A stretch of DNA of 54,308 nt, counting the filler, from Dirinaria sp. TL-2023a (lineage: Eukaryota), in NCBI GenBank assembly GCA_051941275.1. It is 2 parts of 2 records of this genome, joined end to end, with 100 filler letters (N's around TTAATTAATTAA, not from the genome) between each part and the next. Parts side by side here need not be neighbours in the genome. Positions count along the whole stretch, not along the records: positions 1 to 27,132 come from JAVEBF010000149.1; 1 more part is not named here. One strand, written 5' to 3'. A program made the position numbers and the translations under genes. Position 1 is the stretch's first letter; each line of letters starts with the position of its first letter. Shown in pieces: positions 1 to 54,308 of this stretch. Below the pieces are notes generated by a model. It was given only the letters and a program-made list of their open reading frames with translations. It had not been told where the DNA came from and ran no database searches.

Positions 1-1000
1 CTGGAGGAGGAGACGAAGACGGCAATGAGGTTGTTGGGAGTGGAGCGGGTGGAAGAGCTGGGGTTGAAACATGTGAGTTTATTGATGATTTTTTGTTCTT
101 TTGCGGCTGGGTTTGGCATGGCTGATCAATGTTTGCATTATCATAGATTAGCACGCGAACGCTCGAAGGATTGATATACAGCGGGCCAGCTGGGTTGGAA
201 GACGAGAAGGTGGGGAGGGTGGTGAAATTGTAGGTATGGGACTTGGACAAACTACCAATCGTAAGGTAGGATAAGGCTGGTAGGGGAAACTAAGTAGAGA
301 AGACATTGTGGACTGGGTCTTCGCAGATGCTTGCCAAAACACAAGGACACAAGGTGTAGGGGTCGGCTACGACTGTTTGAAACCGAGCACATGTGCTTCA
401 GGCACTCCAGAAGCTCTGAATTGTTGTTACCTAGCATTGCTGACTACATAGCTCGAACCAAGCATGAGCAAACGGGAGTTACTTGAAACCTTCTGATATC
501 GCTTCCTGCTCGATACCCATCACAGCAGCCCTCATGGCTGGCGCATCCAACCTCAACACGTGTCCAATGCAAATCATCCCATACAATCTGATCCACTATC
601 CCCAAATACTCATGCTACCAATTCTCTGTCGAATAGATGTTCTGTAGCCAGAACATGGTGGGGTATCTGAGTGAAGAGTTTCTCAAACCAAAATCCCCGA
701 CGCACGCCTGTTGATGACCAAAAACGCCATACTACATGCTAGAGGTCCGAATGAGCTGAGTAGTACTGCTCGCTGCATATAAATCATGCTGACAATGAAA
801 AGAATGACGAATTCCGAAATGTGCGTGCAGGGCCAGCCTGCTGGCCTGCTGGGAAGTCGGGGTGGTGTGTCTCGATTACAATACTGCTGTAGATGGTGAA
901 TAAGTGTCGCAACTGAATACCCGTTACAATTTGAGGGCAAAGAAGAGTCCCAAAAAACATGATTTGTCTAAATTCTTGCATTGTCCGCGATCGCAAGAGA

Positions 1001-2155
1001 TCACAGCAATGGCTCGAAGTAACCTTTATTGAACCATCCAACCCGATCATAGGCAGTCCAAAGCTTACTGGCCTTATTGACGTCGATTTTGCAAGCCTGT
1101 TGAGCGTCCGTCTTCCGAAACTCTTTCCCAATGCGAAGGGCTTGGAGCCGTGCCTCAAAAATGCGGCGCTTGCTGCAGAGATAGGTCGCACAACTGAGAC
1201 GGAGTGTAGCCGCAAGGTTGACCTCAGACTCGTGGAGCAAGTGGCGATCCGGATCATTCGAGAGGTTCAGCGGGTTATTGCTCGTCCAGTCGGCTTTGAG
1301 TGATTTGGGACTTGTTTGCAGCGTGGAGGTGGGAGGAGCGTAGTCTGGAAGAGAATTGTAGTCCACGTCTTCTGGGCGCTTTTGGCCTTGGGCTTTGAAC
1401 TCAGGCGTCTCGGATCGACCTTTGGATGGGTAGGCTAGAGCTTTAGCGATAGGCGATGGCTTGGGCGTACGCTTGACACGCTGAATTGGGGTTGCGTTGA
1501 CAGCCTTGCTAATAGGCTTCCGTGGCTGCCTAGCAGGCGGAGCAGGCGCAATGTTAACGTGCATCTTGACCTTCGTGCCAGGCGTTGCGCAGATACGCTT
1601 CGTCTTCCAATACTGATTTTCCGTCTCTTCACGAGCTCGCTTCATGAAGGCCCCCGGATTATGATTGAAGCTGCGGCCTAGTGTGGGCACGCATGACAGA
1701 GCCAGGAGATATTCCTCGCGGGTTGGCCGATTCAGCTTGTTGTCAAACTGATGTAAATGCATCGCCATGTGTTTCGAGACCAGCTCCTCTGCCATTCGCC
1801 GTGTGGGGCTGGAGGGAAACAGCGGCTGCTCAGCCAGACTGTCCTCGCTGCCTTCCCTCAACTCATAGAGTACTGGATCTCTCACCCTACTCTCTGGTGT
1901 GTCCGCAAGCCGACTCCTGCCTTGCTCCTTGTACGCTTTACCTGTCCAAGGGGAGACTGGCGGAGATGGTAGGATCCTCATTGCGTCTGGCGTCTTGCGA
2001 TTTGTGCGCTTGCTTATAGGAGGAAGGGTGTTCTCGGGGCTGTAAGAAGGCAAGCGATTATGTGTAGAGAGCGGCGAAGCATGTGGACTGAAATTCTCGA
2101 GCGGTTTGCTCTCCGGAGGAGACATGAGGCTTCGTATGGATGGTAACTGTGTCAT
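1001..2155 (-). CDS. FUN19: SWIRM-domain protein (Fun19-like chromatin protein)
   Basis: Intronless 384-aa ORF. C-terminal SWIRM signature LHESEVNLAATLRLSCATYLCSKRRIF...KTDAQQACKIDVNKASKLWTAYDRVGWF; S/P-rich N-terminus. Confidence 0.9.
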   Translation of the reverse strand: MTQLPSIRSLMSPPESKPLENFSPHASPLSTHNRLPSYSPENTLPPISKRTNRKTPDAMRILPSPPVSPWTGKAYKEQGRSRLADTPESRVRDPVLYELREGSEDSLAEQPLFPSSPTRRMAEELVSKHMAMHLHQFDNKLNRPTREEYLLALSCVPTLGRSFNHNPGAFMKRAREETENQYWKTKRICATPGTKVKMHVNIAPAPPARQPRKPISKAVNATPIQRVKRTPKPSPIAKALAYPSKGRSETPEFKAQGQKRPEDVDYNSLPDYAPPTSTLQTSPKSLKADWTSNNPLNLSNDPDRHLLHESEVNLAATLRLSCATYLCSKRRIFEARLQALRIGKEFRKTDAQQACKIDVNKASKLWTAYDRVGWFNKGYFEPLL

Positions 2156-3545
2156 GCTGATGGATCTGCTGTGGTGTTTGATGATCGTTGTCGGAAGCGG
2201 GTTGCGAATTGGTGGTTGGGAGACGGTTGCCGATGGATATAGTCGACCGCGCGTTGGCGGAAGGCTATGGAAGGCAATGGCTAACTAGCGATTGTATGAT
2301 TTGTAAGTCGTCTAGCAGTTGTCAGATTCGGACCAGATAAGTGGCAAATCCGGTGATGATGGACGATGGCTGTTGCCGGCAATTGCGGTTAAGTCCGTAG
2401 ACCCAAGACGTTGATGATTGTGTGGCGCGAGATTGTTCCTGCACAGCAGATGGATGAGGTGGCAAATGGTTCGGAGAGGGAGTGATGGAGCAAAGCAACA
2501 GGGTGTGTTGGAAATCGGAAGAAGGAGTAGAAGAGGATTTCATGAAATAATAATAATGGGGGCCGGTGAGCAAGAGTCATAGGATCATTGCAGGCAGCAA
2601 CGGGTGAATTGCGTGGTGGTTCAATGGGGAAAATCAATGAGGCAGGGCAAGGCTAGCCTTGGTGAATCAAAGAAGGCAACAAAGAAAAGAGAAAGAGAAG
2701 CAGAGAAGGAATGCTGTGCGCATTATTGAAGCAGCATGACAGTGTGAGCAAGGCCTCTGGCTCTTGTGGGTAGTAGCAGGCGCCTGGCAAAGTGAACATG
2801 GCCGTGTGGGTGTCAGCTGGTATTGTCCTTTCCATCATCAATGGCACACATGAAACGCTCATTGGCCAATGAATGCCAGAGGAGCCACACAGTACGGGAG
2901 CTACCCTCGATTGAGTAATCATGGGTTCATCGGGAAGAGACACCAACGGGGCGATATGGGCGAGAAACAAGTCATACGCCAATTGGGGCGACGAGCTGAA
3001 CAAACTGGATTCATTGTCTGGCTGGGGATGAGAAGATGCAAGAGTCATCCACAAAGCCCACGCTCGTCGCGCCAAACCCCATCCGGAACAAGCGCCGGAG
3101 AAGACCCTGAAATAGCCGATTGACTTTCCACAATCATAAATGTCGTCGTACGGAGTACAGAGAGGCGAGCCTCGTCCTACTACCTTAGTGGCACTACCTT
3201 ACTCTACCTCAGGATCAATACCTTACTGTAATGAAGGTAGGTCAGGTAATAATGGTCTAAGGTACCTATCTTACTTTTACCTTACTGGGAGTATCCCGTA
3301 CCTTACCTACAGGACATTCGGTTCCAGAAGGTATCTACCTCACAGCTCCAATTTCGAGGGATATTATTGCAATTGCCCATCAATTCATATTCTGTTTCGA
3401 TTGTCTTAGCTAGGCTATATGACAAATGTTACCCGAATGGAATTGATTCGTGAGTGATCTGATACTGCGGCGATGCTCGCGCTGTCCGGCTGATCCAAAA
3501 CAATTAAGGCACTGTTCACATGTGATTCCGACCCAAGTAAAGAAC

Positions 3546-3575
3546 CTTACCTTACCTTACCTTACCTTACCTTAC
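3546..3575. repeat. (CTTAC)6 pentanucleotide tandem repeat within a TACCTTA-rich intergenic cluster
   Basis: Six exact CTTAC units read directly. Confidence 0.95.
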
Positions 3576-4413
3576 TTCATGCCCTCCCTTACCTAAAGTA
3601 AAGTACTTAGGTACCTTAAGGTACCTTATTGCTCTCGGAGTACGGTTTGGGATCATGCGCTTCCGAACCGTAGGGATCATCCCTCTTTTACCCTCCTTTC
3701 CCATTCCACTGCGCTCGTCATGAGATCACCATTACCGCTCGTCACCAGGACAGTTACGGGTCGCTATGGCAAGGCGCACTGAATCACAAGCAACATGTTC
3801 CAGCTGCACAGGTGTTACGGTGCAGGTGTTCAATGCATACCTTACCTTCCACTGAGCAATCACCAGTCCACACGCTACTTTGGCCTCATACCCATCGTGA
3901 ACAGTGACGTCTCCTACAAACGCTGATATTGAATCGGAACCGTGGTCATTCTTTCCCCGCTCAATCGTTCTTTACGGGACGAATGTGCAAGAAGCTGTGG
4001 GCTGCTTAGGTGTGGGACCCTGGACGGGCATTGACCGTTTCACGGAGATGCTTGGGACACCTGATTAGGCCCGCTTTGACAATGGCTAGAATGATACCGA
4101 AGGCTCATTCGTCTGTATGCTAGCGCCTACCAGGCAGGAATAGGTTCCTACCGAATGCTATACAGGTTGGCGCAATTGAACTAAAAGTGCCTGATGCTGG
4201 TGCATGGAAATACGACACGCTCCGCTTGCAATGCTGCGTTATGAGAATGCGACCGCGCACGAGAAGGTGAAGTGATCATACAAGAAGTGAAGGATCCTGA
4301 CCAGATGCTGCTCCAACCGGACGTGCTTCCCGGCGATATGCAGAAGAGGTTGCTTAGGCAAGAAAGACCAATCCGTGCAATCCATCCAACTCTTCGCTCA
4401 GCTGCAGGCAATG

Positions 4414-5653
4414 CTAGTTCGGGCAAAGAGATTGGATGTGGCCGGGTTGCTGGAGAAAGCGAGCCAAGTCAGTGTTGCTGCGGCCTATATGTTCGTGGGC
4501 ATGCCTACCTTGCACTTGTAGCAGACACGCTCTGCTGTCTGCGGAGCTTGTCAGCACCATCCCATCAGCGACCGTCGGCGTGGCGGTACACGTACCTGGT
4601 CTGACGGGCAATCCCGTGAGAGGTGTCCGACCTCTCCACAGTTGTAGCATTTCCTGGAAAAGGGTATCAGATATCATACGACTGCAGAGAACGTAATGTG
4701 ACATACTGGCCTTGAGTGCAATCACCTTCAGAACCATGATATCAGCCTCGTTTCATGGAAAGTGATGACCTCAGGTTTACTTACGGGACATGTGTCCATA
4801 GCCACCACAGGAGTAACAAGTCTGGCCGGCGCGACCGCCGCTGCCTCCATATCCACCACCATAGCCGCCTTGATTGTAACCTCCACCGCCATAGCCACCT
4901 TCAGTGCAATTACGAGCGATGTGACCGACTTTTCCACATTTGTAGCATTCCTGACCTCCACCGCCGCCAGAGTAACCTCCGGAACCGCCGCCAAAACCGC
5001 CGCCCCCAGCTCCAGCAGCATTAGGGCAGTCGCCTGATCAAGCAAAATTAGCATTTCCCTAGTGCTTTGACGATAAGATTGCAATTTTCGTACGAGAGAT
5101 GTGGCCGGTCTCGCCGCAGCGATAGCAGGACTTCTCCTTCTGTCCAGACTTTAGCATCTTCGTTACTCTGTCGCAGCCCAATGGCCCTATATTGAGCGGA
5201 CCTGAGGTTGGTTGCATTCACGGCTAACCTAATTGAAGGCTCATCGTTAGCATTCTATCACGAAACATCTTCGCATACTGCGATGCAGGACCTACATGAC
5301 CCTCTTCTCCACAGTTGTAGCAGGTTGGAGTGCCACGTTTGGGGCAGTCGCGAGCTTGATGAGAAGCGTCGCCACCTAAAGATTTACATTGTTAGCATCT
5401 GTTTGATACCTTACTGAACAATGGGACACTGTGGTGAATCAGAAAGGATTCAACAAGATCAGGCTTCTAGGCCTTGCTGCAAACATCGAGCCTGCCACCA
5501 GAGGACCAGGTGAGACAATGAGATGAAAAACGATCGATTCAATTGAAGATATCAGAGCCGGGACAGGAAATTAAGAGATGCGCTGAAGTATGGGGTAATA
5601 TCAATAATCTTACAGTTGTAGCAGCCACGACCACCAGGAGTTTGATAGTCCAT
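4414..5653 (-). CDS. CCHC zinc-knuckle nucleic-acid binding protein (CNBP/Gis2/Byr3 family), multi-exon
   Basis: Spliced reading [68 protein letters not shown]... with repeated CX2CX4HX4C knuckles and a Gly-rich linker, ending [16 protein letters not shown] introns; intron 1 is 5376-5613. Confidence 0.92.
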
Positions 5654-6264
5654 CTCTTTGGTGGTAAGTCGTCTAAAATCGCGTCAGTCAGAAAGATTCT
5701 GGGGTGTCGCGAACAAGCATTTGCACAAAAACAGACATCTGCTCCGAGCGAATCAAATATGGCAGTACTCACAAAAATAGGTGGTGAAAGCACAGCAAAG
5801 AAAGGATCAGCCAGTCAGTGTGGTTATTGCTGAGCACTGTGTTGTTGGCAAGGACAGTCAGTACTGTTGAGCACTTCTGGAGCTGATGAAGATTTGGTTC
5901 GGTACCTTTTGGCTGATGCTGATCGTGTGGATGCGTAGTGGGGGAACTAGGGTTTCAGTCATTGGTTCGTTTAGCTGATGCTAAACGGTCGAGACGGTCC
6001 GAAGTGATGCCCCTGCTTATCTTGACGCGACGTCATGCATGACCCCAGATTTGGTACCTGAGGCTAGAGTTGATTAAAGGTCCTCATCCCATAGGTACAG
6101 CACCTCACAAGTTGCAGGGTATCAGCCAGATATTCTATGGCTAGATGCCCATAAGATGCATAGAAATTGCCTTTTTATAGTGATCGATCTACCACCGGAT
6201 TCCTCTGCATATTCTCGCAGATGAAGAATTCTCGGTCTATATGTTGAGACAGGTAATGATAATT

Positions 6265-7967
6265 TCATGTGAAGTCGTACACAACCAAAGTTTGGGTTCC
6301 TTCCTGTCTTTCGCGAAGCAATACCACTGACTCTTCATTAAACTCTACCCAGCCTTTGGCGTTCACTGGTTCCTCCTGCCGGTATCCAAAATCGAGATTA
6401 GTGTGTGAAGGTCGTTTGATTGTGGACCACGCAGTCCCAACACCGTCCCCTCTCCAATTGGAAACTACCTCAGGCCTCACCTGCACGCTCGTTTCACCAG
6501 CAGCTATACGACGCCGTGCATAGTGTGACGGTGTCCCTCCCTCAAGCTCCCAGACCCGCAATTCGTTGCCATGTTTGCTCACAGAAACTGCTTTACCGCG
6601 GTCGCCGACACAGGCACCAGATACTGACGAAGTATGACCCCATAGGCGGCGCCCGCTTCCTATGAACAGAGTGTCGGCAGTGGATGTGATCATGTACAAC
6701 GTTAGGGTATTATCTGCATGAGCTGCGAGGAGATATGGATGTGTGTATGATAGTGACGTGGGCCTTGATGGATGAGGAAGCTCGGATAACTCTGCCATGC
6801 CATGTGGAGAAGGCGGTCGACTATGTGCCGTGGATAAAGGAGAGAATCCCTGGGTCTGGGCAGAAGCTAGGCGTGATTCTAGAACTGTGCCCTCTGGCGT
6901 TAGGAGAAGTTCCTGAAGCCCAACCGACCAACCTGCAAGGTAGGTTGGCATTGAGTAGGCTATTGAGGCGAAGATACTAGAGGGCGAAACTCGAATCGCA
7001 AGGGAAAGGGGTGGCCAGGCGGTGTGCGACTTGAGCGACGACAGTAAGCGTGGACTGTCCATTTTAGTCTCTTGGGGCCCAGTGCTAGCTTTTGGATCGA
7101 AAAAGTATAGGGAAAGTAAGCGTGCTTGGGTCATAGTGAGCAGGTAAGGCGCACTATAGGCAATGGCCGAGATCGTTCCGTTAGTTGAAGGAGCATGCAT
7201 GTAGCACAATGCAAATTCAGGCTTTCGTCTATCGAGTTGGTAGACGCCGAACCTGCCATTGGCGAAGCCAACAGAGATGCCGAGTAGATCTTGTGCTGTA
7301 GATCCATCTATGGCTAGCGATGTTGGAACTGATAATGGGTCGCTTTCCTCAAGATCTTGATCCAGAACTCGGCTTGTAATTAGTCTTTGTTCGCCAGTCA
7401 TTTTCCATGCACGTAGACCTTCGGTAGCATCTACTGTGACTACTTGATTGTCATGCAATCTTACTAGGAGTGGGGGAACCGATGGCTGATCTGCGACACG
7501 AGTTTCGGTGACATTGCAGCTTCCCTTAGCCCAATTGTGCCTGATTTTGTACTGCCTTTTCCAATTCGTCTCTCGGTCATTTCTCGCTAAACGGTCTTCT
7601 TCAAGCCACTTGGATATCTTGGATGAGAAGTATAGAGACTTTGCGATCAGCTCATGACTACGAAGTCCAGGTATTCGCATCGCTCTGGGCCGGACGAAGC
7701 GGTCATAATATGCGGATTTCCATAGTTGAGAGTCATCTGCGAGAGCACCTAAGCGCCGCGAAAGCCTGTAAATCCAGTTATATTACTACAGGTAGCGATG
7801 TCTGCATACGCATACCTATGGCAAAGGATCAAATCGGATATTGTGAGATAGGATAACGTCCTCAGGATGAGTTCGTCGCTTAGAGCAGAGAGCCTATCAA
7901 CTGCGCTGAGACGAACTCGTTTGGTTGGTTGCTCGTCGTGCACGACACCATGGCCGCGCTTTGACAT
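6265..7967 (-). CDS. F-box and WD40-like repeat protein (SCF substrate adaptor)
   Basis: Exon 1 has an F-box (LSALSDELILRTLSYLTISDLILCHR). One GT-AG intron joins it to LSRRLGALADDSQLWKSAYYDRFVRPR and the 471-aa ORF with WD-like LWGHTSSVSG...ELRVWEL. Confidence 0.85.
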
Positions 7968-8370
7968 TGCGAGGAAGGTAGAAAATACAGATGGAATTGA
8001 GAGATTCTATAGAAGAAAGTAGGCGCAATTGGTGGAAGGAGCAGAGCAAGGATAGCTTGCCTCCTTACCTATCCTCGTTATCTTACGAATCATACAAGGA
8101 GCGGGAGTACTTCGGTGCTTCCTGATAAGGTAAGGTACCATACGAGCTTACCTTAAGGTACGCTCCTATGGTAGCTTACTAAGGTATGTAAGATACCTAG
8201 CTTAGGACCGCCACCAGCTCCGGGCCCGCCTTATCTTATCCCCACAGCGCGTCAAGCGCGTTCATTCATTGAGTCGTGGACTTACCTACTACGTCTCATG
8301 CTTTCTTCCGTATTCATGGAGATATCGATGTCAAGGCTGTTCCGGGGCCCTATTGAGATCTAAATTGCGG

Positions 8371-11183
8371 ATGGAAGGCATTGAAAAGCATAAAAAGGAA
8401 TTTGTTGAAAGCTTCATAAAGGGGTTGGAATCTTTTGAACGGCAATTGCTGGACGAAATTGCAGTCCGTATGTTGACTTTTTCTGCCATTCAAAGGTTAA
8501 CCACAAAGCTCAGTCTTGTTACTTAGGTGATGACCCCGCGAAAGAGACCCAGAAAAGCCTTCGCGAGGCGCAAATTGCCGCCAGAAGAGACGCTAGGCGG
8601 ATCGCAGCCTTAGAACGAGAGTTGGCCTACTTGCGTGCCCAACCCGATTACGTGGATCAAGAAACCCACGCAGCTTCTTCGTCAGATGCTACCCTAAATA
8701 CCCCGCCTCTGGACTCCAGGAAAGCCCTTGCCAATGCGGGTACACAGTGTGAACTTGTGTCAGCGGAAGAGTTCAGGCAATTGCAACAAAACTATTCCCG
8801 CCTTGAACAGGACTACGGAAAACTTGCCATCGCGCGTAATATAGTGGAGGAAAAGCTTAGAAGCAGTCAGAAGATGGTGCGCAAGTGGAAAGCATATTTT
8901 GATAAGAGGGGTTCCGAGTCTAGGAAGCAAACGATCCGAAATGGTACTATCAGCAGCAGTACTGTTGCCTCAAGCGAAACAGGTGGATTCATACGTGCCT
9001 CGAGTGCACCTGCATACATGTCTTTGGTAAGGCAGGGTGGACCGAGTTCTGAGTCGGAGGTCGTTTGTCCTACAGTGCCTGCGGCTGCATTCCATAGTAA
9101 CGGTGGATCCCACGATAATGCCACGTATCAAGCACTAATATCAACGGGGAGCAATTTCTATCAAGTAACTAGCGGCTTGGAGAATGACAAAGCTGCGACT
9201 TTGGACGACACTGAAGATACCACGGCGCCAGATTCTGCCGACGAGAAGGGAAGGGAGCCTTTGCAGCCGACTGCTTTAATCGAACGGGTAGAAGATGATT
9301 CTCCAGTTTTGCTGTCAACCCGTGCAGTCAAGCGAAAACGCTACCGAGAATCTCCCCCACCAAATGCTATGCCTGGATTACCCCACAGCAAAAACCCTTT
9401 GCCAGGTACAGCTGAAAAGCCTGTTCACATTAAAAGTGATCAGAGTTCTAGCCCGTTGGTGGTAGTGCGGTCTCAGCATCTTGACGAGCATGATAGTATG
9501 GACCTGGACGAAGTAGGAAGTAAGACCCCAACTCCCAGGAAACGTCGGCGACATGACATAGTGCGGCTCCCATTCACCATTTGTGAGCCATTGTCGCCTA
9601 CAGACGGCCACGAGCATGATTCAGACCGGCTCACAAGAAATGATACTGCATCCCGCCAAGAAAGCGAAAAAAGGTTCAGGGATCAATCAAGCAACGTAAG
9701 TCCCTCATCGATACTTGACGAAGAAGCGTGTAAGAAGAAACGTGACCAGTACGCCGCTTTGCTGTGGGCAAAGCAGCAAGAGAAAGACGTAAAGCCCGGA
9801 GGCTTTAGCAGTGTCGAAGGTTCGTCTACTCCACTACATATAGCGGATGAACCACGACAGAAACGGAGCTTTCTGTTCAACCAGGCGGTACGAACTAGAA
9901 GAGCCAAAGAAAGGACCGACGAAGCCCATTTGTCAGCCGATACGAAAGGCACTGAGATAGTGCCAAAAAGAACAATCTGTCATGACCAAGGCGAGCGCGC
10001 CAGGCCACCGACGTCCAAAAAAACATTGCACCTTGTCGGGCCTAGCGGTGAGTCTCTCTCTAATGAAGCTGGGAGCCCACAATCTATATTGCAGCCTGCT
10101 GACCCAAATATCCTTCCGCGGACTGGCGGCCTCATCAAGAGGAAAGTTCCGACCCCCAGCCGCCGCGACCGTGGTTGTGCACCCGTGGAGGTGCTCGCAG
10201 AAGATGGCGAAACCAAAGCTAAATCATTAACTCATAATCACCATAGAGTATCGAAAGCGCCAGAAGCTGAAGAACGGCTCGAAAGTCTTCTTGCGCAACG
10301 GCAACCAGACAAACCGCTGTTACCGCCCGAAACACCAGGCGCCAAAAAAAGAACTCCTTTATCAAGGCATAGTATCACAACTCTCGGTGGACAAGTTGAT
10401 GTCTTGACGGCCAAGAATGGGTTAACACCTGCTGCATCTGGAGCATCAAACCAAAACGCTGGCAAAAATTCGAACCAATCTTCAATTGACCATCGGCCGA
10501 AGAAGCCAATCCCTATTGACATCGCCCTAGGATCTACCAGGCCAAGCTCGACTGGATTTCTAACCTCTACAGGCCCGAAATCTTTATCGCCACGGAGAAC
10601 AGCAGTGGTTTCCCTAAAGAGCCCAATCCGTAACTGGCCTAGAGAAATTCTTCGCCGCGAGCATTTTAAGCCGAATCCCTCGCATAATTCAGGATACTCC
10701 TACGCTTACCGCGAATCTATCCGCAACCATGACGAGCGCAAATGTCTCCCAGGCTGCAGCCGCCCAGATTGCTGCGGTGATGTAGTCCGGAAAATGCTCG
10801 CTATTGGCGGTCCGATCATGAATACTAGAACAAGTCTATTCTCACCAGCTTCTAAAGCCCCTGAAAACGACGACGGCGTAGATCACGGCTTGCTCAAAGA
10901 CTATATGGGAGACAATTACCGCTGCTGGGCAACAATGACTGACAAGGAGAAGCAAATCGAGTGGGCGCAGGCGCAAGCGTGGGACTTTAGCAAACGATAT
11001 GGCCGGCATAAGGATAGTGGAAGGCAAACCACGCCGCCGGGCTATTGGAAGGTGGATATGGCGAGCACGCAAGAAAAGGAGCAGCAGGATGAAGAGGCGG
11101 AGATGATGGAGAGGGCGGTGGTGGAGGGGAGATGGAGGGAGGCGATGAGGAAGGGAGGTGCGTGGGTATTTGCTGACGAATAG
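8371..11183 (+). CDS. DNA end-resection protein Sae2/CtIP/Ctp1 family
   Basis: ATG at 8371 and a GTATGT...TTAG intron ending at 8526 join in frame to the 853-aa ORF. N-terminal coiled coil; C-terminal SAE2-domain motifs RKCLPGCSRPDCC and YGRHK...TPPGYW. Confidence 0.85.
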
Positions 11184-11620
11184 AGGCTAGCTGGAACGCC
11201 ATTCATGGGTTGCTGTTACAATTTGGATGATGGTTGGTCGAGGAGGCCGACCGAAAACGTAGTGAATCACAGACTGACATGAGGTGATCGCGCTTGTTGC
11301 TTTTCGCCACTTAGCTGGCCATTTCCTTCCATACTCGACTGCCCCGAATTGCAATAATACTATAACTTCATCAGATCAGCAGCTGCAGTGTTCAAAGACT
11401 CCCGTGCCGATACATTATTTACAATAACGCTTATAGCTTAGATGACAAGCACTATACAGCATGGCCATGATACAGTGGCATGAGACACAGCCCTTCCTCG
11501 ACGTGCGACACTCGACTCAGGGCCTCGCGAGATGCTCGCTGACTTTACCTCCTACATCAAAAGCATTGAGGAATGTGTTTCGACGCTGGAAACACGCTCA
11601 GGCTATAGGTCCAATACGGT

Positions 11621-14482
11621 TCATCCGCTGACTTTTTGATAGAAAAGAATATAGGCAACCTTGTTATCTTTTACCACCGTGCGACCGACAGGAGTCATCT
11701 TTCCTGATGACTGGGTAGGCGTTGCGTTGCCATTAACGAGCCCAGACCATTTTCTGCCGGTCGTTGAAGAGCCAGACGATGTACCGTTGACTTGGCTCCA
11801 ACCCCTCTCAGCTGACATTGACTCCGCGTCCTCTAGCTGATCGTATAAATTACCCTTAGAGTTTTCGTCCATTTTGTGCTGCTCTAGAGCCGCAGCTAAA
11901 ATCCTTGGGTCTTCTTCACTTCCACCTTCAGCAACATCTTCACTACGGATTCTGCGAATGATGGTATCGTCAAGTCTGATCCACTCGCGGCCTTCTTGCC
12001 GGCGTACGTCGACGGTATAGTGGCCGCCACTCGCGTTCTTGCCGTGGTGGTAGACAACGCTGATCAGGCGATACCTAGGTAGGCGGCCATGAGCGACAAG
12101 CCCGCTACGCTTGTGCTGTGGGAAGACTTCCTTGGGAATCTCCAGTTCTAGAGGGTACCCGACCTTTTTCCAGATTTTCTGGGTCCCACCAGCATTATCG
12201 TACTGGAAGCGCTTAAGATGAAGGATAAGAACCTGTGGTAGGGTCTCAATTGTCACTTGTTTGGTGGCATTGCTTCCTGGTCCGCGCGGAGAGTTGAATT
12301 CCCCATGTAGCGTTTCGGCTTTAGTAAGACCTTTCAGCGCATCAATGATATTGTTTACACTGGGAGCACCAATGTCAAGCTGCAGTGGCTGATACGGTTC
12401 GAGGGTAACCGAGTTCTTCATACCAGGTACTCGCAACTCGGAACGCAGCTTGCCACCAAAGATTTTCGTGATTGGAGATTCGGTAGTGATTGCCCCAGAC
12501 GACCGCGTGATAGCAGCCTTTTGCTTGCGGCCAACCTCCATCCATTCGTCATCGACTGTCAAAGAAGAGCCAGACGCCTCGCTAGGAGCAGGTACAGCTC
12601 CATTGGTGGGCGTCGAAGCTCCGGACGAAGAAGTTTGAAACTTCATTGTGCGGCTGCATTCATCATGCATCTCTTCAAGTATAAACCCGAGAAATTCTTC
12701 GGCATCCTGCTGATGCCCCCTCTGCAACCGTCATTAGTTTTTGAACAAATCTGAAATGTGGCTGGAACTATTTACCCTCATGGATGAAAAACGCGGTAAG
12801 CGCCTAATGACCTCATATACAAACTCGGGAATGAAGGCTTCCCCATATTGCTCCAACTCGTTATCCTTCAACCGCATCTGCAGCTGTTTGACGGAGACCG
12901 CAGAATCGATAGCAGAGAACTCTCGCATAAACATTATCCTAGTAGCGCACTAATTAGCATCTAACGGTGACGTTGAGAGGACCACGAATATGCGGTGCAC
13001 TCACATGGCATCCATCAATGGTGTATCGTTCTTGAAGCTATGAGCAGCCCGCTTTCCAACTTGATCGAGAAAAGTGTAGAATGGAACGCAAAACACCAAA
13101 ACCTGCAGTATCTGCGGGTAGAAATCAGTAGGCATCAACTAGTGTTCCTGTGAACAAGAACTTACGGAATTCATATAGCACATGTTCCCAGTGTTGACGA
13201 GGCCACGGGGTTCAAGGAATGCAACTCTACTATTTTCATTCGCTCGCTCCACACTATAAGAGCTCAGTGCTTCGGAGAGAGAGCCCGCTTTGTTTGCAGC
13301 AAGGCCATTCGTCTGCGCGGCATTGGCATCTTCACAACTGGCTGTGGTGCTTTTGGGATGCGCCTTGGTTCGGACAAGATCCGCCCAAGACTTTGGTGTA
13401 GTCTTCGCTGGCTGAGATGACTCTGGCGCGGCTAGCTCCGCTGTTCCCACGCCATCGTCAGTTTTGAACTGAGCAGCGATGCCCACCGCACTGGTAAGAT
13501 GATCTGCATTGGTTGGTGGAGGCTCGATAGCTTTTGAGACTTCGGAAGTAGTGCTAGCAGGCGTGTGTTTCAGTGCCCGGGTAGGGAGAGGAATATTGGG
13601 AATGGCAGGAACGATTGTCGCCAAAGACGCCGCCGAACGGTGGGAGCTTTTTTGAGACTGCTTAGGCTGCAACCGAGGCTGTGATGATACGACTGCTGAA
13701 GAAGGCGTCGTTGGCTGTGTCGAGTCGGTATCTGAAGGGTCATAAGATGTAGTTGGTGTTTCAAGAGTATGAGTCGTTGGAGTAGCTTCTAAAGTTGAAG
13801 TTACTTCTGATACAGGAGGCTTCGCTTCTTCTTGAGATATCTGGTCTGGTAGATTGGATATATCACGAGAGGGCAATACAACGGGAATGCTTGGCGATTG
13901 TGGAGCGGGCTTTTTGCGACGTCGCTTGGTTCCTTTAGATGGAAAGGAGCCTTCAGGGAATGAGTACCAAGGCAGCTACGGACTAATAGTTAGCGTTGTT
14001 TGAGTGGTGGATACGGGAAATACAGGTCTTACCGGAGGATAATAGGGCATACGCTGGGTCGCTGGTAAAGGAGGTGGCGGTGTAGTTGCTACAGGATGTG
14101 GAGCTTGGACGAGAGTTGATGGCGGAACACTGAGCGACGTGTTCGAAGGTGCAGGAGAGACCATGCCTTGATGAGAGTGTACCGATGGACTTGATGGGGC
14201 ATGCTGCGGTATATGAGGACGGTGCTGCAATGGCGTAGGATTGCGTGGTGGCATAGGGTATGGCGCACTGTTGACCATTGACGGGTATTGCTGATATGGT
14301 CTTGGTATCGGCATACCCATGTGCTGATATTGTGGAGGATACCATTGTTGGGAGTAGTGCGAGGGAGGATACGGGTGAGAGTAGCCTTGGTAAAAGTGAG
14401 GTGGATGTGACTGTTGAGGAACGTAGCTCATATCATGTTGACGCCGAGGTATAGCGGGCTGCAGCGGTATGTGGGTGTTCAT
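11621..14482 (-). CDS. UBP3: Ubiquitin-specific protease Ubp3/USP10 family, 5 coding exons
   Basis: Cys box PRGLVNTGNMCYMNS|ILQVL, QQDAEEFL, LHLKRFQY and His box VYHHGKNASGGHYT. Long P/Q/S-rich N-terminus and PKSWADLV motif. Four GT-AG introns restore one frame. Confidence 0.9.
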
Positions 14483-14879
14483 GCCGCCTGCTCACTGCTG
14501 CCCGGCTGGCCACGTCGATTATCGACGAGGCAATATCTGTTAGATGGCTTAGGAAATCATTCTCCTGAAGTGTGGAATGCTCAGAAAAATTGGTGGCTTG
14601 TATAGTAGCGATATCGCGCTGACAGTTTCGTGTCGAGAGATTTTGGCAGATAATAGGAGGCTGAACTGTCAAATCAATTGCTCGCTCAACTATAGTTCTA
14701 GTCTATGGGCATGTAAGAGCGTGGTAAGACGTATGATTTTGCAGGGACATACCCTATGTGTGCTATTCCAGAGCACAGGTAGCTACAAAAAGGCTTTGTT
14801 GCTGACATAGAATCGATATGTGTGGAGACTGGGTGGCATGAGATGAGGTCCAAAAGCCCAGGCTTTGGACTTTCCCAGA

Positions 14880-14887
14880 CACGTGAC
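14880..14887 (-). promoter_or_regulatory. GTCACGTG E-box (Cbf1-type bHLH consensus RTCACGTG) in the UBP3/MAG2 divergent intergenic region
   Basis: CACGTGAC on the + strand; function is inferred from consensus match only. Confidence 0.4.
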
Positions 14888-15111
14888 ATGACCTCGACTC
14901 CTCTCTTAGGCTCTTACCGTCCGTCCTTAGTGAACTAGAGTAGACTGCAGTCAATGCCTACCTTAGTCACCCCAGTCCGGGGAGTCGGAACAATCTCGTA
15001 TGGATTTCAGTGTATGAATCACCTCATACCCTTTGGGTTTGACAGAGCTACTATTAGACTATCGGCTCTATCAGAAGCATTCATCTCATTCATATCTGGG
15101 AGGGGGTTATC

Positions 15112-17490
15112 ATGTCGTCTACTCTCCCGATAGCTACTTCCAAGAACTCGAACACATCGTCCCAGACTGCGCCATCTTCACAAAACCAGACAAATTCACT
15201 CGCAGCCTTCGACAGCCACCCGCAGCGACGAAGTGGTGGGTCTGGTAGCTTTGGATCTGGGGCTGTGTCACGCAATTCGCCCTCTACTCCTCGAAACAAT
15301 CAGTCGCTTCGAAAACAAAACAAAACCCAAAGGCGTCCAAGGCTTGCGGATGAGGATGCTATTGCTGAATCCGTACGCCACTTGTTTTTGCTATCATGGC
15401 TTTGCCTTCTACTCTTAGCTGATAATTCTGTACTCGTAGGCGGCTATGCAGTCTACAAGTAGCCGGAAAGGGCGGACTTCTATCACCCACCTCATGAACT
15501 TTACCTTGCCGCCTCGGCCTCAGAATCATCAACCTTACCACTATGGCCGGAATACAGGACGCAATCCTTCATGGGGTCTCGGTTCTGGTTATCACGCGGT
15601 CGACAAGGCCAGGTAGAGTAACGTTACTTTCAAGCGCTGTATCTCAATTCATAGGTTGTTAGGTACATTCATGCCAATTACCGGTTTTTGGTCGATCCTA
15701 GAGGCGACTACCGAGCCCAAGCTACAGATGCAGACGTGCATTTGGACTGGAGTAACGTGCTGCAGGTCATAGCCTCAGCCCAGTCTCAATCGTCGAATTG
15801 CCCTATCTGCTTATCGACACCAATCGCCCCGCGCATGGCAAAGTGTGGACACATCTTCTGCCTGCCTTGCCTCATCCGTTACATGCACTCCGCAGAAGAC
15901 GTTATCCCCTTCCCGGAGAAGAGGGTTCGATGGAAAAAATGCCCTATCTGTTGGGACAGCGTGTATATGTCGGAAATACGCCCCGTGCGATGGTTCATCG
16001 GTCTAGAAGGGGAGGGACCCCGCGATGGCGCAGACGTAGTCCTACGACTTATTGCACGGGGTGCAGGGAGTACGCTTGCTTTGCCCCGGGATGGAGCTGA
16101 GGCACAGGATAGGCTTGAGGATATCCCTTGGTACTTTGCCGCAGGAGCCGCTGATTACGCTCGTATGATGAAGGGCAGCGAGGATTTTATGATGGAACAG
16201 TACGAACGAGAGATCTCGGAGCTACAAATACAAGAGAAAGAAGACGAGCTATTGTTTGGTGACGACAGTATCTGGACTAGAAAAGCCGCTTCAGCCATCA
16301 ACGACGCGAAAGAGAAATTGAAAGGTGTTGGGAATCCGCCAAGCAAACAGCGGCCGGAGAAGAGGGTCAGGCATTCTGCAGTGAAGTATGATACAACCAC
16401 GCGTGGTGTACCAGTAGACCGCATTGATCCGCATACTATCAAGACTGAGCAGTCCTCACCAGATGGAATAACTTCTTTTCCAAAATCATCTGCCTCCTCG
16501 TCCTATGAAAATGCAGACCAGATGGACAAGGTGACAATGGACAAGAGCCTACACAACGACAAATCATTTTCGTTATCAGGGATAGAAGATTCATCAGGCC
16601 CTCAAGCTTCTGCATCTAAGAGTACTATCTCCCCAGCTCTCCGACATACCAGTGATCGAACATTCTACTTCTACGAAGCTTTACGCCATTACTACCTTTC
16701 GCCACTCGATATCCGGATCCTCAGAACGGCTTTTGGAGATTTTAGCTCTTTCCCTTCCACTATTCTAGCTCGTGTAGAGCGAGTATCTACGGGACATATT
16801 GTCGACGATGACTTGCGGAAACGAGCAAAATACCTTGCTCATCTTCCCCACGGTTGTGAAGTCGGGTTTCTTGAATGTGATTGGACAGACGTGGTTGGCC
16901 TTGATGTACTGAAAGGATTTGCACCGGAGATTGAACGGCGGAGGAAGAAGAACCAAGAGAAGGCACTCCGTGAGGAGAAAGAGCGATTACGAGCAGAGAA
17001 AGAAGAAGATGAGAAGCGATGGGCAACTGCGCGTCGAAGACGGCCGACACCACCGAGTGAAGTCGCCTTTGACGCCGACTTCCATCCATTGCCGTCGGTT
17101 GAGGAAAGACGGGAGAGTTCATCTTGGGACGAACCAGCCGCAGCTGCTCTGTCTCCACCGTGGCCCTCGTCACGGCAGCACACTGGTTCTGCTTTTGCTT
17201 CGCTCGCTTCTCCATCTACTAGCCCCGTTGCAAGCAGGACAGTATGGGGTACCGCAGCAGTAGCCCCAGTATCGCCGACGCGACCTCCCGCTCAGCCGGT
17301 TCAGGATGCCTCTGAAAACGATGGATGGCTCCAGAACTGGGAGCAAGATCTCTTACAAGAGGACGAGCTACTGGCCCAATTTGAAGCCCATTCAATCGAT
17401 GGCTCGAAAGCTGCGGGGCCATTGAACAACAAAAAGAAGAAGGGCAAGAAGATAACCCTCATGACCACGACAGCCCGACGAGGCGCATAG
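15112..17490 (+). CDS. MAG2: RING-finger E3 ligase Mag2/RNF10 family, 3 exons
   Basis: ITHLMNFTLPPRP motif and ARYIHANYRFLV. C3HC4 RING CPICL...AKCGHIFCLPCL...WKKCPICW; YYLSPLDIRIL; LRKRAKYLAHLP; C-terminal KKKKGKKITLM. Confidence 0.88.
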
Positions 17491-18143
17491 CGTCTGTTCA
17501 ACTGTATCTCCTCGTCACATGTCCGCTTGGACGAACAGGCGCGTTGATGGTGGTAGTGTTATACTTGGCAATGTGCATGTAGATGGGATCTGATGCAATA
17601 TGCGCTGCTTTAGCAAGAGCTAGAGTTCCAAATCGGATACGTTTATCCTTGATTGACAGTGATTGATTCAAAGTCTTCATTATTGGTGCCTCCGAAGATC
17701 TTGCGTACGCATCGAGAAATTGTGAGACTAGAATGTGAAATGAGAGCGCATAGAATGCCCAAGGTGAAGACGGGACATGGTCAATCAATCATAACAACAT
17801 CTTCAATGTGTTAAGTTAAAAGTAAGGTAGATACTCCCTGCTTACCTACCTACGGTAGTTTGTGTACATCCTCATCGCGCTAAAACAGCGATGACGCGAT
17901 GCAGCGAATACGGTAAATCTAAATTGCCGGCTTGCGTTCTCAAAGGTCCTTGTTCCTGATCTGCGTTCCTCCCTAGAACAATAATCTCCAATTCCTGTAC
18001 AACGTCCATTTCCTTCAATCCTCAGCTGGTAGCATTTCAGGAGTTTCGCACGTTGCGCGCGTCACGACAGTAGAGGCTTACGGTGGGTTATCATCTCTGA
18101 TCGACTCGGTCGAGACGCGTTCCAGCTTTTCTCGAGACACGCC

Positions 18144-20144
18144 ATGCCCACCACCCGACTCCAAGCGGGAGAATCCCCTAGGTAAGCCTATAGTCACTGT
18201 CCACTTGAATCGTTTCAGCTCAGATCCAGTAACTGTACGCGTAAGAGGAGGCTGATCAAAGCGTAGGAAAACCGAGCACCCTGGTTATGTGGAGACACCA
18301 CATCGTCAACGTCGTCCCAAGCGTCAATCCTCCGCACCGGACACGAAAAATGACGAGCTCGGTCCAAAGAGGCAAACAAGGTCGCGTCCAAGGACGGAAA
18401 ATGGAACCCTAATACAGAATGGCGCGATCAACGGAGTTGTTGGTAGACACGCAGTGCACCCGGAGACCCTTGATGCGTTGGAACAGAAGTCCGACCCACG
18501 TATCGATCACAGTCCCAGCTACGAGTTTGGGGGAACGTTGGGCGTTGGCGCGATGATGATTGGCTTTCCTTTGCTCATGTATTACATGTGGATTGGCACT
18601 ACGTACTACGACGGACATCTCCCTCTTCCAGCGGAGGGGCAATCCGTGTCGGATTTCGCGAAACACCTTGCAGTCTTGATACACGAGGGAGCGTTTCCGC
18701 ATGCCAAAGCCTGGGCGATATATTGGATTTTCTTCGTTTTTGAAGCACTTTGCTACATCTACCTACCAGGCGTGTATTCAAAGGGCAAACCGCTACCACA
18801 TGAAGGGGGAAAGCAGTTGACATACTACTGCTCTGGTGTCTGGTCATTCTATGTGACCATTGCGGTCGCGGCTGCGCTCCATCTCTCCGGACTATTCAAG
18901 CTCGAGACAATACTGGACGAATTTGGACCTATTATGACAGTTGCAATCATCAGCGGCTTCCTTGTCTCGGTGATCGCATATGCCTCCGCACTGTACCGTG
19001 GCGTTGAGCACAGGATGACAGGCCACCACATATACGACTTCTTCATGGGTGCGGAGCTCAATCCGAGGATGTTTGGAATCTTAGATTTCAAAATGTTTTT
19101 TGAAGTTAGATTGCCATGGTTCATTCTTTTCCTGATATCCTGCGCCGCTGCCACTCGGCAATATGACCAGCTCGGATGGGTATCGGGCGAGGTCGCTTTC
19201 CTTCTCATGGCTCATTTGTAAGGATATCCCATACCTTGGAAATGATCATTATGCAGCAGTAACTGAAGTTTTCAGCCTTTACGCCAATGCATGTGCAAAA
19301 GGGGAGGAATTGATTGTGACCACATGGTAAGTCAGCGTGCTTCAGTGCGCCATTATGTACTCATCGTGCGGATAGGGATATGTATTATGAGAAATGGGGA
19401 TTCATGCTCATCTTTTGGAACCTGGGTAAGTCATGGCCGCTGCTGTCAATTCATAGCGAACCTGATGATAACGATCCTAGCCGGTGTCCCACTTTCATAC
19501 TGCCATTGCACGCTCTACTTAGCAAACCATGCTCCATCCGTCTACAAGTGGAATCGCTTTGCGTTAATTGGACTTTATACGTCCTATCTCTTTGTGTACT
19601 GGGTCTGGGATACTGCGAACAGCCAGAAGAATGCACACCGGCACAGCGAACGGGGCACGTTTCAGGAGAGACGAACCTTTCCTCAACTGCCGTGGAAGCA
19701 TGTCAAGAATCCAACGATCATTGAAACTGATACTGGCGATTCAATCTTGGTAGACGGCTGGTGTATGTTTGCTTTCTCCAAGTCTACTGCAAACATTTCT
19801 CACATTTCAGCAGATGGACTTGCTCGAAAAATACATTATACAGCAGATGTAGGTACCCATGGGCCGACTCCACGCAATCAGCTGACCATTCGAGCAGCTC
19901 TACTTTTCTTTGACCTGGGGCCTTATCACTGGCTTCCAGAGTCCCTTCCCGTGGTTTTACCCAGTGTTCTTCACGTGCATGATCGTTCACAGAGCGCTTC
20001 GGGACATTGAACGGTGTCGAACGAGATACGGCAAGGCGTGGGAGGAGTATGAGAAGCGAGTGCCATATATATTCATTCCGGTGAGTTAATTCAGAATACC
20101 TGGAAGAGCGCTGAGGTAACAGGTTGTACCAGTACATCTTCTAA
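18144..20144 (+). CDS. ERG4: Delta(24(24(1)))-sterol reductase (ERG4/ERG24 family), multi-exon
   Basis: [74 protein letters not shown]; ends VPYIFIP|YIF*. Confidence 0.93.
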
Positions 20145-20499
20145 AACAGTAGATGAAAGATCGTCGTACATATAATTTTAATCTTAAAAAATACACGCGA
20201 CTGGAACCGAATGCGAGAGCGCCATTTTTTCAACCGCCGGTTCGAGGAGTAATCCTGCCGAAGCCCAAATTAACACTCATGACTTCACTCGCATGCCTTA
20301 TTCTTTTATTGCAATCGAATGTTGGCTTAACACGGACACGCTTGTTATTCGGCTGCAGTGTCATGTCATAGCCGGAGCGGGCCAAGGCGCCACTAACGCC
20401 GCGTGCATACGGTCTGGCGGGGTTGAAATGTCGAAAGCTCCCAAGTTGCGTCAGACACCGTTTTCTGCAATTGCGCTTGACATCAGCAGCAGATACAAG

Positions 20500-21745
20500 A
20501 TGCTTGTGACCGAGTCTTTCGAGGATGTTTCGACAGAAACCGGTCCAATGCGTATGAAGCTTGAATTCTTGGACTTTAGCTTCTCTAATTTGGGCAGGCA
20601 TCTTTCTTTACCATCCCACGATTGCGAACTACCCTCAAGCGCGTTTCCCTGGTGTCGTGGTCTTTAGCGAGATCTATCGTAAGCTACGACCGCTTTCATA
20701 TACTATATGTTCTTTCTTTCGTTGATGGCGATGGTACGGGGGACTCCTTGCGAGTTGCACTGCTCAATCATTTCGCATGATTCTCTCGTCTTGACTGCAC
20801 GAACGAACTAAGTCCGTGATACACTAGAGGTGACAGGACCGGTCGCTCGCTTTGCAAGGCAGATCTCAGGACTGGGCTATCTTGTAGCTGCGCCGTCAAG
20901 CTTTCACGAATTCGTAGGCCCGGAGCCACTGGCCTATGATGGCCCAGGCACGGATGCTGGAAACGACTACAAAATTAAGAAGGTGGGTCTACCCTTGATC
21001 ATATCTCCCTTCACGATTCTGCCCAGATCGTCAAGTCCATTTAAATTACGACCCGGCAAATTCGGCCTACCACGCTACGAGGGAAAACTCTTTGAGCGAC
21101 TAAGAATGAAGCTTGGGTTTTGATAGCCGCTTGGGTGACTTTTCGATACAGTTATAGCTGACGGGCATGTGCCACAGAAGCTCTCTGCATATGACTCTGA
21201 CGCGTCCGCGTCCGTCTCCCTCCTCCTTTCCCTCCAGACTTGCAATGGCCGCATCGGTGCCACCGGCATGTGCTTGGGTGGCCACCTGGCCTTTCGATGC
21301 GCTCTGGACCGGCGAGTTGCAGCGGCAGTATGCTATTTCGCAACGGATATCCACAGCCATTCCCTGGGCGAAGGCAAAAACGATGATAGTCTCGAACGAT
21401 CTGGGGACATTAAAGGGGAGTTGGTGATGATCTTTGGGAAGCAAGACAACCATGTCCCGCCTAAGGGAAGGGATATGATAAGGCAAGCGTTGCATGCGAA
21501 AGAGGTGTGCTTTAGCTTTTATGAGGTCGCACATGCGCAACGTATGCACTCCTTAGCATCGAACGCTGCAATGGATTAACGACGAGACAGACGCTTTCAT
21601 CAGAGATGAGCTAAGCAAAGGCCGGTATGATCCAGCGATATCCAAGATCTGCTTCGAGATGCTATTAGAATTATTCGCGAGAGCGCTCAAGACGGAACTA
21701 GGACCCAGAGTTGGAGGTGACCAAATCATCGAAGATGTATGCTAA
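20500..21745 (+). CDS. Dienelactone hydrolase family (carboxymethylenebutenolidase-like), 5 exons
   Basis: Spliced MLVTESFEDV...FPGVVVFSEIYQVTGPVARFAR...GATGMCLGGHLAF (G-x-C-x-G nucleophile)...QDNHVP...AQHAFIRDELSKGRYDPA. Confidence 0.9.
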
Positions 21746-21917
21746 TAATACTCGTGTACTTGGGATGCTTTGCAACAGTGAGCTTCCACATGCAGCAACT
21801 AGTTGCAGAGGTGATTTCCTGTCTTTCGGAAACACTTCGCTTCCGCGTTTAATGCGCTCCACAGCCAAGGCTGGTTTCCAGGCTTATGACCATCGTTGCT
21901 CCGAAGGAGAACAAAGA

Positions 21918-22586
21918 TCACATGTCCAGCAGTCTCACATATCGTTCCTCAACACTAGCGCTTATCTTTCTCATATCTTCGAGGGCTTTGCCTTCTAGCG
22001 TTTGTCGGAACTCCTCGCCTCTCTCCTGACCGCTCCATCCTATGAAAATCACCATCTCATGCCCTCTATCCTCCGATGGTTCAACCTTCCTACCCTGAGC
22101 GAAGCCATCGTGCATCCCGTGCATCTCCAGTCCCGTGCGCAACCCGACACTCGCGACGGCATAATCCTGCAGCTTCGCTGGTGACAAAGCATAACGGCCT
22201 ATACTCATCACAGGTGCTCTTAGAGGCAACCGTTCAATTGGCAAGTCGATGTGGAACATCCATTCCACATTAAGCTTCCCGACGACCAGCTGGAGAAGCG
22301 CCTGATTTTCAAAAGAAGGAAGAAATGTGGTGCGATGTTGGGCAACAGAGATCCAGGAGCCGATAATGTAGATCAGGTCGGGGTCTTCTAGGCAGATGTA
22401 GAGGTAGAAAGGGCGAGAAGCCCAGCTGCGCAGCACTCCAAGACAGTGCCTGAGCGCGGATTGAATGCTTGTATCGGAGATTTTTCCAGGTGGAATGAGC
22501 CGAAGCAGGGCGATTTCGGTTACAGGTGCTTCGTAATGAAAATTCAATGGCTGTGACAGGCCGGTAGCAGCGTCCGAAGCAGCCAT
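21918..22586 (-). CDS. Conserved fungal hypothetical protein, dimeric alpha/beta-barrel (ABM-like)
   Basis: Intronless 222-aa ORF with PVTEIALL, EDPDLIYIIGSW.SV.QH and EWMFHID, resembling fungal ABM-like barrel proteins. Confidence 0.6.
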   Translation of the reverse strand: MAASDAATGLSQPLNFHYEAPVTEIALLRLIPPGKISDTSIQSALRHCLGVLRSWASRPFYLYICLEDPDLIYIIGSWISVAQHRTTFLPSFENQALLQLVVGKLNVEWMFHIDLPIERLPLRAPVMSIGRYALSPAKLQDYAVASVGLRTGLEMHGMHDGFAQGRKVEPSEDRGHEMVIFIGWSGQERGEEFRQTLEGKALEDMRKISASVEERYVRLLDM

Positions 22587-24902
22587 AGCGGAGAGGACCT
22601 TAGAACAACGAAGGTTGAGAGGCTAGAGGACCTTATTGTACGGACACTAGTCTATACACCTCGATGATGCATATTTGCCACACTTTGTTTCTCTTTCTGC
22701 AAATAAATGACCTTCGTGTGCTTTACTTTCCTTCAATATCTGAAGCGGTGATGAATGTGATACCAATGCAACGATCTTGAAAATGCGGTTCTTTTCGAGG
22801 AGCTAGCTTGAGCTAGCCAAGTTGAGCCATCTATGGGGCCGAAATAGAAAAGCAATCAACCTGTAGAGAACTACTACATCTTTCTTGCCCGATTGTTCAA
22901 CCTCGGAACACAAATTTGAATACAAGTACGCTTAGATCAAAGAAAACCACAGTATTACAGACAATCAAGTTCTTTAAGTAGCAGGTCTCCCTGACAGCTC
23001 CAGCCGCGTACGTGGAGCTATCCTCTCAACAAGTCGGTGACCTTGAGTGCTCCTATCGGTTTAGCTGACTTTCCCTTCAAAGCAGGCATGTCCTTAATCA
23101 TGTGTGGGGTCACGGTCCGACAGCGGCATTTAAAGGCCAATATTAGATGTTAGAAGCAGTGATTGAAAAGCCTTCAAGAGGCCCGACTTGAGGCTTCAAA
23201 TACATCATTTGAACTTATTCAGTTTTACCAAGTTTTCACGACTGATCGACGATTGCGGATATCGTGGAGCTCTTGTACACGCAGCGTTTGAAAATTGAGT
23301 GGCAATGACATTTTATCACAGCAGATGGTGTACGCTCAAACCGTGGATAGTGTGCCGATAGTGGTTCTCTAAAAGAATCTCGTTCTCATCCCCCAGCAAT
23401 AAGAGTGTCGCTATCCACCCAAAATGCAACAGTAGAAGAGATCATGCTTGTCATCCGCTGAAAACGTAGTGAGGCGCATTAGAGACGCCCTACGGCATCT
23501 ACTCCACCTCCACCTCCCGCTGCAAAACCGACTATATCATGCCATGCCTATCGAAGCCGCGACGCAGTCGGGAGATCGGCTTGAATTGCATGACAGCATC
23601 AAACTGAATAAGATCTTTTTCAAAGCAGGATATGAAGAATTGGGAGAATCCAGCTCGTCAGGGAATTCCGGGATGGACTTAGACTTAAAAGCCACCCAAA
23701 CTCGCTGAGCCTCGGGAACCAGAGGCTGATACTAGAGAGCATCTTTCAAGTATTATGTGGAGGGCAAAGTACACAAGTGTCCGATCATATCTTGCGGGAT
23801 CGTCTTAAGATCTTCTCGAATTCCAGCTATGCTGCAGATCATTTTATCCGACGATTATCTGGTCCAAACCCGGTTTGCCCTTCAGAGCGATGATGGCCAT
23901 CAGTCTGAATGATACGTTCCACGCCTAATTCAGTGGATACTGTACGAAGACAATCTCTGAACGAAATGTAGGAGATTCGCTTGGGAGAAGACTGTGAATT
24001 GGTGAGTTTCTTTGACGTATGACACCCATTATTTTCGAAAACGATCTCAGCAGGCTGAAGCTCATCACAAGTCCCAATTCAAAGGTACAACGCTAGGAGA
24101 TTGATGTGACTCATGAGAAGATATGAGTTAGGAATGATATATCGCCTCATACTTTCGAAATTTCGCATCAAATCTGGCAATCAAGCGCGTTTGGAGCTCA
24201 ACCTGGTTCCATTCCTGTCGTACATAGACCACGATGGATTCAAACCAATGGAATTGAGTTCTCTTCATTGCAACAGGCTTGTCAACAATGAACTCTCAGT
24301 AGCACTAACAATGCATTGTCAACATTCAGACAACACTCACCCTTTGCATCCCACATCAATTTCATGCGATCGATATTCGTGACCGAGGATAAGACATATC
24401 TTAATCAATATATTTTCATCTCGCTGTGACCGGTGAACTACTTATGGAGGACGGAGACTCGGAGAGACATGCCACGGACGGAAGGACTTCGGGGAAATAA
24501 CACGCCGACGTCCCGAGTGATATTAATAGGTGGAAGCTCGTACACCATGCTTCAACCAGCTAAGTAAATGTGGCTAGAGCAAGCGAAAAGCAGTCCTAGC
24601 CAATCCACAGCCCCGAGTACCCGCTAGGCTGATGCAACTCCACGGGGGTAAACGTACCACCTCATTTCCCGCCGTGATCCAATCCTTTTCCACTCACGCC
24701 ACTTGGTCATCCTGGAAGGCTTGATAAGGTAAAGCGAAAATATCTCGAGCCTGGCGTTGTTGACGACCTCGGCGTCCCAGTATTACTTCTCATTGCAATA
24801 TTTCGAACTACTACTATCGAGGTATCCAGCCTGAGAGCACTGTTTGTCTTAACTTTACAGCCGACAGCGACTGCTCCGTTCAGGCTACACCGTTCGGGGA
24901 CC

Positions 24903-25118
24903 ATGGGCGGTCTTAGTCCATCTGTTATCGTCCTCCTGGTCATCATCGGTGCCGGTGCTGCGGTCGCCCTTGGATACGCTGTCTCCTTTCTCTTTTCGAG
25001 TCGTGACCAAGGCGGTCCTCCTCTCCAATCCGAAGAACAGACAAAGCACATGAGGGATGTTCGCCAACGCAATTACGACGACTTCTGGGAGATGGCACGA
25101 CTTACGCGACGCCAATGA
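24903..25118 (+). CDS. Small single-pass membrane protein (71 aa)
   Basis: Good start context (ACCATGG), one hydrophobic helix VIVLLVIIGAGAAVALGYAVSFLF, charged tail. Confidence 0.6.
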   Translation: MGGLSPSVIVLLVIIGAGAAVALGYAVSFLFSSRDQGGPPLQSEEQTKHMRDVRQRNYDDFWEMARLTRRQ

Positions 25119-26639
25119 CAAGTACCGTAGCGTGGACCGACTTGCGTGGACGCGGCATCATTTGCACACTCCCAAAGGTAACTCGGTTCTTCACTGTTGT
25201 AATTAGGAGCTTGCTGATCGGTGGTAGGGCTTTGGGCGTCTCCTCAATCGGGTCTAAGATTCCTTTCACCAATGCAGCCCTTCGAGCAACGCGGTCACAG
25301 AGGCTGCCGCTTGCTCCCGGTCACATCCGCTATTGTATATTTAGGGTGTGGTTTGCATTGGTTTCAGCGTTTCAGGCCTCTCTGAGCCTTTGGCATCGGT
25401 CGCAGCTGTCATGGCAAGAGGGGCCGTTCTAGGATGCCTTTCGATCATGGTAAGAGCATAGCCCATTCTATCTATGGCCGATGACCGTACCTTATAGACA
25501 CTGATTGGTTCAGGGAAATACATCCGGAGTCATAATAGTTGGCGCTTTGGACTTATTCACTAATAGAGGGACCCACGAATTCTTACTAGGTTGTGAAGCC
25601 TGTGATGCAGCTGCTTGAATCGACGACGAATCGTCTAGTTCTAATGTAGATTACGTACAGCTAGATACTTGCGCGGCTCCTCGGTTCTCGAGGAAAAGGA
25701 AATAAAAGAGGGGAGAGGTTTTGCTCGTGTGGGGTCTGTGGCCAAAGAATATCTCATTCTAAAGGGAGACCTGAAGCTTTGCGAGAGATCGCTACCCGCA
25801 GCGGTATGCAAGGCTTGGGTTTACATGATCGACCTTGAGAAACACAATCAGTCAAGCCTTCAAAACTGGTGCAAATTCGATCTCCTGCTTTGACCAAAGG
25901 ATACGTGAAGGACAGTCGATCTCTTGCCTTCTAGAATCGAGATTAAAGAAAATCTGGAGGCATATCCGTGAGTCTCTTCGAGCCCTTTGAAGCTGAATCT
26001 CCAGCTATTGATGCATTTTTGTAATCTTTTATGAGCCTCAATGGTACTTTACCTTGCTTTTGAGAATTGAATTTCCGTGGGAGATCTGTTCGAAACTTTC
26101 AATTCGTATTCATCGTTTATTACGTATATGCACCCTAAGGCTTAGGTAGGTATCCCTTATTAAGGTACTGTAGATGCGCGCTATCTGTTGGATATTACTC
26201 AATCTTTACTTGTTTTCGTCCGACCTCGTTACTGTTATCTCCGATGACACTTCTCAAATTTTACAGGGAATGCACCTCATTTGTGGATTCATTCGAGGTT
26301 ATGGTCTGGTTACTGGTAAAGGTGGAAGATGTTATGAGCAACTGGACCTCCGAGGAGGTGATGGTGGTGGACTTGGGCCACTTGGCACTGAGCAGTAATG
26401 GTCACGCGTGGGGGACTCTCCGCCAGTATTTGGAACATGTGTTTGAATCTACCTTAGGTCATCATCACTCAGAATTATAAAGGACGGTCTATACAGGTCG
26501 GTTTCCCCAGGTCATTGGTGCACGCATGGGCATCAGGTCACCCTCCAGGGCTATCTAGATAACTAGAGCCTATGATCCCACATCTAATCATTTACAATGC
26601 TTCTATTGGATTGTGAACTCGGCCACAATTTACTACGAT

Positions 26640-27132
26640 TATGATCTTGGCATGGTGATGATTTTATCATGCAACCAAAGAAACAACAGCGACGCTTCTG
26701 AATTCTCGAAAAAGAAAAAATGTTTTTGATCGATGTTTTTTTTCGAGTTTGATGCGAGACGTTTGCCCTTAAATCAATTGACGTTGAAAACATTACGTAT
26801 CTCGTTAAATTCGATTATGCGATAAATATGCTCCTCGAAATAGCTCACGAGTGTCATGAACCAGACCCCTTGTGAGGTGATACGATTGTGTGATACGCAG
26901 TGTAAACAAGCTCACAGTAGATATGATCTCAATGAATTCGATTTGTAATAGCATTAAATCGTGAGAAATTTAAAAAAGATTTTCGAGATAAAAACTCTGC
27001 ATCGTCAAAACGTTAGAGAGACGTCAACACGACGATAATCAAACACGTCATTATCTATCATGAATTTTTAGAGTTACGTTATTTAAAGTTGAGTTCTGAC
27101 ATTGCATTACAATTGTCTTCTTTTTTGAATTC
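26640..27132. mobile_element. AT-rich, mutationally eroded repeat/transposon remnant at contig end (RIP-like)
   Basis: About 32% GC in the last 250 nt, no CC or GG dinucleotide in 26877-27132, no long ORF, abuts the assembly break. Element family not identifiable. Confidence 0.5.
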
Positions 27133-27232
27133 NNNNNNNNNNNNNNNNNNNNNNNNNNNNNNNNNNNNNNNNNNNNTTAATTAATTAANNNNNNNNNNNN
27201 NNNNNNNNNNNNNNNNNNNNNNNNNNNNNNNN
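27133..27232. other. Artificial contig spacer (44 N + TTAATTAATTAA + 44 N)
   Basis: Exactly 100 nt, symmetric, with a central palindrome giving TAA stops in all six frames. Confidence 0.97.
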
Positions 27233-27681
27233 GGTGGTAAGAGAGAAGAGAGCGTGGTTGGGTAAAAAAAGAATGGAGGATTGGATCCTATAGGTTTTGT
27301 GAGTGTATGCAGCTGATTCCGTGATGCATTTGAATTATTGGATGTGTAAGAGAGGTGTTTTCTTTATGAAGAGGAAGAAAACAATACTACTGCTGAAGAA
27401 GACGAGGGAGAAATGCATTTGTTATAAGTGCTGCGCACTTCTGCACTGGGCAAATTTCTGCCTGAAAGTTCTCAGATGCTTGAAGAACTAGTACTGTGGC
27501 ATCTGATGGCTTTCAATGGCCTTTATCTGCCGTCAAACCGGGACGGCTCCAGTATTTTCTCAGCATTGTCGCCCACGACATTCAAAGTATGTATGTGCGG
27601 GAGAATGTAGAAACGCAGTGAGGCAACTTAAAATCGAAGTCTAGCCTAATCAGATACCCAGAGGTGGTAATAGCTTCTGGA

Positions 27682-27683
<2 letters not shown>

Positions 27684-27717
<34 letters not shown>
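27684..27717. repeat. (AG)17 microsatellite
   Basis: Read directly. Confidence 0.95.
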
Positions 27718-27721
<4 letters not shown>

Positions 27722-28196
27722 GAAGAGAGGAAGAGAGGTGGTGTAGTTTGTCAATTATTTCCAATTTCGTGCACGAAGCTTTGTGCTTCCTAGTCGATGT
27801 GATCATATAACTGAGGGGAGTTGATCTGGATACGAAAGCAGATTCCTTTACATGGCCAATCCCACGGGTAGCTGAATCCGAGTGACTGGTTTGAGTGGGC
27901 TCATGCGATCTCGATGTTGTTGGCATAATACTAGGTCGTCCTAGAAAGACGAGTTCGTCGTACACATGAAATGCGTTAGTGACAGTATGTAACTGGTACC
28001 AACCTACACTATATTGTACCTTGCCTACATGTAAATAGTAAAAACCTCCATCTTTGACAGAGTAATACCTTAGGGATGCATCAGTCGTACCTGCATTTCG
28101 TTAATTGTACCTTAGGTACTCACCAAGCCGGATAAACACGAAAACGAGCAAAAACATTTTTAAAAAATATATATTAAAATTGCGCTCTACGTTTTC

Positions 28197-28366
28197 AAAG
28201 GAATCCCGATGATGGTGCAGAGGGCTGCTCGAGATAGTAGGGATAAAACCCGCTAGTCCCAGAGTGCTGGCGCTGATGTGCAGTCGGGTTCCTTTTTGAC
28301 CTTTTCCCCAAAAGGTCGTCGGTTCGAATCTGTCTTCAATCGCCCAAAGGCTTTTTTTTTTTTTTT
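28197..28366 (+). ncRNA. Candidate RNA polymerase III structured ncRNA (family unassigned)
   Basis: TATA at 28168-28175, A-box-like TGGTGCAGAGG at 28213-28223, B box GGTTCGAATC at 28321-28330 and a T15 run at 28352-28366. About 100-nt hairpin plus an 8-bp hairpin. Confidence 0.65.
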
Positions 28367-28659
28367 CTTTCTGGAACACACTACTGTACTATGTTCTTCA
28401 AAGCGAAACTTACAATATACCTTAGCGCGCTCGAGAGGCTGTAGTACTAGGGAGAGGCGCGTTACCCGCGAGCAGACCGCGTCTTAAGCTAAACTTCTTT
28501 TGGCGTAAACAATCGATAATGCAAGGCCTGCTACTAGCTAGAGTCGGAGCGCTCAAGGGCGATGATTGATTAAAAAGTCTCAGAGCAGATCCATTCCCAC
28601 GCTGTTGCAGCGGGATACGCGCCTCTTACAAATAGCGGAGCCGGATGTCTGACTGAAAA

Positions 28660-29409
28660 ATGGACCCTCCGCACCGCCGGCAAATCGAGCTACAGGCCCC
28701 TGCAGACTTCACTTACCTACTGGCCAACATCCGCGCATCAGCCCAGCAGAAGATCGAGGCTGCCTTTCCGCGCTCCGCAGCACCGCAGCGCGAGGAAGAT
28801 GCATTGAGGTCGAAAGTCGAGGAACTCGTGCAACAAGTTCGTCCTACGTGGCCCTACTACACTCTTACCGATTGCTTGCTTCCTGGGTAACCGCTAGATG
28901 CTAACCGTCTCGGATTTCAGTACGTGACAAGAACTCTGGAGTTCGCCCTCGATTCCATCTCCATCAATGGCCAGAGTGCCAGCGCTTCGCTGCTGCAACC
29001 CGCCAATAATACCGATCAGGGAGGCCCGCCTTCACCCACCTCCCCCGCTGCCGACGACTCGAACTACGAGCCCCACGACCCGCGCTTGGCGGAAAAGCTG
29101 CGCATGCTCTATATGCAGCATGAGCAGGAGACCACGCGCGTGGCGGAAATGAGGAGAGATGCGCCTGGTGCGGCGGCTAGAGCGTATGTCGAGCGCTTGC
29201 GCAAAGAGATGGAGATGGAGAGGGAGATGAAGGCTGAAGAGCTGGGAGAGGAGAGCATTCCTGGACTAGGTGCATTGGAGCGGAAGCAAGATATTGAGGA
29301 GACTTGGGAACGAGGCCTCGAGAGCCTGGCGGGATTGAAGGGTATCACGGAGGTTGTGGCAAGATTAGACAGAGCGGCGCAAGCGGTCGAGGTTGTAGAA
29401 AGTATGTGA
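28660..29409 (+). CDS. Kinetochore MIND/Mis12 complex subunit Mis14/Nsl1 family, 2 exons
   Basis: HRRQIELQAPADFTYL...KVEELVQQ|YVTRT...ISING...YEPHDPRL...VAEMRR pattern typical of fungal Mis14; intron ends at 28920. Confidence 0.8.
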
Positions 29410-29717
29410 AACGATGGATCAAGGGAAACAGCGGGGTTTCTGCAATTTTGGGGTCATATTGATGAATCTATTCTGGTTTCCGAATCATTACTTGAGACGT
29501 TGAATTGTACCGAAAAGTGGTGGTAGGGATTCAGGTTCCTAAGGAATAAGCGATTCTCGGACCAGTCATGATCTGGATGGCCCAGTGTCGAGAAAGCATC
29601 ATCGACTTGCAGGCCTCTGGGGTATCTTCAGAAACCCTTGGGTTCCACCAATCTTGAATCTTGCATAGGCATTCATGAGGTAAAAACTAATCATATCTAC
29701 TGAGCTCTGCGGAATCT

Positions 29718-30905
29718 TCACGCCAGCGGTGCTTGTTTTGCTCCGGCGCCAGCTGCATCGGGCTCTGTAGTAGCACTCGACCCGCCCTGTGGTTGGTGAG
29801 TTGCTATCGTGCTTGAAGGCTCGTTCTCTATTGTTGTCGACGGCTTTTCGTCCTGCGCCCATTTCGGAGTCCTCGCCCACTGCGGATCTTGCCAAGGTCC
29901 TGCATCACTCAAGGCACAAGTCCCCTCACACTCGCACGAGCCTCCGAAAGCTTTTGGCAGGTTCTCCTTGGGTACCTGCCCGAGAAGCTCTTTCTCATAT
30001 CCACTTCCTAACACATGAATCTTCTGAACGGTGACCGGGTCGAGGAAACCTTTAATGACGCTAAACGCACCCGCAAATCCCCATGGCGCATTAATGATGT
30101 AGAGTTTCCCAAGCCGTTCTGGATAGTAGTTTTGCGAAATTGCGGACGCTTGTTTTATGTAGCCATATACAGAGCCAGCCTTCGAAATGCCGACGCCTTT
30201 CATGTCCAAGATCGAGCAACAGGTTTCGAGAAGGGAACCGGCTTTGCGTGAACAAGCAGGCAAACGAGGATCAGCAAGTTTCTCGTACTCGACGACAAGG
30301 TTGGACAGCATGCGCTCGGAAGTTGTAATCTTATACATGGCGGTGAGGTCGATCTTGCCCAGCTGTTCGATGTAGACTGGTCTTCCATCCTATGAAATAT
30401 AAACATCGAGAGGTTATAGGTCGAGTAGCAAGGCATCTTTACCTTGTCCGTCTTATGGTAATACTGTGGATAGTACTGGAAGACCTGAGGTTTCTCCTTG
30501 TAGTCAAACGTTCTAACAAGGTCGTCTGTTCCGAACTGTTTTCGCCATTTCTCACAATCTATAAACCTATATTCTCTAAGCAAGGCTAGGCACGAATGAA
30601 AGGTATTGGGGCCTACATTTGCTTCGAATGCTCCACATTGAACTTTCTCGCCCGAAGGAAACGCAGCTACCCAGATGGTGGTCAACTGGATGTAACAGCA
30701 GAAGCGGAAGAGTGCCGAACCGTACCATGGTCAACGTGTCTAGCCGATCTTTGTAGCCAGCTTGCTCCAGCTGCGTCCGCAGTTGGAACACTTGCGCATC
30801 CTGCTCTGGTGTGGTGTGACCTGGATGCCCACTCTTGACTTCCGGACTGGTAGTGGGATAGTCATAATCGTCGTATTTCGAGTCGGTCCGTATTTGATTT
30901 GCCAT
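29718..30905 (-). CDS. SEC14: Phosphatidylinositol/phosphatidylcholine transfer protein Sec14, 4 exons
   Basis: [65 protein letters not shown]. Confidence 0.95.
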
Positions 30906-31575
30906 ATCCACAGAACAGAACGCGCAGCGTTCTTCATCCAAGGCAGGTAAGAGAGTATCAGCTGTTGAATCTGTGCAATGAGTGTGGTCCAGGTCAAGGT
31001 TTAAGGTATGGTCGACAAGGGCAGACAAGGGTGTTGGTGGGCGCAAGATTTAAATGCCCTGCACATGCGCCCCCACAACCGCGTCTATCTATAAACCCTA
31101 CCTTTCTACCTACCTTAGGTAAGGTGATGTATCTTACCTTACTAGCACATGCCTTGACCTTACCTACCTAGGAAGATACGATACCTTAGTACCTTAGGTA
31201 TGCATCCTCGGCATCTTACATGCATCTGTAGGTACCTAAGGTAAGGTAGGTTCCGGGGGCAGTAAAGGCAATCATCTATTCCTAGGACCCCTGGAGTATG
31301 AGTACTCGACTACTCGTACCTTTGTCACTTTCATGATGCCTTTGCATGACGATCGGTTTGATTTTTATGCTATACTTATCACAGTAAATTACTTACAAAA
31401 AGGTGCATGCAATCAGGAGAAAGCAGGCCAAATCACGAACGCTCCACTGCTTCTTTCGCTCCAACTCTGCAGTCTGTACACGGCCTCCAGCGTTCTCAAA
31501 TCCGCACATTGCGCCCCCGTCCTCGCCAGCACCAGCCCCGAACATCACCATAGAAGTGTAGGTTTCGCCCCTATC

Positions 31576-34544
31576 TCATGAATGCAACTTCGCCATCGTA
31601 TTCAACGCACTGCCGTTCTTAAACCATTCAATCTGTGACTCATTGAACGTGTGCGCCAGCTTAGCCTCCCATGGCTTCCCATCCTTGGGGTGCACTCGGA
31701 GAGTCATAGGATGGCCAACAGCAAGCTGCGTGCACATGAGGTCGACCTTATCATCCGGGTTGATCTTGTCGTAGTCGGCAGGGTCTACGAAGGTCAAAGG
31801 TAGCATTCCCTGCTTTTTAAGATTGGTTTCATGCTATGCGACTCGTGAGCTCAAAGCCAGCGTGTTCAGAGCCCATGGTAGTACTTACGATACGGGCAAA
31901 ACTTCGAGTGATGATAGCGAGACCGCCCAGGTGTCTGGGCTCCAGCGCAGCATGTTCTCTAGAACTTCCCTCGCCGTAATTCCAATCGCCAATCACAACC
32001 CATTGAATGCCTTTTTTCTTGTAATCACGAGCGGTTGCAGGGACAGCACCTAATTCACCAGTGGTCAGGTTTTTCACCTTATTAGCCTCTCCATTTGCTG
32101 CATTGATGGCACCAATTAACATGTTATTAGAGATGTTATCGAGATGACCGCGGTATTTCAACCAAGGTCCAGCCACTGCATACAACATTAGTATGCTATC
32201 GCGTATCGTGCATGGAGGACGCATCACGTACTGGATATATGGTCCGTTGTAGTCTTGCCCTTCGTCTTGATCAGGATTGGGAGGTCGATTGCATCTTTAC
32301 CATCCCAAGCTTTGAAACCCTCAAGTATCTGTAGCCGGTCACTTGAAGGAGACACTGCTACAGAAACTGACTGACGGTCCTTGGGCGGTGCCTGATATGT
32401 GTCACGGCCTGGATCGTATCCGTTCGCAGGTAAACCTGTACCTTCGGGCTCTGAAAGTTTCCAGTCATTGCCATCCTTGTCTTTCAGAGTATCGGTCAGT
32501 GGGTTGAAGTTCAGTGTGCCTGCCATGGTCAAAGCTACAACAAGGTCCGGAGATGTCACAAAAGAGTGAGTGGCGGGATTAGCGTCGTTTCGTCCGGTGA
32601 AGTTCCGGTTATATGAGGATAAGATGGAATTGGCCTCGCCCTTTTTCACATCCTTACGATCCCATTGACCAATACAAGGACCACAAGCGTTTGCAAGGAC
32701 CATACCCCCGAATTCTTCCAGTGTTTCAAGCTGACCATCGCGCTCAATGGTTGCTCGGATTTGCTCCGAACCAGGAGTAACAGTAAACATTGATTTGGCT
32801 TTGACACCATGGTTCAGCCCATCCCGAGCAATTGATGCGGCCCGACTCATGTCCTCGTAAGAAGAATTTGTGCAGGATCCTATCAACCCGACCTTCAGCT
32901 CCTCCGGCCACTGATTCGTCTTCACAGCGTCTTTGAATTGAGAAATAGGCGTTGCAAGATCGGGCGTGAAAGGTCCGTTGATATGCGGTTCAAGTTCGGA
33001 AAGATTGATTTCAATAAGTTGGTCGTATTCTGCACCCTCATCCTCTTTCAGTTCCGAAGCGTACGATCTTGCGAAATCACCAATGGATTTACGCTTTGTA
33101 GCCGCCAAATAGTCGTACATACGATCGTTGAATGGAAAGAGCGAGGTCGTCGCGCCAATTTCGGCTCCCATATTGCAGATAGTACCCATACCTGTGGACG
33201 ACAGGGCAGCAGCCCCAGGCCCATGATATTCCACGATAGCGCCTGTGCCACCTTTCACTGTCAATATCCCGGCAACTTTGAGAATGATATCTGTCGTAAC
33301 CGTCAGTTCATAGTGATTCACCATGGGCGATGGGATTTCTTGCATACCTTTAGCGGCGGTCCATCCAGACATTTCCCCTGAAAGCCTAACACCAATGATC
33401 TTAGGCGCCTTGACTTCCCACGGAAGATTTGCCATCACGTCCACTGCATCGGCCCCTCCAACACCGATAGCGCACATACCAAGCCCACCGGCGTTAGGGG
33501 TATGTGAGTCTGTGCCAATCATCAATCCGCCCGGGAAGGCATAGTTCTCGAGCACGATTTGGTGAATGATGCCAGAACCTGGCCGCCAAAATCCAATGTT
33601 GTATTTCGCGCATGACGTCGATAAAAAGTCGTAGACTTCTTTATTGATATCCTGAGCTCTTGCAAGATCCTTATCACCACCCATTTGAGCCTCGATGAGA
33701 TGATCGCAATGAACGGTTGTCGGCGTGGCCACTGAAGGCATATTTGCCGACATGAACTGGAGGATGGCCATTTGTGCTGTAGCATCTTGGCAAGCGACTC
33801 GGTCGGGCCTGAGCTTGAGATATGATTTCCCGCGTTCGATTTCTGCACCGTGAGGGTCGTCCAGGTGTGAATAAAGTATTTTCTCCGCGTAGGTGAGAGG
33901 TCGATCCAACCGTGCGCGAACTACGGCAAGATTCTCTGACATTTTCCTGCCATACGCTACCATGAGCACGACTTTTCGATAATGATTACAACTTCTTCCA
34001 AGGCACCACAAGTGGACGCATGTTGGATCCAGATGAAGCAACTTCGGAGCCGTCAAAGAGCGTGTAGAACGTACTTGTAATTGATGTAATTTCCCTGGCA
34101 CCCAATCATTAGTACTCTGCTATGGAAATTTTGCCAGCCAGAGGTACGGATAATCTGGAAACCTTACCTGCTCCCAATTGGTCATTTCGACCTTCTTGCT
34201 GAGAGGATCATCTGTGACCGTGGCCATTGTCCGAGACCTCGAGAGCTACAACGAGACGACCGTTAGCATACTCTGTAAAGTCACTGCGCCCTTTCTCTAC
34301 TGTTCGAGGTGCGTGTTTCTTAGCTGGTGAACGTACGAATCGACCATTGGGCACCTATATGCATCTAGTCAGCATGTATACCAGAAGCTTGGGGGTTCTG
34401 AGTATTTTTTCAAGACGCCGACAGCTCCATGCTTTTGACGGTCGACTCAAATTGTCATTGCCCAAGCTTTTCGGCCCTCCGGATGAAGTAGAATGGGGAG
34501 CTCACCAGCCTGCCCATGCGGGCAAAGTGCCTTGTTGAGATCAT
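31576..34544 (-). CDS. ACO1: Mitochondrial aconitate hydratase, multi-exon
   Basis: Presequence [29 protein letters not shown], then [55 protein letters not shown] and [10 protein letters not shown]. Confidence 0.97.
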
Positions 34545-34951
34545 ACTTCTGGATTCAGCTCCGAGATACAAGCTTGCAAGAAATGCTTGCACTTCGATCC
34601 CAGCTGCGAAGGTGGGAAACAGAAGAAAGTGGAGGGGAGAGAAACGACGACTAGGCAAAGCCGAGGGCGTAGAGGTATGCAAGGTCCTGACCAATCAGAA
34701 CACAGGTGAAACGATCCAATGCTGAGGGTTAGGGTTGGTTCATAGATAAGGGTAAGGCGCCGATATGAATAAAAACTTTCCGGTGAATTGATGTTTAATC
34801 GCTTAGCCAAGATTCAGATCATGATCATTATTACCTATCGCTGGATCGTATCGACACCATCTGGTACTTAACTTCGGGACGGCGATATGCGCTAAATTGA
34901 AATTGTTCTAAGACGCCCACATTACTTTCGTCATTCTTTCAATTCACTACC

Positions 34952-35452
34952 ATGGCACCGCAGAAGATCAAGACAAAACGTAGAACAAGGTACAATGAGG
35001 CACAATTTGGTGTTGAGCACTCATGGAACTAAATCTATATTCTTAGAGATCTCGATCAAATTCATGCTGATCTGCGATCCACCAAACATTTGGCGCAACA
35101 TAAAGCAACAAAGGCAGCCGAGGATTTGCCAGGCTTGGGGCAATTCTACTGCGTGGAATGTGCGAAGTACTTCGACGGGGATGCCAGCTTAGTGCAGCAC
35201 AGGAAGGGGAAGAACCACAGGAGAAGGTGCCGTTACTAGACTTTGACACATCACGCACTGCCTCCTCCAGACCGACGTTCACGCTGACCATAGTACTTTA
35301 GGCTCCGCGCTCTACGGAACGAGCCTTACACGCAGAAAGAAGCTGACGCTGCGATCGGTCTCACGACTGATAATGGATCGAGAAAACCGTCAGCTCTGAC
35401 TTCTTTGATGGACCAAACGGCTGCTTTGGACATTGAGATAAAGAGGCAATAG
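34952..35452 (+). CDS. BUD20: C2H2 zinc-finger pre-60S factor Bud20/ZNF593, 3 exons
   Basis: MAPQKIKTKRRTR|DLDQIHADL...EDLPGLGQFYCVECAKYF...HRKGKNHRRR|LRALRNEPYTQKEADAAIG. Confidence 0.92.
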
Positions 35453-35479
35453 CCAGCCTTAGTACCGCAACCCATACTT

Positions 35480-35690
35480 TGGAACCTGTCAAACGAATTA
35501 AGTAACTCAGCATTGGCCCAATGACACGCCAACCTCGAAAGTTTACTATGAGTAGTAGAATGCAGCGCTAGGAAAGTTCCCGTGCTACAAGAGCTTACAG
35601 AGAACCCATGTTTATAGGCGGAGACTCATACTACTTGTAGGTACACCGATTATCAGGGCCAGAAAACGCGACGATGGAGATTGATAGTAT
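35480..35690 (+). pseudogene. Probable decayed tandem duplicate of BUD20
   Basis: Collinear Bud20-like remnants (HLAQ-like, VEC, L..L...P...E, VG..TD..GP, MEID) with stops and frameshifts. Confidence 0.45.
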
Positions 35691-36247
35691 GATATGTCCC
35701 TACTTCAATAATGTCAAACATCCAGGAAACGGGAAAATCGATTGCCAAGCATCGGCGGAACGGACGTTACCTTATCTACCATCCTAGGGTACCTTATGAC
35801 GTTGCGCGTACTTTACCTTAGGTACTACTGTAAGATGAAGTATATAGTTTACATGGACCTTGACAAAGTCTTCAGAATCCGCTATACAATTGTCAAGCTT
35901 GGAACAGCGGAATAATGTGTTCTGAACCGTTCATCAAGATGAGTAATACTAATGAGCTAGCGGTCTAGGTGTAGTCAATTCTTTGAAATGGCTCCGTCGG
36001 TCTTTCCGGATTACTGGATGCCTAAGTGGGTGCCTGCTTGCCTAGGTAAAGTAGTGATGCCTTCAAGGCTCTAACAACAATTCTCTACCTAGTCCCCGAG
36101 CATCTTCATGTATAAAGCTACCTCAACGGCGGTTTTGATGAAAGACGAGTAGCTCCCGAGATAGTCAAGCGTTGAAGTGCTCCGGCATCAACCCCAAACC
36201 CGTCCAGATATCAGGTCCAGCCACGAGAGCCCTTCGACGATCGAGTT

Positions 36248-37247
36248 ATGGACTCAGAACCCAGAAAGGCGGATCTCTTTGGAGGCGCAATCACAGCAAA
36301 TTTACCTTCAGGCTTCGGTGATGTCAGGTAAGTCATGATATGCCGATGAGTCTGGCTGTCATCACCATACCTTAATTAATGGCTCCTTCCTTGGCTGTAC
36401 TCGTGTTGCCCCCTGAATTACCTACCAGGCGGATCTATCCGACGTTGATATGCGTTGGCGTTCGGAGTTGAATGTCTGTGCCTTAGAAACTTGCTTTTCT
36501 TACTTACTTCGTATTATCCTTTTCGTCGCTGGCTATCAGCCCTTCTCTGACCTACACTGACTCTTATGTTGATGCCGAAGCACGATCCGTCAGGTACCAG
36601 ACCATCAAGAAGTTTACCTAGCCGTCAACGGCTTTGCGTCAATTGTCGTCGAGATCACAGAAAGGGTTACCCAGCCTCCGACCGATCAAGAAGCTCTAAC
36701 TTATCATTTCAACGAAATCGTTACCTCTGGCGATGAAAGTAAGATATGGGAATCTTCTGCCGTTCAACTCGAGCATCTCCCGTAAGTTTGAGCGCACTCC
36801 TTACTTCTCTTTAAATCAGGAGATGCTGGCGTCTATCGGGCATTCTTGGGCTCGTTATTGTGTATTTTAGATACCTAGACAGCGACTCACGCCACCCTCT
36901 GCAGGCCCATGACCCCGGCTTGGACACTCATCGCCAGGACCAAGCCTGCTGTACCTCCGACTACACCGATGGTACCCACTTCGACTACGATACTTCTGAC
37001 TCTGATAAGGTTGGTTTCAAAGTCTACGGATTTAGTCATCACGATCAACCTTCCCAACATACCTGCCGAGTCAGACACAGAGGTCGTTTCAGTTGCTTCA
37101 TTCACGCTTTCAGGCGAAGAAAGTCGAGAATCAGTGGACTTTGAGAACGGTCACTTTAGCAGTTTTGTGGAAGAAGGGATGAAGGTCAGAGACGAAATAT
37201 TGCGGACCCTACGCATAGAAGATTGGAGCCTTTTTGGAGAAGAATAA
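36248..37247 (+). CDS. MOG1: Ran guanine-nucleotide release factor Mog1, 3 exons
   Basis: LFGGAITANLPSGFGDVS|TIRQVPDHQEVY...SIVVEITERV...LIRLVSKSTDLVITINLP...LRIEDWSLFG. Introns 36328-36580 and 36783-36904. Confidence 0.9.
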
Positions 37248-37632
37248 TCACCATGACGAAAAGGAAGAAAAACAGAGGTTGCAAGTCGAACAGGTGCCCT
37301 CATTCGTGCGATCATGTCCAAGATGGGTATTAGCGGACCCGCAACAACGGGATAGGGACCCTTTGATAAGTAGCTAATGATGTTTGCAAAGAAAAGGCAT
37401 TCTTTTGGCATTAGTAGATAGTAGTATACAAACGATAATTGAGACCGGGGTAGTGACCTGAGCGCACGTGAAACATTTTTAGTGCAGTCTCCCAATCTTC
37501 ACCAACACTCCTGCAATATATATCATACTAAGTAGTAGTGTCAATTGACTGACTGACTGTATTCTATGCGGAGCTCCACATCTTTCTGCAGAAATTACCC
37601 ACACGGCCTCACCTTTTTAAGCAGAGTTTAGT

Positions 37633-38943
37633 ATGACGATTCGTGGTCAGCGGTTTCATATAGACCTGGATTCCGACGACGAGGCTAATGCGCCCAAGCC
37701 CACAATAATACCCGCTCACTCCGGTGGATCTTTTCTTGGTCTGGTTGGCGATATCAAAGAGCGAACTTCATCGCTCGAAGGTGCAATTCCATCACCACCA
37801 AAGCTCAAGAGCACTGAGACAGGTTTTCCATCACACAAGAAGCGCGCCTCATCATCGAGATTTCAACAGCGTCGAAGTGGTCTTTCGGCTAGTAATGGTG
37901 GAGATGTTGGCCCTCCTGGCTCGTCTCAGGCATCCCAAACCAACCTGAACAGCAATGGCTCCACGACGAGTCCACCCTTGGAGCAAGGCAACCTTTTGGC
38001 CGGCAGGGAACACCAGCGGATCGACGAGGAAAATCGAGAGCGCCTTGCGCAGATGACACCAGCGGAGATTGAAGAGGAGAGAGAGGAACTCATGAAGGCA
38101 CTGAAACCTTCACTTATCGAAAGATTACTCAAGAAGGCGACTATCGACGACGGAAGCACCGATCGTGAGCCAGAACCAGAACCAGAACCAGAACCGAAAC
38201 CGGAACCAGTGGACGCAGGGAAAGCAACGGCAGGACCGAAGCGTGTCACCTTCGAAGCGCCTATACCGGCAGACGATCTGGCTCCATCGTCCAAAGATTG
38301 CACCGCGGCTTCAGAAAACCATGACAGTCCTACAACGGAGAAGGAGTCTCCATATTTGAGCATCATGCCTGAGGGAGGCAGTGTGCCTCAGCTTGATCCC
38401 TCGTCGCCGGAGTTTCTTGCTGAGCTTCATGATAAATATTATCCTGAGCTTCCTACTAATCCATCCGCTCTATCTTGGATGCAACCGCTCCCAAAGACTT
38501 CTTCCTATGATCCGTCCGCAGAATCTGTATCCGCTGCTGCCATACGCTTCGACTTCCGCGGACACATTTTGCCTCCACGCCTGTCCTCTCAATTGCCCTC
38601 GACAATGGGCCTTCATCACCATGCTCACGCACCTTCTTCCGCGGGATACACCATCCCGGAGCTCGCGCACTTAGCACGCAGCACCTTTCCCGCTCAAAGA
38701 TGCATCGCGATGCAGACGCTCGGACGGATCCTATACCGACTAGGACGGGGCGATTTTGGACCGGCGGAGGAGGATCTTTGCGAAGGTCTGTGGCAGGAGA
38801 TGGAAAGGGGTAGAGTAATTGATATACTGATCGAGGTTGCCGCTGGCAATGGTGAAAAGGGAAGCAGGAGTGTATGGGTCACGGCTACTGAGGCTGTGTG
38901 GCTTTGGAGAAAGGGGGGAGGCAGAAGGTGGACAGGACGATAA
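37633..38943 (+). CDS. RBA50: RNA polymerase II assembly factor Rba50/RPAP1-like
   Basis: RPAP1_N motif IDEENRERLAQMTPAEIEEEREEL and RPAP1_C motif RFDFRG...GLHHHAHAPSSAGYTIPELAHLARSTFPAQRCIAMQTLGRI. Confidence 0.9.
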   Translation: MTIRGQRFHIDLDSDDEANAPKPTIIPAHSGGSFLGLVGDIKERTSSLEGAIPSPPKLKSTETGFPSHKKRASSSRFQQRRSGLSASNGGDVGPPGSSQASQTNLNSNGSTTSPPLEQGNLLAGREHQRIDEENRERLAQMTPAEIEEEREELMKALKPSLIERLLKKATIDDGSTDREPEPEPEPEPKPEPVDAGKATAGPKRVTFEAPIPADDLAPSSKDCTAASENHDSPTTEKESPYLSIMPEGGSVPQLDPSSPEFLAELHDKYYPELPTNPSALSWMQPLPKTSSYDPSAESVSAAAIRFDFRGHILPPRLSSQLPSTMGLHHHAHAPSSAGYTIPELAHLARSTFPAQRCIAMQTLGRILYRLGRGDFGPAEEDLCEGLWQEMERGRVIDILIEVAAGNGEKGSRSVWVTATEAVWLWRKGGGRRWTGR

Positions 38944-39067
38944 AACGTGGGTATGATCCAGGAACTTCTGCGCCTTCCACTATAAGGAGCAAATTATATT
39001 GCTCTCTCAATAATCCTTTTGCTATTGAAGAGCCTTGCCCCGAGCCCCGTAACGCCTTGCGTAATTG

Positions 39068-39958
39068 TTATGATCCACGACCTCTAAAGCCACCTGAGGG
39101 TCTCGAGAAGTTGGGATTGCCACCTCGTGGGCCTGCACGGCCTCCCACAAAACTGCCTCTGCCTCCTCTTCCCCCTCTACTCCCTCTGTCACCGAAAGTT
39201 CCCCTACCCCTAGGTGCCCCTCTGCCAGCTCCTCGATTTCCACCTCTACCTCCCCTTGCTGGACCTCCCCTTGAAGCACCACCTGCTCTCTTAGGTTTTG
39301 CTGCGCCTGCAAAGCAGTCAGTATAATACCAGAAGCTCCACGGAATGACGAACCAGGCGGGGGTTTAGGCTTTGGCAGGAACCTGTCATGAGTCAGCGTA
39401 AAGCTGCAAAATTCCATTGCCCTGCATACTTCTCTAATGGCAACAGCTTGTCGCCGCCAATGTAGAACTTATCTCCGCTTTTGAAAGACGTAGCCACGAT
39501 GCCTTCTTGAGGTTTGATGGTGAAGAAAACTTGGTTGATTGGTCCCAGGATCTCGTCTACTTTACCAATGGCAGTCTGAATTCTCGTTATTGGAGAATTT
39601 CGGTGGATGTGGTCCCAACAAAGCGTACCTTATTTTCCAGGTATATCGGAGCATTGAAATATGGTATTTTCGGGTTGTTTGACTCGCAAACCATCTCCCC
39701 TTCGCAAGCATGAACGAAAGAGCCCATTTCTGCCAGATCAGCATAAATGGTAGAGTTGACAATATTTTCGAATACCTAAAACCGCTGCTGGAGGTCCATA
39801 GGACTGCTGGAAACCTCCTCGTCCTGGGCCCACAGATTATCAGTCAAATATCTGCCAAGCTGGCAATTGGACTGACCACCACGCGATCCAGAACTGCCTC
39901 CAGCTCGACCGCCACCATAACTTCCGCCACGCCCTCTTTGGGCTCCTCTATATGACAT
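39068..39958 (-). CDS. GAR1: H/ACA snoRNP subunit Gar1, multi-exon
   Basis: RGG-rich ends; core [17 protein letters not shown]...[35 protein letters not shown]...[16 protein letters not shown]. Stop TAA at 39068-39070. Confidence 0.95.
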
Positions 39959-40139
39959 TATGCTGCTCGAACGAATTGAAGATTCGCTTTGTGGATCGCC
40001 GAAATGTGACGGTATATGTTACGATACTGAGTGTATTGAGGCCGTTAGCGCCACGGTTAAATTACCCTATTCTCTCCTCGAGGGTCGAAGAAGTTTACAC
40101 TTAAAAGTTTGTTATCGCTACAATCTACATGAAAGAATA

Positions 40140-42736
40140 ATGGACGTACATAAAAAGCAAGTGACTTCTGAAGCCGGCAAATCGGGGAAGGAATTGCCTT
40201 TCCGTCCAAGGGGTTCGTCCTTGAAAGACGGAGCCTCTAAAAATGACTCACCCCCTAAAAGTCTGAAGAACTCTGAAAATATGAAGGGGCCCAATCCGCA
40301 AGTGAAGAGTGTAGATGGAAAAGCTACAAAGGCAGAATCAGGTTCGAAGCAAATGAGCTCTAATACAAGCGAAATGTCGTCTCTACCAGATTTTATCATC
40401 AAACGCAACGAGCTGTTCGATGAGTTGAAGCGTAAGCGTGATGCGGAAGTTCTAGAGAAAGATCACCCAGTGATCAACGTCGTCCTGGATTTGGGTGTTG
40501 ACATGGCAGGTAAAGTAAGACCGGCAATGCCAGTAGCGGCTAAGGCTTGGGAATCTACTCCTGGATCGTTTCTTCGTCATCTTGACAAAGATATTACTAG
40601 CGATGTCGTGATAGCCAAAGTCAACGGGAAAGAACTTTGGGACCTTGACCGCCCATTAGAATTTGATTGTCGAGTCAGCTACCTGCCGTTTACTTCCGCT
40701 GAAGGTAGGAACGTCTTCTGGCATTCCAGTGCGCACGTTCTAGGAGAAGCGGCAGAATGCCAATATCATTGTCTATTGTCCCACGGTCCGCCTGTCGAAC
40801 AAGGCTTCTTCTATGACATGGCTCTTGCAGACGGGTAGGAGTTCGTCTCATGTGCGTTGGCCATGCTTTTACTGAAAGCTTGTAGGCAAGTGGTCAAGGA
40901 AAATGATTGGCCACCATTGGAGGGCAAAGCTTCAAAATTTTTTAAAGACAAACAACCCTTCGAGAGGCTACATGTCTCCTTGCCAGACCTCAAAAGAATG
41001 TTCGGCTATAGCAAGTACAAAATGTACTACATCGAGAACTTGCTACCGCCGGAGGGGAGTACGGTCTACAAGTGTGGGTCACTCGTGGATTTGTGTCTGG
41101 GCCCGCACATTCAGAATACTGGCAAGATAAAGGCATTCCAGATAATGAAGGTCAAAAGCCCAACGCTCATTATTCACCATTAGCGCTTACCTATCATAGA
41201 ACTCATCATGCTATTTCCGTAGCGACAAAGATGACGACTCACTACAGAGGATATACGGTGTAGCGTTTCCAGACAAGAAGCAAATGACGGAGCACAAAAA
41301 GCTTCTTGAGGAGGCAGCAAAGCGGGACCACAGACGACTCGGCATTGAGCAAGACCTTTTCTTTTTTAATGAAATGTCTCCTGGTGCTGTGTTTCTCCTT
41401 CCAAACGGCACTATCATATTCAATGCTCTTCAAAAACTACTACGATCAGAATACCAGAGGCGGGGCTATCAAGAAGTTCAATCCCCCAATATGTACGATG
41501 TAGAATTGTGGAAGACATCAGGTCACTGGCAGCACTACCAGGACGACATGTTCGCCCTCGAAATAGAGAAGAGAAAGTGGGCTTTGAAGCCGATGAATTG
41601 TCCAGGGCACTGTGTGATGTTCAGGCATCGAGAGAGGAGCTACCGAGAACTTCCACTACGCATGGCAGACTTTGGGGTACTACATCGCAACGAGGCGTCT
41701 GGCGCGCTCAATGGGCTCACGAGAGTGCGCAAGTTCCAACAAGACGACGCTCATATCTTTTGCACCCAAGATCAGGCATGTATCCTGGAAGTCCGGAAAG
41801 ACGGGTTTGGCTAACAATTTCAAAGATTAAACCCGAAATCGAAGGTCTATTTGACTTTTTAAGAACAATATATGGACTGTTCGGATTTCCATTCAAACTC
41901 AAGCTGTCCACAAGGCCTGAGAAATTCCTAGGGAACATTGAAACGTGGAACGTAGCGGAAGAAAAGCTCAAAGACGCTCTGGATGCATTCACGGCTTCTG
42001 GTGGTGGTCAGTGGGAGCTTAATGAAGGCGATGGCGCTTTCTACGGGCCTAAGATCGACATCACTATCTCGGATGCCCTGAAACGAGATTGGCAATGCGC
42101 AACCATCCAACTAGACTTCCAGCTGCCCCAGAACTTTGAATTGGAATTCATGACAGGCGATGCCACCGGAAAACCAGCAGCAGGCACGGAAACGGAGGCC
42201 AAACCCGACGGCCCAGCTACACCGTCAGCAGGCCCGAAGCAACCAGGTCCCGGGCGTGCGCGTCCGGTGATGGTGCATCGGGCTATCGTGGGCAGCTTTG
42301 AGCGTTTCATGGCAATCTTGACTGAGCACTTCGCGGGGAAGTGGCCGTTTTGGTTGAGCCCACGCCAGGTCTTGGTCATTCCGGTGATGCCAGCCGTCAA
42401 CGATTATGTGGAAGAGGTACAGCGATTATTGAGAGGGCAAAAGATGCATGCCGACGTTGACATCAGCGGGAACACGATGCAGAAGAAAATCAGGACAGGG
42501 CAGCTGCAACAATACAATTTCATCTTTGGTATGTTCTCCCCAATACTTGCACCAGCACGACCAGACTGACAGTGTCATCAGTGGTGGGGGCACAAGAAAA
42601 AGGGTCACGTTCGGTGAACATTCGAAATCGAGACGATCAGGAGACGCAGAGCAAAGGAGAGCTGATACCCTTGGATGAAGCAGTTCGGAAGTTGAAGGCG
42701 TTGAAAAAGGAGCGCAGGCTTGTCAACCAAATCTAG
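40140..42736 (+). CDS. THS1: Threonyl-tRNA synthetase (eukaryotic cytosolic type), multi-exon
   Basis: TGS (LWDLDRPLE), editing FWHSSAH and DLCLGPH, catalytic [56 protein letters not shown]. Start at 40140 preferred over the in-frame ATG at 39960. Confidence 0.95.
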
Positions 42737-43595
42737 AGTGGTACTGCTATCGAGAGTAACGTAGTCTGCTACCTTTAAATCTTTATTGGAAGATAGAGTA
42801 GCAGAGTAAGGTAGTAGTAGCTCTGGATGACAGTTTTGACCTTTTTGTTACCGCGGTAAAAAAATCATGATAGATAGAATTCAGGGTTGAAAACGGGAAA
42901 TTAAGCAACCAATCATGCGAGTGCTGTGCTGTCAATGATTGGGACCCCCCTCCGCCTCGGGTGGGGATGACGAAATGGGGGCCCCTCGGGCTGCTTGCTG
43001 GGGTGGCGCTAAACTTGAAGCTATTACCTCTACTCTCTACCTTACCTATCGAGAGGAAATTACCTTGAGCAACAACCAACTTCCACCCCTCCCCTTTCCA
43101 TCTTCGAGGATACTTCTCCCCTCGACAGCTTTCAGCTGATACAGTACCCTTTTTTATGTCAGCCCATTTCTGCGTCAACTCACATATCCTCCCACCGAAA
43201 GTCGTCGCTGGCTCCCATTGGCGCTGATTCTCCGCAGTGCACGTGAAGCCGAAGGCGAAACCGAAGCTCTCTCGCTTGCCAAGACGTCGCATCCCACTGG
43301 CTTATTCCGACTTACCTTACGCTTTTGCTGCGCTGTAGTATACCTTACAGTATTCTTTCGCGACTGGTATCACATCTTTTTGCTACGACAAGTGTCTGCT
43401 GGGTATTCTGGGCGTCAGTAGCCACTCGCATACCGCCGTCGACAGCAAAGGCCCGCCAACTACGTGACTTGGCTTGCTGACGTAGTAACTATACAGCTCT
43501 CCCTACGCCAACTTTTGCACAGCATATAAGTGGATCGTCTAAGTGTCATTCACACAAGCGATACTAGTCATTCCGTCCCACCCTTTTGGTCGGAC

Positions 43596-46552
43596 ATGGC
43601 GAGTGAAGCAGCGGGTATCACACATGGGGCGCCGAACGAAGCATCTCCCTTGTCCAAATCAGAAGAGCAAAGGCAGCATGGCGAGTTGGACGAAGATTTT
43701 GACGCTGGTGCGACCCAACAAGGCTCCTCAACCTTGGGAGGTGATTCAAGTGGAGGCCTACGCCGCGGCAATTCTACCATGTCCCAATCGCACACTTTGA
43801 CCCCGTCGCGCGGTGGCACCCTTAAGAAGAAGCAGTCGCTCAAGAAGAAAGGTAGTCTGAGGCGAAGTGCAAGTGGCAAGAGTAGCCGCCCTGGTAGTAT
43901 CAGAAGTTTTCGAAGTGACCAGGAGACCTATGCCGGAGATCATGGAGAGATGAACAATGCTTTTTTCACCCCCGTACCGACTACAGGGAGTCCCACTGAG
44001 ATTCTGGCCAACAGGTTTCAAGGTATGTATTGTCTAAATGCGATCGGAGCAAGAGGCATTCGGCTAATTCGTCTCATATTGCAGCATGGCGAAAAGTGCT
44101 TAAAGATTTAATAACCTACTTCCGCGATATTCAAAAGTCCTATGAAACGCGGTCGAAGTCGCTTTATACACTCTCCAACGTCATCAACAACATCAGCGCC
44201 CCTCCGGTACTCCTCAGCGAGGGCGGAATTGGCGATGCGACGCATATCTTGCGCGATTACCACAAGCAGTCCATCAACGAAGGAAACAAGGCTAAAACTT
44301 TGGAAGAAGATGTCGTTGTACAACTCACAGGGCTTCGCAGTGACCTCGCACAAAAGATCAAAGAGATTAAGAGCTTGTCCGGAGACTTCAAAAATAATGT
44401 TGACAAAGAGACGGAAGCCACACGGAGAGCTGTACGTGATCTGCAGGAAGCTCTAGGCATTGCCGAAACAGATCCGCACGCTTCTTCGGGAAAAGGTGAT
44501 CCCTACATCGTCAAACTTGGAGTCGATCGCCAGGTAGAGAGGCAGATCGAAGAAGAGAATTATCTCCATAGGGTAAGGCTTAATGTTCAACTAAAAGCAA
44601 TCGATAGCTGATAAAGATTCTCAGGCTTTTCTCAATCTGGAAAGCTCTGGTAGAGAGCTTGAATCAATCGTCGTTGGTGAGATTCAGAAAGCCTACAATG
44701 TCTACGCAGGTATCCTTGGTCGCGAAGCAGACGAGGCATATGAGGCTGTCGAGAAGCTGCGGACGGGTCCAATCGCAATGCCGAGGGACCATGAGTGGGA
44801 TTCTTTCGTTGACAAGAATGAACACTTTGTTGATCCTAAGCTCCCGGTCCGTCGAGTAGAGAACATCACATACCCCGGAAAAGACAACCCAGCAGCGTTA
44901 GAGGTCAAGTCTGGTATGCTAGAGCGTAAGAGCAAGTACTTGAAAAGCTATACCCCTGGTTGGTAAGTTAAGTCTGGCAGATTCGTCATCGAATGCTTTT
45001 ATCTGACTTGCCTAGGTACGTCCTGTCGCCAACACACCTGCATGAATTTAAGTCACCAGACCATATCTCGTCGCAATCGCCGGTCATGTCGCTATATCTT
45101 CGGGATCAGAAGCTGGGCTCCCACTCGGCTGCTGATTCCTCATCACACAAATTCATGCTGAAAGGACGTCAGACGGGTGGAATGCACCGCGGTCACTCAT
45201 GGGTGTTCCGGGCTGAGTCGTATGATACCATGATGGCTTGGTTTGAGGATATCAAAAACCTTACCGAAAAGACCGGCGCTGAGCGCAACGCATTCATCCG
45301 CCAACATGCACGAAGCGCGAGCGCTGGTAGCCAGAAAGCTGGGTCCATCAGTAGTGAAGGCGCTATGGACGAAGACGAGGCTGATGCAGTTCCCTATTCC
45401 GCGACAGCCTCACAGATTGACCCGGAGACATTGCAGCAGGAAAAACGAGCGGAGCGACCCAATCCAGGTGGGCGTTTCCCGAGTGCTTTAAACATCAATC
45501 GAGACTCACAAGTTCCTGTTTCACCATCTAGCCCATCAAGCTCCGGCGATCGAGATGTCGTAGCAGCAGCCGGCCTCCCAGGTTCTGGTGTACCTTTCGG
45601 TCAGTCCGGGCAACAGGTGCAAACTGGCGACGATGAAGCACACGAAAGTGGTGAGATCGCAGGGGCTGTTGGACAACCCTCCAATTACTATGCCAATTCC
45701 CCGGTTGAGAGATCTCATCGTAGGTCGCCAAGTCGTGAGGCAGCTCTGGCGCCTATGCATGAGGACGATGGTGTGCCCGCCGGAAATCGTCAGCAGAGCG
45801 ATGACTTCGTTCAACAGGGTATGAAACCTTTGGTTTCAGATGCACCCGAAAGTGGAGCTCCTGTACAGGCTCAAGGTGTGAGCTCCGACGAGCCTGGTGC
45901 CGTGGCCTACGCTACGCCACATGCCCAACAACAGCCGCCAGCGGCTGTTCCAAGATCCCTCCCTCATTCTGTTGAGAGACACGACAGTCAGTATGGTGAC
46001 TGGATGGCTCCAGCTGCGGCTGGGTTTGGAGGCGCGGCCGTTGGAGCTGCTACTGTTGAGGCATACCGCAAAAATCAGCAAGTGGCCAAGGCGCCGGAGC
46101 AAAACATTGATCAACCCTCTCCGGCGACACAGACCGAACCAGTGTACCCCACAACCAATTCGACACATCCATTGCCAGATAATGCTGCTTGGGCTGGAGG
46201 TCCTACAGTAGCACCGGTGCTCCCAATAATTGGTGACTCCCCTGAAGATCCATTTGGTTCAAGACGGCCTTCCGAGACTTTGCAACAAGTACCTGGCAAT
46301 GATACCCATGCGGGGCCAACGCATGCAGCACCTGGTCTAGCGTCTACTGGAGCCTACAATGCCGAGTCCGTGGAGTCTAGAGTTCCGGACACAGTGACCG
46401 AGGAGGCGCAAACGCCAGGGGGAACATTGAAAGATCCAGCTGCGCCTATCAAGGCACTAGCGGCCAGGCCTCCTTTTGAAGCTCGCCCAAGTGCGACGAC
46501 CATTAGTGATCTACATGTCCCTGGCGAATTTCCTAAAAAGGATGTCGCATGA
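43596..46552 (+). CDS. BAR-PH domain protein Slm1/Slm2-like, 4 exons
   Basis: TPVPTTGSPTEILANRFQ|AWRKVLKDLI; PH domain SGMLERKSKYLKSYTPGW|YVLSPTHLHEFKS...HSWVFRAESYDTMMAWF; C-terminal TISDLHVPGEFP. Confidence 0.88.
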
Positions 46553-46851
46553 CGGGGGGCATTGCGATTCGGAGCCGTACCTTAGTAAACAAGACTGTAG
46601 CAGATTGTCGCTTTATGCACGCTTGGAGGGCTCGAATTGGTTTGACCTCGTCATATCCTGTCTCACACGCATCGCTGTCCACCGGCACTGTACTATAATT
46701 TAGCTTTAATCCTTGTCTTTGATTATGTACAATTTTCTATACGTCACAACCATCATTCGCAACTGTAGCATGCAGTCAAAGGTATAGAGACCCTGCATCT
46801 TGGCAGATCGTGCGGAGTAATTGCAACACCATCCGGCGCCCACAGATATGA

Positions 46852-47698
46852 TCAATAGGGATGGCGAGGTACATCGATCCCGTAGTTCTGCTTGATCCTC
46901 TCACGACGCCTTTCTTCGTATCCGGGACCATATATACCTTCACAGACTGTCAGTCCCCATTGCCTCATTTGGTATGTAGTACTGATTTACCTCGTCCCTC
47001 GCCCAATTGCTCAATGGTCTCATGCAGAGGCCGTCTCCTCGTAGTCCGTAGCATCTCCTTATGTTCGTATTCGTCGCGTTCAGGGTCCATCCCGTACCCG
47101 AAGAGGGAGCCTCCGGTGTAATCGAAGACACCCTGCGCTATGGCGGATACAGAGCCAAGGCCCAGTACATAAGGGATCGTTCGGACTATATCGCCTTTTA
47201 GTGATTGTTACAAAAGCTCGGCGATGTTGCGAAAGGGAGGCCGAACATTTCAACCCTCCCACCGCTCCAGCGAAGAAGCCTCCGATCGCCGGATTCCAGC
47301 TGTCGTCCTTTTCCCGAAGATTCGCGGCCGCGATCCGTGTGAATTCGAAAGAGCCTCCTATTGCAGCTATATATAGATAAGCCGCGGACGGATTGATTAG
47401 CTTTGGCTCTCTCTCTCTCCCTTTCTCTTGGGTGCAGCTTTGATCCGGGAGTCAAAGGTATAGAAAACCCACCAAAGCTCGCTGTGGTTCCTCCGTAGCG
47501 TGTGAGCACTCCCCAGGCTCCGATGTTCTGCCTCGTCAATGCGTTCTGCACAGCCGAGAAGAAGAGTCCCAGAGCGCCCATGGCACCAGTCATCTTGATC
47601 GTGCTGCCGATCAAATCTTTGAATTCATATGGTGGGGCTTCAGGCCGTCGGGCATCGCGGTATCTATTGGCGGGGATGCCAAATGGGGGACTCGCCAT
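46852..47698 (-). CDS. NADH:ubiquinone oxidoreductase 21.3 kDa subunit (NDUFA11-like, Tim17/22 family), multi-exon
   Basis: GLFFSAVQNALTRQNIGAWGVLTRYGGT, ANLREKDDSWNPAIGGFFAG, FDYTGGSL, RRPLHETIEQLGEGR|GIYGPGYEERRRERIKQNYGIDV. Confidence 0.88.
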
Positions 47699-48352
47699 GC
47701 TGAAGGACCATCAAGAAAATTATTGACTCCAAGGGAGCAAGAGAAAGGATAGGACGGTTGGCCGGCACCAAGATACTACATGTACCCTGCCTGATAGATA
47801 ATGTTCATAAATGTACCTACCTTACTTGACTCACCCCAACCTTCGGCCTGGCGGGTATAGAAGCTTTCCCTAAGCGCTTAGATGCAATTACCCGCTATAA
47901 ACGCGCGGAAATGCATTACGTGTTTGGCAGTCCTATATCAGGCTTGGCAGTGATGTATAAAAAAAGAATTAACATAAAGAGACATGTTTGCTGTTATCTG
48001 TAATATTCGACAGTGCAGCTTCCTTTTGATATATCTGCGTATTTAAAAACATATGTATTATTATGTTGCTGCATTATTCTTCGGTTGGGAAGGTCCGACT
48101 CGTTCCACGGAGTGTTCATGATGATGTCGTCGCCTACATAATCAACTGCATTAGCCTATAAAGTGAGCTTTAGAGCAACAAGATTCCTCTCCAGCATTGT
48201 ACCATATGACCAAGGCAACCTGTCCACAGCTGCTTCCGAGCCTTGCATAGTTCAAGAAGCTTCTTTAAGCCGTAGAAGCCTGCCATTTCCATTCCATACT
48301 GCACTTTAGTCGAAGAGGAGATGGTGCATTAGAAGTCGAGAGGAAGCTCAAG

Positions 48353-51300
48353 ATGGTTATGCTCAAAGGCGGTCAGCAGCCAGCTGCAGCGAAAGCCTGA
48401 GTCCCTGCTTACATTTGTCATGCAACAGGAAAATTAGCTGCATGCCTCCACCGAGACATACTGGAATATGATCCCGCCGCCTTGAGGGGCCCTGGTTTCC
48501 ATCCGCTGAACCATGTACCAGAATACGACCCAGTAAATGACCAATTCAAGCCGCAACCTCAGCGTACCAGCAAGACTTGCCGCCACAATTGGAAGCTCGA
48601 TCAAGATCGGACTTTGCTTCCACAGGTAGGATCTGAGTATGCGCGCAAGACCGAGTGCCATTTGGTAGCACATTGCCACAACTGCCGCGCGCATCTTGCT
48701 GTTATACTAAGTCATGACAATGTGTCCGGGGATCATTCTTTCGATCCATGTCCAAACAAGGACATGCCTATGCATCACTTCGTCCATGTACCACACTCGT
48801 CCATAGATCTTCCGCGGCACCGCGATGTACAGACGCCGAATAAAGATAAGGACCTCCAGCTCTTTCAGTGCTCGTCAGGTACCTGTGGAGCCAAGATCAT
48901 TGTGAAGTTTAGTCCTGCGAGGCTGTTGAAGAAATGGATTGATCAGCTTACCAATAGAGACGTCATTGCGGACCGACATCAACGTGCAACTCGAGAATTT
49001 CCAACCCGGTTTGAAGGGCACGGTGTTCCAACTGCAATGGACGTTTTGTCAAACCTACGCGAGTATTTGACCAATGCCCTCGCAACTAATGACCAGCGAG
49101 TAATACGGCGTGCAAATAAGAGATTCATGCTCAGCTTTGGAGACGACTGCGAAGAGCTCTTCAAATACCTTGGCTTCGAACGTGATGTATGCCATAATGA
49201 AGAGTAAAAGAGAATGAAATCAAAAATTGACTGTGGAAACAGGGCGAAGACTGGAAACCCCCTTGTCCGGGGCCGCCACCGGATCATCCCCTCCGTGAAG
49301 GCATCTATAACCATCTGAATTACATAGAGAACGAACTTCTGGTCCTCATGACTCGTCGCCCCGTTCCGGAGAAACAAACTGTGAAAATTCCTCACGACTT
49401 TGTAGACATACCAGATGCCCTGGCCACACTTCTCGGGACTAAAGACTGTAAGATGCTTCTCTGACTTACCTTTTTATAGGATCCATAGCTGATTCTATTT
49501 ACCGTAAGACTCTGAGGTTGTGTTTGCTCATCCCCCTCATCCGTAAGTAGCTGGTGCAAAGAGCGAGGCTCTGCGTTCACTGATACAAAGACTGCAGATT
49601 TTACGCCGGGCTAGGAGCTCTCAAACCTCTCTCTGACGTGCAAATCAGCTTTGCGTATGACCGTCAGGTTGCAGTGGATCAAGCGAGTACCCCTTACTAT
49701 CTGGAGTGCCTTCAGACTATTGCAGATGGACGCAAGAGCCACGAATTAGCGACCAAGGCTGCCATTGAAGCTTCCAAAGGTATAATCAGCAATAGTGATG
49801 TAAGGAAAGCGTACACGTGCCTCAACCTTGAAGGAACTCCTTTGAATGATGATACTATCATTGGTGTTTTCCGGTCGAGGTTGTCGGATGCTGCACCGTA
49901 CCAAGAGGGTGAGTTACGCGAAGCCCTTCGAATCATCGGTTTTTCCAGATCCAGCCAGAATATCATAGAAGCCTCATCAAAAGGTAATTTCCTCCGCCCT
50001 TGGTCAACCAAAGTTTATGGTTTGTGGTGATACCAACAATAAATAGATGTCGATACTTACGGACAGGCCTTGAATTATCTTGATGCCACACCTGACGTAA
50101 CAGATGATGCTATGATATCACTTTTCACAATCAAGGTATGTTCGATTTCCGAGGCAACGCAAACCTTCGCAGTACTGGGCCTCCACATTCAATACATCAG
50201 GCTGTGAATAATATATACGGATCAGCTGACATGCCTGCGTTGTTTAGAGGGACGAATATCCGGCCGATGAACCTACCGCACGTCGTGCTGTCAAAATTAT
50301 TGCCGAGCACCGAAATAGCAACTACCTTATGGCCTGGTGTAGTGGGAAGGCAGACGTCATGGATGTTCCGGAAGCGTACAGTCGTTTCGGCATCGAAGAT
50401 CAGACGGTGCAAGACGAGCTTATCCTTGCCGTCTACGAGGGCATGATAACGGACAGACCATCTCAATACGAGGAATTGACTCTTGCACTATCAACCCTCG
50501 CAAAAGCCAGAGAATCTCCACAGCTATCAAGTAAACTGCGAACCGGCCGGAGTACTGAAGAACGTAAGCCTTCTGAGTGGCCTGTTGGTCTGGAAAACAT
50601 TGGAAACACCTGCTATCTCAACAGCTTGTTGCAGTCCTATTTCACAATCCGACCGCTCAGAGAACTTGTGTTACAGTTCGAAACGCATCGTATGCCTATC
50701 AATGCCCAGAGTCTCGCAGTAAAGCAAGTTGGCTCTCGACGTGTCTCCTCGAAAGAAATCGTGCGGGCACAGCGATGTAAGCCTTAAGATGAAGCTAATC
50801 CTCGCGTCATTGCTAATGTCCCTAGTCGTGGTAGAGTTGAAGAAATTATTTGAGAGCATGATCACTTCCTCAAAAGCGGAGGTCACTCCTCAACAAGAAC
50901 TTGCGCGCCTTACTCTCATCAGCTCGACCAATGAAGAACAGATACGTCGACGCTCGACAACCGGTGGTCACCGTCCCTCACTCGGAGAAATCAATGGCCG
51001 ACCAATTTTTGGCCCAATGCTTCCACTACAGCTTCAAGGGCAGGCCAACGAAGCAGACGTCGAGGCGACTAACAGCCCGGTTGTCGATCCTAATTTTGCG
51101 GGAAAGCTCAATGAAGATATTGTAGCAGACGATTCCAGTGAGGGGACCCTTGTAGATACCTCTGTGCCACCGCTAGAAAGCAAAGACGCTGCGATGGGCG
51201 GTCTGGAAGAACACGCCGCTCAACAACAAAAGAATCTTCTCGCTGAAAAGGAAAACATGCCACCTAGAAAAGAGAATGTCACTTCGGCTTCCGATTCAGA

Positions 51301-52671
51301 CAACCCTTTAGAGCCCCTTGCTCCTACCTCACCCTCTCGTACCAACCGGCAGCAACGTCCGCTCAGCCCAGTCACGGAGAATGACTCTGATCCAGGGGCT
51401 GCTGATCGGAATGTTGACGTCCCTCCCCCAAACCGCCCGCCGCCGGTGCCTCCTCGTGCTCGACCTGTGGTTGAAGCCAAAGAATCTGTCCAAGAACAGC
51501 TTGAAATAGGTGCTCAGCAAGATGTTACCGAAGTTATTGGTAACGTTCTCTTTCAACTACAGTGTGCGATCAAGCCCGAAAGTATCGACGAGAAAGGCGA
51601 ACAGATAGACATGGTCAAGCGGCTATTCTATGGCAAGCAGAAGACCAATACCATCGATCGCTCGGGTTCAACGAGGACAAAAGAAGAGTTCTTTTCTGAC
51701 ATCAAAGTAAACGTCTTCTCCCGACCGCACGACATCTGCGCAGCTTTGGTTAACGCATTTGACATCCAAAATGTTGAGGTAGAGGGGGCTGAAGAGCGCC
51801 AATACACAACAATCAGCGAGCTGCCGCCTGTCTTGCAAATACACGTTGTGAGAGGTGGATTCGATACTAAAGAGCAAGCCGCAATCAAGTCGGATCATCA
51901 CGTCGAGTTGAAGGAGACAATCTTTTTGGACCGACACGTCGACTCTCCAAATCCTGAGATAAACAAGAGACGTCTAGAATGCTTCAAATGGAAGGAGATA
52001 CAGACAGAATTAGAAGTGGAGAGGGAGAAGTGTGGAACAGAAGTCTCCGAAAACCTGGCGCTACTAGGTGATGTTGTTAGCCGCCTGAACGAGCCTGGTG
52101 ATCCAAACCCAATTTTCGTTCCATTTGATCTGCAAAGCGATCTGGTAGAGGGAGCGAAAAAGAGTACAGAGGCATTCCAAAGTATGTCTCTCCTTTGGAG
52201 CTGCAAATTGGGAACGCTAACGAGAATGAAGGCCTTGATACAGAAATCAAGGATATCCAAACGAACCTTGAAAGTCAATTCGCCGATTGTCGAGAGATCC
52301 CGTACCACCTACACTCCGTCTATATGCATCGGGGCGGGCCCACGTATGGCCATTACTGGATCTATATCTACGACTTCGCAAACAAGTTGTGGCGTAAATA
52401 CAACGACGGGCACGTCACTAGAGTCGACGATATTGCTGAGATTTACGGCAAAGATTCGGACATGCGTCCTGCAACACCGTACTTCCTCGTCTATATCAAA
52501 GAGGGTTTGGAGGAACAACTTACAGACGCCCTGTGTCGTGATCCAGTCGAGGTACCTGCGGACACTGAGGATCTGATAATGCTGGATCCGGGTCCAAGCG
52601 GCCAGGCCGAGCACAAGGAGTATGCTGGAGACTGGGATGCGAGTGAGACGAATAGCCTGACCGATTGGTAA
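48353..52671 (+). CDS. UBP2: Ubiquitin-specific protease Ubp2 (USP25/28-like), multi-exon
   Basis: Cys box WPVGLENIGNTCYLNSLLQ, QQDVTEVI, His box YHLHSVYMHRGGPTYGHYWIYI...WRKYND, ATPYFLVY. The start exon (MVMLKG) is less certain. Confidence 0.88.
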
Positions 52672-53059
52672 GGATATTCAAATGATCCTTCTTCTTCTTC
52701 CGCCTGCTAAATCCTGTTTGTGTAGAGGTCTCGTACCTCTGCTAAAGACTAGTCAGGCTGCGAACCCTTTAGTACGCCACCTACGGCCCAAGCGATTCAT
52801 TGATAGCACCTGTTTCGAATGCTCAACATGTAAGATAAACATGCTTTGTTTGTGGTTTTCAGCCGATACGACGTGCATAGCGCTTAGCATTGAGGTGGTT
52901 ATGTACCTAGATACCAATGATACCCCCCCAAAGGGCAATGGAGTTCTTTTCCACAGGCACTAGGATTCTACGTATCTCACCAAACGAAGTTTGAAACGCG
53001 AAATACGATGAGTGATACTCTCGGACCTCGTATATGTAATTTGAGTATGTACATCAATA

Positions 53060-53969
<910 letters not shown>

Positions 53970-54247
53970 GAGGAGAATTTCGGGGAGGAGGGAAAGGAGG
54001 GAAAGGAGGGAATCAAAGATAGTGCATTCAATGTACAGAGAGAGAAAGTGGTTGACGATAATCCGATAGAGGCGAGCATTGATTGGCTAAAAAAGGTATA
54101 AAGTAAGGTAGATATTCTATCGTAGCGGCTAACGCTGTTCTCTTTTAGCGCAGTTTAGTGCCGAAATATTAGAGGGAGCTTCCATCATCGAGCCGCATAA
54201 CACGCAAAAACGCACGCAACAGAACCCTCAACATAACCCTCACAAAA

Positions 54248-54308
54248 ATGATCCGCTCAGCTCTCGTACGTTCGACCAGATGTGTAGCGCGATCCACTGC
54301 CTCGACAC
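54248..54308 (+). CDS. 5' end of a gene truncated by the window edge, mitochondrial presequence-like
   Basis: AAAATG context; MIRSALVRSTRCVARSTAST is R/S/A-rich with no acidic residues. Divergent from NDUFS8. Confidence 0.5.
   Translation, partial: MIRSALVRSTRCVARSTAST

Follow-up and report, generated by a model that had tools for sequence, protein, structure and literature searches.

Ubp3 is reportedly connected, going by the title of a yeast paper, with mono-ubiquitination of Rps3. According to the accessible part of a review (PMC10878831), RNF10/Mag2 ubiquitinates uS3/uS5 and knockout of USP10 raises these marks; in the human RNF10-USP10 and yeast Mag2-Ubp3 systems, which comprise the same two protein families as the gene pair described here, the ligase attaches mono-ubiquitin to uS3/uS5 on 40S subunits that have stalled or are defective. 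The antagonism of Mag2/RNF10 as writer and Ubp3/USP10 as eraser on the 40S subunit, from which the first-pass annotation of our locus had argued, is in print in that same part of the review. In the human and yeast systems the relation is biochemical only, whereas in the lichen fungus Dirinaria sp. both genes are placed on one intergenic region. The first-pass annotation knew of no account of such a gene pair, and in the literature searched we likewise found no earlier description of genomic linkage of UBP3/USP10 and MAG2/RNF10.

The closest genomic parallels are the conserved divergent pairs of fungi, among them RAD16-RAD7 and HSP60-HSP10 (table in PMC2871058, accessible part). With these the present pair shares the head-to-head layout, a short spacer, retention across many Pezizomycotina and partners that are sometimes functionally linked; it differs from pairs such as RAD16-RAD7 in that UBP3 and MAG2 oppose each other instead of joining in one complex. 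It does not appear in the main table or the readable supplementary sheets of PMC2871058. A conserved bidirectional gene pair is a familiar arrangement and not a new kind of system; this pairing is new, and what sets it apart is that one partner is known to write, and the other to erase, the same ubiquitin marks on the 40S subunit.

Layout of the gene pair and its spacer

The head-to-head UBP3-MAG2 pair in this lichen fungus is genuine. In the window, by which we mean the whole 54,308-bp stretch of Dirinaria sp. DNA analysed, the ATG codons of the UBP3-like gene (14482, minus strand) and the MAG2-like gene (15112, plus strand) diverge from a spacer of 629 bp, so that the genes lie on opposite strands with starts less than 1 kb apart (Table 1). 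Both are covered by RNA contigs assembled from a lichen metatranscriptome (4 runs, all of one sample; contigs 95-99% alike to the window), in which every intron of both models is spliced, that is, all 4 coding introns of UBP3 and both introns of MAG2.

The UBP3 leader is itself spliced, with the GTATGT donor at 14752-14747 on the minus strand; the joint is carried by one X2 contig (side 52), and X3 has a 9-letter loose end at 14703 that agrees with it. One 3-codon uORF begins at 14560 in the second leader exon, and the MAG2 5'-UTR holds uORFs at 15000-15017 and 15014-15133. The RNA-covered parts of the two genes are 173 bp apart (contigs to 14804 and from 14978), where for either leader a contig end is not equivalent to a transcription start. 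Start codons about 630 bp apart and divergent, a UBP3 5'-UTR intron with its donor near 14752 and an E-box at 14880-14887 had all been noted or predicted in the first-pass annotation, and each was borne out: the intron is 50 nt long by its RNA joint, and the E-box is there in the sequence, reading GTCACGTG on the minus strand.

Table 1. Features of the UBP3-MAG2 locus and its neighbours, in window coordinates
Feature	Position	Strand	Basis or remark
SAE2/CtIP gene	8874..11183	+	Pfam SAE2 E=1.7e-23; tail to tail with UBP3, neighbour not conserved
UBP3/USP10-like deubiquitinase gene, CDS	11621..14482	-	splice model, 5 exons, 876 aa, stop included
UBP3-like exons	14482-14033, 13975-13166, 13111-13005, 12938-12776, 12721-11621	-	splice models
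UBP3 5'-UTR, second leader exon	14483..14702	-	RNA contigs of X1, X2, X3
UBP3 5'-UTR intron, 50 nt	14703..14752	-	GTATGT donor, GT..AG; RNA joint 14702->14753
UBP3 first leader exon, to RNA contig limit	14753..14804	-	52 letters past joint, X2 record 6
E-box CACGTGAC	14880..14887	.	232 bp upstream of MAG2 ATG, 784 bp upstream of large MAG2 exon
TTAGTCAC then inverted repeat ACCCC-AGTCC-GGGGA	14963..14983	+	5' end of MAG2 RNA contigs
MAG2 5'-UTR as RNA-covered	14978..15111	+	contig starts 14978 (X2), 14987 (X1)
MAG2/RNF10-like RING E3 gene, CDS	15112..17490	+	gene model, 3 exons, 753 aa, stop included
MAG2-like exons	15112-15372, 15440-15612, 15663-17490	+	gene model
ERG4/ERG24-family sterol reductase gene	18256..20007	+	Pfam ERG4_ERG24 E=2.2e-62; downstream of MAG2, partly conserved

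Conservation of the pair relative to its neighbours

A scan of metagenome loci gave 225 confirmed matches, the best 80 of which represent 47 lineages; these 80 are the matches most similar to the lichen-fungus query, and none of them is assigned to Sordariomycetes, Pezizomycetes or Orbiliomycetes. Among these best 80 of 225 matches, UBP3 lies upstream of MAG2 on the opposite strand in 27 of the 30 lineages whose upstream flank reaches 4 kb or more, and ERG4/24 follows MAG2 in the same direction in 11 of the 28 with 3 kb or more downstream; where both flanks are present (n=24), UBP3 is kept in 22 lineages and ERG4/24 in 10, and SAE2 was found beyond UBP3 at none of 19 representative loci. The synteny comparison proposed at the outset thus comes out with the pair far better kept than its flanks. 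In Leotiomycete-like loci ERG4/24 has shifted to the far side of UBP3, with the pair left intact. Locus tags of the two genes are consecutive in 14 annotated lichen-fungus genomes and not in 1, counted over the 15 species with positional tags in both hit lists and with their classes checked.

Named relatives are Thermoascus (91%), Penicillium (73-78%), Cadophora (90%), Lachnellula (71-81%) and Paraphoma (81-93%). On a quick tree the pair turns up in Eurotiomycete-, Leotiomycete-, Lecanoromycete- and Pleosporales-like clades. The 3 pair-less lineages with 4 kb or more of flank fall in two nested clades of this tree, equivalent to two losses; the pair was broken twice and neither gene family was lost. 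The pair is at least as old as the last ancestor shared by Eurotiomycetes, Leotiomycetes, Dothideomycetes and the lichen-forming classes. It has outlasted the rearrangement of its neighbours on either side, and has probably been retained by selection.

Linkage in yeasts

The ubp3 gene of Schizosaccharomyces pombe is numbered SPBP8B7.21 (table in PMC3032702, accessible part), and the S. pombe RING homologue, P8B7.23, is two gene numbers away, next to an HDEL receptor gene that runs in the same direction as P8B7.23 (supplement of PMC2871058, accessible part). The resulting order, ubp3 (SPBP8B7.21) - erd2-like HDEL receptor - SPBP8B7.23 - atg8, again links a homologous deubiquitinase and RING protein; unlike in the lichen fungus, they have one gene between them and, by the naming convention, share a strand, so they are not head to head. 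The Saccharomyces cerevisiae homologues YER151C and YLR427W are on different chromosomes, and therefore the pathway works without linkage.

Motifs in the spacer

CACGTG occurs in 6 copies in the whole 54,308-bp window, and one copy per 629 bp has a chance probability of about 7%, so that a single copy in the spacer is unremarkable alone; it is more than chance because the same position recurs in other lineages. Among the best 80 of 225 matches, CACGTG lies at -930..-690 from the large MAG2 exon in 13 of the 28 pair-bearing lineages, which puts it first among the 64 palindromic hexamers, the runner-up reaching 5, against a background of 0.139 per kb; it was not found in the spacer of 15 of the 28, which include all Leotiomycete-like lineages and the lineage nearest to the window (L001-L004). 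A second motif, TGACTC (as GTGACTC), stands at a fixed distance from MAG2 in 21 of 28 lineages among the same best 80 of 225 matches. It is strongly oriented, 25 of 30 copies facing MAG2's way, and extends to the full TGACTCA in only 3 of 30. The window has the TTAGTCAC element in the place that GTGACTC occupies in other lineages.

One lineage with no UBP3 nearby, L016, still carries the oriented TGACTC and an ACCC..GGGG repeat upstream of MAG2, and because they persist there the best-conserved spacer motifs may be MAG2's own promoter elements instead of shared ones. The cores of the two recurring spacer motifs resemble the Cbf1/Pho4-type CACGTG and Gcn4/CpcA-type TGACTC sites of fungal promoters and may be sites of this kind; given the strong orientation of TGACTC, which together with the scarcity of full TGACTCA sets it apart from Gcn4/CpcA sites, a core-promoter element would fit equally well.

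A probable coupling of writer and eraser, or passive retention

The reading we prefer, and consider probable, is of an ancient head-to-head pair whose shared region would couple the ratio of writer to eraser, this co-regulation being also the likely reason for its retention. The UBP3/USP10-type and MAG2/RNF10-type genes are transcribed outward from one compact intergenic region, most likely a promoter working in both directions, in which CACGTG and a GTGACTC-type element lie close to the middle. Under such a promoter the writer and eraser of uS3/uS5 mono-ubiquitin would be made in linked proportions, and selection on these proportions would have kept the two genes together. The proposal builds on the observed layout, splicing, RNA cover, conservation of the pair and recurrence of motifs and takes the enzymatic antagonism from the literature; that the lichen-fungus proteins themselves write and erase uS3/uS5 marks is predicted from their yeast and human counterparts.

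The most serious competitor, to which we give a lesser though real chance, is passive retention, in which the pair, though real and old, survives only because a short region of interleaved promoters offers almost no safe breakpoint; the promoters would then be independent and back to back, and the shared pathway coincidental. The accessible part of the table in PMC2871058 holds dozens of divergent pairs conserved across Pezizomycotina, many of them with no functional similarity score and some rows scored 0.00, and many such pairs in fungi have no functional tie, so conservation alone is no proof of functional coupling. The fixed distance of the motifs to MAG2 and their presence in L016 would also suit passive retention, as would the two losses of the pair without visible consequence and an S. 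pombe linkage that lacks the head-to-head layout. Against it, both enzymes target the same lysines in the same 40S proteins, and that two such genes should become neighbours by accident is very improbable beforehand, with odds of about 2 divided by the gene number; in S. pombe, moreover, the genes have stayed no more than two positions apart despite the altered layout. Nor is the 629-bp spacer unusually short, the mean fungal divergent spacer being given as 1343 bp in the accessible part of PMC2871058.

Identity of the encoded proteins

The writer and eraser reading fails if either gene is a paralogue, that is, some other USP or RING protein, which we regard as highly improbable. The last exon of the UBP3-like gene matches Pfam UCH (E=3.1e-34) and encodes a USP catalytic domain with its Cys and His boxes (NTGNMCYMNS, GGHYTVDV), and the whole protein aligns end to end with annotated homologues. 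Over 99-100% of the catalytic exon these homologues are 63-77% identical to it, and their sources name them UBP3/USP10, for example 'mRNA-binding ubiquitin-specific protease UBP3' and 'ubiquitin carboxyl-terminal hydrolase 10'; among the best 120 USP matches, all subfamily-specific names are UBP3, 'hydrolase 3' or 'hydrolase 10' and the others are generic, and a member of the P0169 cluster also bears the family-level label 'Peptidase C19 ubiquitin carboxyl-terminal hydrolase 2'. The weight of these names must be tempered, as they are, for USP and RING homologues alike, the sources' own automatic names and not a phylogeny. The best solved USP matches are Ubp8 and USP15, because the PDB is without a Ubp3/USP10 catalytic domain, and in a search for the N-terminal segment that binds Bre5/G3BP the low-complexity exon 2 (270 aa) gave no match to solved Ubp3/USP10 peptides at E up to 10. 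Nevertheless, a long low-complexity N-terminus followed by a C-terminal catalytic domain is the typical architecture of the Ubp3/USP10 subfamily, and its presence here also speaks against a paralogue.

The MAG2-like protein scores 29.4 bits against Pfam zf-C3HC4 (cut-off 21), and all 8 of its RING ligands (large exon C46, C49, C61, H63, C66, C69, C93, C96) are invariant (n=13 sequences). It too aligns end to end with annotated homologues, and its conservation reaches far beyond the RING into N- and C-terminal blocks, which argues against a paralogue. Two stretches of it match the S. pombe O94271 (P8B7.23) cluster (E=8.7e-80); it also matches the Trichomonascus 'RING-type E3 ubiquitin transferase MAG2' at E=9.5e-70 and chytrid 'RING finger protein 10' at E about 1e-46 to 1e-45; further homologues are named 'RING-finger protein Mag2/Rnf10' (Septoria linicola) and 'ring finger protein p8b7.23'. 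Domains, homologue names and the S. pombe P8B7.23 match thus uphold, at family level, the identities UBP3/USP10 and MAG2/RNF10 assigned by the first-pass annotation.

Coupling at another level, through shared chromatin state, replication timing or interference with anti-correlation (a switch, not a balance), as the reason for the linkage is, like a paralogue, highly improbable: divergent neighbours can interfere, as is generally known, but both genes have spliced RNA contigs in the same sample and so are not mutually exclusive there.

Implications

A bolder form of the coupled-promoter reading, which we think rather unlikely, would make the linkage older than the filamentous ascomycetes, with the fission-yeast arrangement as a remnant, and have it maintained by a shared nutrient- or stress-responsive CACGTG and GTGACTC promoter that sets the ratio. 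If this were true, fungi facing starvation or translational stress would adjust 40S turnover through one cis-regulatory switch, and the pair-breaking Dothideomycetidae-like fungi, as well as budding yeast, would have had to evolve separate control.

Filamentous fungi have heavily scrambled gene orders. Survival of the pair across several classes, with different neighbours on both sides, therefore provides independent genome-context evidence for Ubp3/USP10 and Mag2/RNF10 as one working unit, beyond yeast and mammals. The region of ~600 bp between them would be a simple experimental handle on the writer/eraser ratio in a model fungus, and retention of the pair in Pleosporales alongside its loss in Dothideomycetidae offers a natural comparison.

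Gene models and transcript support

Dirinaria belongs to the Caliciales (Lecanoromycetes), and its window carries two divergent genes, a UBP3/USP10-like deubiquitinase (USP) gene and a MAG2/RNF10-like RING E3 gene, whose starts the first-pass annotation had placed about 630 bp apart; the ATG-to-ATG spacing is 629 bp. Both gene models align end to end with annotated homologues, and NCBI attributes a protein with 100% identity to the USP exon to a metagenome-assembled genome of Dirinaria sp. The USP protein combines a long, Pro/Gln-rich N-terminus with a C-terminal USP domain encoded by the last exon (Pfam UCH, E=3.1e-34), and the product of its partner contains a C3HC4 RING. The USP gene's public model, P0121, has 822 aa and takes an internal Met as its start, and the longer N-terminus beginning at 14482 is common to the Candelaria and Lecanora homologues. 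In the interval 14320-14482, these homologue N-termini and RNA cover support the ATG at 14482 as the start of an 876 aa protein.

Coordinates of the gene pair, its neighbours and features of the shared region in the window
Feature	Position	Strand	Details
Divergent pair	11621-17490		two genes
UBP3-like USP gene	14482-14033, 13975-13166, 13111-13005, 12938-12776, 12721-11621	minus	five exons, 876 aa
MAG2-like RING gene	15112-15372, 15440-15612, 15663-17490	plus	three exons, 753 aa
UBP3 5'-UTR intron	14703-14752	minus	50 nt, GT..AG
GTATGT donor	14752-14747	minus	
E-box	14880-14887		CACGTGAC
TGACTC-corresponding site	14963-14970		TTAGTCAC
Inverted repeat	14969-14983		ACCCC-AGTCC-GGGGA (ACCCC-N5-GGGGA)
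MAG2 uORF	15000-15017		5 codons, RNA-covered
MAG2 uORF	15014-15133		39 codons, RNA-covered; overlaps main ATG, out of frame
SAE2/CtIP homologue	8874-11183		single exon, 769 aa
ERG4/ERG24 sterol reductase gene	18256-20007		downstream of MAG2
Homologue of dienelactone-hydrolase gene	20812-21742		two genes downstream of MAG2

Seven sequencing runs match parts of the stretch; we used four RNA runs that share a single lichen metatranscriptome sample as their origin. With 95-99% similarity to the window, the contigs of these runs come from a close relative. The introns that they splice out are precisely those we modelled, four coding introns in UBP3 and two introns in MAG2. A UBP3 5'-UTR intron with a donor near 14752 had also been predicted. 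GTATGT is indeed found there on the minus strand, one contig from run X2 skips the corresponding 50 nt, and a contig from run X3 stops at 14703, its 9-letter loose end fitting the sequence beyond 14753; the predicted intron is therefore real. Contig cover extends through the UBP3 leader to 14804 and through the MAG2 leader from 14978, contig ends not being transcription starts. Between these covered ends lies the E-box, and 14805-14977 has no RNA contig across the four runs of this one sample, which is not readable as absence of transcription.

Relative to the window, contigs are one base short at 15102, in a G-run just upstream of the MAG2 ATG; this is a strain difference or a homopolymer assembly error. 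The MAG2 5'-UTR holds two RNA-covered uORFs (Table). An upstream ATG occurs within 140 nt in 10 of 18 lineages, too weak a signal for us to call the MAG2 uORFs conserved.

Conservation of the pair

Two independent lines of evidence, locus tags and a metagenome scan, agree that the pair is conserved. Among the 15 species with positional tags in both hit lists, UBP3 and MAG2 tags are consecutive in 14: Gallowayella weberi, Ikaeria, Squamulea squamosa, Psora testacea, Blastenia, Variospora velana, Xylographa soralifera, X. trunciseda, Lambiella, Caeruleum, Candelaria, Candelina, Thelocarpon and Chaenotheca. The single exception is X. opegraphella, with tags 11 apart on contigs of unequal size. 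Tagged species cover Lecanoromycetes, Candelariomycetes, Coniocybomycetes and Thelocarpales.

A metagenome scan based on a MAG2 alignment found 225 matches that were confirmed; we took the best 80, each with at most 10 kb of flank, grouped them into 47 lineages at >=90% nucleotide identity, and searched them by tblastn with the window's own ORFs. It had been proposed that the pair be compared with its flanking adjacencies, and this comparison does not refute the proposal, the pair being much better kept than either. Within these best 80 of 225, UBP3 is upstream on the opposite strand in 27/30 lineages with at least 4 kb upstream, versus ERG4/ERG24 downstream on the same strand in 11/28 lineages with at least 3 kb downstream (and elsewhere in the locus in a further 4/28), and in the 24 lineages with both flanks present UBP3 is kept in 22 and ERG4/24 in 10. 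Because SAE2 evolves fast, we used Pfam over ORFs for the adjacency on the other side: none of 19 representative loci (122 ORFs) has SAE2/CtIP beyond UBP3, where a mitochondrial carrier, ERG4/24, cyclin, Na/H exchanger, dienelactone hydrolase or WD40 protein is found instead. Leotiomycete-like loci keep the pair intact with ERG4/24 relocated to the far side of UBP3.

The window's SAE2/CtIP homologue is itself very fast-evolving outside its C-terminal domain; tblastn with it finds no relative in the 80 fungal loci (0/80), though one of them, L016, carries one, and a two-seed HMM detects SAE2 in L016-L018 only. Beyond the window, a heuristic for locating UBP3 starts ([FYW][YF]PP) worked in no more than 5 lineages (451-853 bp) and gave one unreliable value of 1986, and we do not count it as evidence.

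Taxonomic spread and losses

Judged by best named relative, pair loci fall near Thermoascus (91%) and Penicillium (73-78%) in Eurotiales, Cadophora (90%) and Lachnellula (71-81%) in Leotiomycetes, and Paraphoma and Coniothyrium (81-93%) in Pleosporales, with many more near lichen fungi; the sample is biased toward the query's relatives, with no locus assignable to Sordariomycetes, Pezizomycetes or Orbiliomycetes. Three pair-less lineages have long flanks: L076 (74% to Meristemomyces), the L072 cluster (88-91% to Aureobasidium) and L016-L018. The short-flank L070 and L073 share the L076 arrangement, with a dienelactone-hydrolase gene upstream of MAG2.

In the Dothideomycetidae-like loci (L070, L072-L077; near Aureobasidium, Neodothiora and Meristemomyces) this gene replaces UBP3 on the opposite strand, and its homologue in the window (20812-21742) sits two genes past MAG2. 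It appears that a local rearrangement disrupted the pair once here. In L016 (13173-15794; also L017 and L018), a lichen metagenome locus with no UBP3 nearby, SAE2/CtIP lies directly downstream of MAG2, tail to tail, in contrast to the window, where UBP3 is its tail-to-tail partner. The difference points to a small inversion or excision that took out UBP3.

A quick maximum-likelihood tree combines the window, 19 named proteins and 39 lineages; the other eight of the 47, in which the exon is short or interrupted, were left out. All Dothideomycetidae-like pair-less rows form one clade (SH-aLRT 99), and L016 is nested within pair-bearing Lecanoromycetes. As far as tree and gene order can be read, this topology implies an ancestral pair that would have been lost twice.

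Linkage may reach deeper. In S. cerevisiae the UBP3 and MAG2 genes are unlinked. S. pombe ubp3 is listed as SPBP8B7.21 in a table of PMC3032702, and the RING homologue is P8B7.23 (SPBP8B7.23), to which a supplementary table of PMC2871058 assigns a co-directional HDEL receptor and a convergent Atg8 as neighbours; our searches found no paper under the name SPBP8B7.23. The two genes are two positions apart on chromosome II, separated by one gene and, going by the naming convention, probably sharing a strand. Such proximity is unlikely to arise by chance (<0.1% by our own estimate, given about 5,000 genes), and it hints that UBP3-MAG2 linkage predates Pezizomycotina.

Motifs in the shared region

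At the position where an E-box had been called, the window reads CACGTGAC. With the large MAG2 exon's start as zero, CACGTG falls at -930..-690 in 13/28 pair lineages (-784 in the window) and ranks first of 64 palindromic hexamers, the next best reaching 5/28. Against a background of 0.139 per kb in the same loci the binomial probability is about 2e-12, a value that ignores shared ancestry. CACGTG is missing from every Leotiomycete-like lineage and from many lichen lineages, and from this interval in all five pair-less lineages.

TGACTC is a further recurrent motif, mostly in the form GTGACTCY with a C/T-rich tract after it; it is found at -930..-664 in 21/28 lineages, with 25/30 copies in MAG2 orientation and a background of 0.48 per kb. 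At the corresponding place the window has TTAGTCAC, followed by an inverted repeat that coincides exactly with the beginnings of the MAG2 RNA contigs (14978, 14987). The ACCCC/GGGGA repeat recurs in nine other lineages: as ACCCY-N-GGGGA some 690 bp ahead of the large MAG2 exon in L011, L013 and L016, and at -561 to -799 in L044 and the Pleosporales-like L045, L050, L054, L067 and L068. It could be a core-promoter element or an mRNA 5'-terminal hairpin. Both TGACTC and the inverted repeat also precede MAG2 in L016, where UBP3 is missing; rather than being shared, they may be elements proximal to MAG2.

Functional interpretation

The first-pass annotation had pointed to an antagonism of writer and eraser on the 40S subunit, and the literature bears it out: PMC10878831 describes RNF10/Mag2 as attaching ubiquitin to uS3/uS5 of 40S subunits that are stalled or defective, whereas loss of USP10 increases these marks and results in decay of the 40S. 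The reading we favour, as a probable one, is that a bidirectional promoter would couple the dosage of the ubiquitin writer (MAG2) and eraser (UBP3), and that selection on the writer/eraser ratio would hold the two genes together. The principal alternative, that a compact divergent pair was retained passively, is possible and in our judgement the less likely; it draws on the dozens of divergent pairs conserved across Pezizomycotina that PMC2871058 lists, several without functional similarity.

Mistaken orthology of either protein we regard as very improbable. The RING protein has 1,859 matching cluster representatives at E<=0.001, Dothideomycete homologues carry the names 'Mag2/Rnf10' or 'p8b7.23', none of the eight zinc ligands varies and conservation reaches well outside the RING. 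Among the best 120 relatives of the USP catalytic exon (63-77% identity), the only subfamily-specific names are UBP3, 'hydrolase 3' and 'hydrolase 10', the remainder being generic; for both families these are source names, not a phylogeny. Searches of PDB and the ESM Atlas resolved neither subfamily: PDB sequences matched only other USPs (Ubp8, USP15, USP7) for the catalytic exon, generic RINGs for the RING exon and nothing useful for the UBP3 N-terminal exon, and the Atlas yielded only generic clusters for RING and UCH. Among the former, one is auto-named 'Alkylbase DNA N-glycosylase', an old name of MAG2, and is a lead only. Anti-correlated interference between the two genes deserves equally little weight.

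Our literature search found no description of the UBP3-MAG2 pair. It is absent from the main table and supplement s004 of PMC2871058, a systematic survey of gene order, including under the UCH/zf-C3HC4 Pfam pair identifier; supplement s006.xls of that paper may bear on the point. Since conserved bidirectional gene pairs are already known, UBP3-MAG2 is a further example of that arrangement. The pair provides genome-context support for a writer/eraser unit in fungi, and its shared intergenic region offers an experimentally convenient cis-regulatory handle.
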